A stretch of 64,000 nucleotides of DNA from an uncultured delta proteobacterium (GTDB lineage Bacteria > Desulfobacterota > Binatia > UBA9968): positions 32,001-96,000 of the forward strand of contig CAVTUQ010000037.1 of the NCBI GenBank assembly GCA_963737905.1, given 5' to 3'. Below the pieces are notes generated by a model. That model was given only the letters and a program-made list of their open reading frames with translations, was not told where the DNA came from and searched no databases. Shown piece after piece: positions 1 to 64,000 of this stretch (positions are counted from its first letter, which is position 1; every line of letters begins with the position of its first letter). The position numbers were made by a program, and so were the translations under genes.

Positions 1-443
1 CAGGCAGCCAAGTCAAGATCCGCCGAGCGATATTCCCACGCCTCGTACATGAGCGGAATCACCGCGGTCGGTTTCATCCACTGCATCATCGCAGCATCAA
101 TCGGGCGAAGATGGCCGCTATTCGTTATGACATCGGCTTGAGCGACGATCCCAGCGGTTTTTTCAGTAACTATCTCGATATGCGACTCTACGCCCGCAAC
201 TCGGGCTAGCTCATAGGTTTGGCCAGCAATGTTTTCAACCGTGCCGTACTGGGTTGTGCGGGTCATTGCAAAAACCTGTCTCGCTCCTGCCATAGCAGCT
301 AGGACGGGTGTCACCATGTAAGCGCCTGAAGCCGCCTCTGTAAGAACAACCGCATCGGAAAGATCAAGTTGGCAGCGCTCGATCGCTGCCTCCATGAGAT
401 TAGCAAGACGTCGACGGTTTAGCCCTGGAAGAAAATCGCTCAT
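1..443 (-). CDS. Conserved hypothetical protein of polysaccharide clusters (N-terminal part; runs off window edge)
   Basis: Read by hand from ATG 443, which overlaps the stop of the DegT gene (ATGA): MSDFLPGLNRRRLANLMEAAIERCQLDLSDAVVLTEAASGAY...NSGHLRPIDA...LMYEAWE; open to position 1. Confidence 0.7.
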   Translation of the reverse strand, partial: MSDFLPGLNRRRLANLMEAAIERCQLDLSDAVVLTEAASGAYMVTPVLAAMAGARQVFAMTRTTQYGTVENIAGQTYELARVAGVESHIEIVTEKTAGIVAQADVITNSGHLRPIDAAMMQWMKPTAVIPLMYEAWEYRSADLDLAA

Positions 444-1552
444 CCGACACGAAGTCTAGCTTTAGGTTGAATCGTGGCGCGCGCGACTTGCTCCTGTTGT
501 TCCAGCGTGAGCTCGGCAAACATCGGCAACGACATTACCTCCGCTGCTGACTGTTCCGAGCATGGAAAGTCGCCGGATTGATAACCTAAGTCCGCATGAG
601 CTTCTTGTAGGTGTACGGGAATTGGATAGTGAATTCCGGTCTGGATCCCTTCAGCGTTCAATAATTCCTGTAGCAAGGTCCGTTGTGTAGTGCGGATAGC
701 GTACACGTGGTAAACATGACGCGCATATGACATTTCGTGTGGGGTCTGAATACCGTTATCGGATAACAGATCATGATACCGGGACGCGTTTTTTCTGCGC
801 GCTTCGGTCCACGCTTCCAGATGGCGCAGCTTGACGCGCAATATAGCGCCCTGCAAACCATCCATGCGATAATTGTACCCCATCAACGCATGCTCATACT
901 TTCGCTTCTGGCCCCAGTCCCGCAACATCCGGATGGTATTGGCATAGTCGGGATTGTTCGTTGTGACAATGCCTCCCTCCCCGTATGCGCCAAGATTCTT
1001 ACCGGGATAAAAGCTGAAGCAGCCGAAATCGCCGATCGCTCCAACCCGACGGCCCTTGTAATCCGCGCCATGGGCCTGAGCTGCATCTTCGATCACCACA
1101 AGGCCACGGCGCCGGGCGATTTCTAAAATTGGACCCATGTCAGCAGCCTGGCCATAGAGATGCACCGGTAGGATGGCTTTCGTTTGTTTCGTGATCGCGC
1201 GCTCGATCTGACGCACATCCATGGTGTAGGATTCAGGGTGAATGTCGACGAAAACCGGCCGGGCACCGGTGTAACGAATGGCTGCCACAGTGGCTACGAA
1301 AGTGAAGGGAACGGTGATGACTTCATCACCGGGCCCAATATTGGCTGCCAATAACGCGAGGTGCAGCGCGCTCGTGCCGGAGTTGACAGCTATCCCGAAA
1401 CGCGCGTCGCAGTAGGCGGCGAACTCCTCTTCGAAGGCGCTGACTTCGTCACCCAACACGAACTGGCCGCTTTCCAACACAGAGGCAATGGCAGCATCAA
1501 TCTCGGGCTTAATGCTGCGATATTGGGCTTTCAGATCGACAAACGGAACCAT
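440..1552 (-). CDS. DegT/DnrJ/EryC1/StrS PLP sugar aminotransferase (WbpE-like)
   Basis: VPFVDLKAQY start, NSGTSALH, IEDAAQAHG, FSFYPGKNLGAYGEGG motifs. Confidence 0.95.
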   Translation of the reverse strand: MVPFVDLKAQYRSIKPEIDAAIASVLESGQFVLGDEVSAFEEEFAAYCDARFGIAVNSGTSALHLALLAANIGPGDEVITVPFTFVATVAAIRYTGARPVFVDIHPESYTMDVRQIERAITKQTKAILPVHLYGQAADMGPILEIARRRGLVVIEDAAQAHGADYKGRRVGAIGDFGCFSFYPGKNLGAYGEGGIVTTNNPDYANTIRMLRDWGQKRKYEHALMGYNYRMDGLQGAILRVKLRHLEAWTEARRKNASRYHDLLSDNGIQTPHEMSYARHVYHVYAIRTTQRTLLQELLNAEGIQTGIHYPIPVHLQEAHADLGYQSGDFPCSEQSAAEVMSLPMFAELTLEQQEQVARATIQPKARLRVG

Positions 1553-1574
1553 ATATTTTTACTCCTCCGGGGTA

Positions 1575-1814
1575 TTCACCACAGAGACCCAGCGCGGCAG
1601 AGCCGCAACCAAAATCGAAAGGAACATTGCACCACGAAGGACGCGAAGAGCACGAAGGAAAAAATTGAAATGTAATACTTTCCGAATTCTTCGTGTCCTT
1701 CGTGCGCTTCGTGGTGACGTGGTATTTACTGCTTGATTCAACAATTTGGAACTGGTGCAAAATTTGCGCAAGCTGCGAAAACTCTCAAGCATAGTAGTAC
1801 AGAGTTCGCAGAGT
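1575..1814. repeat. Nested foldback repeat: family A containing family B (1588-1800) containing family H (1630-1717)
   Basis: TTCACCACAGAGA | CCCAGCGCGGCAGAGCCGCAACCAAA...CACCACGAAGGACGCGAAG...CTTCGTGGTG...TTTGCGCAAGCTGCGAAAACTCTCAAGCATAGTAGTAC | AGAGTTCGCAGAG; same architecture inverted at 35769-36021. Confidence 0.8.
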
Positions 1815-1852
1815 AAAATTCCGCAATTCGAATTTCGAAATTCGAATTTTTT

Positions 1853-2875
1853 TTACTCGTTATCCCAACTCAGCTCCAGTGGCCGGCCACGCTGTGCCAA
1901 CGAATGACTTGCCGCCTCCAGTGTCCGCACCACCCGCAGCCCTGCATGACCATCGGTCAGCGGCTCTCGACCCTCGTTGATACATTCCAAGAAGTGCAGC
2001 GCTTCGACCCCGAGCGCCTCCGCCATATCTAATTGTGGCGCCCACATATCGCCGGTCCGGTAATCCACGAGCAATTGGTACACTCCTTCCGGACCATTAC
2101 TCAAAGTAATACCCTTATTGTATATTTTTACTTTTTCGCTGGGCTCGAGATCGTCATACACAATCATTTGTTTACTGCCGCCGATGAGCGTGCGGCGAAT
2201 CTTGACCGGAGCTAGCCAGTTAACATGAAAATGCGCGATTAAATTGCTGTCGAAAAAGCAAGTCAAGTAAGCCACATCCTTCGGTTGACCCGGCACATGG
2301 GCGATACCCGTAGCTGCGACAGCAGAGGGCCGAGCCCCCAGCACGTAATCCATGATCGAAAGATCATGAACCGCCAAATCCCAAAGCACGTTCACGTCAT
2401 GCTGAAATAACCCGAGATTCACTCGCACGGAATCATAATAGTAAAGCTCACCCAATTGAGAGCGACCCATGAGTTCTTTAATTTTTCGTACAGCCCCGGT
2501 GTAAACGAAAGTATGGTCGACCATCAGAATCCTTTTACAACGCTCGGCCTCTTCGATAAGTCGTTCACCTTGCTCGACGGTTGCTGCCAGCGGTTTTTCT
2601 AGAAGAACATGCTTTCCGCCGTGCAGAGCCTTCATGGCGAGGTCAAAGTGGGTGGATACCGGCGTTGCAATCGCAATCGCATCAATGGACGGGTCTTTAA
2701 GCAGGTCACGATGATCGGTCGTGGTCTTGATCTGCGGGTAGCGACTTTGCACCAAGGCAAGCCTTTCAGGACGAAGGTCGCTCACGGCCACTACCCGCGC
2801 TCCGGGAATCTCGGCAAAGTTGCGAACGAGATTCGGTCCCCAGTATCCGTAGCCAATGATTCCGATATTGATCAC
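1853..2875 (-). CDS. Gfo/Idh/MocA NAD-dependent oxidoreductase (WbpB-like sugar 3-dehydrogenase)
   Basis: GxGxWG Rossmann start, HVLLEKP, DLAVHDLS; lies between acetyltransferase and DegT genes. Confidence 0.92.
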   Translation of the reverse strand: MINIGIIGYGYWGPNLVRNFAEIPGARVVAVSDLRPERLALVQSRYPQIKTTTDHRDLLKDPSIDAIAIATPVSTHFDLAMKALHGGKHVLLEKPLAATVEQGERLIEEAERCKRILMVDHTFVYTGAVRKIKELMGRSQLGELYYYDSVRVNLGLFQHDVNVLWDLAVHDLSIMDYVLGARPSAVAATGIAHVPGQPKDVAYLTCFFDSNLIAHFHVNWLAPVKIRRTLIGGSKQMIVYDDLEPSEKVKIYNKGITLSNGPEGVYQLLVDYRTGDMWAPQLDMAEALGVEALHFLECINEGREPLTDGHAGLRVVRTLEAASHSLAQRGRPLELSWDNE

Positions 2876-3372
2876 AGCTTAGCCTCCCTTTGTCTTACGT
2901 CGCCTATTACTCTGGACGGCACGCCGGCGACGATACCGTAGTCCGGCACATCACGGGTCACGACAGCCCCCGCGCCAACCAGCGCCTTTTCGCCGATTGT
3001 AACGCCACACATGATCACCGCACCGCTTCCGACGGAAGCCCCCCGTTTAACCACTGTTGGTACAACTTTCCAGTCGACTCCCGTCTGTAAATGGCCATCT
3101 GAGGTCGCCCGCGGATAGCGGTCGTTGATGAACATAACGCCATGGCCAACGAAAACCTCATCTTCGATTGTCACTCCCTCGCAAATGAAGCAGTGCGTTG
3201 ATATCTTGCATCGAGCGCCGATTTTGGCATTCTTCTGAATTTCCACGAAGGCACCGATCCTCGTTTCGTCACCGATGCTGCAACCGTAGAGATTGACGAA
3301 GTCATAAATTGTGACATCACGGCCGAGTTTGACGTCTGGCGCAATCCGTTGAAATCGCAGCGTATCTTCCAT
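2872..3372 (-). CDS. Hexapeptide-repeat sugar N-acetyltransferase (WbpD-like)
   Basis: Left-handed beta-helix repeats, FINDRYPRA, GAGAVVTRDVP, GVPSR. Confidence 0.92.
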   Translation of the reverse strand: MEDTLRFQRIAPDVKLGRDVTIYDFVNLYGCSIGDETRIGAFVEIQKNAKIGARCKISTHCFICEGVTIEDEVFVGHGVMFINDRYPRATSDGHLQTGVDWKVVPTVVKRGASVGSGAVIMCGVTIGEKALVGAGAVVTRDVPDYGIVAGVPSRVIGDVRQREAKL

Positions 3373-3384
3373 GGCTAACTAGAT

Positions 3385-3618
3385 CTGGAACAGTTCAAAA
3401 CGTTCAAGGCGTTCAAAAGGTTCAAGCCGCTAAAGAACCTCGCTTCAAGATCGTAGAAAAGAACGATATGTGTTTCGAATTGGAGCTAGGCTGGCACGTT
3501 GTTACAAATTCTACTTACGGGCAGTCAATCTCTAATACGCAAGGGTCTACTTGGCTTTGGCAGTTGCGTTCGGCTCGGTTTCTCTCAACGTTTGGAACGA
3601 TTTGAACAGCTGGAACGG
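3385..3618. repeat. Family C: inverted arrays of ~9-bp GTTCAA units
   Basis: GTTCAAAACGTTCAAGGCGTTCAAAAGGTTCAAG on the left, TTGGAACGATTTGAACAGCTGGAAC on the right; similar arrays at 5488-5503, 34333-34372, 35617-35643, 45113-45240. Confidence 0.7.
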
Positions 3619-3645
3619 ATCCGCCTAGCGGGCAGTCCATGAAAT

Positions 3646-5454
3646 TTATTGGATCTTGTAGATCCGTAGGATCGGACCGGCAATATCAGCGGATGGAGTA
3701 AACTCTTTGAGCAAGAACTCACGCTCGTCCAGAGCCTGATAGAAATTACGATACTTCGCAGCCATTTGCGGATGCAGTTTTGCGGTTTCGCCGTTGAGGG
3801 AGTAATTGCCTGTTGCGTAACTGCTCGTTATTGCATATTGCACACCCATAGGAATGTATTCTCCCAAATCCAACACCTCAGGCTTTGCTGCTCCCGAATC
3901 ATGAAGAATTTGAATCACATCGTACCCGGGCTGATGGTCTAAGGTGCGTAACTGCTCACGAAAATATGCTGTTTCACCAGAATAACCTGTGCGACGCGTC
4001 CCCTCTCGCGAGGCCAAAGCCCTTCCATTAAGCGATTCACTCCTTGTGATGAACTGTTCCACCGTCCAGCGACTCAGACGCAAAGGCGGTCCGAATGCGC
4101 CGAGGTAATATTTTCCACTATCCATCAACACCTTAGAACCAGGCGGAATATTCCTTTCGATCCAATCTTTTGCCATCACACGCGTGTCCGGCATGGTCAT
4201 TCGATAGCCCGCTTGAAAGGAAGCCTTCGCAGGTACGGCGATGAGGAGGACCGTTGCAAAGCTGAGTGTCACTGACTGAAGGAGGCGCGAGCGAAGGAGC
4301 CCGCTTACTAGACCTACCAGCAATGACGCAGAGAGAATATACATCGGCGCGAACGCAATCAGCATATGATGAGGCTCTTTGACGGTAAACAACATAAGGA
4401 ACCCGCCTAAAAAAACAGGCATGCTGAACAGGATCAAATCAGAAGGCCGCCGCCGGAAAAGCGCATAAATTAAACTAATAAGAGCCAGACAACCCGCCGG
4501 GACACCCATGGTTTTGATCAAAGAAGCGAAAGGAAAAAAGACTCCTCGTACCCACATGCTTCCATGATAATAAGCGCCTCCAGTGCTGCTGAGATCCCCG
4601 ATGAAAGTTCTCCAATCCAGAACCGCGAATGGAGTGCCAAGAATGAATCCGAGGAAACAAACCACAATCGCGCTCACTAATTTTGCGCTCAACAAGCGTT
4701 CAGTTGACAGATTTTTTCTTGAGAAATCTCGCCAGTGCAAAGTATGCGCTGTCACGAGCGATATCAGAACTGCTCCGGCATGGTAGACGGTTGAAGCGGC
4801 CAATCCAGAAAAAAAACCGGCCAATAAATAATGCCGCCATCTATTACGGTTCTTGGCATCATAAACAGACCAGGCATTTAATAAGGCCGCCATAACGAGG
4901 AGACCGGCGGGCACGTGGGTTTTGGCATAATGTGAAAACTCCACATGCATGATGCTAAAAGTTAGGAAGACGGCTGCAATCAGTCCGACCCTATGATCGT
5001 AGGCGCGTCGCCCAAAGACATATACGAGCGCTACGGTGGCCACCCCACTGAAGGCCGCAATAAGCCGTCCGGGTAAATAAAAGAGTGTGGCATCATGGAA
5101 AAATAGCCGCACAAAATCGTCTGTTGAAGAAAAAACTCCGGCCAACCATCCGAACACATAGCTCGTACCGTACACAAAGGATAGCACATACATGTACAGC
5201 GATGGGTAAATAAAAAAATGCGGATTCAGATCACCGGTCCCGAACGCTACTGCGTGATTTACAATCAGCGCCTCGTCGGGATAAAAAACATAGGGTAGGC
5301 CCCAATTAATTCCTATCAGCCGAACCACGAGAGCCACTGCCAGGGTCATTGCGAGTATTCCCAAATCCAATCGGCGAATAATCGCGGTCGTTTCGCGCGA
5401 AGAAGCCGCAGATGTCTTAATGCGGTTTAGTTGCGTGGCAGACTGTGTATTCAT
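3646..5454 (-). CDS. ArnT/PMT-like (GT39/GT83-type) integral membrane glycosyltransferase
   Basis: GLPYVFYPDE loop after first TM, many TM helices, soluble C-terminal domain. Confidence 0.8.
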   Translation of the reverse strand: MNTQSATQLNRIKTSAASSRETTAIIRRLDLGILAMTLAVALVVRLIGINWGLPYVFYPDEALIVNHAVAFGTGDLNPHFFIYPSLYMYVLSFVYGTSYVFGWLAGVFSSTDDFVRLFFHDATLFYLPGRLIAAFSGVATVALVYVFGRRAYDHRVGLIAAVFLTFSIMHVEFSHYAKTHVPAGLLVMAALLNAWSVYDAKNRNRWRHYLLAGFFSGLAASTVYHAGAVLISLVTAHTLHWRDFSRKNLSTERLLSAKLVSAIVVCFLGFILGTPFAVLDWRTFIGDLSSTGGAYYHGSMWVRGVFFPFASLIKTMGVPAGCLALISLIYALFRRRPSDLILFSMPVFLGGFLMLFTVKEPHHMLIAFAPMYILSASLLVGLVSGLLRSRLLQSVTLSFATVLLIAVPAKASFQAGYRMTMPDTRVMAKDWIERNIPPGSKVLMDSGKYYLGAFGPPLRLSRWTVEQFITRSESLNGRALASREGTRRTGYSGETAYFREQLRTLDHQPGYDVIQILHDSGAAKPEVLDLGEYIPMGVQYAITSSYATGNYSLNGETAKLHPQMAAKYRNFYQALDEREFLLKEFTPSADIAGPILRIYKIQ

Positions 5455-5752
5455 TGCTTTTTAGCAGGCTCTTTCAGCAGCTTGAAGAGTTCAAAGAGTT
5501 CAAGAAGACAGGCTCAACCTAGAGGTCTAGGAGGGGCCAGGAAAAGTGCATTATGCGAACAGATCGAAGAGTAGGCAGAAAGTTAAGCTAACTCAACAAT
5601 TACTAGTCGCCCGAAGATCGGTCCGCCATAGGGGATGAAAGACCGTATGATCCTTCAGACACTAGTGAAGGAGTCACAACTAGGCTGGATTTAAAATGGT
5701 CGTGCTGTCAGCTCGAGTAATGAGTCCCTCAACAACCACTGTTCTGAGTTCC

Positions 5753-5786
5753 TCGAAGTGCTCAGGACAGACTCTGAGCACTTCGA
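5753..5786. repeat. 13-bp stem-loop downstream of beta-helix gene (terminator or REP-like)
   Basis: TCGAAGTGCTCAG-8 nt-CTGAGCACTTCGA. Confidence 0.55.
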
Positions 5787-5830
5787 AGGCTGAGCGGGAT
5801 GGGTCTTTAGTTTTCTATTTATGAGCCAGA

Positions 5831-7426
5831 TTATTTCTGCTGAGACACATTGAGATTTATTGGTGACGATGGCTTCGTAACAGAAGAAGTCGTTTGAGAA
5901 GAAGATGAGGAAGAAGCAACCGTCCCTCCAGCCGCATAGCCCGCAGGGAAGGAGCAACCATTTGTATTCACATTAAGCCTTTTGTGCACATCAAACGCGG
6001 AAGAGCCCGCGATGTCATTGAGCCCAGCCACCATAGCGCCGTGGGGAAACTCCCCAGTTACCGGATCCCAAAGCGGTTGATTTGTTAGCGTGCCATTCTG
6101 ATAACGATAAAGAACATTCGCGCCGATGTCCGATCCGCCTGCACCGGCGCCTTTCATTGGAGAGCCATCAGGAATCCACGCCCTGCACGTTCCGAGTAAT
6201 GGGTTCGTCGTACTTGAACGGGTATTGATGGTGCTGCCGCCCGAAATTAGATAATTCGAACTGTTGTTGAAGGTCACCGTGTAATCGTAAGTGCCGGGGC
6301 TTTGATTTATGGCTTGATATCCATACCCTGCGCCATTCACTACGAGTATATTGGTAGCGGTAAAAGACGGGACCACCGAAGGGCAGCTGGAATCCGTCGT
6401 CATGAGGAAAGAGCCATTAGCTGACACAGTATTACCGATGACCGTAACGTTGCTCACTGTGCTGTTTACTCCACTCTTCATCACAAACTGTCCTCTATCC
6501 GGAAGGGTGTTATAGATCACCATGTCCTTAACTGTGGTGTTATTTGGTTTGCGCGTTAGATCGTTAGTGCGGCATTCTTGGAAAAATCCCAAATCGTTGA
6601 GGCTGATATTACCGAACCATTTGTTATTGTCGGTCGTGCCGTAGTCCGATTCCATATCAAAACCGCTGGCGCTCTCGGAAATATTATTCTCAATGACGTT
6701 ATTGCTGCTCGGATACAGTACAATACAGTTTCCAGCAACTTGGCTTAGGGTGAGTGGCCTTAAGTTGCAGTAGTTTCTTCGAACGAAGTGACCACCTGTG
6801 CCCCCATTTCGTTGAGTCAGATAAATTCCATGCCGGTGGAAGTCAAATAGTTCGTTTTCTTCAATCGTGTTCCTTGAGCCGTCTGCAACCACCAGCATAT
6901 GCACATTGTTATTTTGGTTATTGTGCTGAATGAGATTACGCCTGATAACGGTATCGGTTACAAAATTAAAGACCATATTGCCTTGGTTGCCACCACCCCC
7001 GTCCTGGTTAGATATTCTAAGCCCTTCAACGCGCCACCAACTACAGTTGGTCATTATAAATACATCAGGGCCGGAACCTTGGAGATGCGCTTGTCGCTCA
7101 TTTTCAGCGCTGATGGTAATCGGGTTTCCTGAAGTGCCATTGCTCGCACCTGCTGCGCAGCTGATGTTGGGATATCCGCTGTTCGATCCATTATAAGTGC
7201 CGTTTCTAAGAATTAACGTATCTCCCGCGCGCAGCTTGGGGATCGCAAATCCAAAAGTCTTCCACGGAGAGGCTGAATTACCAGAGTAGGAATCGGATCC
7301 GGTCGGAGAGATAAAATATGTCGCGGCATCGACTTGTGATTTGATTATGCTAGTTGCAAAAACAACAGCGAGCGTGAAGAAAACATTTTTTAACGAACTC
7401 ATCGTATATCGGGTTTTGTGACTCAT
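5831..7426 (-). CDS. Secreted right-handed parallel beta-helix protein (pectate-lyase-like/DUF1565-type)
   Basis: Signal peptide ending VDA|ATYFISPTGSD, PWKTF..LRAGDTLILRNGTY, Asn-rich beta-helix repeats, S/T-rich tail. Confidence 0.8.
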   Translation of the reverse strand: MSHKTRYTMSSLKNVFFTLAVVFATSIIKSQVDAATYFISPTGSDSYSGNSASPWKTFGFAIPKLRAGDTLILRNGTYNGSNSGYPNISCAAGASNGTSGNPITISAENERQAHLQGSGPDVFIMTNCSWWRVEGLRISNQDGGGGNQGNMVFNFVTDTVIRRNLIQHNNQNNNVHMLVVADGSRNTIEENELFDFHRHGIYLTQRNGGTGGHFVRRNYCNLRPLTLSQVAGNCIVLYPSSNNVIENNISESASGFDMESDYGTTDNNKWFGNISLNDLGFFQECRTNDLTRKPNNTTVKDMVIYNTLPDRGQFVMKSGVNSTVSNVTVIGNTVSANGSFLMTTDSSCPSVVPSFTATNILVVNGAGYGYQAINQSPGTYDYTVTFNNSSNYLISGGSTINTRSSTTNPLLGTCRAWIPDGSPMKGAGAGGSDIGANVLYRYQNGTLTNQPLWDPVTGEFPHGAMVAGLNDIAGSSAFDVHKRLNVNTNGCSFPAGYAAGGTVASSSSSSQTTSSVTKPSSPINLNVSQQK

Positions 7427-7485
7427 GCAGACTCCTAAGCTACTATTTTGTGAGGTATTAGAGCAGCTAAGAGCCCATCAGCAAC

Positions 7486-7500
7486 GCAACTTTTATACCA
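7486..7500 (-). promoter_or_regulatory. Sigma-54 -24/-12 promoter for beta-helix gene
   Basis: Minus strand TGGTATAAAAGTTGC (GG-N10-GC), 60 nt upstream of ATG 7426. Confidence 0.7.
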
Positions 7501-7625
7501 CCTTATTATTCTAAAAAAAATCTTCAGCTTTGTCAGATTCAAATCTGTTTTGACCTATGTTCGTCAAAAAAAGCAACAATTTTGTACAGAATAGGGCAAA
7601 AAGTGCGAAGGTATTGTGTTTTCTC

Positions 7626-8773
7626 TCAGCTCTGGACCCGTTCCAAATTTCGAGGCTCCAAGAATAAGAGGTCTCTATATAAACCCAGCAACTTTGTCTT
7701 CTCGTTGTTCCAATTGAACCGGGAACAGGCAGCTTGTTGACCCTGAAAACCCATGGCCTCGGCCTCTTTGGGATGTTCCAATAACCATATAATCGCGTGT
7801 GCAATGGCCTCCGGATCAAGCGGGTTAACTACTATTCCGCATCCTACTTCTTCGATGATTTTTCGCCATAGCGGAAAATCCGAGGCAATGAGCGGAATGC
7901 CGGCAGACATATAGTCAAATAACTTGTGCGGTTGTGCCTCCGTGTGGTTGGGAACCGGATGATACAAGACTAAACCGATTCGGGATCGCCCAAGCAAGGC
8001 TGCTACTTCCTCCCTCGACTGCCACCCGACGAACTCGACACTTTCCCAACCCAGCAACCGCTTACTTCATCCTCCAAGTGAGAGGGATGGAACTTACACG
8101 CCAAAACCAACTTAGCCGGCAAAATTTTAGGGACGAGCGCCATCGCTTGCACCATTTCCTTTGCCCCTTTGATGGGAGTGAGTTCTCCCGCATATGCAAG
8201 CAAAAAAGGACGTTCAGCATACAACTGCGATACGGGCGGTAACGGTTCAGAAATAACGGGGAAATTTTGTACCGTCACTGTCTTATTCGAGGGGAACTGT
8301 TTCGCTATACTTGGAGTGGCCGCAACAATACCATCGAAAAGGCTAGACCCGAGGCGCTCGATCAACCATGCTAACCATGCGATTAAGTTTCTTACTAAAC
8401 GCGGAATATGATCTTTATTCAATATATCTTCCGACAAGTTTTCGTGCGCGTCGTACACGACCCGCTTCCCGAGCAGTTTCAACAGCATACCTATAGGAAT
8501 CAGTTCTGAATCATGGAAGTGGTAGAAATCTGCGTTTTCACGAAGCGATGCCCTAAAAACTTGCCACGTAGTCTTGAATGTACGTTCAAGGCGGCTCTTT
8601 GGTTTAGGTACCGCCCAGATCCGCACGCCATTGACTACTTCACTTCGCTCGTGGGGCACAATTAATACCGTCTCATAGCCTGCTTCATTGAATGTCACGC
8701 ATTCCTTATAGAAGACACGGACATCGAATGGTTGATGAACGGACGTGAGGTGGGCAACTTTTGTAGTTTTCAA
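7626..8773 (-). CDS. GT4 glycosyltransferase (frameshift near 8050, probably sequencing indel)
   Basis: ORF 8003-8773 ([14 protein letters not shown]) continues in ORF 7626-8057 ([13 protein letters not shown]). Confidence 0.85.
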
Positions 8774-8893
8774 ATCCTCTTCCTTTAAATTAAGTGAAAT
8801 TAATCAGGAAAGAGTTCATCGAGTGAAGGTTAATACCAGCATTAGCTGTATGCCGGCTCATACAAAATCGCGAAAGAATAGAGGAGAATATTC

Positions 8894-10802
8894 TCATGAC
8901 TGCACCCCGGAAGAACACATCCAAAGCGCTACGGAAAGGCAACGCCAAAACCAATGTTCGCCGCCTCGACCCGAATCTATATTGGACAATAATCTGTTGC
9001 CTCTTAAGGGGAGAATTATGAGGAAGATTATCTAACCATTCGGAGATCTCCGGCCGGGCGGCTTCAACCCAGCGCCCTTGGGGTACCTCAAATCCTCTCT
9101 TTCGGCAACACCATACGACCTTGGCCGGGAGTAAGTCTTTCATTGCGACCCGCAAAGCGTATTTGGTCCAACCATTTAGAACCTTCCAATCTAAGGGTAA
9201 ACCCAGACCCAATTCGACAAGGTCAACCGAAAGGAGAGGAACTCTAGCTTCGACTCCGAACGCCATGGAGTTACGGTCTTCGAAACGAAGAAGCTGCGGC
9301 AGGCAAAACCGGGTCAGTTCGCCGACTTGCAGATCAAGGACGTTTTGCTGATTATTGTACATCTTATCTGCTACTTCAAATCGAGCTTGTCGCAGAAAGT
9401 CTTCTTCAACGAGCCCTGCAATCCGCTTCTTATTACGCCACTGGACTAAAGCGGGAGACGCAAAAAAGACATTGCTAAAAAGAATATTGGTTATTGACTG
9501 CGATGCATTATGTCTTAAGCTACCCAATTCATGAAATCCTGATGAAATCCTTCCCTTGGAAAGGTGCTCTCCGACCACGCGCATGGCGACACGTGGATAA
9601 CCCAAAAAAACTTCATCTCCGCCTTGACCGTCGAGCATAACCTTGAGCCCCAAATCGCGCGCATGTTGCATAACTTTCCGTTGACCCAACATCGACAGAC
9701 TTGGGAATGGCTCGTCCATTCCTTGGATCATTTCCCAAACATCCTTAGCCGCTTCTCCTTTTCTTGATTCGACTGTTTCCCAACTCACATTGACGCGCTC
9801 CGCAGTGGCGCGAGCCAGGTCAGATTCGTCGCCCTCGAAATTGGTGTTAGTCAAGGTCAAGGCTTTAAACGCAGAGGCATTGGAACCTAATATTTCTCCG
9901 ACGCTAGCCACTACACTGCCCGAGTCGAGTCCACCGGACAGGCAACTTCCCACCGGCACGTCGGACCGCAATTGCCGGCGCACGGCAACCTCTATCTGAT
10001 CACGAACCAGGGCCGGAATGTCTAAATTTTTTCCTATACTGTGCTGCCGGGGCTTCCAAAAAGGACGAGATGCCGAAGCAGAACCAGCGGAGTCAACTTC
10101 GAAAAAATGGCCTCCCTGTAGCTGTCTCACCTCTTGATAGCTCGTACCCTCATCGTGGTCAGAAATGCCAAGAACCAGGAATTCAGCGACGTGAGCTTTG
10201 TCCACGCTTCCGCGTATTCCCAACCCGGCGAGAATTGCACGCGGTTCTGATGCAAAGAGAAATACGCCATCTTGCTTCGTGAAGTAGAACGGCTTAATGC
10301 CCATCGGGTCGCGAGCACACAATAACTTCTTCGCCTGTATATCCCAAAGGGCGAAGGCAAACATACCGTCGAGGCGCTGGAGCATGTCGACGCCCCATTG
10401 TCGATATGCTTCCAAAAGAACTTCGGTATCGGTTCTGGTTCGAAACTCAACAGTTCGAGAGAGTTCCTCACGCAGTTCGATGTAATTATAAATTTCCCCA
10501 TTAAAAGTGATGCAATAGAGGCCATCGGCGCTAAACATTGGCTGCCGGCCGTTCGGACTGAGATCCAGAATGGAGAGGCGCTGGTGACCTAGAGCAAGGC
10601 GTGTGTCCGGTGATTCGATCCACTCTATATGCCCATCGTCACCAACTAACGCGTCCGGCTGAAATCCAAAGAACGTCATTCCCCAGTCATCCGGCCCTCT
10701 GTGCTTAATCGCGTGCAACATAACTGAGAGACGATCCCGAATTCTGGACCGAAGCAGTTGGTTAGCGTTGCTACTTTCTATGAACCCGGCAATGCCACAC
10801 AT
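8894..10802 (-). CDS. asnB: Asparagine synthase-like glutamine amidotransferase (WbpS-like); frameshift near 8985
   Basis: MCGIAG, HRGPD, NGEIYNY, LSGGLDS, GQGGDE, DRNSMAFGVEARVP; alternative frame gives WRCLSVALWM and stop at 8894. Confidence 0.9.
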
Positions 10803-10809
10803 GTGCTAT

Positions 10810-11375
10810 TTGTTTGTATTCGAAAAATGCGAACCTATCGTCGCGCAGGATTGCCTTAACTTCTTTTGCCGGTCAGACCAACACCCCACAACTGTTTCTG
10901 AAACAAGCGCCTATAGGCTGCCGGAGATTGAAACGTTAATTATGTCAAACCCAAGATTTTCGAACCATTCAAGGATTTCATTATAACTGTGCCTATGGGC
11001 GTACCGAGGAGATAGCCAGTCTCTTAAATCATGCTCCGTGGTAAAGGTTTCTTGGACTGATTTTTCCCCAAGCTGCGGTACGCCACTCGGCACTCGATAG
11101 TTCGAGAGCGTTCGTAGCGCGTCTGCGTATTCCGTTGTAAACTTTTTGTGGAAATTGGTTTCAAATGTCAGCATTACAGGAACATAGGACCAGATGGGAT
11201 ACCACACTCCACAATGTTGGCACAGCAGTACTCCTTCTCTGACAATCTTTTCAGTTTTCTCTTGTCACAGTCCTTAGTTTCATCGGAATCGTGTTGGAAA
11301 TATTCGATATTCTCCTCGATGAAAGCCTTAGAATGAGGTCGCCCTTACAAGTCGGACAACGCAATGTATTGAAAT
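10810..11375 (-). pseudogene. Fragmented remnant, probably a SAM-dependent methyltransferase
   Basis: ORF 10911-11207 ends in DWLSPRYAHRHSYNEILEWF, which resembles the C-terminus of EPS-cluster methyltransferases; no intact SAM motif seen. Confidence 0.35.
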
Positions 11376-11395
11376 TCTGCGGTTCACCGTGACTT

Positions 11396-12622
11396 TTAAT
11401 TGAGGGGTTCGGACAGTGCCGCAGTGTAGAGATCCAGCATCTCGGTAGCGTAATGCCTGGAGTCGAACAGCAATTCCATCCGGTGCCTAGCGCGCTGCCC
11501 CATTGCTCTTAATTTAGAAACCTGACCGGCATAAGCTATTAAACTATCCCTCCAAGCGCCCACGTCCCCAGCAGCTAAAACTAGCCCAGTGTCTCCGTCA
11601 ACAATGACTTCGGACATTCCTGCTATGTCAGTTCCAAAGACAGCGCGCCCGCAGGCGGATGCTTCCATGACGACGTTAGGCAAACCTTCTTGCATGCTGG
11701 GGACCAGCACCGCATCTGACAAATCGATGTATGCAGGAACCTTGTCTGGGTGGAGATGTCCTACCAAGCGGACTTTGTCCGGCTGCTGAAGCCCCGCTCG
11801 CCAATGAGATATGCGTTCAACATCTGAATTTGGTCCTGCGATTACTAGAGACACATCCGTCGAAATGAGAGCATCTTCGGCTTCTTTCCAAGCTGCAAGC
11901 AATGTTTCTCCCCCTTTTCTATTGGCGCCGTGCGGCGATTCGGGTTCCACCGGAAAACCACCTAGAAAAAGAAACACAGTCTCCTTTCGATCGCTGAGTC
12001 GACACCTGCCAGGTCCTAAAGGTTTGTACTTCTCTAGGTCGACACCTCGGTAAATCGTGCGGACGTTAGGAGCCTGAGCATAAAGCGCGACAAATCCGTT
12101 AGCTAAAGCACGACTATTGCACGCCACGCCGTGAAGATGCTTCTCCCAGCCCGCGACCAATGGGGAATGCATTCGCGCTGATATCAAAACAGGATCAAAA
12201 GTAACCTGTGTAACGTGATGCGCATGCGCCAAGCGTGCCCAGGTGCTAGCTATTGTCCCCACAAGCGCCGCATCGACTGAATGGATGAGATTACAGGACT
12301 CCAAGAACGGTCGGACGAGAGGCCAACCAAGATATCGATATAGAAATATGTTCAAATTACCGCCTCCCGGCAGCTGTGGAACAGCAACGGTTATTACGCG
12401 TATTCCGTCAAACTCTGAAATCTCGACCATACGCCGGTTTGGCTTCCAGGCACGCAAATACAACACTGTTACGTCTACTACCCGCCTCAACGCCTGTGCA
12501 GCGCGCAAATTAAAAACACCACTATTGGGCCTGTCATCATTTGGAAAACCTATTACGACCAAGGCAACTCGAATTCTGCGGGGCTGTTTGTCCGAAAGTA
12601 TGCCTGTCATTTTCTCTTGCAC
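11396..12622 (-). CDS. GT4 glycosyltransferase
   Basis: PSMQEGLPNVVMEASACG (EX7E) motif. Confidence 0.92.
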   Translation of the reverse strand: MQEKMTGILSDKQPRRIRVALVVIGFPNDDRPNSGVFNLRAAQALRRVVDVTVLYLRAWKPNRRMVEISEFDGIRVITVAVPQLPGGGNLNIFLYRYLGWPLVRPFLESCNLIHSVDAALVGTIASTWARLAHAHHVTQVTFDPVLISARMHSPLVAGWEKHLHGVACNSRALANGFVALYAQAPNVRTIYRGVDLEKYKPLGPGRCRLSDRKETVFLFLGGFPVEPESPHGANRKGGETLLAAWKEAEDALISTDVSLVIAGPNSDVERISHWRAGLQQPDKVRLVGHLHPDKVPAYIDLSDAVLVPSMQEGLPNVVMEASACGRAVFGTDIAGMSEVIVDGDTGLVLAAGDVGAWRDSLIAYAGQVSKLRAMGQRARHRMELLFDSRHYATEMLDLYTAALSEPLN

Positions 12623-12681
12623 GCTGTCGTGTTAGAAGTCATAGTTGCTGACTTTCGATTGATTGTAAGCTTGTGCAAGGA

Positions 12682-14024
12682 TTATGCAGCAACTTCAGGA
12701 GGACGGCGTAAGTGCGGTTCCCGGCTTGCATTACTAGGAACCGGATCGGCTTGTATGCGTTTCGGCGACCCGACTGGAAGATAACTGGCGCTACTCAGAG
12801 CGTAGGCTAACACAACCCAGAAGAGTTTGTCATAATGAGATGATCCACTCATTCCGCGGTAAGAAAAAAAGTAGCAGCGACATGGGCAAAGCTCCTTGAA
12901 TGCCTTGACGCGAACGCCATGCCGCGCGCCAACAAAGCCATAGCCCGATCAAGAACGGTACAGCTCCCAATAGACCTGTCTCAGTCAATAACCAAAGATA
13001 CACACTATGCGGATCTCTAGGTGTACGAAGGCTAAGACGGGACCCGATTTCAGAGAGGAAATTCCGGGACCCCATCCTGCTAAAGGTTTTTCCAAAAACA
13101 TTTCCCAGGCTGCCGAATAAATAGCATCTCTGCCAGCAGTATCCCCCTCATAATAAGTTCTTTCCCACCGTTCCCGTATGGGTTGAATCTCGTAGGAGAG
13201 CCAACCCAAGGAAACAAGCGCTAGAATAACAACAGTCCCAATTTTGAGCTTAAACTTCAGGCTTTTGCCTTTTAGAAAAAGAACCAACAAACCTGCCGTT
13301 ATCGCTACGGCAACTCCACGAGATCCAGTAATTACGATCGAGATCGCCAAAACGCCGGAACATAACCAGAAAAGCAAACGGGTTTGTAAGTCACTTTTTT
13401 CACGCCCGTAGGCCAGCCCTATAATTGTAAGCAGCCCGAGCGATAAAATCTCGGCAATAATGTTTTCATTGGAATCGAAGGCTGCCTGCCGATCCTGAGC
13501 CGCAATATCACCTGTCATACCAAGAGATTGTAAGCCCGCTACGATGATGCACGACACTGCCAGTGTCAGGAGAGCACCCTTTGTGATCCTCTCATATTGC
13601 ATAAGATTGTAGGAAATCCAAAAAACGACAAGCAGCTGGACAAGCCCTTTTATTCCCTGGATGACCAGCTCTATAACGTCTGGCTCTGACCCAAAGCTCA
13701 CAATTATCTTTGAACCCAAGGCGACGTATACGACTAGATAGACTGCAAACCACCAAAATGCGTTTGGCGGAAGCCGCAAGTGGAAACGCCGCCTGTTCAC
13801 GAGCGCCACGGCCATCGTGACTGCGACAAGGATTAACCCAAGTATTTTGGCAACGGGAACCCGCCGATTTCTATATCCGCTTTCTCCAATGGTAAAGAAA
13901 AAATGAAAGCATAGTAGACATAGCGAACTATGGAGGTAGGAACGAAGGATGCGACGCGTACCCGTCCCCCCAAAAACTCACCTCTGTCAATGTATCTTTG
14001 CTCGAGGATTGGTTTCATGCTCAT
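12682..14024 (-). CDS. O-antigen ligase/Wzy polymerase family membrane protein (several frameshifts)
   Basis: Pieces 13833-14024, 12985-13815, 12830-13075: TGSRG, AGRDAIY, PLAGWG, DPHSVYLWLLTETGLLG. Confidence 0.8.
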
Positions 14025-14215
14025 CGATAGAGCACAGAATGTGGGAGCTTCACAGCAATCTAGTTGTATACGTTAGCAGAAAGGCAGGATCTCACGAAAT
14101 AGACGGACGATTAGAGGATATCGCATCACGTCAAAGGGAAAACCAACGAAATCGAATACGGGTCATGCCGTGGTGTGACGCAACTTTGAACGGCCCCCAC
14201 TTATCTAAAGGAGAC

Positions 14216-15151
14216 CTACAAACGCGTAACTCGGTCGGTATTGACCCAATCGGTGAGCTTTTCCCTAAGTTCAGTCCCCCTCTTGAAGGTCTGTGCCCCG
14301 AGTAAGGAAAGACAGAATCTAAAATAACTTCTAATATCAAAAGGATATAGCTTTATAGCCTTTAAAAGAGCCTCTCTACCTTTACCAATCTCTCCAACGA
14401 GACAATAAAATACTCCAAGACGATGGTAGCGATCGCTCAAATGTTTCTTATCTAAGGCAAGGAAGTGCTCATACTTCCTGTTAAACATTTCCATGCCCTT
14501 AATCATCAGCTCGTAATCGTGGGACAGCTTATTCTCGTGGACGTAATAATTAACCAAAGCATCTCGAATATATTCAAAGTGAAATTCTCTTGAGATGCGA
14601 GTCCACATATCATAGTCAGCCCCAAACGGTATACTCACGTCGAACAATCCGACCTTTTCAAAGCAGGCTTTTCTTATAAGAACCGTGGAAGGAGTTGCAA
14701 CCCAATTCTGGATAAACATATCATGAAAGATGTTTCCTCGCTTTGTGGGTACTCTTCGAGCGAGGGTTTTTCCGGTTTTTCTGTCGATTTTGAGAAAACC
14801 GGTATAAACGCCGCCGACAAACAGCGAACTACTGTCCATCAAATCGACTTGCCTTTGTAGCTTGTCCGGCATCCATTCATCATCGTCGTCTAGGAAGGCG
14901 ATATATTCGCCCTTTGAGTTCTCCACTCCGGTATTTCTCGCTCCACCTTCCTTCTTGTTGGTTTCGTGTCGTATGTATCTAATTCTCCGATCGCTAAAAG
15001 ATTGTACCACCCCGGGAGTATTGTCCTTAGAAGCGTCATCCACCACGATCAGTTCAAAATCCTGAAATGTCTGGTTCAGTACGCTCTTAATGGCTGAACG
15101 CAGAAGCTCAGCACGATTGTAGGTGATAATGATCACACTGACTTTCAGCAA
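14216..15151 (-). CDS. GT2 glycosyltransferase
   Basis: VSVIIITYNR, VVDDAS, AFLDDDD; TPR-like C-terminus. Confidence 0.93.
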   Translation of the reverse strand: MLKVSVIIITYNRAELLRSAIKSVLNQTFQDFELIVVDDASKDNTPGVVQSFSDRRIRYIRHETNKKEGGARNTGVENSKGEYIAFLDDDDEWMPDKLQRQVDLMDSSSLFVGGVYTGFLKIDRKTGKTLARRVPTKRGNIFHDMFIQNWVATPSTVLIRKACFEKVGLFDVSIPFGADYDMWTRISREFHFEYIRDALVNYYVHENKLSHDYELMIKGMEMFNRKYEHFLALDKKHLSDRYHRLGVFYCLVGEIGKGREALLKAIKLYPFDIRSYFRFCLSLLGAQTFKRGTELREKLTDWVNTDRVTRL

Positions 15152-15179
15152 CTTTATTACTCCTGTAAATTAGCCATGT

Positions 15180-16097
15180 CTAACTTCTGGCTAAAAACGT
15201 CAGAAGATTGGTTTTGGCGTCTTTGAACTTTACAAACCTGGCCGGCCCGAGGAGAGAGAGACAGAGGTTGAAATAGTGCCTAATCTCAAACGGATATAAT
15301 CGTATCGCCTGTAAATAAGACCTTCTCGCTGCAGCCCTGCTCCCTTGATAGCAGAAACTTACCCCAAGATTCAGGTACTGATAACTAAGATATTTTCGAA
15401 AGGCGGCGGAGTCCCCATATTTCACTAACATGATCTCCATTCCGTCACCCAACGCGTCAGGGTTGCCCCAGATTTTTTTTGGATGGACATAATATTTGAG
15501 TAGAGGCTCTTTAATATGATCGAATCGAAATTCTTGCGAAATGCGAATCCAGAGATCGTAATCCTGAAAACTCGGTAAAGTTTCATCGAACATACCCACT
15601 TTCTTGAAACACTCTCTTTTCAAAAGAACAGACGACGTCCCGCCGAGACAATTACGAATCAACAGCTCTTTGGATAAATCCCCTCTTTTCCCAGGAACGA
15701 TTTGGCCAATTGTTTTTCCACTGGATTTATCGACGGTCACGTAACCCGTGTATACGCACCCGACTTCTGGGGGGCTAGCGAGCAACAGGGCTATCTGACG
15801 AGCGAGCTTCTCCGGAAACCATTCATCGTCGTCGTCCAGGAACGCTATGTAGTCGCATTTTGAATTCGCAATGCCGGTATTGCGCGCCGCCGAGCCTCCT
15901 TTCCGGGTTTTGTGGCGGATAAATTTAATACGCTGATCATCGAAGCTGCTGACAACCTCATGGGTATTGTCACTCGAGGCGTCGTCCACCACTATGATTT
16001 CGAAATCTTGAAAGCTTTGCTCTAATACACTGGAAATCGCACTGCGAAGAAATTCAGCGCGATTATGGGTCGGAATAATGACGGTGACTCTCGCCAT
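15180..16097 (-). CDS. GT2 glycosyltransferase (paralog of 14216-15151)
   Basis: VTVIIPTHNR, VVDDAS, AFLDDDD, QDYDLW. Confidence 0.93.
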   Translation of the reverse strand: MARVTVIIPTHNRAEFLRSAISSVLEQSFQDFEIIVVDDASSDNTHEVVSSFDDQRIKFIRHKTRKGGSAARNTGIANSKCDYIAFLDDDDEWFPEKLARQIALLLASPPEVGCVYTGYVTVDKSSGKTIGQIVPGKRGDLSKELLIRNCLGGTSSVLLKRECFKKVGMFDETLPSFQDYDLWIRISQEFRFDHIKEPLLKYYVHPKKIWGNPDALGDGMEIMLVKYGDSAAFRKYLSYQYLNLGVSFCYQGSRAAARRSYLQAIRLYPFEIRHYFNLCLSLLGPARFVKFKDAKTNLLTFLARS

Positions 16098-16308
16098 TCT
16101 TACTATACCGTTTCAATCTTAGTTTTGATGGACAATACTACTTTGGAACCCGACTCGAACGGCCTAACCGGTGATTAACTACGCGCAACCGACGATACTT
16201 ACGGAATCACCGACGGCAACCCTTTTGCGCGATCCTCCCCGGGTATGAAGTTTCCTCGCCTGTCGAGGTGGTGTGCTGGGTGCTTTAAAATCCCGGTTAA
16301 ATTTATAG

Positions 16309-17982
16309 TCACTGCCCATCGATCGTTCGGCCTAACATTCTGCTCAAATCCAAGCTTATCTTCCCGCGGGCCTTGCTCTCATGCCCTTTTAACCGATACA
16401 GCGAAAGCGCGTTGGCTGTTCAATTCCGTCTTGAGTCAATGGATAGTTACCCAACAGCTCCCACCGATCCCGATATGCAAGCAAAGTTTCTTTGAGAACC
16501 GAATGATGCTCAACCGGACGCAAGCCAGAATTATCAATCACAACTACACCTACCGGCACCTCCTCCAAGTATTTCATCATCTCTGTTGGAGTTGGGTAAA
16601 CCAGTTTATACTCTTTACCAACCCAGCTACTGCTGGCCAAGACCTTGCTTGCGCGGAGAACAATATGACCGGGCCTTTTTTCGTGCATGGCAACTTCCGA
16701 AATAAACATCCCTTCTGCGTCCCCAGTCCCCACATAGTCGGCGGAGACTAAAAATACAGAATTCCGCAATCCAGGGTTTGAGCCGAGAAATTGAGCAGCG
16801 GTCCGCTAGTCCGGACCATGCCTTCTTAGGAATCGAAAAAGTTTCTACAATAAAGACCAGTGCCACGGCGAAAGCTAAGATTCCCTCTTTCCCGCGAGCA
16901 GAAAGATGATGTAACGGCAATTGGCTAGCCAACCAGACCAGACCAGCGATAAGAAACACAATCAATGCCGGCACAGCCACCGTCATATACCTTTCAGCAA
17001 GCCCGGTCGGAATTATGCAGTGAAATATCCAAGTACTTACTAACAAAGCACCAATAGCAGCCCAGATTCCCTTAGCCCCTTGATGACCAAGCGGTTTCAG
17101 AACTCGCGCGAAAAATCCGGCAGCGACAAGAAACGACAGCCCAACTCCGATAATTTGGACCAAACTCCAGGAATAGTAATAAATAGCGGTAGCCGTATAC
17201 TTCAGAGACGGGCTATCTTCCGCCCACGTGCCCCCTACCATTCTCAGGGTTAACCAATACCAAGGACCGCACAAAACCAACACAATGACCGCCGGCCACC
17301 AAAAACTTACTTGAAAGACCAGACGAAAGCGACGGCAAAAAAGCAAAGCCAATGGAGGAACCAAAATCAAAATTAACCCATTCCCCTTGGTCAAGATGGC
17401 GAGCGCGGCGAAAATGCCGAAGCCGGTTGCCTCCCTTAATTTGCCCGTATCCAAAAATCGACCGAAGCATATTACCGCTAGGAAAATCAGCAGAGCTCCA
17501 AGTATTTCCGTCATCACCATGCCGCTGTAGGATTGGATCAGCGGCAATGCGATCAAAAGCAGCCCAGCAAAGATCCCCAAATTCGCTCCGAACTCATTTC
17601 GGGTTACCATGTAAACCGTCCAAGCCAAGGATCGCAGTCAGTACCGACATCAACAAGATTACAGAACCACGCGACGCAGAGAACGGTAAGGTCCACAGCG
17701 CTTGTACGACATAGAAAGTGGGCGGCCAGTGCCCAAGAGCAACTTCTGGATAATGCACATAGTAATTTTCAGCGAACTCCATGGGTCCACTGAAGTTTAG
17801 ACTGGCTAAATTGGCCAAATAGTCTCTCACCATTAACCCGGTAATGTAATGAGCCGGCTCGTCACCTTGCCCGCCAAATTCGCTGGTAAATGCTCCGCTG
17901 TATAGCTGGAGCGTGACTTGGACTCCAAATAGGAGCAGAAAGACCAGGGCATTAAAGACAGCCGAGCTGTCTTTAGTTTCAT
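16309..17982 (-). CDS. ArnT/PMT-like membrane glycosyltransferase (multiple frameshifts)
   Basis: ATG 17982 MKLKT...GDEPAHYITGLMVRDY, GHWPP, LTKG; pieces 17594-17833, 16627-17628, 16389-16769. Confidence 0.75.
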
Positions 17983-17994
17983 TAACGGTAGAAG

Positions 17995-18450
17995 TTATCG
18001 ACGTCGTAACAAATCTCCACGTCGTGTGTCGTTTAATTTTTGTCGGACGCTAACCCACGCCGATAATTTTTCCCTAAACTCATGTCCTCTCTTGGAGTTC
18101 TCGGCGCCAAACAGCGATAGAAACAACCTAAAATAGTACCGAATATCGAACGGATACAATTTTATCGCCGCCACAAGAGCTTTTCTTCCTTTTCCAGTCT
18201 TTCCCGTACAGCAGTAAAACACTCCGAGACGGTGGTACCGATCACTATAATTTTTTTATCTCGCCTAAGTATCCTGTCATACTTTGTATTAATCGTTTCC
18301 ATCCCTTCGATTATAAGTTCGTAATTGGTTGATGGCGTTCCCACGTAATTCTGAACGAGCATATCTTGAAAGATGTCTCCTCTCTTCGTGGGTATTATTT
18401 GCTCAAGCGCCCTCCCGGTTGTCCTGTCTATTTTAACAAAACCCGTTCAG
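17995..18450 (-). pseudogene. Deleted GT2 remnant (paralog of 14216-15151)
   Basis: TGFVKIDRTTG...PTKRGDIFQDMLVQNYVGTPST joined directly to NYELIIEGME, then AIKLYPFDIRYYF; N-terminus missing. Confidence 0.75.
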
Positions 18451-19682
18451 TAAATGCCGATATATCCTTACGAGTCGATCATTAAGCCTGTCAATGTTGT
18501 AATGTTCTTCGACAAATTGTCTCCCCTTAGAGCCCATAACAGAGCGCAACTCGGGCCGTTCGATCAAATATTTCAATCTATCTGCTAGACTATCGACGTC
18601 CCGCTCCGAAACCAAAAAACCCGACTCACCGTCCTGGATGACTTCAGGAACTCCGGCATGGTAGGTGCTAACCACGGGCAGCCCAGAAGCGAATGCCTCC
18701 ATGATCACTCCAGGGATTCCTTCCTCGTCACCTTTTTCCGTTGTCACACTGGGAGCCATCAGGATATCCGACTCTTGTAACAGTTCAGCAATTTCATCTT
18801 GCGACCTCCACCCGAGCAATTCGATACTGTCACCGACTTTCAGTTCCGATATCAAACTATCCAAATTTTCACGGGACGGCCCGTCGCCCGCAATCTTATA
18901 TTCAAATATGCCGATGTTTCTGTAGCACTTTGGCAACTGCGCGAATCCCGTATTCGACTCCCTTTTTTTCGGAAAGCCGGGCGACCGTCAGGACTCTCAC
19001 CTTTCCGTCTGGTTTCGGTTACTCTCGGACGGAATCCATATTGCTTTATGTCCACGCCCGATCTGTGAACAACGATCTTTCGCTCGTCGCAGCCAAGGCT
19101 TACCAATTTGTCTTTGATATTTTCGCTCACACACAAGAAGAGATCGCCTAGCGTAAGGAGATCTTCGTAGACGCCTTTGCCGTAAAAATTTACATAAGAT
19201 GAAATATCGTAGCCCCGAAACGAAATGATAAGTTTCCCGCGAAAGAGCCCCGCGTCTTTGAGTAGAAGACCCAATTCTCCGAGATTGCCGAATTGGCAAT
19301 GAATAATATCGTAGGGGCCTTTACCCAAAAAGGGAGTGACCTGACAAAGAACCTGTAGCAACAGCGCGCCTTTGCCAAACTTGGCGACATTGAGCGTTTT
19401 TAAAACTACAGTCGGGTCTTTGTGAAAATTTGTGAAAATCAGACCTATGCGTTTTATGAGCCGAACCGGTCGCTGCCTCTGAACAGGCGCAGGCAGTCAG
19501 ATAGCATGTGCGCTTCAATAGATCGTATTTTTCGATATCTGAATGCTCAATAGGGATCCTTGCCTCGACCATAGGCAAAAATATCTACTTCATGTCCGCG
19601 GTTTAGTAGGCCGATAATCTGCCGTAAGAATAAAGGTCTGGGACAGAGCAGGAAATTGGTCGACAATGAAAGCGATTTTCAT
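18433..19682 (-). CDS. WcaL-like GT4 glycosyltransferase (multiple frameshifts)
   Basis: MKIAFIVDQFPALSQTF start at 19682, IIHCQFG, SFRGYDIS, PSVT..GDEEGIPGVIMEA. Confidence 0.85.
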
Positions 19683-19724
19683 GTTGTAAGAGTCTCTGCG
19701 ACCTACGAACAAGAACTCGGATAT

Positions 19725-19852
19725 CTCACCGCGGAGGCGCCGAGAACGAGTATTTGCAAGGAGCATAGAGCATGGTGTTTCCTCAGCCCCTTGCCCTATG
19801 CGCTTTGCGCTTTGCTGTTAATGCTCTGCGAACTCTGTGTCTCTGTGGTGAA
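19725..19852. repeat. Family A foldback repeat with internal 7-mer array
   Basis: CTCACCGCGGAGGCGCCGAG...CTCTGCGAACTCTGTGTCTCTGTGGTGAA. Confidence 0.75.
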
Positions 19853-19894
19853 TAATCCGTGACCGATAATGTTTTTGCTCCCACAAGGCCAGAG

Positions 19895-20929
19895 CTAAGC
19901 CCGCGAAGAAACGTATTTCCAATTTCGTTTTAGCTGCCGGAGCAACTCGTATAACCGAGTTCCGTAAAAAATGGAGAGAAAGTGTCTGAAAGACGGTAGC
20001 TGGCGGAACTTGAAGTACTTCAATACCTTTATTGAGGCGATGAAACGTTCAAAAGGTGACGTAGCCCTTCTTGCTCTGCCGTAATTGGCTCTTGAGAAAA
20101 ATTGCAGACCTTCTCTGAAGACTTCGTCTTTGTTCTCCGGCGCCAGGTCGCGCATTAAAGTGAGCAAAGCTAGCGAGTCTTCGCACCATTCGTTAATGTT
20201 TGCCGCAAAACCCATTTTGTCATCGTGAATTCGGGCGCTGGCCTTCACTTTCGGCACGTCGATTCTGCCGTATTCGGCAGCTAGCCGGACTACAGCCATG
20301 GTGTCGTCGTAGCAATTGTGTTTCGATTTGAAGCCGCCGATTTCTCTCAATCTTTGGGTATTAAATAAGGTGCTGCAGAGATAGATGGTGGTTTGGTTCG
20401 AGAACCATCGCCGAAAAAACTCAGCAATTGGAAGGTCGGCAACTAGATTAGGAACTTCGGATAAAACATCGCCTCGCGAGTTGATCAGGCGCGTCCCCGT
20501 TCGAATAATACCGACATCCGATTTGCCGTTGCTAGCTTGGATACACGACTCAACGAAATCATTGTCAATCAGGTCATCGTCGTTAAGCACCACCAAGTAT
20601 TTTCCTTTTGCTTGTTCCACGCAGAAATTAAAGTTGGCGGTGGCTCCAACATTGGCCTCGTGGCAAAAATACCGTAGCCGCGGGTTGGCGATGCTGGTCA
20701 CAAAAGCCTTTGTATTATCGACCGAGCAATTGTCGGAGACAATGATATCGAGATTGGGGTAAGTTTGTTCTAGAGCGCTTCGCAGAGCTTGGGGCAAATA
20801 ACTACCCGCTCTGTTGTAAGTGGGAATGGCGATGGTAACGAGGGGAGACGAGGGACGAGGGACCGCGGACCGGGGACCGGGGACGGAGGAGAGTTGAGTG
20901 TCGATGGTTGAGGGAGGCGGGGGAAACAT
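19895..20929 (-). CDS. GT2 glycosyltransferase
   Basis: LVTIAIPTYNR, VSDNCS, LNDDD. Confidence 0.9.
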   Translation of the reverse strand: MFPPPPSTIDTQLSSVPGPRSAVPRPSSPLVTIAIPTYNRAGSYLPQALRSALEQTYPNLDIIVSDNCSVDNTKAFVTSIANPRLRYFCHEANVGATANFNFCVEQAKGKYLVVLNDDDLIDNDFVESCIQASNGKSDVGIIRTGTRLINSRGDVLSEVPNLVADLPIAEFFRRWFSNQTTIYLCSTLFNTQRLREIGGFKSKHNCYDDTMAVVRLAAEYGRIDVPKVKASARIHDDKMGFAANINEWCEDSLALLTLMRDLAPENKDEVFREGLQFFSRANYGRARRATSPFERFIASIKVLKYFKFRQLPSFRHFLSIFYGTRLYELLRQLKRNWKYVSSRA

Positions 20930-20993
20930 AGGTGGCAGCTTTTTAGATGGTTCAGAGTTGAGAGTTGAGAGTTCAGGGTTGAGTGTCGAGGGC
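20840..20993. repeat. Family G: degenerate 7-bp tandem arrays (GAGGGAC/GAGAGTT/GAGTGTC)
   Basis: Similar arrays at 23090-23172, 26755-26787, 30040-30143. Confidence 0.7.
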
Positions 20994-21044
20994 CAAAAAA
21001 TGGTTTGTCAGATTTGCGCTAAGTACGGGGCGCAAAAAGTTCTC

Positions 21045-23081
21045 TCATTGCGCAGGAATGCATTTATGACTATTAGGACCCAGATAGCCGTTCCTGAGAT
21101 ATTCAGGAGTGAACCCGTAGTCCGAAGCGGGATTCGAACGGAGAGCCATAGTTTGAAGGTCTAGCAGCAGGTCCACGTTTTCATTGAAATAGAGCTCGTA
21201 CCACAAGATAAAACTCATCGCCTTCCAATTATTCTTGAGGCTCTGCTTTTGCGACAGATCAAGAAAGGGGTTGCTCGATCGATCGAGGATTGTCTCCATG
21301 ATGGCATGGTTATCCGCCTGGAAGCGTTCATAGGGAAAGGGAAACCCCATTTTCTTTTTCCTCCAGACCACGTCCTCGGGCAGAAGATCCTCCATGGCTT
21401 TACGAAGAATCCACTTCCGCCAGCCGTTGCGAATCAGATAAGTTACCGGCAAACGGAATGCCAGATCCGTAACCCTATAATCGAGGAGCGGGCAGCGACC
21501 TTCGATGGGCATTCCCATAACGACCTTATCGCCGGAGCAAAGCCAATAGGGCATGAGGAGACTAGTCATGTAGGCATGAAAAGCCTGGGAAGCGCTCATT
21601 GGGTACAGGGATCTCGGGAATCGTTTGCCTGTGAAGTAGAAGGGCCAACCCTCGGTGCGAAATCTCCTGACCAACTTTTGCGGAGCATATTGCTTGATAG
21701 CTTCCTTGCTCAGCGCAATAATCGGCGCTGAGAGAGAAGCGATCTTGCTGTTGGCCTCGGAATTGAGGAAGGCGTTGCGCAAATAGCGATCCATTCTTCC
21801 AGTCATCAGATTGTCTCTCTGATGGGACTGGAAATACACCCCGTAGCCGCCAAAGTTTTCGTCTCCGGCAGAACCGCTCAACAGAACTTTCGTTCCCGCC
21901 GCCCGCATATACGACCAAATAACTTGGCTGGTATGCATATTGGGCAAGTGGTACGGCTCCTCTTGCAGGTAGGTAAACGGCAGGATCTGGCACCAGAAGT
22001 TTTCGATGGGAGAATCAAGGACCCGGTAGTCCACGCGGTAACGTTGAGCTACGGACCGCGCGAAGGGTTCTTCGTTGTACTTCTCCTCAGGAAAGCGAAC
22101 CGTGTAACTGGTTATTTTGCCTGGGTAAACCTGCGCCGCGAGGGCAAGAACGACGGAGGAATCTAAGCCACCGCTCAATTCGACGCTTAGCGGCACATCA
22201 CAGCGGAGGCGGATTCGGACTGCATCTTCACACACCTCTCTGAGACGACGACAAGCTTCATCAACGGATATATCTTTTTCTCGCAGCCGTTCTTCAGGCA
22301 CCTTCCAGAATGTTGTGGAGTGGTTCGGAAAGCACTCATCGACCGTGCTCCACGAGCCTGAGGGCAGAGAATAGATTCCTTCAAAGCACGTGGTGAAATC
22401 CAAGTCCTTGATTTCATAGACCAGCCAGTCGGACGCGGAGGCTTCATTCACTCGCCGCCGGCGATAGATCTCGGGGACGCGAAGGAGAGCTTTGATCTCC
22501 GAAGCAAAATAGACCCGTGACCCAACCTTGGTCCAGTATAGGGGTCTCTGGCCTATCCGGTCACGACTCAATAGAATCGCGTGCTTCTTGGAGTCATAGA
22601 GGGCCAAGGCCCAGAAGCCGTTGAATTTCTCAAAGCAGTCTGTTCCCCAGTACTTGTAGGCAGCGAGCAGGACCTCCGTGTCGGACCGAGTGTGGAAACT
22701 AAACCCTTTTGCAATAAGCTCATCCCTTACTTCAACGTAATTATAGATCTCGCCATTGAATACCACGCAGTACTCTTGCTCCGGGTCGAAGAACGGTTGG
22801 TGTCCGCCTGAGGATAGATCAATGATGGAGAAACGCCGGTGACTCAGCCCGATGTTAAATCCATGAGCGGGCAATTCAGGTCTCAACATCGGAAAACGAC
22901 TTCGGATGTCCACCGGACTGGTCGGCCCCGAATAGTGCCGCAATCGCGAAGACGCCTGGTCAATCAAAACATAGCCCTCATCATCAGGGCCACGATGGGC
23001 GATCGCCTGATTCATAGCGAGAAGCAGCCCGGGCTCAACGGGCTTTCTATCTAGATCTATAATGCCGGCAATACCGCACAT
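21045..23081 (-). CDS. asnB: Asparagine synthase-like glutamine amidotransferase (second paralog)
   Basis: MCGIAG, HRGPDDEG, NGEIYNY, LSGGLDSS, KKMGFPFP. Confidence 0.92.
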   Translation of the reverse strand: MCGIAGIIDLDRKPVEPGLLLAMNQAIAHRGPDDEGYVLIDQASSRLRHYSGPTSPVDIRSRFPMLRPELPAHGFNIGLSHRRFSIIDLSSGGHQPFFDPEQEYCVVFNGEIYNYVEVRDELIAKGFSFHTRSDTEVLLAAYKYWGTDCFEKFNGFWALALYDSKKHAILLSRDRIGQRPLYWTKVGSRVYFASEIKALLRVPEIYRRRRVNEASASDWLVYEIKDLDFTTCFEGIYSLPSGSWSTVDECFPNHSTTFWKVPEERLREKDISVDEACRRLREVCEDAVRIRLRCDVPLSVELSGGLDSSVVLALAAQVYPGKITSYTVRFPEEKYNEEPFARSVAQRYRVDYRVLDSPIENFWCQILPFTYLQEEPYHLPNMHTSQVIWSYMRAAGTKVLLSGSAGDENFGGYGVYFQSHQRDNLMTGRMDRYLRNAFLNSEANSKIASLSAPIIALSKEAIKQYAPQKLVRRFRTEGWPFYFTGKRFPRSLYPMSASQAFHAYMTSLLMPYWLCSGDKVVMGMPIEGRCPLLDYRVTDLAFRLPVTYLIRNGWRKWILRKAMEDLLPEDVVWRKKKMGFPFPYERFQADNHAIMETILDRSSNPFLDLSQKQSLKNNWKAMSFILWYELYFNENVDLLLDLQTMALRSNPASDYGFTPEYLRNGYLGPNSHKCIPAQ

Positions 23082-23281
23082 GGGGTATCAGAGAGTCGAG
23101 GGTTGAGGGTAGAGTGTTAAGGGTCAAGAGACCAGAGACCGAGGACCGGGGACGGAAGCTGAGTGGACGAGGGCAACCAATAGCTTCCAGATTTACCAAT
23201 TTGCGAATTGCAGAATTTCGGATTTCGAATTTACCGCGGAAAATCTTCGTGTCCAAGCGCTGAGCGCTAAGCGACAAGAAG

Positions 23282-24061
23282 CTATAGGAAACGTTCGAGA
23301 TACTCCGGGATGTAGTTCCGTTTCTTGTTCAAAACGACTCCCAGTATCATGACCCCTGTGGATTCGAGATCTTTGCGAATTTTTCGCGCCACTTCAATTT
23401 TCGTGCGTTCCGCTTCCACCACCAATATGACGCCGTCCATTTTCCCGGCCAAGAAAGAGGACTCAGAATAGTCCCTCAGCGGGGAGCCATCAAAGATGAT
23501 GAAATCGAATTTTTCGCGCAGCGCGGACAACATGGCAACGATCGGTTCACTGTCAAACATATAGGAAGGAGATGTGACCGCCTTACCGCAAGGCATAAAA
23601 GACAGATTCGGTATATCCGTCTGGTAAATGGTTTGATCCAACGGGGCCTCGGCTAGAACCTTATCCGACAGTCCCATGAGCTTGGAACCCTGACCTGGCT
23701 CGAAGACCTCGTCCAGCGCCGGGGTCCTAAGGTTTGCGTCTACGAGCAAAATTTTTGAAGTCCCCGATCTAGCGAGGGTCGAGGCTAGTATGGCGGCGGT
23801 CGTCGTTCCCCCTTCCCCATGATCCGTTGCCGCCACCATGACTACCTTGGTGGCGCCATGCTTGGAGTTCGGCAGAAGGTGGCGACGAAGTCGATGATAT
23901 TGTTCCTCGACATAGGGGTCCAGATCAAAGTCGATTTTGATCGGGCGCGCTTTATCTTTGAAAACACTCAATGCGCTGAAGTTGACGCCGCGCCGTTTTT
24001 GCTGTTTTTGGCTTTTCGACTCCGCTTCCGCTTTAATCAGCGCATCAAATGTTTTACTCAC
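23282..24061 (-). CDS. CpsD/CapB-family BY-kinase domain
   Basis: LLVDANLRTP, IIFDGSP, DGVILVV, LGVVLN; Walker A reads GEGGTT. Confidence 0.88.
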   Translation of the reverse strand: MSKTFDALIKAEAESKSQKQQKRRGVNFSALSVFKDKARPIKIDFDLDPYVEEQYHRLRRHLLPNSKHGATKVVMVAATDHGEGGTTTAAILASTLARSGTSKILLVDANLRTPALDEVFEPGQGSKLMGLSDKVLAEAPLDQTIYQTDIPNLSFMPCGKAVTSPSYMFDSEPIVAMLSALREKFDFIIFDGSPLRDYSESSFLAGKMDGVILVVEAERTKIEVARKIRKDLESTGVMILGVVLNKKRNYIPEYLERFL

Positions 24062-24100
24062 AGTGTGCTCCCGGTGTTATTGTATCGATTTAGAAGAGAC

Positions 24101-24187
24101 CTCACCGCGGAGACGCTGAGGGCGCAGAGCAGAAGTTTTCATTAAAAAATACTCCGAACTCTGCGTGCTCTGTGTCTCTGTGGTGAA
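24101..24187. repeat. Family A foldback repeat (uninterrupted)
   Basis: CTCACCGCGGAGACGCTGAG...CTCTGTGTCTCTGTGGTGAA. Confidence 0.8.
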
Positions 24188-24252
24188 TCTTCTTTCACAG
24201 TGGCGTCCCCTTCGACGGAGTCTTTCATCCTGAAATTTCAAAGACGTTCCTG

Positions 24253-25779
24253 TTAAATGTTTTCTTCTGCAGAGATTTGGCGCACAGGACGTAGATCCCC
24301 ATAGTATTGGATGGTAGCTAAAACCGGCAGGCCGATCTGTTCCTCTATGTCGGCCTCGTTCCGTAACGTCTTGTTGAGGTATTCCATACCGAAAGCCGCC
24401 GCCACGGCTACTCCCATAGACAAAACGATGGCCACCGCCATCAACAGAAGCGCACTTTGATCCGCGCGCGGGAGCGGGAGCGAAGCTCGCTCTAGGATAT
24501 AGGCATTGCCGAATTTTCGCTCGTCCATGGCATCGGAGATGCGGGCCTCTTCGGCTTTTTTCTTGTAAAGGTCGAGGTTTTCTTTCTTGGCATTGACATC
24601 GCGCAGCAGGCGGTCGTACTCAAATCCCTTCCGCCTTTTATCGGCGGCTCCCGCTGAGTAGGTTTCCACTTGCCGCGTCAGAGCGATTTTCTTTTCGTTT
24701 AAGGAGCGAAGCAGAACCCGCGCCTGAAGCAACTCGTTTAGAATCCTGCGGTATACTTCATTGATGCTGATGTTTTCTGATCCAACGGAGGTTTCTTTAA
24801 CAGTTGCTATTTTTTTCTTCAGCTCTTCGATTTCCGACTCTTTGTCTTTCACCAGGCGATCATCTGCGGTGTAGCGTTGCAGGAGACCATCTCTCTCTAA
24901 TTCTAGTTGCGTGAGCCTAGTCCGAATCTGCTGGTACACGGGGTTGATAGTTATGCTCGTACTCGAAGAAACCGTCGCCTTTTGTTGCTTAAGCTGGTCA
25001 TCGAGAGTCGCTACTCTTTGTTCGGTCTCTTTAATCAAAGAATCTGTATCCTTTAAGCCTCTTTCAGACGCTGACAATGCCGTCAGATCCGCCTTAACTT
25101 CCTCTGGGGCGTCGATGATGTTCTCTTTCTGCTGGAAGGCCTTCAACACCTCTTCGCCCTTAATTAACTCAACGCGGAGTTTTTTTTCCTGCTCATCATA
25201 AAACTCCTCGATGCCCTGAGTTTTACGCACTCTAATCTGCTGCTCCAGATAAAGCTCAGCGGCCCGATTAACCATGCTTACCGCCCATTCGGGTTTATAA
25301 ACAGTCGTGACACTGATCTGAATAAGGTTAGTGCCCCGAATCGCCGTCGCCGTCAAAAGACCTTTCAGTCGACGGGCGTCGCGGCGGATTTCCATTTCGC
25401 TACGCTGATTACCAATGTTCTCATCGGGGAATGGGATGTCCGCCGCCAGGCGTTCAGCCAGTTCAGGGCTTTTGATGATTTGAATTTCCGTATTGATCAT
25501 TTCAGGCGACGGAAACAGGTTGACGCTGTTTTGGCCGCCTGTGGGAGACAGATTGAGAAACTCTCGGCTGGGGTTAATCAGTACCTTAACCGACGCAAGA
25601 TAGTGGGTGGAGCGAAACAACAAATAGAGAAACATGGGGACAATCAGCGAAATAAAAACCACACAGATCAGTCGCTTGTGCTTAAAAAGAACGTAAAGAA
25701 TCCGCCTAGGCGGGTCCTCATATGCTTGAGGAGCCTCTAGGAGCGGAATTTCTTTACCTTCTATCTGAACGAAATCCAT
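24253..25779 (-). CDS. GumC/Wzc-type polysaccharide co-polymerase (membrane/periplasmic part)
   Basis: Two TMs flanking a long coiled coil, TEIQIIKS, LPVLATI. Confidence 0.88.
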   Translation of the reverse strand: MDFVQIEGKEIPLLEAPQAYEDPPRRILYVLFKHKRLICVVFISLIVPMFLYLLFRSTHYLASVKVLINPSREFLNLSPTGGQNSVNLFPSPEMINTEIQIIKSPELAERLAADIPFPDENIGNQRSEMEIRRDARRLKGLLTATAIRGTNLIQISVTTVYKPEWAVSMVNRAAELYLEQQIRVRKTQGIEEFYDEQEKKLRVELIKGEEVLKAFQQKENIIDAPEEVKADLTALSASERGLKDTDSLIKETEQRVATLDDQLKQQKATVSSSTSITINPVYQQIRTRLTQLELERDGLLQRYTADDRLVKDKESEIEELKKKIATVKETSVGSENISINEVYRRILNELLQARVLLRSLNEKKIALTRQVETYSAGAADKRRKGFEYDRLLRDVNAKKENLDLYKKKAEEARISDAMDERKFGNAYILERASLPLPRADQSALLLMAVAIVLSMGVAVAAAFGMEYLNKTLRNEADIEEQIGLPVLATIQYYGDLRPVRQISAEENI

Positions 25780-25819
25780 GAGTTTTCCTTTCTCACGAAG
25801 AAAGAAAGATTCTCAAATC

Positions 25820-26572
25820 TCAGCTACCTCTGTAGGCGCCATAGCCAATCATTTCAGATGGAAGAATATCACGCAAATGTTGCTTGACCCACAAATCAGC
25901 CCGGCCAATCCCTGACATCGGAACATATAAGACATCATTGGTCACAAGGGTAATCTTCTCAGGCACGCCGTTCTCCAAAGATTGATTAGTATTGATGCGA
26001 CCTACTATCGGTTCCAGCCCGCCGGTATCGCGAATCAGGATCACGCTGTCCTTCTGAGCATCGTCAGTAAATCCACCGCGTTCAAAAATCGCTTGCACAG
26101 GGGTCATTTCCCCTCTGAATTCAACAATGCCTGGTGTTCTTACCTGGCCACCCACATATACCCTTCGCGGCGCAAATTGCGTAACGGTTACGATGACCTC
26201 AGGGTTTCTTAACCTCTTGGAGCTCTTCGCCGCGATTTCTTTGCCCAACTCTTCAGGAGTAAGACCGGCAGCACGAACGGAACCGACGCCGTCTAAAGTG
26301 ATGTTTCCGTCAGGACGAACAGAAACGGGCGCCTTAGGGTCTTGTTCCGGATGATAAGTGAATCTGACCATGATTAAGTCATAAGGAACCATTTTATATG
26401 TCTGCTCGGTCGGCAGAGGATCTTTAACCGGTGCTGCGCGAAGCTGTTCAGGATTAATTTCGGGAATGTGGGCGACGGGGTTGGAGCATGCGACGATTAC
26501 CAGAAAAGCTACAAGTAAAATGTCTTGCGACTTGAAGTTTTTTTTAAAGGACATTACCTTCGTTATCTCCAT
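25820..26572 (-). CDS. wza: Polysaccharide export (Wza/OPX) lipoprotein
   Basis: Lipobox IVAC, VRPDGNITL, VYVGGQVRTPG, DVLYVP. Confidence 0.9.
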   Translation of the reverse strand: MEITKVMSFKKNFKSQDILLVAFLVIVACSNPVAHIPEINPEQLRAAPVKDPLPTEQTYKMVPYDLIMVRFTYHPEQDPKAPVSVRPDGNITLDGVGSVRAAGLTPEELGKEIAAKSSKRLRNPEVIVTVTQFAPRRVYVGGQVRTPGIVEFRGEMTPVQAIFERGGFTDDAQKDSVILIRDTGGLEPIVGRINTNQSLENGVPEKITLVTNDVLYVPMSGIGRADLWVKQHLRDILPSEMIGYGAYRGS

Positions 26573-26868
26573 TGCCGTGCCCCTCTTAGATCAAATTAAC
26601 TTTACATGTTCAAGTTCCGAAATCCTAGTCACCATAGTGACTAGCGCCGCAGCCGTAACCAAGAAAAAATGGATGGCACCATCAAGGCACAACGACCATG
26701 AAGAAAGAACAATTTAACCGAAAAGAGCGCAAAGGAAAAAATGTGGGGGCAGTGTTTCGACCCTTGATCCTCGACCCTCCACTCGACTGAAATCTTCTGA
26801 AAGATATAGCTCCGCCCATAGGTATTTTACCCTTCTTTTTGGATCACGCCGAACGGATGGGAGTTGTT

Positions 26869-27462
26869 TCAGCTCACGGCTGAAAACAAGCCCGATCCTA
26901 TATTGGTAGCTGGTGGCTTGAGCCCAACCCACTCGCCTTTAATGAATTCAACGCCCAACTTCACGCTGATCTGCCGGCTCAACAGCTTCAAGAGAATCTT
27001 GACGCGGCCTTTAGCGTCGGGGGGGTCTTGGATGATTGCCATCAAACCATCAAAGGGCCCACCACGGATCTCGATCTCCTGTCCCGGCCGTAGCTCCGAG
27101 CGGGCCTTAATCAAGCCGTCAGCATCAGTCTGTTGCTTGAGAAAAGCTACCACTCTTTCGTCGAGCGGGACCGGCGTATCGCCGAAACTGACGAGCCGTT
27201 TCACTCCCGGCGACCAACTCACATAATGAAATTCCGTCGGGAGGTGAATCCGGACAAAAAGATAATTAGGAAAAAGCGGTATGATTCGCTTTCTTTTTTC
27301 GGCTACTCTGACAAGATCAAGGCGAGGAAAAAAAACATCGAGATTTTTCATGCGCAGATGAAATTGCGCTTGTTCCTCCTTATGTGGTTTACTATAAACC
27401 ACATACCAGTCCCGTTGTATGTCGTCTTCCACCCTGCAACTCTGCAAAAATGGGTTAACCAT
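26869..27462 (-). CDS. NusG/RfaH/UpxY-family transcription antiterminator (start uncertain: 27462 or 27432)
   Basis: WYVVYSKPHKE, PLFPNYLFV, KOW motif IRGGPFDGL; first gene of the cluster. Confidence 0.9.
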   Translation of the reverse strand: MVNPFLQSCRVEDDIQRDWYVVYSKPHKEEQAQFHLRMKNLDVFFPRLDLVRVAEKRKRIIPLFPNYLFVRIHLPTEFHYVSWSPGVKRLVSFGDTPVPLDERVVAFLKQQTDADGLIKARSELRPGQEIEIRGGPFDGLMAIIQDPPDAKGRVKILLKLLSRQISVKLGVEFIKGEWVGLKPPATNIGSGLFSAVS

Positions 27463-27475
27463 TAGGGACTTCGCA

Positions 27476-27490
27476 GCAAGTGACATACCA
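27476..27490 (-). promoter_or_regulatory. Sigma-54 -24/-12 promoter at head of EPS cluster
   Basis: Minus strand TGGTATGTCACTTGC (GG-N10-GC); overlaps the ORF-track ATG 27486. Confidence 0.7.
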
Positions 27491-27636
27491 AACAGACAAA
27501 ATCTTACTTAAGGCCTTAATAGATAAAGAGATTTCCAGCATAGACTAAAAATTCTACGCGGATATTATCAACAATAAATCTGCCAGTGTTGGCCGGTTGA
27601 ATATAAAAGATAATGATTTGGATCTTAAGAGATTGG

Positions 27637-27666
27637 GCCATTATTGGCTGATCAGCCAATAATGGC
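27637..27666. promoter_or_regulatory. Perfect 30-bp palindrome; candidate enhancer (UAS)
   Basis: GCCATTATTGGCTGATCAGCCAATAATGGC = two GCCA-N4-TGGC boxes, ~150 bp upstream of the -24/-12 site. Confidence 0.6.
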
Positions 27667-27729
27667 AGATATTTCTTCCTCAATTATTTGTTTCGAAAAT
27701 ATTAAATCATTAATACAATCGGAAAATTA

Positions 27730-27830
27730 TACACTGCGGAGGCACGGAGCGGCTCCCGCCGCAACCAAACTCGGAATATCTCGCTCAAACAGGGATTTGC
27801 TCGCGCCAAGACGCCAAGCACGCCAAGTCC
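27730..27830. repeat. Partial A, B and H repeats, including an unoccupied IS110-type target GCGCCAAGACGCCAAG
   Basis: CACTGCGGAGGCACGGAG, GCCGCAACCAAA, TCGCGCCAAGACGCCAAGCACGCCAAG. Confidence 0.65.
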
Positions 27831-27923
27831 GGAAGTTTGATTTCTTTGCACTGGCCTTTGCGTCTCCTTTGAAAATACGAGGGGTGGAGGGCCTCGGTCA
27901 GTCTTAGTACGACTCCTCGATTG

Positions 27924-28021
27924 CGTCATTCCAGCATGGAGTGCTGGAATCCAGGCTGACATGGATGTTTCCGGACGCGTCCTTGCAAACCTGGATGCCG
28001 GCTATCCATGCCGGCATGACG
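27924..28021. repeat. REP-like composite hairpin
   Basis: CGTCATTCCAGCA..TGCTGGAATCCAGG ... CCTGGATGCCGGC..GCCGGCATGACG. Confidence 0.65.
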
Positions 28022-28164
28022 AAGATGTGTATTTTCATGTCCTGTGGACGAGCGTAAGATCATGAATCACTCCGTGCTGAAGATAGAAAGAAAGCCACGG
28101 TTAAAGAAAAAACTTGCAGGATTCGGCTTATTTGACCTATGTTATTTCACTGGAGGTTTCGTGC

Positions 28165-29109
28165 ATGCAGTACAAAACTTTGGGACGAACGGGGTTACGG
28201 GTTAGTGTCGTAGGTCTTGGTACGATGGTTCACGCGGGCCATTTTGGCCCCATGAAGGATTCGGAGTCACTAAGCGCTATCGATGCTGCGCTCGAGCTAG
28301 GCGTCAACTTTATTGATACTTCCGACGCTTATGGAGCCGGATACTCCGAAGCCTTGCTGGGAAAAACCTTGCAGGGAAGACGAGATAAAGTCATCCTCGC
28401 CACCAAGGGCGGAAATGTCATGGTCGGGCCGGAGCGGGGCAAGAGAAACTTTGCGGCCGCTTACATCGGCCGCGTCCTTGAAGAAAGCCTCAAACGGTTG
28501 CAGACCGACTGCATCGATCTCTACCAGCTTCATAATCCCACGGTCGATGTCATCGAACACGGGGAAGTCTGGGGGGTCCTCGATAGAGCCAAAAAAGCAG
28601 GCAAGATTCGTTACTACGGCGTTTCCATCAATACCATCGACGAAGGTATCGCCGCGGTTAAAGACGGGCGGTCCGACACGATACAGCTGGAGTACAATCT
28701 CTTGGCCCAAGAACCGGCGGAAAAGATTTTCCCGCTTGCACAGGAAGCCAACGTCGGCATCATCGCCCGCATACCGCTCCGGCGGGGGGTGCTCACCGGG
28801 AAGATGACTATGGCCGATGAGCAAAGATTCCAGGGAGAGGACGTCCGGGCGCGGAGCTACAAGGGCGAGGCCTTCGCAAAAGAGCTGGCGAAGGCGGAAC
28901 AACTGCGTTTCCTTGTGCACGGGCCGGTGAAGAGTCTGGGACAAGCCGCCATCGCCTTCTGTGTCGCCCATCCCGCCGTGAGTGTCACGATTCCCGGCGC
29001 GCGCAATGAGTCGCAGATGCGCGAGAACGCGGCCGGCGCCGATGTTACGCTGCCGGCGGAGGATCTGGCGAAGGTGGCGGATCTCTGGCGCCGCGGCTTT
29101 GCAGCCTAA
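28165..29109 (+). CDS. Aldo/keto reductase
   Basis: LGRTGLRVS, FIDTSDAYG, SLKRLQTDCIDLYQLH, IPGAR; SD GGAGG before ATG 28165. Confidence 0.95.
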   Translation: MQYKTLGRTGLRVSVVGLGTMVHAGHFGPMKDSESLSAIDAALELGVNFIDTSDAYGAGYSEALLGKTLQGRRDKVILATKGGNVMVGPERGKRNFAAAYIGRVLEESLKRLQTDCIDLYQLHNPTVDVIEHGEVWGVLDRAKKAGKIRYYGVSINTIDEGIAAVKDGRSDTIQLEYNLLAQEPAEKIFPLAQEANVGIIARIPLRRGVLTGKMTMADEQRFQGEDVRARSYKGEAFAKELAKAEQLRFLVHGPVKSLGQAAIAFCVAHPAVSVTIPGARNESQMRENAAGADVTLPAEDLAKVADLWRRGFAA

Positions 29110-29110
29110 G

Positions 29111-29235
29111 CAGGCTGCTGAAAAACCTCATATGCTTCGTTGCGTTCGACCGATTTCGCGTCAACGTACAAGAAGAGTACGCCTCCGCTCATCGATCTTC
29201 GCGCGCCTCGCCTCTGAAGCTTTTTGAGCAGCCTG
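29111..29235. mobile_element. MITE (family E), 125 bp, with terminal inverted repeats
   Basis: CAGGCTGCTGAAAAA...TTTTTGAGCAGCCTG; near-identical copy at 44286-44412, right half at 38316-38352. Confidence 0.85.
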
Positions 29236-29260
29236 TATTTCAGTAGCTCTGCGACTTGTA

Positions 29261-29512
29261 TTAACCACAAAGAGCGCAAAGGTCACAAAGTCGAAAGAGT
29301 CCAGAGCCGGAAATTAGCCGAAAAAAAACGGACTGTAAGACGACCGGCAGTCTCGCTCCTGGGTTCAAAAGGTCGACCCTCAGAAATTTGCGTAGCGGCC
29401 AAATTTTTAGACACTACGAATCCGGCGACGGCCGGTCGCCCCCACATCTTTTGCGTTCTTTGCGTTCTCTGTGGTTAAGTTTTTCTTTGGTTGCGGCTTC
29501 GCCGCGGGCTAG
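29261..29512. repeat. Family H foldback plus family B right end
   Basis: TTAACCACAAAGAGCGCAAAGGTCACAAAG...TTTGCGTTCTTTGCGTTCTCTGTGGTTAA, then TTTGGTTGCGGCTTCGCCGCGGGCTAG. Confidence 0.75.
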
Positions 29513-29997
29513 AACTCGTCCTGGAAAATTCCTCTCTGACCGCGGGCTTCTTCGACGGCAACCTCCATATAGCGGATCTTGGCCGGGAAATTTTGCCGCA
29601 CCTTGCGTTTGATTTGGCCGGCAATGTATTCCGCCAACAACTCCGTGCTGGTGTTGGCGATCGGCAAAAGAATGACGTCTCCTCGCGGCAAGAGAAGCTT
29701 TTGCTTCTTGTAGATTATCTCGACCGCTTGCGCACTTTTACGCACCTGAATCGCCGCGCTGCTACTCTGTATCAAAGTACGATGATCGAGAGCGTCGCAG
29801 ACTTGTTTGACCAACGGCTTGAAAGTGATGAAGTCCAAGACGACACCCGCGCGATCCAATTCACCTTCCATGGCAACGGACACTTGATAGTTGTGTCCAT
29901 GCAGGGGCTCCCGCCGACCGTTAGCAAAGATCAAAAAGTGCGCCGATGCGAAGTTGAAATAATCTTTAGCGACTTCGATGCTGAAACGACGTGACAT
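29509..29997 (-). CDS. queD: 6-pyruvoyl-tetrahydropterin/6-carboxytetrahydropterin synthase family (QueD-like)
   Basis: FASAHF, LHGHNY, DALDHR, NTSTELLA. Confidence 0.8.
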   Translation of the reverse strand: MSRRFSIEVAKDYFNFASAHFLIFANGRREPLHGHNYQVSVAMEGELDRAGVVLDFITFKPLVKQVCDALDHRTLIQSSSAAIQVRKSAQAVEIIYKKQKLLLPRGDVILLPIANTSTELLAEYIAGQIKRKVRQNFPAKIRYMEVAVEEARGQRGIFQDEF

Positions 29998-30189
29998 GAG
30001 CGGGAGGGTACTCAAAAGCCCGAGTGCTTTCAAGGAGGACGAGTGACAAGTGTCGAGTGTCGAGTGTCGAGTGAGACGTGAGGGTCGAGGGATGAGGGTC
30101 GAGTGGGATTCAGGTTTCAGGTGTCGGGTTTCAGGTGTCAGGGCTAAGCCCGCAAGAGAGACCCGCGCAAAGAAAGAATCGGAGAATAC

Positions 30190-30277
30190 TTACCGCGGAG
30201 GCGCTGAGGTCGCGGAGTAAAGAGTTCTTGGCAAAAACATTCTCCGATCTCTGCGAACTCTGCGTCTCTGTGGTGAA
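30190..30277. repeat. Family A foldback repeat (uninterrupted)
   Basis: TTACCGCGGAGGCGCTGAGG...CTCTGCGAACTCTGCGTCTCTGTGGTGAA. Confidence 0.8.
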
Positions 30278-30363
30278 ATTTCCAGCGGGAAACTTTTCTT
30301 AGATACTTAACACGATTCTCTTGCAAGTAAGAACAGGACGCGTTAGGTCACGGGACAGCAAAG

Positions 30364-30933
30364 ATGATCTCCTCAGTCGTAATAGCCGCAGGGCGCAGCG
30401 ATAAATTGAGCGAGCAAGGGTTGCTCCTGCCATTGCGGGGCAAACCGGTGCTTCAGTGGGTGCTCGAAAGCGCGCTCGCATCGGATCTCCACGAGATCAT
30501 TTGCGTAGTGCGTGAGTTGGAAGTTGCGCGGCGGAAAATCTATCTACGTGATGAGCGGTTATACTGGCTTACGAACCCTGCGGCCGAGCAAGGTCAAAGC
30601 ACTTCGGTCACCGCGGGCCTTTGGGCGATTGACCCAAAGAGTGACGGAGCGCTCTTTCTCGCCGGCGACCAACCGATGATTCGATCTGAGCTCATTAACT
30701 CGCTGGTGGAGCGTTTCGAAAACAGCAACGCGCTGATCGTTGCGCCAAGCTTTCGAGGACAAATCTGCAATCCGTTTCTTTTTCGGCGCGATCTTTTCCC
30801 CAACCTTCTTCGGCTGACCGGCGACCGAACCGGCCGAGAACTGCTCGAGAAATACCGCAACAAAACGGCACTGGTTGAATGGAACAATGAAATGTCTTTA
30901 ATGGATTACGAAGGGACTGGAGTAGTGGAGTGA
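30364..30933 (+). CDS. MocA-like molybdenum cofactor cytidylyltransferase / NTP transferase
   Basis: VIAAGRS, GQSTSV, AGDQPMI, NPFLF, LTGDRTGR. Confidence 0.8.
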   Translation: MISSVVIAAGRSDKLSEQGLLLPLRGKPVLQWVLESALASDLHEIICVVRELEVARRKIYLRDERLYWLTNPAAEQGQSTSVTAGLWAIDPKSDGALFLAGDQPMIRSELINSLVERFENSNALIVAPSFRGQICNPFLFRRDLFPNLLRLTGDRTGRELLEKYRNKTALVEWNNEMSLMDYEGTGVVE

Positions 30934-31082
30934 TGCACTTGCCGGGAGCAAAGCCCTGCGTCTCTCCCTTCGGACGAGTTTGCTTTGGTTGCGCCACCGT
31001 TTTTCCTTCGCCACGTCACAAGCATACACATATCAGTTCCGACAACAACTGCCGGCAAGGCATTTGAATGTAGAGATTTTCC

Positions 31083-31112
31083 TTGACAACCGTTCGGGAC
31101 CAGTGCTATCCG
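31083..31112 (+). promoter_or_regulatory. Putative sigma-70 promoter
   Basis: TTGACA-18 nt-TATCCG with extended TG. Confidence 0.45.
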
Positions 31113-31240
31113 TGCGTTGAAATTCCGATAGCCTGATTTTCTTATGTAGTCCGGCTATTGTGTCTTCGACACGGGTGTTCTGAAACTAGTGTTGGGCTAC
31201 AGGGGGGATGGAAAACGTTCCCTCGGAGGGGTGGACATAC

Positions 31241-31291
31241 AAAGCCAGTCGCTTTTGTGATTCCGTTGCAAAGGCACTGGCTTTTTTATTT
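31241..31291 (+). terminator. Intrinsic terminator in the 5' leader of the adhesin gene
   Basis: AAAGCCAGT-C-GCTTTTG...CAAAGGC-ACTGGCTTT followed by T-run, ~25 nt before ATG 31317. Confidence 0.7.
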
Positions 31292-31316
31292 CTAGACTGT
31301 CGGAGGGAGTATCATC

Positions 31317-33055
31317 ATGAAGAAGCTTGCTGTTGTAGCTATAAATATGTGGCTGTCGTACTTTCTATGGGTACCTGAACCTACGCATGCCGCCGATTTC
31401 TTCTGCCCCTCCGGCAATGTGACTTGTCTCATCGCGGCGATAAATGACGGCGAATCAAAATTTCCAGCAAAATATCATCAACCTTCAAGCCGGGACCTAC
31501 ACGCTCGACAATGGCTGACAATGAGGCTGAGGGATGTGAGGGACCAAATGGTCTTCCATCTATCACAGGAAGAATTACCATTCGCGGTCAGGAGCAGCTC
31601 CCGGGCCACGATAGAGCGCGACAGTTCGTTTGAGCTGTTTTCACAGGCCCTCCATTCCGCATCTTTAGAATTGCACCGACAGGCGCTCTTACTCTCGACT
31701 CGCTCTCAGGACTAAAAGGGGCGTTGGCAGCTCGGATTTGGCGGGGGTAGCCATCTTCAGCCGCGGCAATCTCACAATTGTTGAAAGCGACGATCTATGA
31801 GAACACCAAACGAAGGTGTACAGTTTTCCAGGAGGTCGGTGGAGCAGGTATAGCGAATAGGGGACAGTCCCTGTTCGCGCCAGCCGAATATTCGGCAACG
31901 ATGTCCGGGGAGGGATCGAAGGTCGGCGGGGGATATTCAATGATGGCACGGATGCGATCGAGGATAGCTTTATTTTTCTAAACGAGGCATTTGATCTTAC
32001 GGCGGCGGAATTTATAACGCCGGAGAGTTAAGCGTTGCTCGGACCAATCTAGTGAACAATCTACCCCTCGCGGCGGGGGACTTGCCAATTTTGGCGGAGC
32101 CCACTTGAACCGAGTTTTTATTTGGTTAAACGATAGTTTCATTCATTTTCCGGGTTCGGGCGGGGGAGGCATCTTTAACAACAGCAGCATGGAACTCAGT
32201 ATCCTCGCGAGCACGATTGCGGAGAACACGGCAGAAACCGAGGGCGCCGGTATCTTTAATGTCAGTGGTCGCGTAACAGTTACGAACTCAACGATCGCGG
32301 GGAACCGGAGTGCATTTTTAAGCCTCGGGAGAGTCGGAGGAGGTATAAGCAATCAAGATCAACTGGAAATCCAAAACTCTATCGTCGCACTGAATACCGC
32401 TGGTATAGCCCCCGATTGCAGCGGTTCTCCTTTGTCGCTAGGCCGTAACATCATCGGGGACACCTCTGGTTGCCTAATTATACTGAGACAGACGGATCTT
32501 ACAGGTGATCCAGGGCTGGGAGAGTTAGTCGTAGAGGATCCTCCGGGTCGGGGTTACTATCCGCTCCTTGCGACTAGTCCGGCGATCAATTCCGGCAATC
32601 CCGACGCATGCCCGCAGACTGATCAGCTTGGACTTCCACGACTAGGAAACTGCGATATTGGCTCGGTGGAATTTCAGGGCGGAAGAATGGTGGTTTCGGT
32701 GGACATTAGACCCAAAAAAGACGCCAACAGAATCAATCCCGGCAGTAACAAGAATGTTAATGTGGCAATTTTCAGTGTCAATGGCTTTGACGCCACCAGT
32801 GTTGATACAGGCACCGTTCGTTTTGGTGCGACGGGCGCTGAGGCAACTCCTATCGATGTTCGCCTGACAGACGTTGACGGAGACGGGCGCCGCGATATGG
32901 TATTCCGCTTTCAAATCCAGGACACGGGAATTCAGTGCGGCGATACTTCGGCTTTCCTTGCCGGACAGATTTCTGGGGGGCCGTCTTTTATTGGTTCAAG
33001 TCCACTTACGACAGTACAGTGCAAGAAACCGCCACAACCCTTTGTATCGCGTTAG
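31317..33055 (+). CDS. Secreted beta-helix/polymorphic-repeat protein with choice-of-anchor Q-like domain (several frameshifts)
   Basis: Signal peptide, CLIAAIN, GGGIxN repeats, DPGLG...SPAINSG...CPQTDQLGLPR..CDIGSVE, C-terminal VDIRP...DVDGDG. Confidence 0.75.
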
Positions 33056-33216
33056 CCTGTCTTAGAAGTGAAGCCACAGAGTCCGGCGAGTTATCCCGCC
33101 CACGAGGTATGAATCTCATCCGGGCCGCTCCTGGAAAGGATTCCACTACCACCGGATCTTATCTAGCGCGGCGGCCTATTGCTTCCTGACGCCGAGAATC
33201 CGAGCTAACGAACTGG

Positions 33217-34314
33217 TTAGTAGTTCTCGGCTCCTACCGCTTCCGTGATTGATCGGAATCCATCCCGTTCCATGAGACGGATCAGACCTCGGTTGATTCT
33301 TTTGACCGCCGCCGGCCCCTCGTAAATAAAACCGGTGTAGATCTGCACGGCGCTGGCGCCGGCTTTAATTTTTTCGTAGGCATCGGCGGCGGTAAAGATT
33401 CCACCTACGCCGATAATCGGCAGCTTGCCGCCGACCGCGCGATAAAGATGGCGCACAAAAGAAGTCGCTAAAGCGCGCAGCGGTTTGCCGCTCAATCCCC
33501 CGGGCTCCTGGCTGCCGGAAACCAAGGTATCACGCAAGAACGCCGTTGCGTTGGTGGCGATGATGCCGCTGATTTTTTCCGACATCGCCACCCCAACGAT
33601 ATCGTCGGCCTGAGAAAAGTCCATATCCGGAGCGATCTTGACGAGAATCGGCTTGAGTGCCTCTCCAAAGCGGGAGCTGAGTTGGACATTTTTCTCCTGG
33701 ATGGCCCGGAGCAATCCTTGCAGGAGACCTCTCGCCTGGAGGTCCCGCAACTCGGGCGTATTGGGAGAGCTCACATTGAGTGTAAAGAAGTCGCCATAAG
33801 GATAGAGCTTGTCGAATGAGGAGACGAAATCCGCCACCGCGTTCTTGGTCTCAACGATCTTGCTTCTACCGATATTGATTCCAAGCGGAATCTTAAGATG
33901 CGTTCCGTTCCCTCGGAGCGTCCTAAGCCTTTCGGCGATGGCGGTCGCCCCTTCATTGTTGAAACCCAATCGATTGATGAGCGCTTCGTCCTCCGGCAGA
34001 CGATAAAGCCGCGGTTTCGGATTGCCGGGTTGCGCCAATGCCGTTACGGCACCGATCTCGATGAAACCAAAACCAAACCCGGCGATGGTTCTTACTGCGA
34101 CCGCGTTCTTATCGAATCCCCCCGCCAGTCCGACCGGGTTGGGAAAGGTAAGGGGACCCACCCTGACCTGCAGCCTGGCGTCTTGTACACAGAATAACCG
34201 CTCTAAGACTCCTTCAAAGGGTTGGATTTTGGCGAGCAAAGCCAAAGTCTGCTCATGGGTCTTCTCCGGGTCGCCGAGAAAAAGCAGCGGGCGAATCAGA
34301 TTCTTGTAAAGCAC
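33217..34314 (-). CDS. pyrD: Quinone-dependent dihydroorotate dehydrogenase
   Basis: NPVGLAGGFDKN, INRLGFNN, NVSSPNTP, KIAPD, GGLSGKP. Confidence 0.97.
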   Translation of the reverse strand: MLYKNLIRPLLFLGDPEKTHEQTLALLAKIQPFEGVLERLFCVQDARLQVRVGPLTFPNPVGLAGGFDKNAVAVRTIAGFGFGFIEIGAVTALAQPGNPKPRLYRLPEDEALINRLGFNNEGATAIAERLRTLRGNGTHLKIPLGINIGRSKIVETKNAVADFVSSFDKLYPYGDFFTLNVSSPNTPELRDLQARGLLQGLLRAIQEKNVQLSSRFGEALKPILVKIAPDMDFSQADDIVGVAMSEKISGIIATNATAFLRDTLVSGSQEPGGLSGKPLRALATSFVRHLYRAVGGKLPIIGVGGIFTAADAYEKIKAGASAVQIYTGFIYEGPAAVKRINRGLIRLMERDGFRSITEAVGAENY

Positions 34315-34411
34315 AGGTTCTTCGATACAACCCGTTCAAAACGTTCCAAAGGTTCAAGCAGTTCAAAACGTTGAAGAAAAGAAGCCACAGTCAACCAAAG
34401 CGCAAAGGGCA

Positions 34412-34572
34412 AAGCGCGACGAAGCCGCAACCAAAATAAAAAGAGAGATTTAGCCGCAAAGAACGCAAAGGTCACAGAGAAGAATTATTTTTTTGTGTTC
34501 TATGCGTTCTTTGTGGTTAGTTCCTCCGATAGAAAATTTGCGCAAGCTGCGAAAGCTCTCGACATAGTAGTA
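34412..34572. repeat. Family B element containing family H
   Basis: GCGCGACGAAGCCGCAACCAAA...TTTGCGCAAGCTGCGAAAGCTCTCGACATAGTAGTA; closely similar in reverse complement to 35841-36008. Confidence 0.8.
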
Positions 34573-34615
34573 TAGAGAATAGAGCGCTTTGCGCTATGCC
34601 CTTAGCGAACTTTCG

Positions 34616-35593
34616 CTACCGGTACAGCTCCTTCAACAGCCCGCTCTTCTCGAGATTGTCGAGGAACCGCATGTCGATGAACTGTTCAGGCTTCGCCTCT
34701 TTTGCCGCGGGCACCGTCCTGGCCAAGTCATCCAGCGCATTTTTCATCCCTGCCATGTTAATGTAGGGAGCCCTCTCCAAAACCTTGCCGACGTAGAGAT
34801 CGTAGGCCTTCTGGAGGACGGCGGGGTCCTCGATTTTGGTGTACTTGGCGATGGACTTAAAGGTGAATTCTTTGTTGGTCTTGGCGCGGTGGATCCCTCG
34901 TACATAGGCGCGCATGAATCGATCGACCAGGTCCGGCTTTTTTTTCATGACGCCACCTTGCACGATCAATGACGGGTTGGGAAAAGCGAGATCCATATCG
35001 GTGATACTGACAAGTTCCTTAAACCCGAGTTTCTCCACTGCAAACAGAGTGGGCGGGGAAACTACGCCGGCTTCAATCGAACCGCCTTGGAGCCCACCCA
35101 TGATGGAGCTCATCGCTCCCATTTGTAAGATTGTCACGTCCTTCTGGGGATCGAGGTTGTGTTTTCTGAGGGCAAACCGCGCCGAGATGTCCGTGGCAGA
35201 TCCAAAACGCGTGACACCGATTTTTTTCCCCTTCAGGTCCTCAATAGTTTTTATCTCGGGTCGGACATAAATGGAAAAAATCAACTTGTTTGTGGTGTTC
35301 CCAACGACCTTGAGATCGGCTCCTTGAAGGGCGGCGGCCATCGCCGAACTGCCGTTCAAGGCGGCGATGTCAACCTCTCCGGCGGTCACTACCTGGGCGA
35401 GCTGGCTGCCGCTGGGGATAAGGATCATCTGGTCGTCCAACCCCTCCCTAGAGAAGAACCCCGCGTCGTGGGCAACCCACAAACCCAAGTAGGAACCGCT
35501 GATGGAGCTATAGCCGATGCGGATGTGATCGGCCGCCGTCGCCGCGGAAAAAAACAGCAGCACAAACCATGCGGCCAGGACCATGCGTTTCAT
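34616..35593 (-). CDS. NMT1/THI5/SsuA-like ABC substrate-binding protein
   Basis: Signal peptide, DLKGKKIGVTRFGS, FMRAY, FIDMRFL. Confidence 0.9.
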   Translation of the reverse strand: MKRMVLAAWFVLLFFSAATAADHIRIGYSSISGSYLGLWVAHDAGFFSREGLDDQMILIPSGSQLAQVVTAGEVDIAALNGSSAMAAALQGADLKVVGNTTNKLIFSIYVRPEIKTIEDLKGKKIGVTRFGSATDISARFALRKHNLDPQKDVTILQMGAMSSIMGGLQGGSIEAGVVSPPTLFAVEKLGFKELVSITDMDLAFPNPSLIVQGGVMKKKPDLVDRFMRAYVRGIHRAKTNKEFTFKSIAKYTKIEDPAVLQKAYDLYVGKVLERAPYINMAGMKNALDDLARTVPAAKEAKPEQFIDMRFLDNLEKSGLLKELYR

Positions 35594-35768
35594 AGAAACC
35601 TCATATGTATGCACCCGTGTTCAAGCCGTTCAACACGTTCAAGGATTAGGAGTCACGCTCAAAAGATTGGAGTGATGGAGTATGAGAGCATATGGCTGAT
35701 GGCTTATGGCATCATCCGGCTCGTACTCCAACACTCCATTTCTCCCTAGACGCCTTACTCGGAGATTG

Positions 35769-36021
35769 CACCGCGGAGGCGCGGAGGGCGCGGAGTAGAG
35801 AATTTTTAATCAAAATACATTCCGGGACTCTGCGAACTCCGTACTACTATGCTGCGAAATTTTCGCGGCTTGCGCAAATTTTCTATCAGAGGGATTAACC
35901 ACAAAGAACGCATAGAACACAAAAAAGATAATTGTTCTTTCCTGCGACCTTTGCGTTCTTTGCGGTTAAATCTCTCCTTTACTTTGGTTGCGGCTTCGCC
36001 GCGCTGGGTCTCTGCGGTGAA
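35769..36021. repeat. Nested foldback repeat A containing B (35841-36008) containing H (35895-35969)
   Basis: CACCGCGGAGGCGCGGAG...CTCTGCGAACTCC|GTACTACTATGC...GGTTGCGGCTTCGCCGCGCTGGG|TCTCTGCGGTGAA. Confidence 0.8.
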
Positions 36022-36048
36022 TACGTCTTCTGTAAACCCATCCCCCGC

Positions 36049-36666
36049 TTATTTGAACGGGGCGCAGGCCGAGGGGGTCAACAACATGTTTTCCTGCATC
36101 ACCAGGAACTCTCGCGTCGCCGGCGGCCATCCTTCCACCGTCTTTGAGGCTTCGGCCCGGAGCCGCTCGCGTTCCCCGGCATCCTTATACGCCCAAACGT
36201 GAATATATTGATTGAGCGGCCCGACAAGCGTATGTCCGGCGAACACCAGCGGCGAGACTTTTGTGCGCCCCGCCATCACCTTGCCAAACCGTTCTAGCAC
36301 CGTCGGCATCGTGCCCGGCTGGTACGTATAGGTCCGGAACTCATAGAGATTGCCCAGCTTGCTTGCAGGTAACGGCGGCGAAAAAGGCGCTGGCTGGATG
36401 ATTTTGTTCTCCTGAGTGATGATGAATTCTTGGGTCTTCGGCGGCCACTTGCCGGTTTTTCTTGCTTCCTGGCCAATCCGCTCGCGGTCTTCAAAACTTT
36501 CATAGGGCCATATATGAACGACCCTATTGAGTCCGCCCACTTCGGACTGCCACAGGCCGAGCAGCTTCGAGAATTGCAGGCGCGCCGTGAGCCCCTCGGC
36601 GAAGCGCTCCACGAAATTGTTGGTCATACCCGGTTTCAACACATAGGTTCTCATCTCGAGAAACAT
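36049..36666 (-). CDS. NIPSNAP family protein (two domains)
   Basis: EMRTYVLKPG...GGLNRVVHIWPY repeated as EFRTYTYQPG...GPLNQYIHVWAY. Confidence 0.92.
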   Translation of the reverse strand: MFLEMRTYVLKPGMTNNFVERFAEGLTARLQFSKLLGLWQSEVGGLNRVVHIWPYESFEDRERIGQEARKTGKWPPKTQEFIITQENKIIQPAPFSPPLPASKLGNLYEFRTYTYQPGTMPTVLERFGKVMAGRTKVSPLVFAGHTLVGPLNQYIHVWAYKDAGERERLRAEASKTVEGWPPATREFLVMQENMLLTPSACAPFK

Positions 36667-36789
36667 AGCTTACCTCCTTGGTAAAGTTTTCCTATCCTTC
36701 CCACATATGCCGGAATAATTGCAACAGTTTTATTGCCGGGCTTCCAACCGTTCCCAAACCGGATCGAATCTGCTAAGAGGCGATAATAG

Positions 36790-38043
<1,254 letters not shown>

Positions 38044-38049
38044 CGCCGG

Positions 38050-38352
38050 CCTATAGCCTATGGCTTATAGCGTATGGTTTCTTGGTACCGTCTATAGGCC
38101 ATCTATATGCGATAAGCGATTAGCCATGAATGAGGCATGAGCATATAGCTGATAGCTTTCGGGCGAATGACGGATATAGAGCTGAAACCATAAGCCATAC
38201 GCCATCCGCTATAAGCATCTGGCTCTCGGACATCGGCCTATCGCCTATGGCTTATAGCATATGGTTCCTTTGTACCATCTATATGCCATAAGCGATCAGC
38301 CATATGCGATTTCGGTCGCGCGCCTTGCCTCTGAGATCTTTTGAGCAGCCTG
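38050..38352. repeat. Family F 7-mer foldback arrays (about three units) plus right half of MITE E
   Basis: CCTATGGCTTATAGCGTATGG...CCATAAGCGATCAGCCATATGC; GCGCCTTGCCTCTGAGATCTTTTGAGCAGCCTG. Confidence 0.75.
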
Positions 38353-38389
38353 CAAACGGAGTTTTCGCAACCTGCTGGACTAGTCCAGA

Positions 38390-38806
38390 CTAGCGGCTCT
38401 GGAGTACTTGTCCCGCCAGATTCGTCACGCGATCGACGCGGATGATTACCGCGGCACCTTTTCGCTCAGGGTCTTTATCGATCTCATCCTTCACCGTCCG
38501 CGCCATGACTTGGTCTCTAAGCGCGCCTTGCTCGTGCAACGTCGCCGTACCATGGAAGCGCCAATTGACCCGGGTTTTGGTGTCTCGGAATAGAACGACG
38601 ACTTTCGGATTTGCCTGGACGTTCTTGAGATGCTGACGGCGAGTTCGTTCCCAATAGGCAAGGGACTCGTTGTCAAAAATCATCATGCTGCCTTTGTAGC
38701 CGATATCCGGCTCACCCTCGGCAGAAACGCTCGCCAAAATGCAGGGGGAACCGTTGGCTAGAGCAGGGTCGACCAAATTGCGCATATCGTCGGTTAGATT
38801 AATCAT
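38390..38806 (-). CDS. Pyridoxamine 5'-phosphate oxidase-like (split-barrel) protein
   Basis: LASVSAEGEP, NVQANPKV, RFHGTA; SD AGGAGG before ATG 38806. Confidence 0.8.
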   Translation of the reverse strand: MINLTDDMRNLVDPALANGSPCILASVSAEGEPDIGYKGSMMIFDNESLAYWERTRRQHLKNVQANPKVVVLFRDTKTRVNWRFHGTATLHEQGALRDQVMARTVKDEIDKDPERKGAAVIIRVDRVTNLAGQVLQSR

Positions 38807-38844
38807 GTTCTCCTCCTTGGAAATTGGTTTGCTGCATTTGTACC

Positions 38845-39516
38845 CTAAATTCGCCACTTCTCCAAGCCGTAGGCCTGATCCCAAAATAGGTACTCGTACC
38901 GGCTGCTGAGAAGAAAATGCGAGGACATTCGTTTTTTGGCGTCCCGTCCTGCGGTCGCCCCTAATTCATCCATCAGGTGAATCTGCTCGCGCAGCGGTTT
39001 CCAGTACTCCTCAGAGGCGTAAGTCTCGATCCATTCCCGGTAGATCTTTGGCTTGCCCGGACGACCTTTGTAAAGCCTTCTGCCGACTTCACCGTAGATC
39101 CAGTAGCACGGCAAGATGGCGGCAACGATGTCTCCCAGGCTCCCACCTCCTGCGACGGCCTGTAGGTGACGCGTGTAGGCCTCAGTGATGGGACCTTTGG
39201 GAAAGCGATCGAGCTCCGTCGCGGAGAAACCAACAGTTCTGCCGAAGCTGGCATGAAAATGACGCTCGACCTCGACGGCGATCAGCGCATGGCGCGCGAA
39301 GACTTCCAACGTTCGCAAATTCGGCGATTTCGCGCCTCCATGACAGAGAACCTGCGCAAAGTCCAACAAGTAAAGATAGTCCTGGAAAATAAAATAGGTA
39401 AAGCGCTCCATGGACAAGGTCCCGGCATGGAGCTCGCGTAGGAAGCGATGACCATGAATCGCACGCCAGATCGAATCTCCGCGACGCCGCAACTGCGCGC
39501 TAAATTTTTCTGCCAT
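38845..39516 (-). CDS. tenA: Thiaminase II
   Basis: FTYFIFQDYLYL, ILPCYWIY, WIETYAS, YEYLFWDQAY. Confidence 0.92.
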   Translation of the reverse strand: MAEKFSAQLRRRGDSIWRAIHGHRFLRELHAGTLSMERFTYFIFQDYLYLLDFAQVLCHGGAKSPNLRTLEVFARHALIAVEVERHFHASFGRTVGFSATELDRFPKGPITEAYTRHLQAVAGGGSLGDIVAAILPCYWIYGEVGRRLYKGRPGKPKIYREWIETYASEEYWKPLREQIHLMDELGATAGRDAKKRMSSHFLLSSRYEYLFWDQAYGLEKWRI

Positions 39517-39631
39517 AATAAGGATAAAACGGCTTGCAGTTTAGCCAATTTCTTTCTATATAGAAAGCCCAAGCACGTATTCCCGGTCTACACGAAAACT
39601 CGCTTCGACGAAAGCTGAGAAAGGAACAGCG

Positions 39632-40099
39632 ATGAATAAGAAGATAAAATTGCGCGTCAACGGAAAGAAGGTCGAATCGGAAGTTCCAACCAATCGTCTT
39701 TTGATCGATTTTCTGCGCTACGATCTCGGGCTTACAGGGACCAAAGAGGGTTGCAGCGTCGGCGTTTGCGGCGCCTGCACGGTTCTCATGGACGGCGATA
39801 TGGTGAGCGCCTGTTTAGAATTGGCCGTCTTCGCCGACGGTCATGACATCACCACTGTTGAAGGCTTGGCCAAAGATGGCGTGCTCCATCCGGTGCAGAA
39901 GAGCTTTATTCAGTACGGCGGTTTTCAGTGCGGCATATGCACCCCGGGTCAGGTGGTCGCGGCCAAAGCACTTCTCGATGAAAACCCGAGACCCAACGAG
40001 GATGAAATTAAGGACTGGATGATGGGCAACCTCTGCCGCTGCACGGGCTATTACAAGATCATCGAATCGATCCAGAAGGCATATCAATTCGCCAAATAA
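39632..40099 (+). CDS. CoxS/XdhC-type [2Fe-2S] subunit
   Basis: GTKEGCSVGVCGACTV, QCGICTPG, GNLCRCTGY. Confidence 0.95.
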   Translation: MNKKIKLRVNGKKVESEVPTNRLLIDFLRYDLGLTGTKEGCSVGVCGACTVLMDGDMVSACLELAVFADGHDITTVEGLAKDGVLHPVQKSFIQYGGFQCGICTPGQVVAAKALLDENPRPNEDEIKDWMMGNLCRCTGYYKIIESIQKAYQFAK

Positions 40100-40110
40100 G
40101 GGACACAGCC

Positions 40111-41043
40111 ATGATACCTTTCGAATACCGCACTCCCAAAAACCTCAAGGAAGTCCACGCTACGCTGAAAGAATTCGGAACCGATGCGAAGCTTATTGCC
40201 GGTGGCACCGCATTGGTGATTATGATGAAGCAGCGTTTGGTCCGGCCGGGCTGTCTCGTAAGTCTTCGCTCGGTGCGCGGGCTCAATGCCATCGAGCTGA
40301 AAGACGGTGGTTTGCGTATCGGCGGTTTAGCCACGCATCGCGAAGTGGAAGATTCGTCACTGGTCCGCCGGCGCCTTCCATTGCTCGCCGAGACTTATCA
40401 CCACGTCGCGACGATTCGGATACGCAATAGGGCCACCGTCGGAGGGGGTTTGGCTCACGCGGACCCAAACCAGGACCCGCCGCCAACCTTGATTGCGCTT
40501 GGCGCAACCGTTAAAGCAACGTCGCCCAACGGAAGCCGGGTTATTCCTCTCGATGAGTTTTTCACCGACTACTATGAGACCGTGCTTAAACCTGACGAGA
40601 TCGTCACAGAGGTTTTCGTTCCGAAACTGGCCGCCAATACAGGCGGCGCCTACCTGAAGTTCCTGCCCCGTACAGCAGACGACTACGCAACGGTCTCCGC
40701 TGCGGCGGTATTGACCTTGGATAAGAATAAAAAAACCGTTAGTGATGTCCGGATTGCTCTGGGGAGCGTCGGGATTACGCCCATCCGAGCTACGGCCGCA
40801 GAAGCCATTCTTCGGGGTCAGCCCCTCAAGGCCGAAGCCTTCGCTGAAGCGGGAGAAAAGGCCAAGGAGGCCGTGGATCCCGTCAGCGATTTTCGTGGCT
40901 CAGCCGGGTACAAGAAAGAGATGGCCGGCGTATTCGTTAGGCGCGCCCTCGAAAAGGCCCTCGCTGCCATTCGTCAGTCAGCCCGAAGCAAGTCCGCGGC
41001 AAAAACAACCAAGAAGACGGTGAAGAAAAGGAGAAAACGTTGA
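40111..41043 (+). CDS. CoxM/XdhB-type FAD subunit
   Basis: IAGGT, IRNRATVGG, DFRGSAGYK. Confidence 0.95.
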   Translation: MIPFEYRTPKNLKEVHATLKEFGTDAKLIAGGTALVIMMKQRLVRPGCLVSLRSVRGLNAIELKDGGLRIGGLATHREVEDSSLVRRRLPLLAETYHHVATIRIRNRATVGGGLAHADPNQDPPPTLIALGATVKATSPNGSRVIPLDEFFTDYYETVLKPDEIVTEVFVPKLAANTGGAYLKFLPRTADDYATVSAAAVLTLDKNKKTVSDVRIALGSVGITPIRATAAEAILRGQPLKAEAFAEAGEKAKEAVDPVSDFRGSAGYKKEMAGVFVRRALEKALAAIRQSARSKSAAKTTKKTVKKRRKR

Positions 41044-41492
41044 AGTTTACCCAGAGCGCGCAGATTCCGGTTGCCCGTGAGCCTCTTTGGAAGTTTCTCA
41101 TGGACGTGCCCAAGGTGGCGCAGTCGCTTCCCGGGGTTGAATCTGTGAGCAAAATCGATGACACGACCTATCAGGGGGCGCTGAAAGTCAGAGTGGGGCC
41201 CATCTCTCTCAACCTACAGGGAAAGATAATCGTCGAAGAACAGGACCATGAGAACTGGCGCGCAGCTCTGCGCGCCGAGGCGAAAGATCGTATGGCTGCC
41301 GGTGCCGTGAACGGCAAAACCAGCATGATGCTCAAAGAGTTGGGCGCCGATCAAACCGAACTCTTGGTGGAAACCGACGTCAATATTCTGGGGAAGATTG
41401 GGGAGTTTGGTCAACCCATCATCCGCAAGAAGGCCGACGCCATGCTGAAAGAGTTCGTAGAGAACATCAAGAAACAGTTAACTGGAAAATAG
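41040..41492 (+). CDS. coxG: CoxG/SRPBCC family protein
   Basis: LWKFLMD..SLPG, VRVGPI, GKIGEFG; TTG start overlapping coxM-like stop. Confidence 0.85.
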   Translation: MKFTQSAQIPVAREPLWKFLMDVPKVAQSLPGVESVSKIDDTTYQGALKVRVGPISLNLQGKIIVEEQDHENWRAALRAEAKDRMAAGAVNGKTSMMLKELGADQTELLVETDVNILGKIGEFGQPIIRKKADAMLKEFVENIKKQLTGK

Positions 41493-42316
41493 GCCGCGGG
41501 AACTTTTTGGGTCCGTTGCCTCGTCGGCGTTCGAGTGCGCTCGCATTCGGCCCAATACACAATTGTAACAATCTTCGGCAAGTCTCTTTCTGCCTGCCGA
41601 GTTGTCTTCATATCGGGAACAGTCGATCTTCGGCCGGATCGTCACTCTCGCTTCGATCCGGCGCAGCGCGAGAAGCTTCCAAAAGTGGGGCACATCGGGC
41701 ATATCGTCGTAACAATAAACCAAGTCACGGTTGGCCGTCGAGATGGGTTGCTCGTCGATACTTTGATAAGCCAAAGTAAGCGGTACGATGATCGCCCGGC
41801 TTCTCAAAGGCGCCGCCAGCGGAGCGGTCTGAAAGGGCAGCATCCGCTCGCCATTGGTCGCGGCCCCCTCGGGAAACAGCAAAATATTTGCTTGTTGCTT
41901 AAGTTTCTGGCTGATCTCCTTAACCGCCAGCGGAATCAGGCCTTTGCTTTGCCGATTGATAAAAACGGTGCCGCAAAGTGTCGTCCACTGACCCACCACC
42001 GGCCAGCTTTTCACTTCCTGTTTTGAAACAAAAATGACCGGGAAAAGGCTTCCGAGAACAATCCCATCGAGATAGCCAAAATGATTGCTGATGATGACAT
42101 AGCCACCGCGTTGAAGCTGCCCGCGCGTCGCCCTCCACCGTTATTTTGATATTCAGAATTCTTACTCATTGACCAGGTAAAGCCTCGAATCCAGCGGCTG
42201 ACAATCTTCCAGCGGTTAGGAAGTCTTAGCACGCTGATGCACAAGTGCAGGACGACCAAGACGCCGAAGAAAAACAGCCCCAGGGAAAGAATAGCGATCA
42301 GCTTAATCCAGCGCAT
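41478..42316 (-). CDS. Lysophospholipid acyltransferase (PlsC-like; frameshifts)
   Basis: Pieces 42011-42316 and 41478-42014; NH-x-D region, VFINR, LFPEG. Confidence 0.8.
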
Positions 42317-42467
42317 GACACACCTGGGTTTCCATCACATCAAAACGGCCAATAGATTCAAGGCCCAACGTTTGAAGATCGAGCTTGCTAGACGCACGAT
42401 ATGTCTCTTGCAGCATCACTGCTTATCTGCTCACTGCTTACCGCTCACGGCTCACTGTTTACGCCAT

Positions 42468-43229
42468 CTAACGGTGCATCCACATAGGTTTTCTTTTCTC
42501 AAGGAAGGCGCGGATGCCCTCGTCCACATCATTGGTACGCAGAAGTTCGTCGCGATACAACTCTTCTGATCTTTTGAGCGCATCGGAAAATCCCCTGAGA
42601 GAAACTTCCCTTAGGCCTTTCAGTGCGATGCGCAAAACAGCGCCGCTCTTTCCAAGCAGCTCTTCCAATAGAGATGTAAGGCCGGTCTCCAGTTGATCGC
42701 TTGCCAGTACACGGTTGATCAATCCGATGGCGAAGGCCTCCTGAGCGGAAAACCTTCGTCCGGTGAGAATCATCTCCGCGGCGCGATGATAACCGATCAG
42801 CGAAGAGAAACGCGCCAAAGCGACCGGCGGATAACATCCCACATCGATTTCTGGCGTAGCGAAAGAACTATCGTCCGACGCAATAACAAAGTCGCAGGAA
42901 GTTGCCAATTCGCAACCTCCGCCGAGACAGACGCCACGAACCAAGGCAATGGTGACTTGAGGTAGAAGAAGAAGTTTGCGGATCACACCGTGCACGACGT
43001 CGAGCATCTCGGGAACATTTTCACGCGTGTGGTCACGGATATCAACGCCGGCGGAAAAGGCCCGTTGGCCAGCACCTTGGATGACCATAACATCGGTTGC
43101 GGTATTCTCTATGTACGCCGCCAGCACGCCGTCGAGCTCCCGCAACAATGAAATGTCCAGAACATTCAAAGGCGGCCGGTCCATTGCGATGCGGACCACC
43201 CGTTCTTTATTTTCAACCTTTACACCCAA
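42468..43229 (-). CDS. Enoyl-CoA hydratase/isomerase
   Basis: PPLNVL, FSAGVDI, LGGGCELA, PEIDVG, FLEKRKP. Confidence 0.92.
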   Translation of the reverse strand: MGVKVENKERVVRIAMDRPPLNVLDISLLRELDGVLAAYIENTATDVMVIQGAGQRAFSAGVDIRDHTRENVPEMLDVVHGVIRKLLLLPQVTIALVRGVCLGGGCELATSCDFVIASDDSSFATPEIDVGCYPPVALARFSSLIGYHRAAEMILTGRRFSAQEAFAIGLINRVLASDQLETGLTSLLEELLGKSGAVLRIALKGLREVSLRGFSDALKRSEELYRDELLRTNDVDEGIRAFLEKRKPMWMHR

Positions 43230-43399
43230 CGTTCGATATCTCCGAAAAGTGCCCCTCTCAACCCCGTAATCGGGCTTCGACGCCTACCCGAAGGCTGATT
43301 CCGGCACGCTCATCCTTAGCGAACTCCATGTCCTCACTATCCCAAATTTTTCTCGCACAAACGAGCCCCTCTTACAAGGAAAATTCCACCCGCGCGAGT

Positions 43400-43428
43400 T
43401 TGACAAGAAGGGGGCCAGACCTTACACT
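43400..43428 (+). promoter_or_regulatory. Sigma-70 promoter of OmpA-family gene
   Basis: TTGACA-17 nt-TACACT. Confidence 0.75.
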
Positions 43429-43459
43429 TAGCTGCCTGTGAGCTGATAAGGAGGGTTTT

Positions 43460-44221
43460 ATGAAGAGTTTACGGCTTCTAGTGCTCGTTATGATTCTATG
43501 CCTTACCCTGGGACCCAAACTTAGCATCGCTGCCCCCGACGAGTACGACGACAGCCAATCTAACCCTTTCAGGGTAGCGGCTTACCTGCTCTATCCTGCG
43601 GGATTCATTCTGGAGTGGACGGTTTTCCGACCCTTCCATTTCCTCGTTAGCAGCACTGAGCCAGCTGAGGCCTTTTTCGGCCACCAACCCCATCCTCCTG
43701 CTATCTCCGAGCCCCGGCCCTATCCATACTATGGAGCGTCCCCTAGGGTCCCATTGCAGGAGCCGCCGCCTCCGGCAAAAGTGACGGCGGCACCAGAGCC
43801 ACCGAAAGAAGTCATCAAGGTAGTTGAGGTTCCCGTCGTTAAGGAAGTCATCAAAGAAGTGCCCAAAATTGTCGAAGTCGAGCGGGTCGTCTTTCCGAAT
43901 GTCGCTTTCCGCTTTAACTCAGCGGAGCTTACGGATCTCGGCAAAGGCGAAGTCTATCTTGCCGCGCAAAGGCTTAAAGAGAAGGCTAATGTTACGATTG
44001 CTATCGAGGGGCATACCGATGACGTCGGGAACAATGAGTATAACGACAAGTTAGGAATGCGTCGAGCCGAAACCGTCATGAAAGAGCTGGCGTCCTTGGG
44101 GGTGGATCCCGGAAGAATGTCTGCAGCCAGCCTGGGAGAGACCCAACCGTTGATCGGCCAGGAAACCGCCTGGGCCCGAGCCGTAAATCGCCGGGTTGAG
44201 TTTCAAGTTAAGGGTCAATAA
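43460..44221 (+). CDS. OmpA-family peptidoglycan-binding protein
   Basis: Signal peptide, Pro-rich linker, FRFNSAEL, IEGHTD, LGMRRA, NRRVEF. Confidence 0.92.
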   Translation: MKSLRLLVLVMILCLTLGPKLSIAAPDEYDDSQSNPFRVAAYLLYPAGFILEWTVFRPFHFLVSSTEPAEAFFGHQPHPPAISEPRPYPYYGASPRVPLQEPPPPAKVTAAPEPPKEVIKVVEVPVVKEVIKEVPKIVEVERVVFPNVAFRFNSAELTDLGKGEVYLAAQRLKEKANVTIAIEGHTDDVGNNEYNDKLGMRRAETVMKELASLGVDPGRMSAASLGETQPLIGQETAWARAVNRRVEFQVKGQ

Positions 44222-44247
44222 ACTAATCTAAAATCAGCAGTGCGGAG

Positions 44248-44279
44248 GCCCAGCCTAACTTTTAGGCTGGGCTTTTTTT
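44248..44279 (+). terminator. Rho-independent terminator
   Basis: GCCCAGCCTAA-CTT-TTAGGCTGGGC followed by T7. Confidence 0.9.
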
Positions 44280-44285
44280 CTCGTG

Positions 44286-44412
44286 CAGGCTGCTGAAAAA
44301 GACTCATATGCGTCGTTGCGCTCGACCGATTTCGCGTCAACGTACAAGAAGAGTACGCCTCCGCTCATCGATCTTCGTGCGCCTCGCCTCTGAGATCTTT
44401 TTGAGCAGCCTG
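44286..44412. mobile_element. MITE (family E), 127 bp
   Basis: Near-identical to 29111-29235, same TIRs. Confidence 0.85.
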
Positions 44413-44446
44413 CAAACCAAAGCTTTACAGCAACCATCGAAAAATC

Positions 44447-45052
44447 ATGACCTACAAGCCCCAGGACACCTATTACAAAAAAGCCAAGCAAGAAGGCTAC
44501 CGATCACGCGCCGCGTATAAGCTGCTCGAGCTGCAACAGCGCTTTCGTTTCATGAGACCTGGTGATGTAGTCGTCGATCTGGGAGCCGCTCCGGGCGGCT
44601 GGCTCCAGGTGGCCGCAAAGTTCGTCGGCCAGAACGGAAAAGTTATTGGCGTCGATCTCCGGCCCATCGAGATATTGCGCGAACCTAATATCATTTTCCT
44701 CCAGGGCGACATCACGTCTTCCGAGATTTTGACAAAAATAGAAGAGCTCGTTCACCGCAAACCTGATTGTGTCTTGTCGGATCTGGCACCGCGGCTAAGC
44801 GGGATTCGCGACGCGGACGCTGCGCGCTGCTTGGAGTTGAACAGAACCGCTTTGGCGGTGGCAATCGCCCTGCTCCGGCCAGGCGGATCTTTTCTTGCCA
44901 AAAGCTTCGTCAACCAAGAGCTTCAGACCTTTACACTTGAACTCAAGCAGCACTTTCGTTCCGTGGATCGCACACGGCCGGAGGCCACCCGGCAAGGGTC
45001 TTCGGAGTTTTATTTTTTTGCTAAGGATTTTCATGTGAATCCCAGGAACTAG
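44447..45052 (+). CDS. rlmE: 23S rRNA Um2552 methyltransferase
   Basis: YRSRAAYKL, DLGAAPGGW, LSDLAP, SSEFY. Confidence 0.95.
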   Translation: MTYKPQDTYYKKAKQEGYRSRAAYKLLELQQRFRFMRPGDVVVDLGAAPGGWLQVAAKFVGQNGKVIGVDLRPIEILREPNIIFLQGDITSSEILTKIEELVHRKPDCVLSDLAPRLSGIRDADAARCLELNRTALAVAIALLRPGGSFLAKSFVNQELQTFTLELKQHFRSVDRTRPEATRQGSSEFYFFAKDFHVNPRN

Positions 45053-45112
45053 CAGGACTATTATTCACCGGACGAGAAACAGCATGATAGACTGCACACC
45101 GAGCGAGGAGAT

Positions 45113-45240
45113 ATTCCAGTTCAAAACGTTCAAGTCGGTTTAAGCTCGGTCAAACCCCCACCTGTATCCTCCCCCGCGTCGCGGGTGAGGAATAAAAGGA
45201 GGAGCTGGAACTATTGGAACTTTTTGAACGAATTGAACGG
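45113..45240. repeat. Family C inverted arrays enclosing a CCTCCCCCGCG..CGCGGGTGAGG hairpin
   Basis: GTTCAAAACGTTCAAG ... TTGGAACTTTTTGAACGAATTGAAC. Confidence 0.65.
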
Positions 45241-45294
45241 CTCCACTGTTGGATGTTCATTGCCCGAGCTACGTCACGATCCTGAGGCTATCGT

Positions 45295-46281
45295 ATGCCA
45301 GAATTTAGAAAAGATCCCGTCGCCGATCGCTGGGTCATCATTGCCCCCGAAAGAGCGAACAGGCCCGTACACCGCGAAGCTTCGGATACCGCTCCGTGTC
45401 CTTTCTGCGCAGGAAATGAAAACATGACTCCCCCGGAAGTTCTGGTCTTGGGTGGCGAGAGCGACCTATCCAGTTTACCGAACTGGAGCGTCCGCGTGGT
45501 CCCTAACAAGTATCCCGCCCTCGTTCCGGATGGAAGCGGACTTGAGATTGCCGATAAAAATTTCGAGGCACGCAGCGGCATCGGCGCGCACGAAGTCATT
45601 ATCGAAAGCCCCGATCATGTAAACGACGTGGCGCTGCTCGGCGAGCGACAGTTTGAAATAATCCTTCGAGCCTACCGTCGTCGAATCATGGAACTTCGAA
45701 CCGACAGACGATTTCGCTATATTCTTATTTACAAGAACCAGGGCATCGAAGCGGGGGCGACCCTCGAACATGTTCATTCGCAGTTGGTCGCGATGCCGAT
45801 GATACCCAAACGGATCCTGGAAGAGATCAAAACCGCGGAAAATTACTACGTAGCAAACCGGCGCTGCGTTTTTTGTGACATCCTTCGGAAAGAAACCAAG
45901 CAGCGCGAGCGCGTCGTCATCGAAAATGCGCGTTTCCTCGTGATTTGTCCCTTTGCGCCCCGTTTTCCTTACGAGACCTGGATACTACCCAAGAAACACT
46001 CGTCCTTTTTTGAGCACAATACTCAACCGGATGACATCGATCTCGCTCAGATGTTGCGAGAGATATTGACCCGGCTCAAGCACAGCCTCGGCGCTCCGGC
46101 GTTCAATTACGTCATCCATTCCAATCCGCTCGATGGGAACGACAACGATTACTACCACTGGCACGTGGAGATCCTGCCCAAGACGATACGAGTCGGGGGA
46201 TTTGAGTGGGGATCGGGTTCTTACATCAATCCAGTAACGCCAGAACAGAGCGCGCGCTCACTCCGCGCGGCGATGCCGTAA
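45295..46281 (+). CDS. galT: Galactose-1-phosphate uridylyltransferase
   Basis: CPFCAGNE, VVPNKYP, AGATLEHVHSQ, YHWH. Confidence 0.93.
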   Translation: MPEFRKDPVADRWVIIAPERANRPVHREASDTAPCPFCAGNENMTPPEVLVLGGESDLSSLPNWSVRVVPNKYPALVPDGSGLEIADKNFEARSGIGAHEVIIESPDHVNDVALLGERQFEIILRAYRRRIMELRTDRRFRYILIYKNQGIEAGATLEHVHSQLVAMPMIPKRILEEIKTAENYYVANRRCVFCDILRKETKQRERVVIENARFLVICPFAPRFPYETWILPKKHSSFFEHNTQPDDIDLAQMLREILTRLKHSLGAPAFNYVIHSNPLDGNDNDYYHWHVEILPKTIRVGGFEWGSGSYINPVTPEQSARSLRAAMP

Positions 46282-46302
46282 CCAATCATAATCCAGCTTG
46301 AA

Positions 46303-46529
46303 CCCAGTGCAGTAGGCCGCAACCAAAGAAAAATGGATATCACCACGAAGCACACGAAGACCACGAAGGAAGAAAAATATTTCTTTAAGAATCGATATTC
46401 TCTCCTTTATCCGATCTTCGTGTCCTTCGCGACCTTCGTGGTGTAAAAGTCTTTCGTCGAATGGTGTATCCGTGCTAACAACCGCTTGAAAGATTTGCGT
46501 AAGCCGCGAAAACTCTTAAGCACGGTAAC
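46303..46529. repeat. Family B element containing family H
   Basis: GGCCGCAACCAAA...CACCACGAAGCACACGAAG...CTTCGTGGTG...ATTTGCGTAAGCCGCGAAAACTCTTAAGCAC. Confidence 0.75.
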
Positions 46530-46547
46530 CCGAAATAGTCCGACCCG

Positions 46548-48378
46548 CTACTCCACGGTGACGCTTTTCGCCAGATTGCGCGGTTGATCAACGTCCGTGC
46601 CACGATGAACTGCAATATGGTAAGCAAGGAGTTGAAGCGGAATGCTCAGCACGATGGGTGTAAGAAAATGGGAGGCTTTGGGTACAGTCAACATGCCAAA
46701 GGACGAGATCTCCGAGGGGAGCTTCGTCTCGTCGGTTAAGTATGATGACCTTGCCCCCGCGGGACTCCACCTCTTTTAAATTACCCAGGGTTTTCTGAAA
46801 GTAGCGATCGCGGGGCAAGAGCACGACGACCGGCATCTTTTCGTCGATAAGCGCTATGGGGCCGTGCTTCATCTCGCCCGCGGGGTATCCCTCGGCATGG
46901 ATGTAAGAGATTTCCTTCAGCTTCAGCGCGCCCTCGAGGGCGATCGGATAGTTGATGCCCCGGCCAAGATACAAAAAATCGGTATTGTCGGTCAGGTTCC
47001 GCGCCAAGACTTCCACCTCGTTTTCGACCTTCAGCGTCTCTTCGATCCAGTGCGGCAGATACATCAGGTCGGCGAGGAGTTTCTTCGCCTGCGTCTTGCT
47101 CAGGCTTCCCCGGCGCCGCCCCAGCGCGATAGCCAGAAGATAGAGCGCCGTGAGTTGCGTGGTGAAGGCTTTGGTGCTCGCGACACTGATCTCGGGCCCC
47201 GCATGGGTGTAGAGAACTCCATCCGATTTTCTGGGGATTGACGAGTCAACAACGTTGCAGATGGATAGCACCTTGGCTTTCTTGAGCCGCGCGATCTCGA
47301 CGGCCGCCAAAGTGTCCGCGGTTTCGCCCGACTGGCTGACCATGAGCAGAATCGACCGAGGGTCCATCAACGGCGAGCGGTATCTAAATTCCGAACCGTA
47401 GTCCACCTCCGCCGGAATTTGCGCGATCTCCTCGATCATGAACTTGCCCACGAGGCATGCATGCCACGCCGTCCCACAGGCGACAAGATGAACCCGCTCG
47501 ACCTGGCGCGCCTGGCTCGTCGTAAGACGAATGTCTTCCAGTGACACCTCACCGTCTCTCAAAGAGATGCGCCCGCGAAACGTGTCCGCCACGGCCCGCG
47601 GCTGATCGTGAATCTCTTTGAGCATGAAATGACGATAGCCGTCCTTGCGCGCCGCCACCGCGTCCCAGGTGATTTCTTTGAAAGGTCTTTGAACCGATTT
47701 GCCTTTGCCGTTAAACAGCCGAAACGAACCGATTGAGACTTCCGCGACTTCGCCGTCCTCCAGGAAAGCGACCTTGCGGGTATAGTCGAGCAATGCGGGA
47801 ATATCGGAGGCGATGAAGGTCTCGCCGTCACCCCCGCCAATCACAATGGGAGTCGAGTTCTTGGCAACGACGAGCCGTTTGGGATCTTTCTGGTTGAGAA
47901 ATAGCAAGGCATAGGAACCCCGAATTTCCCTGAGACTTTTTCTCACGGCCTCGAGGAAATCCATGCCTTTGTCAACTTTCTCCGCGACAAGATGAGCGAC
48001 AATCTCTGTATCTGTCTCGGAGGAAAATTTTGTGCCCCGGCCGATCAGTTGTTCTTTGAGATCAAGGTAGTTTTCGATGATCCCATTATGCACAACCACC
48101 ACGTCGCCCGCGCGATGGGGGTGCGCGTTGGTCTCGGACGGCCGGCCGTGAGTTGCCCAGCGCGTGTGGCCGATGCCGATCGTCCCGATCATCGGATCCC
48201 GATCGAGTAGGGTTTCCAGATTTTTGAGCTTACCTTCACAACGGCGCACCGCGACATGGCCATCGTTCACCACGGCGATCCCGGCGGAATCATAGCCCCG
48301 GTACTCGAGCTTCCTCAGGCTCTCCAGGATCAGCGGCGCGGCGTCCCGTTTACCGATATATCCGACAATGCCGCACAT
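46548..48378 (-). CDS. glmS: Glutamine-fructose-6-phosphate aminotransferase (frameshift near 46735)
   Basis: [32 protein letters not shown]; [10 protein letters not shown] in shifted frame. Confidence 0.95.
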
Positions 48379-49773
48379 TATTTCTTGGTCCCTTTCATCT
48401 TCTCTCGCTTCTGTTCCGTCCAACCTTCCCGCACTCGCTCCTGCCGTTCGTTGAAAGCCAGATGCCCCGGCGGGAATGTCGTGACGAAGGGTCGTGGCCG
48501 TGGCGACGTACACGTCATCCCCCAGGGAAATAGGCGCCACTAGCGTGGTGTCGCTGCCCACCTGCACGCGATCGCCGATTTTTGTGCGATATTTATGAAA
48601 CCCATCATAGTTACAAACAATGGTTCCCGCTCCAATGTTGCCGTCGCGGCCGATCGTCACATCTCCCAGATACGTAAGATGGTTCGCCTTGGTATTGTCT
48701 CCAATCGTCGCCTCTTTGGTTTCAACGAAGTTGCCGATGTGAACGTTGGCGCCCAGCGAGCTGCCCGGACGAAGATGCGCAAAGGGCCCGATAATCGCAC
48801 CGGCGGCCACCCGAGAGCTGGTCATGACGACGGAAAATTTCAGCTGAACTGCATCGCCGATTTGAGTATCCGTCAGGTAGGCGCTGCCGTCGATTTGACA
48901 GCGCTCGCCGATGACCGTGTTTCCACGCAGATGCGTGTTCGGCCCGATAACGGTATCCCTGCCGATCACCACGCCCTCTTCGATGTAAGCCGTGTTGGGG
49001 TCTTTGAGGGTGACGCCGTTATCCATCCATTTTCGATTGATCCGTTCCTGCAATGTCTTCTCCATCAGAGCGAGCTCCTCTCGGGTATTGATGCCCATCA
49101 CTTCATGCGCGTCGTCCACTTTCATAGTGGCGACTCGCTCTCCTTCTTTCAACGCAATGGCCACGGTATCGGGCAAATAGTATTCGCCCTGTTCGTTGTG
49201 GTTTTTTACCTTTTCCAGAGCAGAAAATAGAAACCGCGCGGACGCAACATAGATTCCGGCGTTGACTTCTTCAATCCGCTGCTGGGCATCCGTCGCGTCT
49301 CGCTGTTCGACAACGCCGGCGATCTCGCCATCAGCATGGCGCAGGACGCGACCATAGCCCGTGGATTCTTTCAGCGATGCCGTCATAAGGGTCAGGGATG
49401 CCTTGTGCTCCCGGTGCAAATGAATGATCGCGCTCAAGGTCCGTACCGAAATCAGCGGCACATCCCCGCTGAGAATGAGAATATCGCCGGCAAATTCGCC
49501 GAAGCTATTTCTGGCGCAGAGAACGGCGTGGGCGGTGCCGAGCTGCTGTTCCTGAACGATCCACGTAACATCGTCGCCGCGGTAAGCGTCCTTGACCGCC
49601 TCGGCGCCGTGTCCGATAATGACGGCCACTTTGCCTGGATTGAGCCGCCGTGCGGTGGTCAAAACATGGAACAATAAAGGCTTCCCACTCAGGGGATGCA
49701 TAACTTTGGGCAAACTGGATTTCATCCGTTTGCCCAACCCAGCCGCCAAAATAATTACGCCGACTTCGTTCAT
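48378..49773 (-). CDS. glmU: Bifunctional UDP-GlcNAc pyrophosphorylase/acetyltransferase (frameshift near 48460)
   Basis: LAAGLGKRMKS, GEYYLPD, GPFAHLRPG, NYDG; shifted frame ends TAA overlapping glmS ATG (TAATG). Confidence 0.95.
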
Positions 49774-49928
49774 CTTGTGTAACCTCGAGGCACTAAAGGT
49801 CGATTATAGCGAAAGTAGGAATTCAATCAAAGTGAACCTTTCCCTACGGCCGTTCTTGGCAGCACCGAAAACTTGAACACTTCTTTGCATAAAGCTATAG
49901 AACTCGCCCCGGCAAGCTCGGTAAGGGA

Positions 49929-50210
49929 TCAAGGCGAGGGCGGTTTTCGAGCGCCGATCGCATGAGCTCCTGGAGGGGCGGTTGAGGCCAGATCGACGAC
50001 CGTAGATTGATTCTTAACCGGAGCGCGGGGCCCTTGTTGTAGCGGGTAAGGCAATCGATCCTGGCAGGCCCGAAGGAAGAACATGAGAAGCCCCACCGAA
50101 CTGACGATAGAGGTGAGCGTGATGAAGGGCGTCCAAAAGGCGCTCCAGCGCGCGCGTCGCCGCTCTTCTCTGAGTTCTTCCAAACTCTTTTTCGGTGACG
50201 GCTTGTCCAC
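49929..50210 (-). CDS. Small hypothetical membrane protein
   Basis: Probable GTG start; basic stretch then one TM (FWTPFITLTSIVSSVGLLMFFL). Confidence 0.45.
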   Translation of the reverse strand: MDKPSPKKSLEELREERRRARWSAFWTPFITLTSIVSSVGLLMFFLRACQDRLPYPLQQGPRAPVKNQSTVVDLASTAPPGAHAIGARKPPSP

Positions 50211-50386
50211 TGATTTATGGTTTTTCCAGCCGATTCGACTAGTTGTCTCTGGCTGGTATAATATGAGCGCCGGCTGAAGTCCAACGGGACAAATTTCATG
50301 GCTGTAAATATTACTTGTCAACCAGCATCAATTCAATTACAAGAAACCATCATGAGTGATTCGTCTAGATCGCTCCACGGAGACCC

Positions 50387-50578
50387 ATGATGAGCCGTAC
50401 GCCGGACGGATCTGCTTATCGCACGGCCCCGGAATCTACAGAAAAGGAAGAAACGCGGGAAGACTGGTGGGAGGTTTGTCCCGTGTGCGGCTGGCGGCTC
50501 CACAATCACAAATGCCGCTTTGTCTGCTCCAATCCCCAATGCCATTTCTTCATGAGCTGCAGTGAGTTCGATATGTAA
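50387..50578 (+). CDS. Small Cys/His-rich zinc-ribbon protein
   Basis: CPVCGWRLHNHKCRFVCSNPQCHFFMSCSE; SD GGAG. Confidence 0.7.
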   Translation: MMSRTPDGSAYRTAPESTEKEETREDWWEVCPVCGWRLHNHKCRFVCSNPQCHFFMSCSEFDM

Positions 50579-50633
50579 CGGTTTCCCAAACGCTGAGTTT
50601 GCTTGCTATCATTCCATTCGGTAGAAGAAGAGC

Positions 50634-51362
50634 ATGGCAAAAACCGCCGGTATCGTTATCATTGGCAATGAGGTGCTGTCCGGAAAAACCCAGGACATCA
50701 ATTCTCACTTCTTCTGCGGCGAGTTGCGCCAGCTCGGCGTGGACGTCCAAAAGATCTCAACGATTCCCGACGAAATCGAATGGATCGGCCGAGAAGTCGC
50801 CGCTTTCTCGAAACGCTTTGATTGGGTCTTCACTTCCGGAGGTGTGGGGCCGACCCACGACGACGTCACCATCGACGGAATCGCCCACGGCTTTGGACTC
50901 AGAGTTGTCCGTCATCCCGACATCGAACAACGGATGCGGCAACGCCTTGGCACGGAGGTTAATGAGGCGCGGCTGAGAATGGCGAACGTCCCCGAAGGCG
51001 CGGAGCTTTTGGCGACGGAGGCCCTTTTCGCCCCGGTCGTGAAAATCCACAATGTCTTTATCTTTCCCGGAATTCCAAAAATACTCCAGGAACGATTTAT
51101 CGCCATCAGGGAAAGATTTCGCGACGCGCCGTACTTCCTCAAAGTCGTATACGTCCGGCAGGGGGAAGGCGTCATTGCCAGTCTTATGAACGATCTGCTG
51201 CTCAAGTATCCACAACTGCTGCTCGGTTCCTATCCAGTGCTGGATATTCCGGACTACAAGGTCAAAGTCACGCTTGAGTCGAAAGACTCCGATTATCTCG
51301 ATCAGGCCCTGCAAGCCTTTCTGTCAGCGCTACCTGACGGCGCGGTCCATCACGTGCAATAG
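50634..51362 (+). CDS. CinA N-terminal / molybdopterin-binding domain protein
   Basis: IIGNEVLSGKTQDIN, SGGVGPTHDDVT, FPGIP, GSYP. Confidence 0.9.
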   Translation: MAKTAGIVIIGNEVLSGKTQDINSHFFCGELRQLGVDVQKISTIPDEIEWIGREVAAFSKRFDWVFTSGGVGPTHDDVTIDGIAHGFGLRVVRHPDIEQRMRQRLGTEVNEARLRMANVPEGAELLATEALFAPVVKIHNVFIFPGIPKILQERFIAIRERFRDAPYFLKVVYVRQGEGVIASLMNDLLLKYPQLLLGSYPVLDIPDYKVKVTLESKDSDYLDQALQAFLSALPDGAVHHVQ

Positions 51363-51372
51363 CATTCAGCAC

Positions 51373-52812
51373 ATGTCCGGCAATCCGTCTTGGGGCATTC
51401 TTCCGCGCTTTAGGAAAGCTCCTTTACCACCGCTTGTCAGCATGTGGGCGGCGCTTGGGCCAGGCGTGATCTTCATGGCCTTGGCCCAAGGAAGCGGGGA
51501 GCTGATCTGGTGGCCCTACATCATCGCCAAGTACGGCCTGTCATTTTTATTTCTGCTGCTCCCCGCTTGCCTTCTTCAATTTCCGGTCACTTATGAAATC
51601 GGCCGCTATACGGTGCTCACCGGAGAGAGCATCTTTCAGGGCTTCATTCGCCTGAATCGCGGCTTTGCATTTTTCCTCTGGATCTTGATGACCCTTTCAT
51701 TTCTTTGGTTCGGCGCGTTTGCGGCAGCCGGCGGGACATCACTGGCCGCGCTGACGCATTTCCCGGCGGGTTGGACCCCTAGAGGTCAGACTCTCTTTTG
51801 GGGTTACCTTTCGATGTTTGTGTTTCTGGCAGCGATTCTTCTGAGCAAAGTGATCTATCGCTTGGTCGAAACTTTCATGTGGGCCGTGGCGCTTCTTACC
51901 CTCGTGGGACTTTTGTGGGCGAGTGCCAACACCGAAGCGCTCCGCGCCCTGCCGGCTTTCGCCAAAGGCTTGTTCATTCCCGAGTCGCCGATGCCGAGAC
52001 CCTGGGATCCTGATGACGCAACAAAATTGTTGACCGCGATCACCTTCGCGGGACTGGGCGGATTTTGGACTCTCTTTTATTCCTACTGGGTTCGGGACAA
52101 GGGCGCAGGGATGGCCCATTATATGGGAAGAATCACCGGTCCAATCACGGGCAAAGCCGAGGCGATCCCTTCGTCCGGCGCCGTGCCGGGCGAAGATGAG
52201 GGATTAGCGCACGCCAGTCGCTGGAGACATTATCTGTTTTGGGACGTCAGCATCGGTATTGGGGGAAATCTCCTCACGACTCTCATGACCTGCCTGCTGG
52301 CTTATGCGCTATTATTTCCTAAAGAGCTTCTCCCCCAAGGGTACGAACTTGCGGTCGTCCAGAGCCGTTTTTTCGAAGTGAGCTGGGGTTGGCTTGGAAA
52401 ACTCCTCTTCTTGATCGTCGCCGCGGCATTTCTTTCCGACACTTGGCTCGCCACCGTCGATGCGGTGAGCCGCATTCACACGGATTGCGTTTACGCTTTT
52501 TTTCCACGGACACAGTCCGTGCCGGTCCGCTCCTGGTATTTGATCTTCCTGTTTCTACTCACCGCCATCACCGCCGCTACTATGGGCTTTGCCGAACCCG
52601 GACCCCTGATCCTGCTCTCAGCCGTTATCGGATTCGTGGGTACCGTACTTTTCTCGGTGGCGTTGATTTTTCTAAATCATGTTTACTTGCCGCGGTACTT
52701 GCCTGCCGCCGTCCGTCCCGGCCGCGTCAACTTGGTTTTCCTCTGCATCGCCTGCGCGGCCTACCTACTTCTCGCCATAGCCTACCTTCTGGCCGTCACC
52801 CGCCTCGTTTGA
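51373..52812 (+). CDS. Nramp-like/APC superfamily transporter
   Basis: LGPGVI..GSGELIWWP, RYTVLTGES, ~11 TMs. Confidence 0.8.
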   Translation: MSGNPSWGILPRFRKAPLPPLVSMWAALGPGVIFMALAQGSGELIWWPYIIAKYGLSFLFLLLPACLLQFPVTYEIGRYTVLTGESIFQGFIRLNRGFAFFLWILMTLSFLWFGAFAAAGGTSLAALTHFPAGWTPRGQTLFWGYLSMFVFLAAILLSKVIYRLVETFMWAVALLTLVGLLWASANTEALRALPAFAKGLFIPESPMPRPWDPDDATKLLTAITFAGLGGFWTLFYSYWVRDKGAGMAHYMGRITGPITGKAEAIPSSGAVPGEDEGLAHASRWRHYLFWDVSIGIGGNLLTTLMTCLLAYALLFPKELLPQGYELAVVQSRFFEVSWGWLGKLLFLIVAAAFLSDTWLATVDAVSRIHTDCVYAFFPRTQSVPVRSWYLIFLFLLTAITAATMGFAEPGPLILLSAVIGFVGTVLFSVALIFLNHVYLPRYLPAAVRPGRVNLVFLCIACAAYLLLAIAYLLAVTRLV

Positions 52813-52889
52813 ACGCCTGCCGGCCGATGACTTCGTCGCGCCGAGTTGCAGATGCAAAGGAGATTGGAAAAACCATATCTCGCGCAAAG

Positions 52890-53120
52890 TAATTCATGTA
52901 CCAATCGGTACAACACGGCGGATGAAAATGGTAGCGTCGCATTGCCGAAGGCCAATGACCGGCGGTCGATTTGCGTCTAGCGCCAAGAGCCTGGGCAAAG
53001 TAGGACCCGAGCATTCTAAGGAAACACGGTCTGTTGCTCCCAGTATAGGGAAGCACGCATAAGAGAATCTTTTCAAGACGAGTGCTCCTTTGGTCTTGGG
53101 AAATTAGCTTTCGATAGGGG
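52890..53120 (+). ncRNA. Candidate bridge RNA in IS110 left end
   Basis: Contains TTTGCGTCT, GCGCCAAG, CATAAGAG and AATTA, which match the target and donor junctions; several hairpins. Confidence 0.65.
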
Positions 53121-53128
53121 GTGAGGCA

Positions 53129-54364
53129 ATGCAAGTGATTTACCAACGCTGTTGTGGGTTGGACGTTCACAAGCGAAGTATCACGGCGTGTCGGCTGAAG
53201 TGGTTGGGTAGTGCTTGGGAAAGAGAGATTCGACAGTTTGGGACGATGACCAAGGATCTGCTGGGGCTGGCGGATTGGCTGGCGCAGGAAGGGTGCACGC
53301 ACGTGGCGATGGAATCGACGGGGGTTTATTGGAAGCCGGTCTATAACATTCTGGAAGGGCAATTTGAGTTGCTGGTGGTCAACGCGCAGCATCTCAAAGC
53401 GGTGCCCGGTCGCAAGACCGATGTTCGCGATGCCGAGTGGATAGCGGAGTTGCTCGCGCACGGATTGCTGCGAGGTAGTTTTGTACCACCCGCCGATGTC
53501 CGTGAATTGCGCGAGTTGACGCGGTATCGGAGCTCCTTGGTGCGCGACCGCGCCCGCACCCTCAACCGACTTCAGAAGGTGCTGGAGGCGGCCAATATCA
53601 AGTTGTCGAACGTGGTCAGCGACATCGACGGGGTCTCGGCGCGACTGATGCTGGAGGCGCTGGTGGCGGGACAAAGAGACACCCAAGAGCTGGCCAGCTT
53701 GGCCAAGGGCCGGCTCAAAGAGAAGCGTGCGCAACTGGTAGAGGCGCTCTCGGGTCGGCTGCAGCCCCATCAGAGCTTTCTGATCGCCGAGCATCTGGCG
53801 CAGATCGACTATCTGGAAGGAGCGATCGAACGGCTCAGCGGTGAAATCGAGGCGAGACTGCGCCCTTTTGAGCAAGAGATCGCCTGGCTCGATACCATTC
53901 CCGGAGTAAGCCAGCGCACGGCCGAGGTGTTGTGGGCGGAAACCGGTGGTGACATGAGCCGCTTTGCGAGCGCCCGGCATCTGGCATCGTGGGCGGGTAT
54001 GTGCCCTGGGAACAACGAGTCGGCAGGTAAGCGTCGCACCGGGCGCACGCGTAAAGGCAGCCCGTGGTTGCGTCACTGCCTGGTGGAAGCCGCGCATGGG
54101 GCCGCGCACACCAAGAATAAATATTTGAGCTCCCAGTATCACCGCATCGGTGCTCGGCGCGGCAAGAAGAAAGCTCAGGTGGCGGTCGGCCATTCGATTT
54201 TGGTGATCGCTTATCATCTGCTCACGCGCAAACAGCCCTATTCGGATCTGGGTGCGAACTACTTTGATGAACGCGACCGTCAGGCTGTCACCAAACGCTG
54301 CGTGACCCGGCTACAAAAACTCGGCTATGAAATCAGCTTGGAGAAATTGCAGATGGCTGCGTGA
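53129..54364 (+). CDS. IS110 recombinase (DEDD RuvC-like + Tnp20)
   Basis: GLDVHK, MESTG, KTDVRDA, IPGVS, NESAGK, GSPWLR. Confidence 0.97.
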   Translation: MQVIYQRCCGLDVHKRSITACRLKWLGSAWEREIRQFGTMTKDLLGLADWLAQEGCTHVAMESTGVYWKPVYNILEGQFELLVVNAQHLKAVPGRKTDVRDAEWIAELLAHGLLRGSFVPPADVRELRELTRYRSSLVRDRARTLNRLQKVLEAANIKLSNVVSDIDGVSARLMLEALVAGQRDTQELASLAKGRLKEKRAQLVEALSGRLQPHQSFLIAEHLAQIDYLEGAIERLSGEIEARLRPFEQEIAWLDTIPGVSQRTAEVLWAETGGDMSRFASARHLASWAGMCPGNNESAGKRRTGRTRKGSPWLRHCLVEAAHGAAHTKNKYLSSQYHRIGARRGKKKAQVAVGHSILVIAYHLLTRKQPYSDLGANYFDERDRQAVTKRCVTRLQKLGYEISLEKLQMAA

Positions 54365-54478
54365 CTGTATTTTCATAAGAGACGCAAAATACGCCACGTT
54401 CAAAAAAAACTTTCTTTGCGTGCTTGGCGTCTTGGCGCGATACCGTTTTTTGTCACTAAATTTTTACGGGTTCCGTCC

Positions 54479-54910
54479 CTAAGGACGAGCGAGGGGTTGG
54501 CCGCTCTGGGTGCCGATCCAGATTTCGCCGCCTTCATAAACTTCTTTTTTCCAGATCGGCACTGTTTTTTTGATTTCCTCGATGGCGAACCGGCAGGCGG
54601 CAAATGCAGCCTCGCGATGCGCCGCTGAAACGGCAATGACGACGCTGGGCTCGGTAATCTGAACCGGACCTATTCGATGCACGATGGCCATGCGGCAGAT
54701 CTGCCACTTTTTTGTTGCCTCCTCTCCCAGACGGGTCAGTTCTTTTTCGGCCATTTCCGGATAGGCTTCGTAGTCTAACGCAATCACTTTGCGTCCTTCG
54801 TTGTTGTTGCGGGTCGTACCGATGAAAGTCGCAATGGCTCCCGCCTCGGGGTCGGTGACGAAATCGACCAGCTCTTGAAGACTGATAGGCTTATCGGTAA
54901 CGCGAAACAT
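54479..54910 (-). CDS. moaE: Molybdopterin synthase catalytic subunit
   Basis: FIGTTRN, LDYEAY, HRIG, AAHR, PIWKKE. Confidence 0.95.
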   Translation of the reverse strand: MFRVTDKPISLQELVDFVTDPEAGAIATFIGTTRNNNEGRKVIALDYEAYPEMAEKELTRLGEEATKKWQICRMAIVHRIGPVQITEPSVVIAVSAAHREAAFAACRFAIEEIKKTVPIWKKEVYEGGEIWIGTQSGQPLARP

Positions 54911-55157
54911 TTCGACCCCCGCTTACCGGAGGAATAAAGACGACTTCGTCGGAATTTTTTAGGACGCGATCGGGCTTCACATAATCCTGATTGACAGCGT
55001 AAAGTAGCCTAATCCCAGGAACAGCCAACTTTGGGTAATCTTCTTGCAGCGCTGCCCAGAGATCGGCTACGGTGCTGCCTTCGCTGATCTCTTTGGTAAC
55101 TTCCGCCGCTCCCGCGCGCTCTCTTAACATCGCGAAGAGTTTGACTTTGACCTTCAT
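54891..55157 (-). CDS. moaD: Molybdopterin synthase sulfur carrier
   Basis: KLFAMLRE, AVNQDY, IPPVSGG followed by 7 extra residues. Confidence 0.92.
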   Translation of the reverse strand: MKVKVKLFAMLRERAGAAEVTKEISEGSTVADLWAALQEDYPKLAVPGIRLLYAVNQDYVKPDRVLKNSDEVVFIPPVSGGRNVSRYR

Positions 55158-55660
55158 TTTCCCTGCAGCTGAGAGACCATGTGACGCAGCTCCGGCAAGA
55201 TCAATTTCTCCATGGCCAATCTCACGGCGCCTTTGGAGCCGGGAAGCGAGATAAGAACTTTACCTTGCGCCGAACCCGCGACAGCCCGGCTCATGATCGC
55301 AGCGGAGCCTATGTCTTGGTAGCTCAGATACCGAAAAATCTCCCCGAACCCGTCGAGTCTCTTGTCGAGTAACCCCGCAATGACCTCGTACGTTCCATCG
55401 CGGGGCGAAATACCCGTCCCGCCGTTAACGATCACTCCCTCAACCTGCTCGTTGGCAAGCGCTTCGCGCAGCAGTGCCTCAATCTCAGCCGGCTCGTCCT
55501 TGACAATGCGATAACCGGCCAACCCGTGCTTCTCGTCGATGAGCAGTGATCTGATCAATTGTCCGCTCTCATCTGTAGTCTCATCACGTGTGTCGCTCAC
55601 CGTGACAACAAAGCATTGAATGCTTCGCTTGCCCTTTGCTTTGTGCTCTTCTACGGACAT
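55154..55660 (-). CDS. moaB: Molybdenum cofactor biosynthesis protein B
   Basis: TVSDTR, GGTGISPRD, GFGEIFR, SLPGS. Confidence 0.92.
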   Translation of the reverse strand: MSVEEHKAKGKRSIQCFVVTVSDTRDETTDESGQLIRSLLIDEKHGLAGYRIVKDEPAEIEALLREALANEQVEGVIVNGGTGISPRDGTYEVIAGLLDKRLDGFGEIFRYLSYQDIGSAAIMSRAVAGSAQGKVLISLPGSKGAVRLAMEKLILPELRHMVSQLQGK

Positions 55661-55903
55661 AGGATCGCCTCTTTATCGGCTCCAAAATTATACCAACCAG
55701 GTTGAATGATTTCAAAAGTCATGGATTCATCGCCTGAACCTGATAGGCGAATATCATCGCGCGGGGAAAGATTCAACGTTTTCCGACTTGAAGGTGATAA
55801 TCTGCCAGCCCGCATACCCTTGACAACCGATGCCGGAAGCATAAAGGTAAGGCCGTTTTGATGGCTTTGGTTATTTTGTCGGGAATAAGGGACTCTGGAT
55901 TCC

Positions 55904-56461
55904 ATGGCTAAGTGGCGCTGGCTCGAACAATTGACGGATCGCGAACAGTTATTGCGCGTCAGACTGCTGGAGAGCGTTCCCCTCTTTGCGGGCTTGAGCC
56001 GAAGGCAACTGGGCAAGCTTTTAGTAAAATTCTTCGAAAAAGAATATCGACCGGGCGAGACAATTTTCATGGAAGGGGAGCCCGGGAAAGCGTTGTTTAT
56101 TATCCTCGCGGGCACCGTATCGATCTGCCGTGCCCTTGGTGAGGGAGAAGAAATACTTGTGACCCTTACCGCAGGCGGTTATTTCGGCGAGCTGGCGCTG
56201 ATCGACGATCAGCCGCGCTTTGCCAGCGCTCGTGTCACGGAAGCCTCGCGCCTGCTCATATTATACCGAAGTGATTTTGAAGATCTCATGGAGGGCCAGA
56301 GAACCCTGGCAATTCAAGTGATGGGCAATCTCTTGAAGACCCTCGCCGGTTATGTGCGCCGAGCTCAGTCCCAAGGGAACGGGCGCAAAAGCACGATCGT
56401 GGGCCAAACCGTCGCGACGGACAAACCCGGAATGACTTCGAAAGGCATTTCCCGTGATTGA
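55904..56461 (+). CDS. Stand-alone cyclic-nucleotide-binding domain protein (no HTH)
   Basis: VPLFAGL, IFMEGEPG, FGELALIDDQPRFASA phosphate-binding cassette. Confidence 0.9.
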   Translation: MAKWRWLEQLTDREQLLRVRLLESVPLFAGLSRRQLGKLLVKFFEKEYRPGETIFMEGEPGKALFIILAGTVSICRALGEGEEILVTLTAGGYFGELALIDDQPRFASARVTEASRLLILYRSDFEDLMEGQRTLAIQVMGNLLKTLAGYVRRAQSQGNGRKSTIVGQTVATDKPGMTSKGISRD

Positions 56462-56506
56462 AGAACGCCCCGCAGGAGCTTTCGGGTTTCCCATCGACCC
56501 AAGTCA

Positions 56507-57592
56507 TTGATGCCACCCCTTTCTATCATATGGGCCCTGGTAATCGCGGTTGTCGCTCTTCTCGTATACGTATCGCAGGATTTTGTCCTGCTTCTACTGT
56601 TGTCGGCTACCCTCGCTTATCTGATCAACCCGATAGTAAAAATCGCCGAAAGCGCCATGATTAAGCGTACCGTAGCTGTCACCGCGATCTACCTGGGAAT
56701 CGGCGTTGCCTTCCTTATCACAGCCTACTTCGTATTTCCGCATTTGCGCGCCGAAGTAAACACGCTTTCGCGCAACTTGCCTTCTTTCAGCCAACGGTTT
56801 GACGAAGCCGTCGATGCTATCCAAAGTGAGATCGTCGCCAAATACCCCGCCGCGGATTCGTTGTCTACGACTCGCGAAGTTCGCTACGAGAGATTGAATG
56901 CCTTTATCGAGCAACAGGTAGCGGATGTTCCGCTGCTTCTCACTCATGTGGCGTCGATTGTGCTGGCCGCTGTGTTGATTCCATTTTTCTCCTACTTCTT
57001 TCTGCGTGATAGCCGAAGGATTATAGGTTTTGTGTTGGACCGTTTGCCGCCCGGCCACATTGAGACGACGGTTGCGGTTTGGTGCGAGATCGATCGCACC
57101 GTGGGTCGGTACCTCCGCGGCTTGGCTATTGAGGGTATAACGGTAGGCGTCTTTGCCGCCTTGGGCCTCGCGATCCTCGGTGTCAATTATCCGCTTTTGC
57201 TTGGTGTCGTGACAGGCTTGGCCAACGTGGTCCCCTATCTGGGCCCGATCATCGGCGGTACCGCCGCCATCCTAGTTGCCCTGGTCCAATTCAAGAGCCT
57301 TTCGGTTATTGCCCAGGTGGCTATTCTCTACCTTTCCCTGAAGCTGCTCGATCTGTTAGCGATCCAACCTTTGGCCGTCGGCAAAGGCAACGACTTGCAT
57401 CCAGTCCTCCTCATCGCGTCGATCATCGTCGGCGGTCATGCTCTGGGGATCATCGGCATGGTCATCGCGGTGCCGACCATTACTATTCTTCAGAGAATCG
57501 CGAAGCTCTTGCTTGAGCGTCGCCGCTATCCCACTCACGCGCTCGATTCCCGCCCGAACAGCGGTGTGCAGTCACAGCCCTATGTCTGTTAG
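56507..57592 (+). CDS. AI-2E family transporter
   Basis: LAYLINP, FFLRD, YLRG, VPYLGP, LHPVL, GMVIAVP. Confidence 0.9.
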   Translation: MMPPLSIIWALVIAVVALLVYVSQDFVLLLLLSATLAYLINPIVKIAESAMIKRTVAVTAIYLGIGVAFLITAYFVFPHLRAEVNTLSRNLPSFSQRFDEAVDAIQSEIVAKYPAADSLSTTREVRYERLNAFIEQQVADVPLLLTHVASIVLAAVLIPFFSYFFLRDSRRIIGFVLDRLPPGHIETTVAVWCEIDRTVGRYLRGLAIEGITVGVFAALGLAILGVNYPLLLGVVTGLANVVPYLGPIIGGTAAILVALVQFKSLSVIAQVAILYLSLKLLDLLAIQPLAVGKGNDLHPVLLIASIIVGGHALGIIGMVIAVPTITILQRIAKLLLERRRYPTHALDSRPNSGVQSQPYVC

Positions 57593-57631
57593 GATGAGAC
57601 ATCGAGGGTCGCTGGCACGGGGCGGGCTAAC

Positions 57632-57979
57632 TCATCCATGCTCTTTTCTATTTCTTCGCGTCTCATTCTCGCTAGTGGATTGACCCTTGATAGGAACCAA
57701 AAATATTTGCTTTGTGTCCTTCTGGATAAATTGCCTCCCCGTCAAGTGGCATGTGAGAATAGTGCCAGAAAGAGTTGCGAGGCTTTTTGGAAGGCTTTTC
57801 CCGTTGTAAAAGTCGCCGATACTTCGCTTATCAACGGGGCCGCCTTCGAGCGTAATGGACATCCCGGTTTCGTGCATCCCAGCGCATTTGTTGCAAGATA
57901 CAAGGATGCTGTACTGAACCGTTGAGTTGTGCACACTGGAGGATGGGGCCGCTTCTACGCCAAGTTTTAGCTCTGTCAT
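57632..57979 (-). CDS. Small hypothetical protein with CxxC..H and distal C (possible metal binding)
   Basis: SD GAGGGAG before ATG 57979; CNKCAGMH...TCHLTG. Confidence 0.6.
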   Translation of the reverse strand: MTELKLGVEAAPSSSVHNSTVQYSILVSCNKCAGMHETGMSITLEGGPVDKRSIGDFYNGKSLPKSLATLSGTILTCHLTGRQFIQKDTKQIFLVPIKGQSTSENETRRNRKEHG

Positions 57980-57992
57980 ACGCTCCCTCGTT

Positions 57993-58554
57993 TTAAGCCG
58001 CATATTGTCGATTGCTTGGTGGACCTTCAGGGCACCTGAGTTGCAACGTGGAGGAGGATTTTGGCTCGCTCAATCCTCTTGTGCTCCGTACCTTTGTGGA
58101 ACCGATGAGTGACCACGCCGTCTTTAAGATGAACTCGATGGGTCTGCGGAGAAAGCCCATTGTAGGAAGGTCATTCTGCGCCGACATTACGAGAGCGATC
58201 TCGGCCCCGCGACTATGATATTCCACCGCGCGTGACAAACTGCCGGTATAAACCTCCAGGGTCGCCTTTACTCCGATCTTTTGCAAAGCGTAACGCCATG
58301 GAGCAACCATCTCTTCGGCCAACACCCTTTGCCCCTCCCAGGAGTATTTCTCGATGACTTTCCTTCCCGCCAGTATGGCGTGTCTCGAAGATTCTGTTGT
58401 TATCCAGTGATCCCGGAACCATGCCCCGGGAACCTACTGGATAACGAACGAGGAAAACAACTCTCATGCCCGGTTTGGCGGTCTCTTCAACGACAGCGAG
58501 GGTTTCCTTAATCCGGTGATGTGGATTGAATGGAATCAAGATTTGGCCCGCCAT
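57993..58554 (-). CDS. Usp-like hypothetical protein, paralog 1 (frameshift near 58430)
   Basis: MAGQILIPF..KPGMRVVFLVRYP joins AWFRDHW...EVYTGSLSRAV; aligns with 60554-61060. Confidence 0.75.
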
Positions 58555-58609
58555 AGTCATTTCCTCCTTCTGTGTCATAACTTCTCGACCGCCTTCTCCA
58601 AACTCTACC

Positions 58610-58624
58610 GCAACCCATGTGCCA
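58610..58624 (-). promoter_or_regulatory. Sigma-54 -24/-12 promoter
   Basis: Minus strand TGGCACATGGGTTGC, consensus match. Confidence 0.85.
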
Positions 58625-58788
58625 CGCTGCTAAGACCTCGGCTACTTAGCATAAGTTGCCGAAATGGATGAAAAATTTAAGCTCCAGTATACTTAGCCTA
58701 TGCGAAGCTACAGGACTCTAACTTAGTACCCTGGCCACGCTGATAGAGAACAAGCAACATAAGCCACTAAATACCTAGGTTTTTTAAT

Positions 58789-58824
58789 TGTAGACGTTGT
58801 CAACAGTTGTAGACTTCGTTGACA
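58789..58824. promoter_or_regulatory. Tandem UAS candidates (TGT-N11-ACA x2)
   Basis: TGTAGACGTTGTCAACA and TGTAGACTTCGTTGACA, 19 bp apart. Confidence 0.65.
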
Positions 58825-58904
58825 GCTCGACGATCAAATGCTAAAGGTCGTTCAAACACTGACCGCGAAGCCAAACACTTGCGATTTATGCGAGAGGCGA
58901 GGGA

Positions 58905-60455
58905 ATGGATTCAACCAGTCAACCATTTGGCGAAAAGCAGAATCATCTTGGAGAGAAACTTTTTCCGATTCTAAAAATCTGCCAGAAAATGAATTCGGAA
59001 AGGGACCTTGCGGCCCTTTTAGACTTAATTGCTAAGGAAGCCACTAAACTGATGGAGGCCGATCGAGCCAGTCTTTTTATGCTCGATCGGGCACGGGGCG
59101 AGCTTTGGTCAAAGGTTGCACTTGGCAGCAAGGAGATTCGATTTGACGCTCGCTTGGGCATCGCTGGAGCCGTGGCCCTCACCGGACAAACGATCAATGT
59201 CGAGGACGCCCACGGAGACCCGCGCTTCTATGGTGAGATTGATCTTCGTAGCGGGTATCGCACGCGAGGCCTTCTCGCCATCCCGCTGCGAAACCATGAA
59301 GGAGAAATCATTGGAACGTTTGAGGTACTGAATAAAAAGATAGGGGCATTCGGCAAGGAGGACGAAGAGATTCTGAAAGCATTAGCCGCTCAAGCGGCGA
59401 TTGCTATAGAAACGGCGCAGCATGTGGAAGAGATGAGGCGGCATCGGGACCAACTCCAAGAGGAGAACGCCCAGCTATGGAAGGAGGTAGAGGGGAGATT
59501 TTCCACTCAAAGTATTATCGGCACCAGCGAAAGAATTCACGCCGTCTTAAGATTGATCGACCAGATCAGCAACAGTTCCGTGAATGTGTTGATCACCGGG
59601 GAAAGCGGTACCGGCAAGGAACTGGCAGCGAAGGCGATTCACTACAAGAGTCTGCGGGCTCGAAAGCCGTTCGTAGCTCTGAATTGTGCGGCGCTTCCTG
59701 AAAGTCTAGTGGAAAGCGAGTTGTTTGGGATTGAGCGAGGCGTGGCGACCGGCGTGGAACGGCGTTTGGGAAAGTTCGAAGCGGCGAATGGCGGGACATT
59801 GTTTCTGGACGAGATCGGAGATCTAAGTTTGACAGCGCAAGCCAAACTTCTACGCGTTCTCCAAGAGAGAGTGATCGAACACTTGGGCGGGAGGAAGCCC
59901 ATTCCTGTCGATGTGAGAATTCTATCGGCGACGAACAAAAATCTGGAAACGGAGATTCAAAAAGGGACCTTTCGCCAAGATATTTACTATCGTTTGAAGG
60001 TGATCCACATTCAGATGCCGCCGCTTCGTGAGATTCGGGAGGACATTCCGGGCTTAGCCAACTATTTGCTAGCCAACTATTGTCGCGAAATGAAGAAAGA
60101 CGCGATGAACTTGGCTCCCCAAGCCGCAAATGCCTGCATGAATTATCCTTGGCCCGGAAACGTCAGAGAATTGGAAAATGAGATGAAGCGGCTGGTTCTT
60201 TCGGTCTCTGGAAATACGATTGCAAGAGAGGATCTATCTGAAGCCATACGCAGAAGCACTACCGAAGTCGCCTCCTCGTTATCCACGCCAAGGTTTATAA
60301 AAGACGTTGTTTCCGAGATAGAAAAGCGCATGATCCAAGAGGCTTTACAGCAGACCAAGCAGAATCAACTGCACGCAGCAAAAGCGCTAGGTTTGAGCCG
60401 TCACGGGTTGATAAAAAAGATGAAGCGATACAACATTGGATTGCGCGACTCCTGA
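58905..60455 (+). CDS. GAF-domain sigma-54 enhancer-binding protein (GAF-AAA+-Fis HTH)
   Basis: GESGTGKE, NCAAL, LFLDEIG, WPGNVRELEN, HTH AAKALGLSR; GAF with NKKIGAFGKEDE. Confidence 0.95.
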   Translation: MDSTSQPFGEKQNHLGEKLFPILKICQKMNSERDLAALLDLIAKEATKLMEADRASLFMLDRARGELWSKVALGSKEIRFDARLGIAGAVALTGQTINVEDAHGDPRFYGEIDLRSGYRTRGLLAIPLRNHEGEIIGTFEVLNKKIGAFGKEDEEILKALAAQAAIAIETAQHVEEMRRHRDQLQEENAQLWKEVEGRFSTQSIIGTSERIHAVLRLIDQISNSSVNVLITGESGTGKELAAKAIHYKSLRARKPFVALNCAALPESLVESELFGIERGVATGVERRLGKFEAANGGTLFLDEIGDLSLTAQAKLLRVLQERVIEHLGGRKPIPVDVRILSATNKNLETEIQKGTFRQDIYYRLKVIHIQMPPLREIREDIPGLANYLLANYCREMKKDAMNLAPQAANACMNYPWPGNVRELENEMKRLVLSVSGNTIAREDLSEAIRRSTTEVASSLSTPRFIKDVVSEIEKRMIQEALQQTKQNQLHAAKALGLSRHGLIKKMKRYNIGLRDS

Positions 60456-60553
60456 TCGGCCATTGTGTCGGCCGTGACCAACTCGCTGCTTCCCTCGTGC
60501 ATTCCTTTCGTAGATTAGGCATTCACCTGTTTGCAGTGTTACGCCTTCAAACT

Positions 60554-61060
60554 CTAAACCGCGGCAGTCGAATGGAGTACGAGTATGGGGGCCAAAGTCG
60601 GGCGTTTGACCAAGCCAAAAACGGGGAACGCCTTGTGGAGAAAATCCATCATCAGTTCCCTTTTTGCCCGCATCACGATTAGATGAACATCGCCCTTACA
60701 CGTGTAACTCTTCACTGCTCTCCTAAAAGAACCCGTGTAAATGTCCACAGTGATCTCGATCCCTCTTTTGCGCAGAGCCTCCAGGGCGAGAAACACTTTG
60801 TGCTCGGTCGATAACCTTTGCTCCTCCATCGACTGCATCCCGGTAAACCGCGGCTTCTCTAACTCTCCCTCGAAGAGCCCTGATTCCTCTGGGTACTGTA
60901 ACCTTATCCAGTCGCGCCGCGACGCTTGAGAGGCCGGTGGCGGGGCGAAACGAATGAGCAAAACGACTTGCATCCCTGGTTGGGCGATGTTCTCGATGTA
61001 AGGAATCATCTGGCTGAGTCGATCTTCACTTTTTAACGCAACCAAAATCTGCGCGGCCAT
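60554..61060 (-). CDS. Usp-like hypothetical protein, paralog 2
   Basis: MAAQILVAL..QPGMQVVLLIRF, DIYTGSFRRAV, HLIVMR, APILVL; SD GAGGG. Confidence 0.75.
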   Translation of the reverse strand: MAAQILVALKSEDRLSQMIPYIENIAQPGMQVVLLIRFAPPPASQASRRDWIRLQYPEESGLFEGELEKPRFTGMQSMEEQRLSTEHKVFLALEALRKRGIEITVDIYTGSFRRAVKSYTCKGDVHLIVMRAKRELMMDFLHKAFPVFGLVKRPTLAPILVLHSTAAV

Positions 61061-61102
61061 GATTTTCCCTCTTTTCGTCCACACTTCTAGTGAGTCGTAG
61101 AG

Positions 61103-61117
61103 GCAATCTAGGTGCCA
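61103..61117 (-). promoter_or_regulatory. Sigma-54 -24/-12 promoter
   Basis: Minus strand TGGCACCTAGATTGC, consensus match. Confidence 0.85.
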
Positions 61118-61188
61118 ACCCGAAAAGACTTAATGTACTGAGGCAATGGGATAATTATAAGACATCCCGGCTATTTTCCCGCTACGGG

Positions 61189-61230
61189 TGTGTCATTTCG
61201 AATACACCCATGTGTTTTTTCGGATACCCC
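61189..61230. promoter_or_regulatory. Tandem UAS candidates (22-bp period)
   Basis: TGTGTCATTTCGAATACACC and TGTGTTTTTTCGGATACCCC. Confidence 0.6.
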
Positions 61231-61236
61231 TAACGA

Positions 61237-63907
61237 CTAACCCATCAGCCCCAAATATCTCCAATATGGGATAGCCGCGATCAGCGCCACGAGATATGCC
61301 AGCGCATAAAAGAAATTGATTCGTGACATGAAGGAGTAGCTGAATCCCTTACCTTCGGTGGTTGAGTACGCAAGGGTGTGCCAGTCTACCTGGAACTTGA
61401 AGAACCAGACTTCCGACGCCATGAGGATAATCATCACCATGATCCATGGACTAATGCCCATATCGATGGACAACGGGAGCAGAGCGACGGTAAGCGTGAC
61501 GACGGTGAGAAAGCTCGTAAAAAACAATTTAACGGCGTAGGCGATGAGAGCGATAGCAATAAACGAGAGCGCCGGGTGATCCAAAAGCGGAAGGATCACC
61601 GGGGACGCTAAGCCAACCAACCATTCATCAATTTTTGCCTGGGTTAAGAAGGGTAGGTATACTTAACGTCGCGCCCATATAGATGAGCAATTCCCAATCG
61701 ATCCCTTTCTTCAACATGCCCCAGCCCAGCACGCCCGTATTGATTAAAACACAAAGCGAAATGAGGGAGATCCAGGCGCCGTCGATCCCATGGTAGGAAA
61801 TAGTCAACCAACCCGCCACGGTGAAACAAAGCAGCCCAAGCGTGATCCATTCTTTGTGCGATAGCGCTCCCAGAACTTCGAGCTGGTTCTGGACCATTTT
61901 ATAAGACACCTGAGCTTTCGACTCGGGGCGATAGAGAAACATGGCGCTGACTATAATGATAATGGCAACGACCAGAGTGGGAGGTAACGCAGCAAGAAAC
62001 CAATAGCCCCAGGTAAACTGCTCGCGGACATCGGCGGGTAGAAGTCCCCAGGCGATTAGGCTCGTCGTGGAACCTGTCAGAAAGAGAAAACCGAGCTGCC
62101 CCAAGCCCAGGAAGCTCGCAACAAAAAGGCCGGTTGATGCTTTGGACGGGTTTTTATAGCCGAGGCTTTCAGAGAGATTGACAAGCATTTGGCTGATAAT
62201 CGCAGTGCGGGCACTTTGTTGCGGGATAAGGGCCATCACGACGATCCCCATCAAACCTAGAGCGACAATCTGCCAGTAGTATTTCAAAGGGAAAAAGCGG
62301 ACCAGTTGCAGTGACAGGCGGTAAAAGAGCCCGGAGCTAGTGATGGCCGCACCCAAACCCAGTACTCCGAGGGTCATAAACCAGGTGGTGCTTGCGAAGC
62401 CGCCGAGCACTACCTCTGGCCTTCCCAGGTGAGTCAAGATCAGTCCCAAGGGAAAAATCAGAGCGACTCCGTAGTCCGGAAAGACCCAAAAGACCCAGTA
62501 GATTAACGTCAGGGAGAGTAAACCGAGCAATTTGGTTGCGCCATGGTCCAGGCCAATGTCGGGTGTCCAGAACCAGAGATAACTCCAGACGGCAAGACCC
62601 AAAACTCCGCCTACCCACCGACTCACCGAAGAGTCTTTGTGAGAAAGAGCAAAGCGAGAGACCAGATGTGACCAGATGGAGCCCGTTCCAGACATTGTGC
62701 CAGGGAGCGATGACGCCTGGGCCACCTTGGCCCTGTCCCGGTAAGGCTCCGTCATGTCTTCAGCCATGGTTCCCGTCTCCTGCTCCACCAGGTTGAGCGC
62801 GCTGCGAAGACAGGTGAGCGCCTGAGCATATTCTCTCTTTTGCACCAAGGTATCTGCCATGCTCTGGTAACGGGCTACGGCTTCAGCGATTAGGGTTCCT
62901 GCGCCTCTTTGGGAGAGGACTTCTTTATAGATCCTGACGGCTCCTCCCAAGTCACCCATATGAGCGAGCGCTCTGGCCTTGACGTCCGCTAAATGCGGAT
63001 CAGCGAAGAAGTGGTCCGGCGGGATTCTTTCAACCGCATTCTTCACGAACGGGGAGGAGCCGTTCAGCAACACCTCTTGATGTTTGATAAGGAGCTGCGC
63101 TGCTCTAGACCATTCTTCGGCTTCCAGAAAATGGTGGATAGTCTGCTTCCAATCACCCAGCGTCTCGTATTGCGCTGCAATCTGAGCCTGCAGTTGCTGC
63201 TCGGTTTCTCTGCCTTCGACCTTAAGGAGTTTTTCCCTCAAAAAGTCTCTAAAAAAAACGTGGAGCTCGTAACGATTCGCTTCCAAAGACCGGATCAAAG
63301 GAAACTCGCTTTTTTCAAGATCCTCCACGAATCGCTTTGCCCCTTCGGTTTGCAGCAACTGGTCCGCGGTCTGCGTATCTATGGTGGTCAATAATGAGGC
63401 GCGGCGAGAAAACTGTTGTTGCTCAGGGCTCCTGGAGCTATAGAACTCCTCGGCCAGGGAGTTGAACGCATCGCGTCCCTGGGAGTATTGCTGTTCTACG
63501 TGTGCGAGTCTTTTGCTCAGTGTAGCGGCGTAGTGGAGGAGCCAAGTGGGGTACTTCTCGATCAGTTCAATCCAAGCCTCGCGGGTAAGCCTCCACACCG
63601 TGGTATCCTTGACGGTGATAATAGTCGCCGAGCGTGGTTCTCCCGATAGAAGGGCCATTTCTCCAAACGAATCTTGCGGGCCCAGGACCGCGATGCTTTC
63701 CCTTCTGCCTCCACCTCCCTCGAGGACCACTTGGACGGCGCCAGATTGGATAATGTAGAAGGAGTCGCCTTGATCTCCTTGGGAGAGGATCGTCGTTCCA
63801 GCATTAAAAAATCTTTCCTCCAGCCTGCCGAGAATTTTCGCTATATCCTCGCGCGAGAGTCCGGAAAACAGGGGGTTGGTTCTGATCGTATCCGCTAAAT
63901 CAGCCAT
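61237..63907 (-). CDS. cNMP-binding / MalT-like helical-TPR / DASS (SLC13) transporter fusion (frameshift near 61635)
   Basis: FGEMALLSGEPRSAT; RYELHVFFRDFLR plus TPR-like helices; DASS motifs VLGGFAS, SGLFYRL, IPQQSART, FLTGS, IDWELL, IPYWRYLG. Confidence 0.85.
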
Positions 63908-63921
63908 AAGCCCTTGGTCCG

Positions 63922-64000
63922 TTATCGGATGACTCTATCCGCCTTCTTCAGTACGTCAGGCGGGACGGTGAGGCCAATCGCATTTGCCGTTCTGAAGTTG
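63922..64000 (-). CDS. C-terminus of an ABC substrate-binding protein (ABC_sub_bind type), partial
   Basis: NFRTANAIGLTVPPDVLKKADRVIR*. Confidence 0.75.
   Translation of the reverse strand, partial: NFRTANAIGLTVPPDVLKKADRVIR

Follow-up and report, generated by a model that had tools for sequence, protein, structure and literature searches.

An IS110-family insertion sequence in a REP-like repeat, with a probable bridge-RNA homologue whose guide segments covary with target and right end

The IS110 family has been known since 2024 to include an RNA-guided bridge system (available text of PMC11208160 and PMC11208158). An element of this family lies in the 64,000-nucleotide stretch of DNA from an uncultured delta proteobacterium that was analysed here (the window), and it raises the question of whether the segments by which such a system would find its target and its own ends can be read from the left end of the element, as a first-pass annotation of the sequence had proposed. 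All eight motifs named in that annotation are present where it had placed them, each once within 52881-53140.

The insertion sequence is 1,492 bp long, at 52890-54381 on the forward strand, with the right-hand AG (54380-81) counted in, and it interrupts a REP-like repeat:

52890..54381 (+): insertion sequence; two 100%-identical copies, flank divergence at the limits, and a contig of run X1 covering 52876-54381 with 0 differences
52875..52889 (no strand assigned): left half of the target, first unit of the REP-like repeat (ATATCTCGCGCAAAG); the same 15 nt at both copies
54382..54441 (no strand assigned): right-hand part of the target repeat and, at 54416-40, an inverted repeat copy, from the reading of the flank and the palindrome fold

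The left junction reads GCGCAAAG followed by TAATTC and the right junction CATAAGAG followed by ACGCAAA, with a core dinucleotide common to both and without other duplication; the target-side copy of the AG core is 52888-89 and the element-side copy 54380-81. Alignment of other copies and their flanks yielded a second copy in the same genome (C25:70280-71771) with the same boundaries and 100% identity across 1,492 bp. Its left flank is identical for 15 nt and its right flank similar (GCGCAAAGG), and both copies occupy the same position of the REP-like repeat. The genome has 45 uninterrupted sites of the form GCAAAG[AG]CGCAAA, where simple arithmetic predicts about 0.4; CGCAAAG units abound in it, and GCGCAAAG occurs 660 times. 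For the empty site as reconstructed, the fold energy is -30.7 kcal/mol, compared with -19.3 +/- 3.3 in shuffles. Because of the junctions, the second copy, the 45 empty sites and a contig from a DNA run that ends exactly at 54381, the limits of the element, its AG core and the GCGCAA-AG-ACGCAAA form of the empty site, as proposed at first pass, hold, and the two copies are established. In multi-copy sets of relatives, divergence likewise starts right after the right end plus core, and the core dinucleotides among 58 non-redundant elements are AG in 47, AC in 6 and AA in 5. No circle junction was seen in the contigs of the sequencing runs, contigs being all that was searched. A joint of 52889 to 54403 in run X2 was considered as an excision product and rejected, as it carries 20 other letters and four mismatches and stems from another repeat copy; run X3 has a joint of 52784 to 54501.

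The element carries a recombinase gene, with non-coding stretches of 239 nt before it and 17 nt after it:

53129..54364 (+): recombinase gene, 411 aa, matching PF01548, PF02371, NF033542 and IS621 chain 8wt6

The protein has a DEDD RuvC-like domain followed by a Tnp (Transposase_20) domain, matching PF01548 at 1.4e-32 (residues 9-154) and PF02371 at 1e-22 (residues 254-337), and it scores 287.5 bits (cut-off 140) against NF033542, a family annotated as RNA-guided. The phmmer alignment with IS621 chain 8wt6 (E = 3.2e-11, 46.2 bits) sets AMESTG, KTDVRDAE and NNESAG opposite IEATG, KTDTVDAR and YESGS; four of the five catalytic residues (D-E-D-D plus Ser) are found by alignment, the first D lying outside the aligned stretch. 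We take the D of GLDVHK to be this first catalytic residue. The catalytic residues of IS621 named in the available text of Hiraizumi et al. 2024 (PMC11208158) are E60, D102, D105 and S241. The recombinase is 26% identical to that of IS4321 (plasmid R751), and with scores of 52.8 bits for IS4321 and 46.2 bits for IS621 it is equally distant from both, IS4321 being no closer; assignment to an IS110 or an IS1111 clade by score was therefore rejected. A tblastn search of plasmids returned no named ISfinder relatives. The record titles of the relatives name Acidobacteriota, Chloroflexota, Cyanobacteria, Bacillota and others, with recombinases of about 405-420 aa.

These relatives were compared in two sets, using the subterminal inverted repeat as the anchor in 66 loci:

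52922..52929 (+): subterminal inverted repeat ATGAAAAT (8 bp), partner ATTTTCAT at 54369-76; invariant or near-invariant columns
54369..54381 (+): right end, made up of ATTTTCAT (54369-76, subterminal repeat), AAG and the AG core; ATTTTCA plus 4 nt plus core in relatives

In the discovery set, 79 loci and the window gave 66 with both anchors, 49 with both junctions and 31 that were non-redundant; loci dropped for gaps, short flanks or the lack of a matching core were L010, L012, L013, L014, L023, L024, L025, L029, L060, L062, L063, L068, L074 and L078. In the replication set, 80 metagenome loci gave 65 with 255 nt upstream, 36 with junctions and 27 that were non-redundant, including L093, which was kept in and whose left junction, judged by eye, is mis-assigned. 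Guides were scored in the 31 relatives and the 27 further ones as longest matches, free of register, for own against non-cognate pairs. A regular-expression anchor for the donor-loop motif took the wrong module in many loci, and alignment columns were therefore used in its place.

We inferred the RNA structure of the left end from DNA covariation among the 31 non-redundant relatives, with a repeat on the 27 others:

52898..52911 (+): terminal hairpin of the left end, right after a conserved CATG; two-sided change in 5/5 pairs, 94.9% of cells paired
52964..53007 (+): predicted target-binding module, closing stem 52964-67 / 53004-07; two-sided change in 4/4 pairs of helices 2-3
52979..52992 (+): small conserved hairpin containing GCGCCAAG, structural; helix 4, 100% of cells paired
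53009..53087 (+): predicted donor-binding module, closing stem GAGCATTC (53009-16) / GAGTGCTC (53080-87); at least 7/8 pairs in 30/31 relatives

Across this scaffold 87.6% of cells are paired, compared with 72.5% in shuffles (none of 500 as high) and 32-45% with the partner slid, which establishes that the scaffold is conserved. The closing pair of the small hairpin is G-C in 22 relatives, A-U in 7 and G-U in 2. The closing stem of the donor module keeps its 7 or more pairs at an offset of 9-14, and the interior of that module holds an inner stem (53033-37 / 53053-56) and a hairpin (53038-51), with 97.1% of cells paired in helix 6. In a 95.6% variant with at least 11 differences in 52942-53082, none of the differences listed breaks a modelled pair, and one, G to A at 53082, converts a U-G pair to U-A. 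The 239-nt left end thus has the predicted fold of a bridge-RNA homologue with two pseudo-symmetric internal-loop modules. Folding the left end as a single sequence gave no better energy than shuffles (z = -0.26), and Rfam returned no match, its sub-threshold hits being at chance level (STnc240, 26.1 bits with a gathering threshold of 55; mir-512, 18.5 bits with one of 94). A sigma-70 scan of the linear sequence 52700-54600 found 0 promoter-like sites, and a terminator scan found one terminator-like site, inside the gene. Contigs from an RNA library (X15) contained a variant of about 93% only, which may represent DNA or read-through.

Within the two modules, three segments change together with the DNA that they would recognize:

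52970..52978 (+): guide G1, TTTGCGTCT; reverse complement of core plus right flank, 9/9 at the window copy
52995..53002 (+): guide G2, GCAAAG plus TA; sense of left flank, core and the first 2 nt of the element
53058..53065 (+): guide G3, CATAAGAG; sense of right end plus core (54374-81)

G1 had been read at first pass as the reverse complement of core plus right flank, and it does covary beyond chance: the longest match in the G1 region averages 4.52 for own and 3.15 for non-cognate pairs (n = 31), with 4.44 and 3.29 in replication (n = 27, z = 6.5). Against the right flank of the second copy G1 matches 8/9 with one U-G wobble, and in a close relative whose right flank is ACACAGA it reads TCTGCGTCT, again 8/9. 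Matches in relatives are often partial, with a fixed-register mean of 4.55/9; such scoring comes out low, as guides differ in length by about 1 nt. [quoted passage not shown] Its 2-nt extension equals the first two bases of the left end in 43 and 44 of 47 elements (shuffled means 28.5 and 13.3). In L089 and L091 G2 and the target have changed jointly; among elements whose recombinases share 86-96% identity, G2 reads GCAAAG where the left flank ends GCAAAG, ACACAG where it ends ACACAG, and CACAGAG where it ends CACAGAG. G1 and G2 are therefore loop segments complementary to both target strands that covary with the target. The segment now called G3, which the earlier reading had equated with right end plus core, also covaries beyond chance. 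[quoted passage not shown] The 2-nt extension of G3 is weaker, at 21 and 27 of 57 against shuffled 17.5 and 16.9.

The fourth position, equivalent to that of G1, behaves differently:

53022..53029 (+): segment G4, AAACACGG, in the G1-equivalent position; sense match to the left-end box
52912..52918 (+): left-end box AACACGG, identical in sense to 53023-29; z = 6.8, with the box region only, and z = 2.9 in replication

Next to the core, the left end is matched by the 2-nt extension of G2 alone, and G4 instead matches the box, which lies 23-29 nt inside the left end, beside the 8-bp subterminal inverted repeat and at a fixed distance from it. Own pairs of G4 and box average 6.48/8 compared with 5.03 for non-cognate pairs, and at least 7 is reached in 16/31, compared with 11.6%. 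G4 thus covaries with the box; in replication the signal is weak: a match of 6 nt or more occurs in 20/27 own pairs, yet 50% of non-cognate pairs have one too. With every RNA region searched, neither set (n = 31, n = 27) yielded an antisense guide to the start of the left end.

It is possible, although we think it unlikely, that the identity of G4 and box reflects something other than RNA-DNA pairing at the donor, either a feature of the RNA itself, such as a loop-mimic leader or a regulatory switch, or what is left of a duplication within the element. The weak replication and the odd orientation for a bridge guide, whose pairing with the bottom strand would leave the 3' end pointing away from the core, are consistent with this. 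On the other hand, G4 covaries with the box and with no other DNA partner that we found, the box keeps its distance from the subterminal repeat, and a search for a complementary RNA partner gave a best complement no better than for shuffled guides.

Set beside IS621 as the available text of PMC11208160 and PMC11208158 describes it, the element shares a DEDD plus Tnp recombinase, an RNA (predicted here) encoded in a long left end upstream of the gene, and two pseudo-symmetric modules, each made of stem, guide, stem-loop and guide. Also alike are the 9-nt guide on the 5' side, the shorter guide on the 3' side with a 2-nt handshake-like extension, the core dinucleotide common to donor and target, and the REP-like target. 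Unlike IS621, its protein is distant (411 aa compared with a chain of 328 residues), its core reads AG rather than CT in the sense of the RNA, and its subterminal inverted repeat is 8 bp rather than 2-3 bp. By the same description the guide order is mirrored here, with the top-strand guide first: G1 sits on the 5' side and reads antisense to the right flank, whereas G2 and G3 occupy the 3' sides and share the sense of left flank and right end, respectively. The right-end guide is accordingly on the 3' side, a core-proximal left-end guide was not found, and the fourth guide position matches the box 23-29 nt inside the left end.

The seekRNA of IS1111-type elements, from the available text of Siddiquee et al. 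2024 (PMC11187229), offers a second comparison. A top-strand match 5' of a bottom-strand match (here G1 before G2), subterminal inverted repeats and a 3-nt extension from the right repeat to the end (plus core here) are held in common. The non-coding region of IS1111-type elements, however, is downstream of the gene rather than upstream, their recombinases are 330-350 rather than 411 aa, and their repeats are 11-13 bp with a 7-bp left extension, compared with an 8-bp repeat 32 nt inside the left end. In IS4321, which served as a test of the method, the reverse complement of 9 nt of the right flank occurs in the non-coding region, with no clear bottom-strand match (5 nt only). ISPpu10 of Pseudomonas putida (10.64898/2026.03.19.712850, available text) resembles the present element as an IS110-type, bridge RNA-guided element with a palindromic REP stem-loop target; unlike it, ISPpu10 is described as having the pairing logic of IS621 and a CT core.

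Tentatively, and at less than even chances, these features may mark the widespread clade with recombinases of about 405-420 aa as having a distinct bridge-RNA architecture. In it the site would be turned round with respect to transcription, giving an AG core and placing the top-strand guide ahead of its partner, and the donor loop would hold the left end at a programmable 8-nt box by the 8-bp subterminal repeat rather than beside the core. That the geometry is instead the ordinary one of IS621, the mirror arising from a misreading of the strand and left/right conventions of the papers, seems improbable. IS621 was compared by its text description rather than by its sequence, which leaves room for such a misreading; against it stand the coordinates given for the IS621 bridge RNA (LTG 50-58, RTG 77-80, handshake 81-82; Hiraizumi 2024, PMC11208158, available text), the antisense relation of the 5'-side guide here to the right flank, and the occurrence of both guide orders in nature (Siddiquee et al. 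2024, PMC11187229, available text).

The anatomy drawn at first pass differs from the one above, and it is very doubtful. It had TTTGCGTCT and GCGCCAAG as adjacent target guides, and a donor loop of CATAAGAG and AATTA around a CAAGAC/GTCTTG hairpin closed by GGAAGC/GCTTTC. All of these motifs and both perfect 6-bp complements are present in the window copy. However, GCGCCAAG shows no covariation with the left flank (2.84 own against 2.94 non-cognate, 0/31 reaching 6 nt; 2.70 against 2.78, 0/27), nor does AATTA with the reverse complement of the left-end start (3.71 against 3.60, n = 31; 3.59 against 3.48, n = 27), and L087, which is 96% identical and keeps the same target and left end, reads GCGCTTCG and AACTA in their places. 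The guides are not adjacent: G1 and G2 sit on opposite sides of the conserved small hairpin. The two proposed hairpins pair no better than controls (50.0% of cells, compared with 47.1% in shuffles and 31-46% with the partner slid), and they compete with the covarying stem 53009-16 / 53080-87 and the hairpin 53038-51. The left-end covariation model thus retains TTTGCGTCT and CATAAGAG as guides and discards GCGCCAAG, AATTA and both hairpins; the general reading of an IS110 bridge recombinase with an AG core and readable guides stands, on domains and guide-flank covariation, while half of the anatomy does not. Passive matches, such as fragments of the target repeat in the left end, with the protein alone picking the site, would suit a genome so rich in CGCAAAG and GCGCAAAG and a TTTGCGTCT that adjoins a GCGCC-like stretch, but are hardly credible in a family annotated as RNA-guided (NF033542) whose members with unrelated targets keep the scaffold while the guide positions change with their own flanks.

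Taken together, the locus is very probably an intact, recently mobile IS110 element with a bridge-RNA homologue that landed in a REP-like repeat. The insertion would have entered the 5' arm of the palindromic repeat, between two convergent genes. An RNA transcribed from the 239-nt left end would present its two pseudo-symmetric internal-loop modules, the target module pairing through G1 and through G2, whose run of 2 nt into the left end would act like a handshake guide. The 5' side of the donor module, where G4 equals the box by the 8-bp subterminal repeat, may take part in holding the left end. [quoted passage not shown]

Bridge recombinases are under development as programmable DNA-insertion tools, and the diversity of their orthologues is being actively mined. 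The window element is a clean natural example, with fully readable guides, two fresh copies and 45 spare targets in one genome, and its close relatives (recombinases 86-96% identical) are retargeted by changes at the guide positions only. The architecture may already be shown in Extended Data Fig. 10c of Durrant 2024 (PMC11208160) and Fig. S12 of 10.64898/2026.10.21.760802; should the mirrored order and the box already appear in published figures or supplements, this would be an ordinary new family member. A distinct architecture, if true, would imply a donor synapse geometry unlike that solved for IS621, and a mirrored order in an upstream-encoded RNA, together with a donor segment that tracks a box, would, if borne out, broaden the view of how RNA holds DNA in these systems.

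The IS110-family element at window 52890-54381 (1,492 bp) has a second copy in the same genome (contig C25, 70280-71771), with 100% identity across all 1,492 bp. To the right the two copies diverge immediately, and to the left they diverge beyond 15 common bases, which lie outside the element and make up the opening unit of a repeat. This REP-like repeat, present at 52875-52889 and 54382-54441 and scattered through the genome with units reading (ATAT)CTCGCGCAAAG, RCGCAAAG and ..CGCCAAG, comprises three 8-nt units (GCGCAAAG, RCGCAAAG, ..CGCCAAG), often with an inverted copy alongside; GCGCAAAG occurs 660 times in the 6.7 Mb genome. Uninterrupted GCAAAG[AG]CGCAAA is found at 45 sites, versus approximately 0.4 expected by our own arithmetic. 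Comparison of the copies with the intact repeat sites thus places both at an identical position within this repeat, flanked on either side by AG, bearing out the empty site and AG core proposed in the first-pass annotation. A contig from one soil DNA run spans 52876-54381 with zero differences, its end coinciding with the right boundary. Once reconstructed, the empty site forms an imperfect palindrome (-30.7 kcal/mol versus -19.3 +/- 3.3 for shuffles), and the insertion point lies in the 5' arm of this palindromic repeat, between two convergent genes. An extra AG stands at the right junction of L087, a 96%-identical relative that has the same target: it separates the right end from the repeat (CATAAGAG, AG, then GCGCAAAG).

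The element encodes one recombinase:

53129-54364, + strand, recombinase open reading frame, 411 aa, IS110-family domains

Both Pfam domains of IS110-family recombinases are found (PF01548, 1.4e-32; PF02371, 1e-22), and at 287.5 bits the protein exceeds the cut-off (140) of the NCBI model for IS110-family RNA-guided transposases. The closest relatives with solved structures, IS621 (8wt6, E = 3.2e-11) and ISCro4 (9t56, E = 5.4e-10), are distant. AMESTG, KTDVRDAE and NNESAG align with the E, D, D and S catalytic positions of IS621 named by Hiraizumi et al. (PMC11208158). Two more, distant IS110-family genes occur in the same genome (G000:C26:211962-212394 and G000:C33:31193-31958), with 67-75% identity over pieces of the query DNA.

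Scanning one genome per species, we obtained 79 related loci with recombinases 51-69% identical, from records titled Acidobacteriota, Chloroflexota, Cyanobacteria, Bacillota and others, whose upstream regions can be aligned with the left end of the window element. Features common to their left ends are CATG, a hairpin, a box resembling CACC, and ATGAAAAT, which recurs in inverted orientation as ATTTTCAT at the right end; the right ends have ATTTTCA, 4 nt and a dinucleotide in common, beyond which multi-copy sets diverge. Leaving out loci without anchors or flanks gave 49 with both junctions, 31 of them non-redundant. A metagenome scan added 80 further loci; 27 of these could be used and were not redundant with the first set (the replication set). 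At six loci (L007:1252-1265, L009, L064, L065, L071, L076), the left flank resembles the right end of another family member (TTTTCA, 4 nt, AG), with no recombinase gene upstream in the available stretch; such flanks may represent solo right ends or preferred insertion next to them. L052/L053, L019 and L079 carry copies in head-to-tail tandem, or right ends joined to left ends: either the right flank is the next copy's left end, or the left flank equals the element's own right end. In L010, the right end is tandemly duplicated 3' of the stop codon (18 nt, CCCCTGATTTTCAGGAGA, twice).

A column-by-position scan, combined with register-free matching of own against non-cognate pairs, gave three strong guide signals in the 31 relatives: G1 (52970-52978), G2 (52995-53002) and G3 (53058-53065). 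Two of these had been recognized at the outset. TTTGCGTCT, which is G1, was read as the reverse complement of core plus right flank, and this region scores 4.52 versus 3.15 for non-cognate pairs, with matches of at least 6 nt in 7 of 31 relatives against 2.3% of non-cognate pairs; the match is 9/9 in the window copy and 8/9 plus one wobble at the second copy. CATAAGAG is G3: in 30-31 of the 31 relatives, 53060-53063 agree with the right end. G2 had been missed: 52995-52998 match the left flank, and 53001-53002 the element's first two bases (28/31). The same tests on the replication set gave z = 6.5, 17.4 and 17.4 for G1, G2 and G3. In L089/L118, which like L091 are close relatives (86-96% identical), a left flank ending in ACACAG accompanies a G2 of ACACAG; L091 pairs left flank CACAGAG with G2 CACAGAG, and right flank ACACAGA with G1 TCTGCGTCT.

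Two other proposed guides did not hold. GCGCCAAG, taken for a left-flank guide, scores 2.84 versus 2.94 (0/31 reaching 6 nt) and has no signal in the replication set; it lies in a small predicted hairpin that is conserved and shows covariation at its closing pair (G-C 22, A-U 7, G-U 2). The tail bearing AATTA, taken for a left-end guide, scores 3.71 versus 3.60, and an antisense left-end guide of any kind gave no signal in the 27 replication loci. Among five close relatives examined (86-96% identical), L087 has an unchanged target and left end, yet carries GCGCTTCG and AACTA at these two places.

By symmetry, the donor module would be expected to carry a top-strand match to core plus left end on its 5' side, but it does not. 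In its place stands an 8-mer, G4 (53022-53029), that matches, in the same orientation, a box located 23-29 nt into the left end; the box precedes ATGAAAAT by 3-4 nt. Own pairs match at 6.48 of 8 positions versus 5.03 for non-cognate pairs, with at least 7 in 16 of 31 versus 11.6%. The signal is weaker in the replication set (z = 2.9), because most members have one common sequence. We found no covariation of G4 with any other element part or the flanks, and no RNA complement of it.

In the scaffold model, a terminal hairpin is accompanied by two modules that each combine a closing stem with an inner hairpin. The model pairs 87.6% of cells, versus 72.5% in shuffles (0/500 reach the observed value) and 32-45% with slid partners, and both sides change in 24 of 29 pairs. 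As the second closing stem is blurred in the alignment, an alignment-free test was applied, giving at least 7/8 pairs at a constant offset in 30 of 31 relatives. The modules are pseudo-symmetric (T-R-G-N-G-C ... A-G-C-C-Y-G and T-G-T-Y-G-C ... A-G-C-A-C-G). The hairpins originally drawn, CAAGAC/GTCTTG and GGAAGC/GCTTTC, pair 50.0% of cells versus 47.1% in shuffles and 31-46% with slid partners; they also take up bases of the covarying stems. Another soil run, X3, holds a variant of 52884-54381 with 66 differences and higher summed depth. Its listed RNA-region changes lie in loops or preserve pairing: 53082 G>A (U-G to U-A), 53041 C>T (C-G to U-G) and 52977 C>T, within G1.

IS621 has a CT core and expresses its RNA from the left end. 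Hiraizumi et al. (PMC11208158) locate its target guides LTG at 50-58 and RTG at 77-80, with 81-82 as the handshake guide. Unlike IS621, the window element has a 5'-side 9-mer antisense to the right flank, and 3'-side guides oriented like the left flank and right end. In its family the 3'-side guide is followed by a 2-nt extension, whose bases match in 43 and 44 of 47 (28.5 and 13.3 on average in shuffles). Viewed from the opposite strand, this layout becomes that of IS621, with CT as the core, so that the recombination site would be inverted relative to both the predicted RNA and the gene. The invariant A of the core (AG 47, AC 6, AA 5 among 58 elements) corresponds to the nearly invariant T of IS621.

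Siddiquee et al. (PMC11187229) describe the top-strand match as preceding the bottom-strand match in IS1111-type seekRNAs and following it in those of the IS110 type, and suggest that the IS110 group may hide further families. The window element resembles the IS1111 type in guide order and subterminal repeat, but fits the IS110 type in its upstream non-coding region and 411-aa protein. The window element's recombinase is as far removed from that of IS4321 as from that of IS621. In the downstream non-coding region of IS4321 of plasmid R751 (L086:14475-14729), AAAACGGAA is the reverse complement of its right flank, and CTCATT, 3 nt later, that of left-end bases 2-7.

The bridge-RNA element first proposed is real and two of its guides (G1, G3) stand, but the remaining anatomy needed correction. 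A 2026 preprint (10.64898/2026.10.21.760802) describes 86 covariance models for 32,190 bridge RNAs, many unlike IS621, and its catalogue may already include this architecture. Judged from sequence, the system is of a known kind, with its layout a variant.
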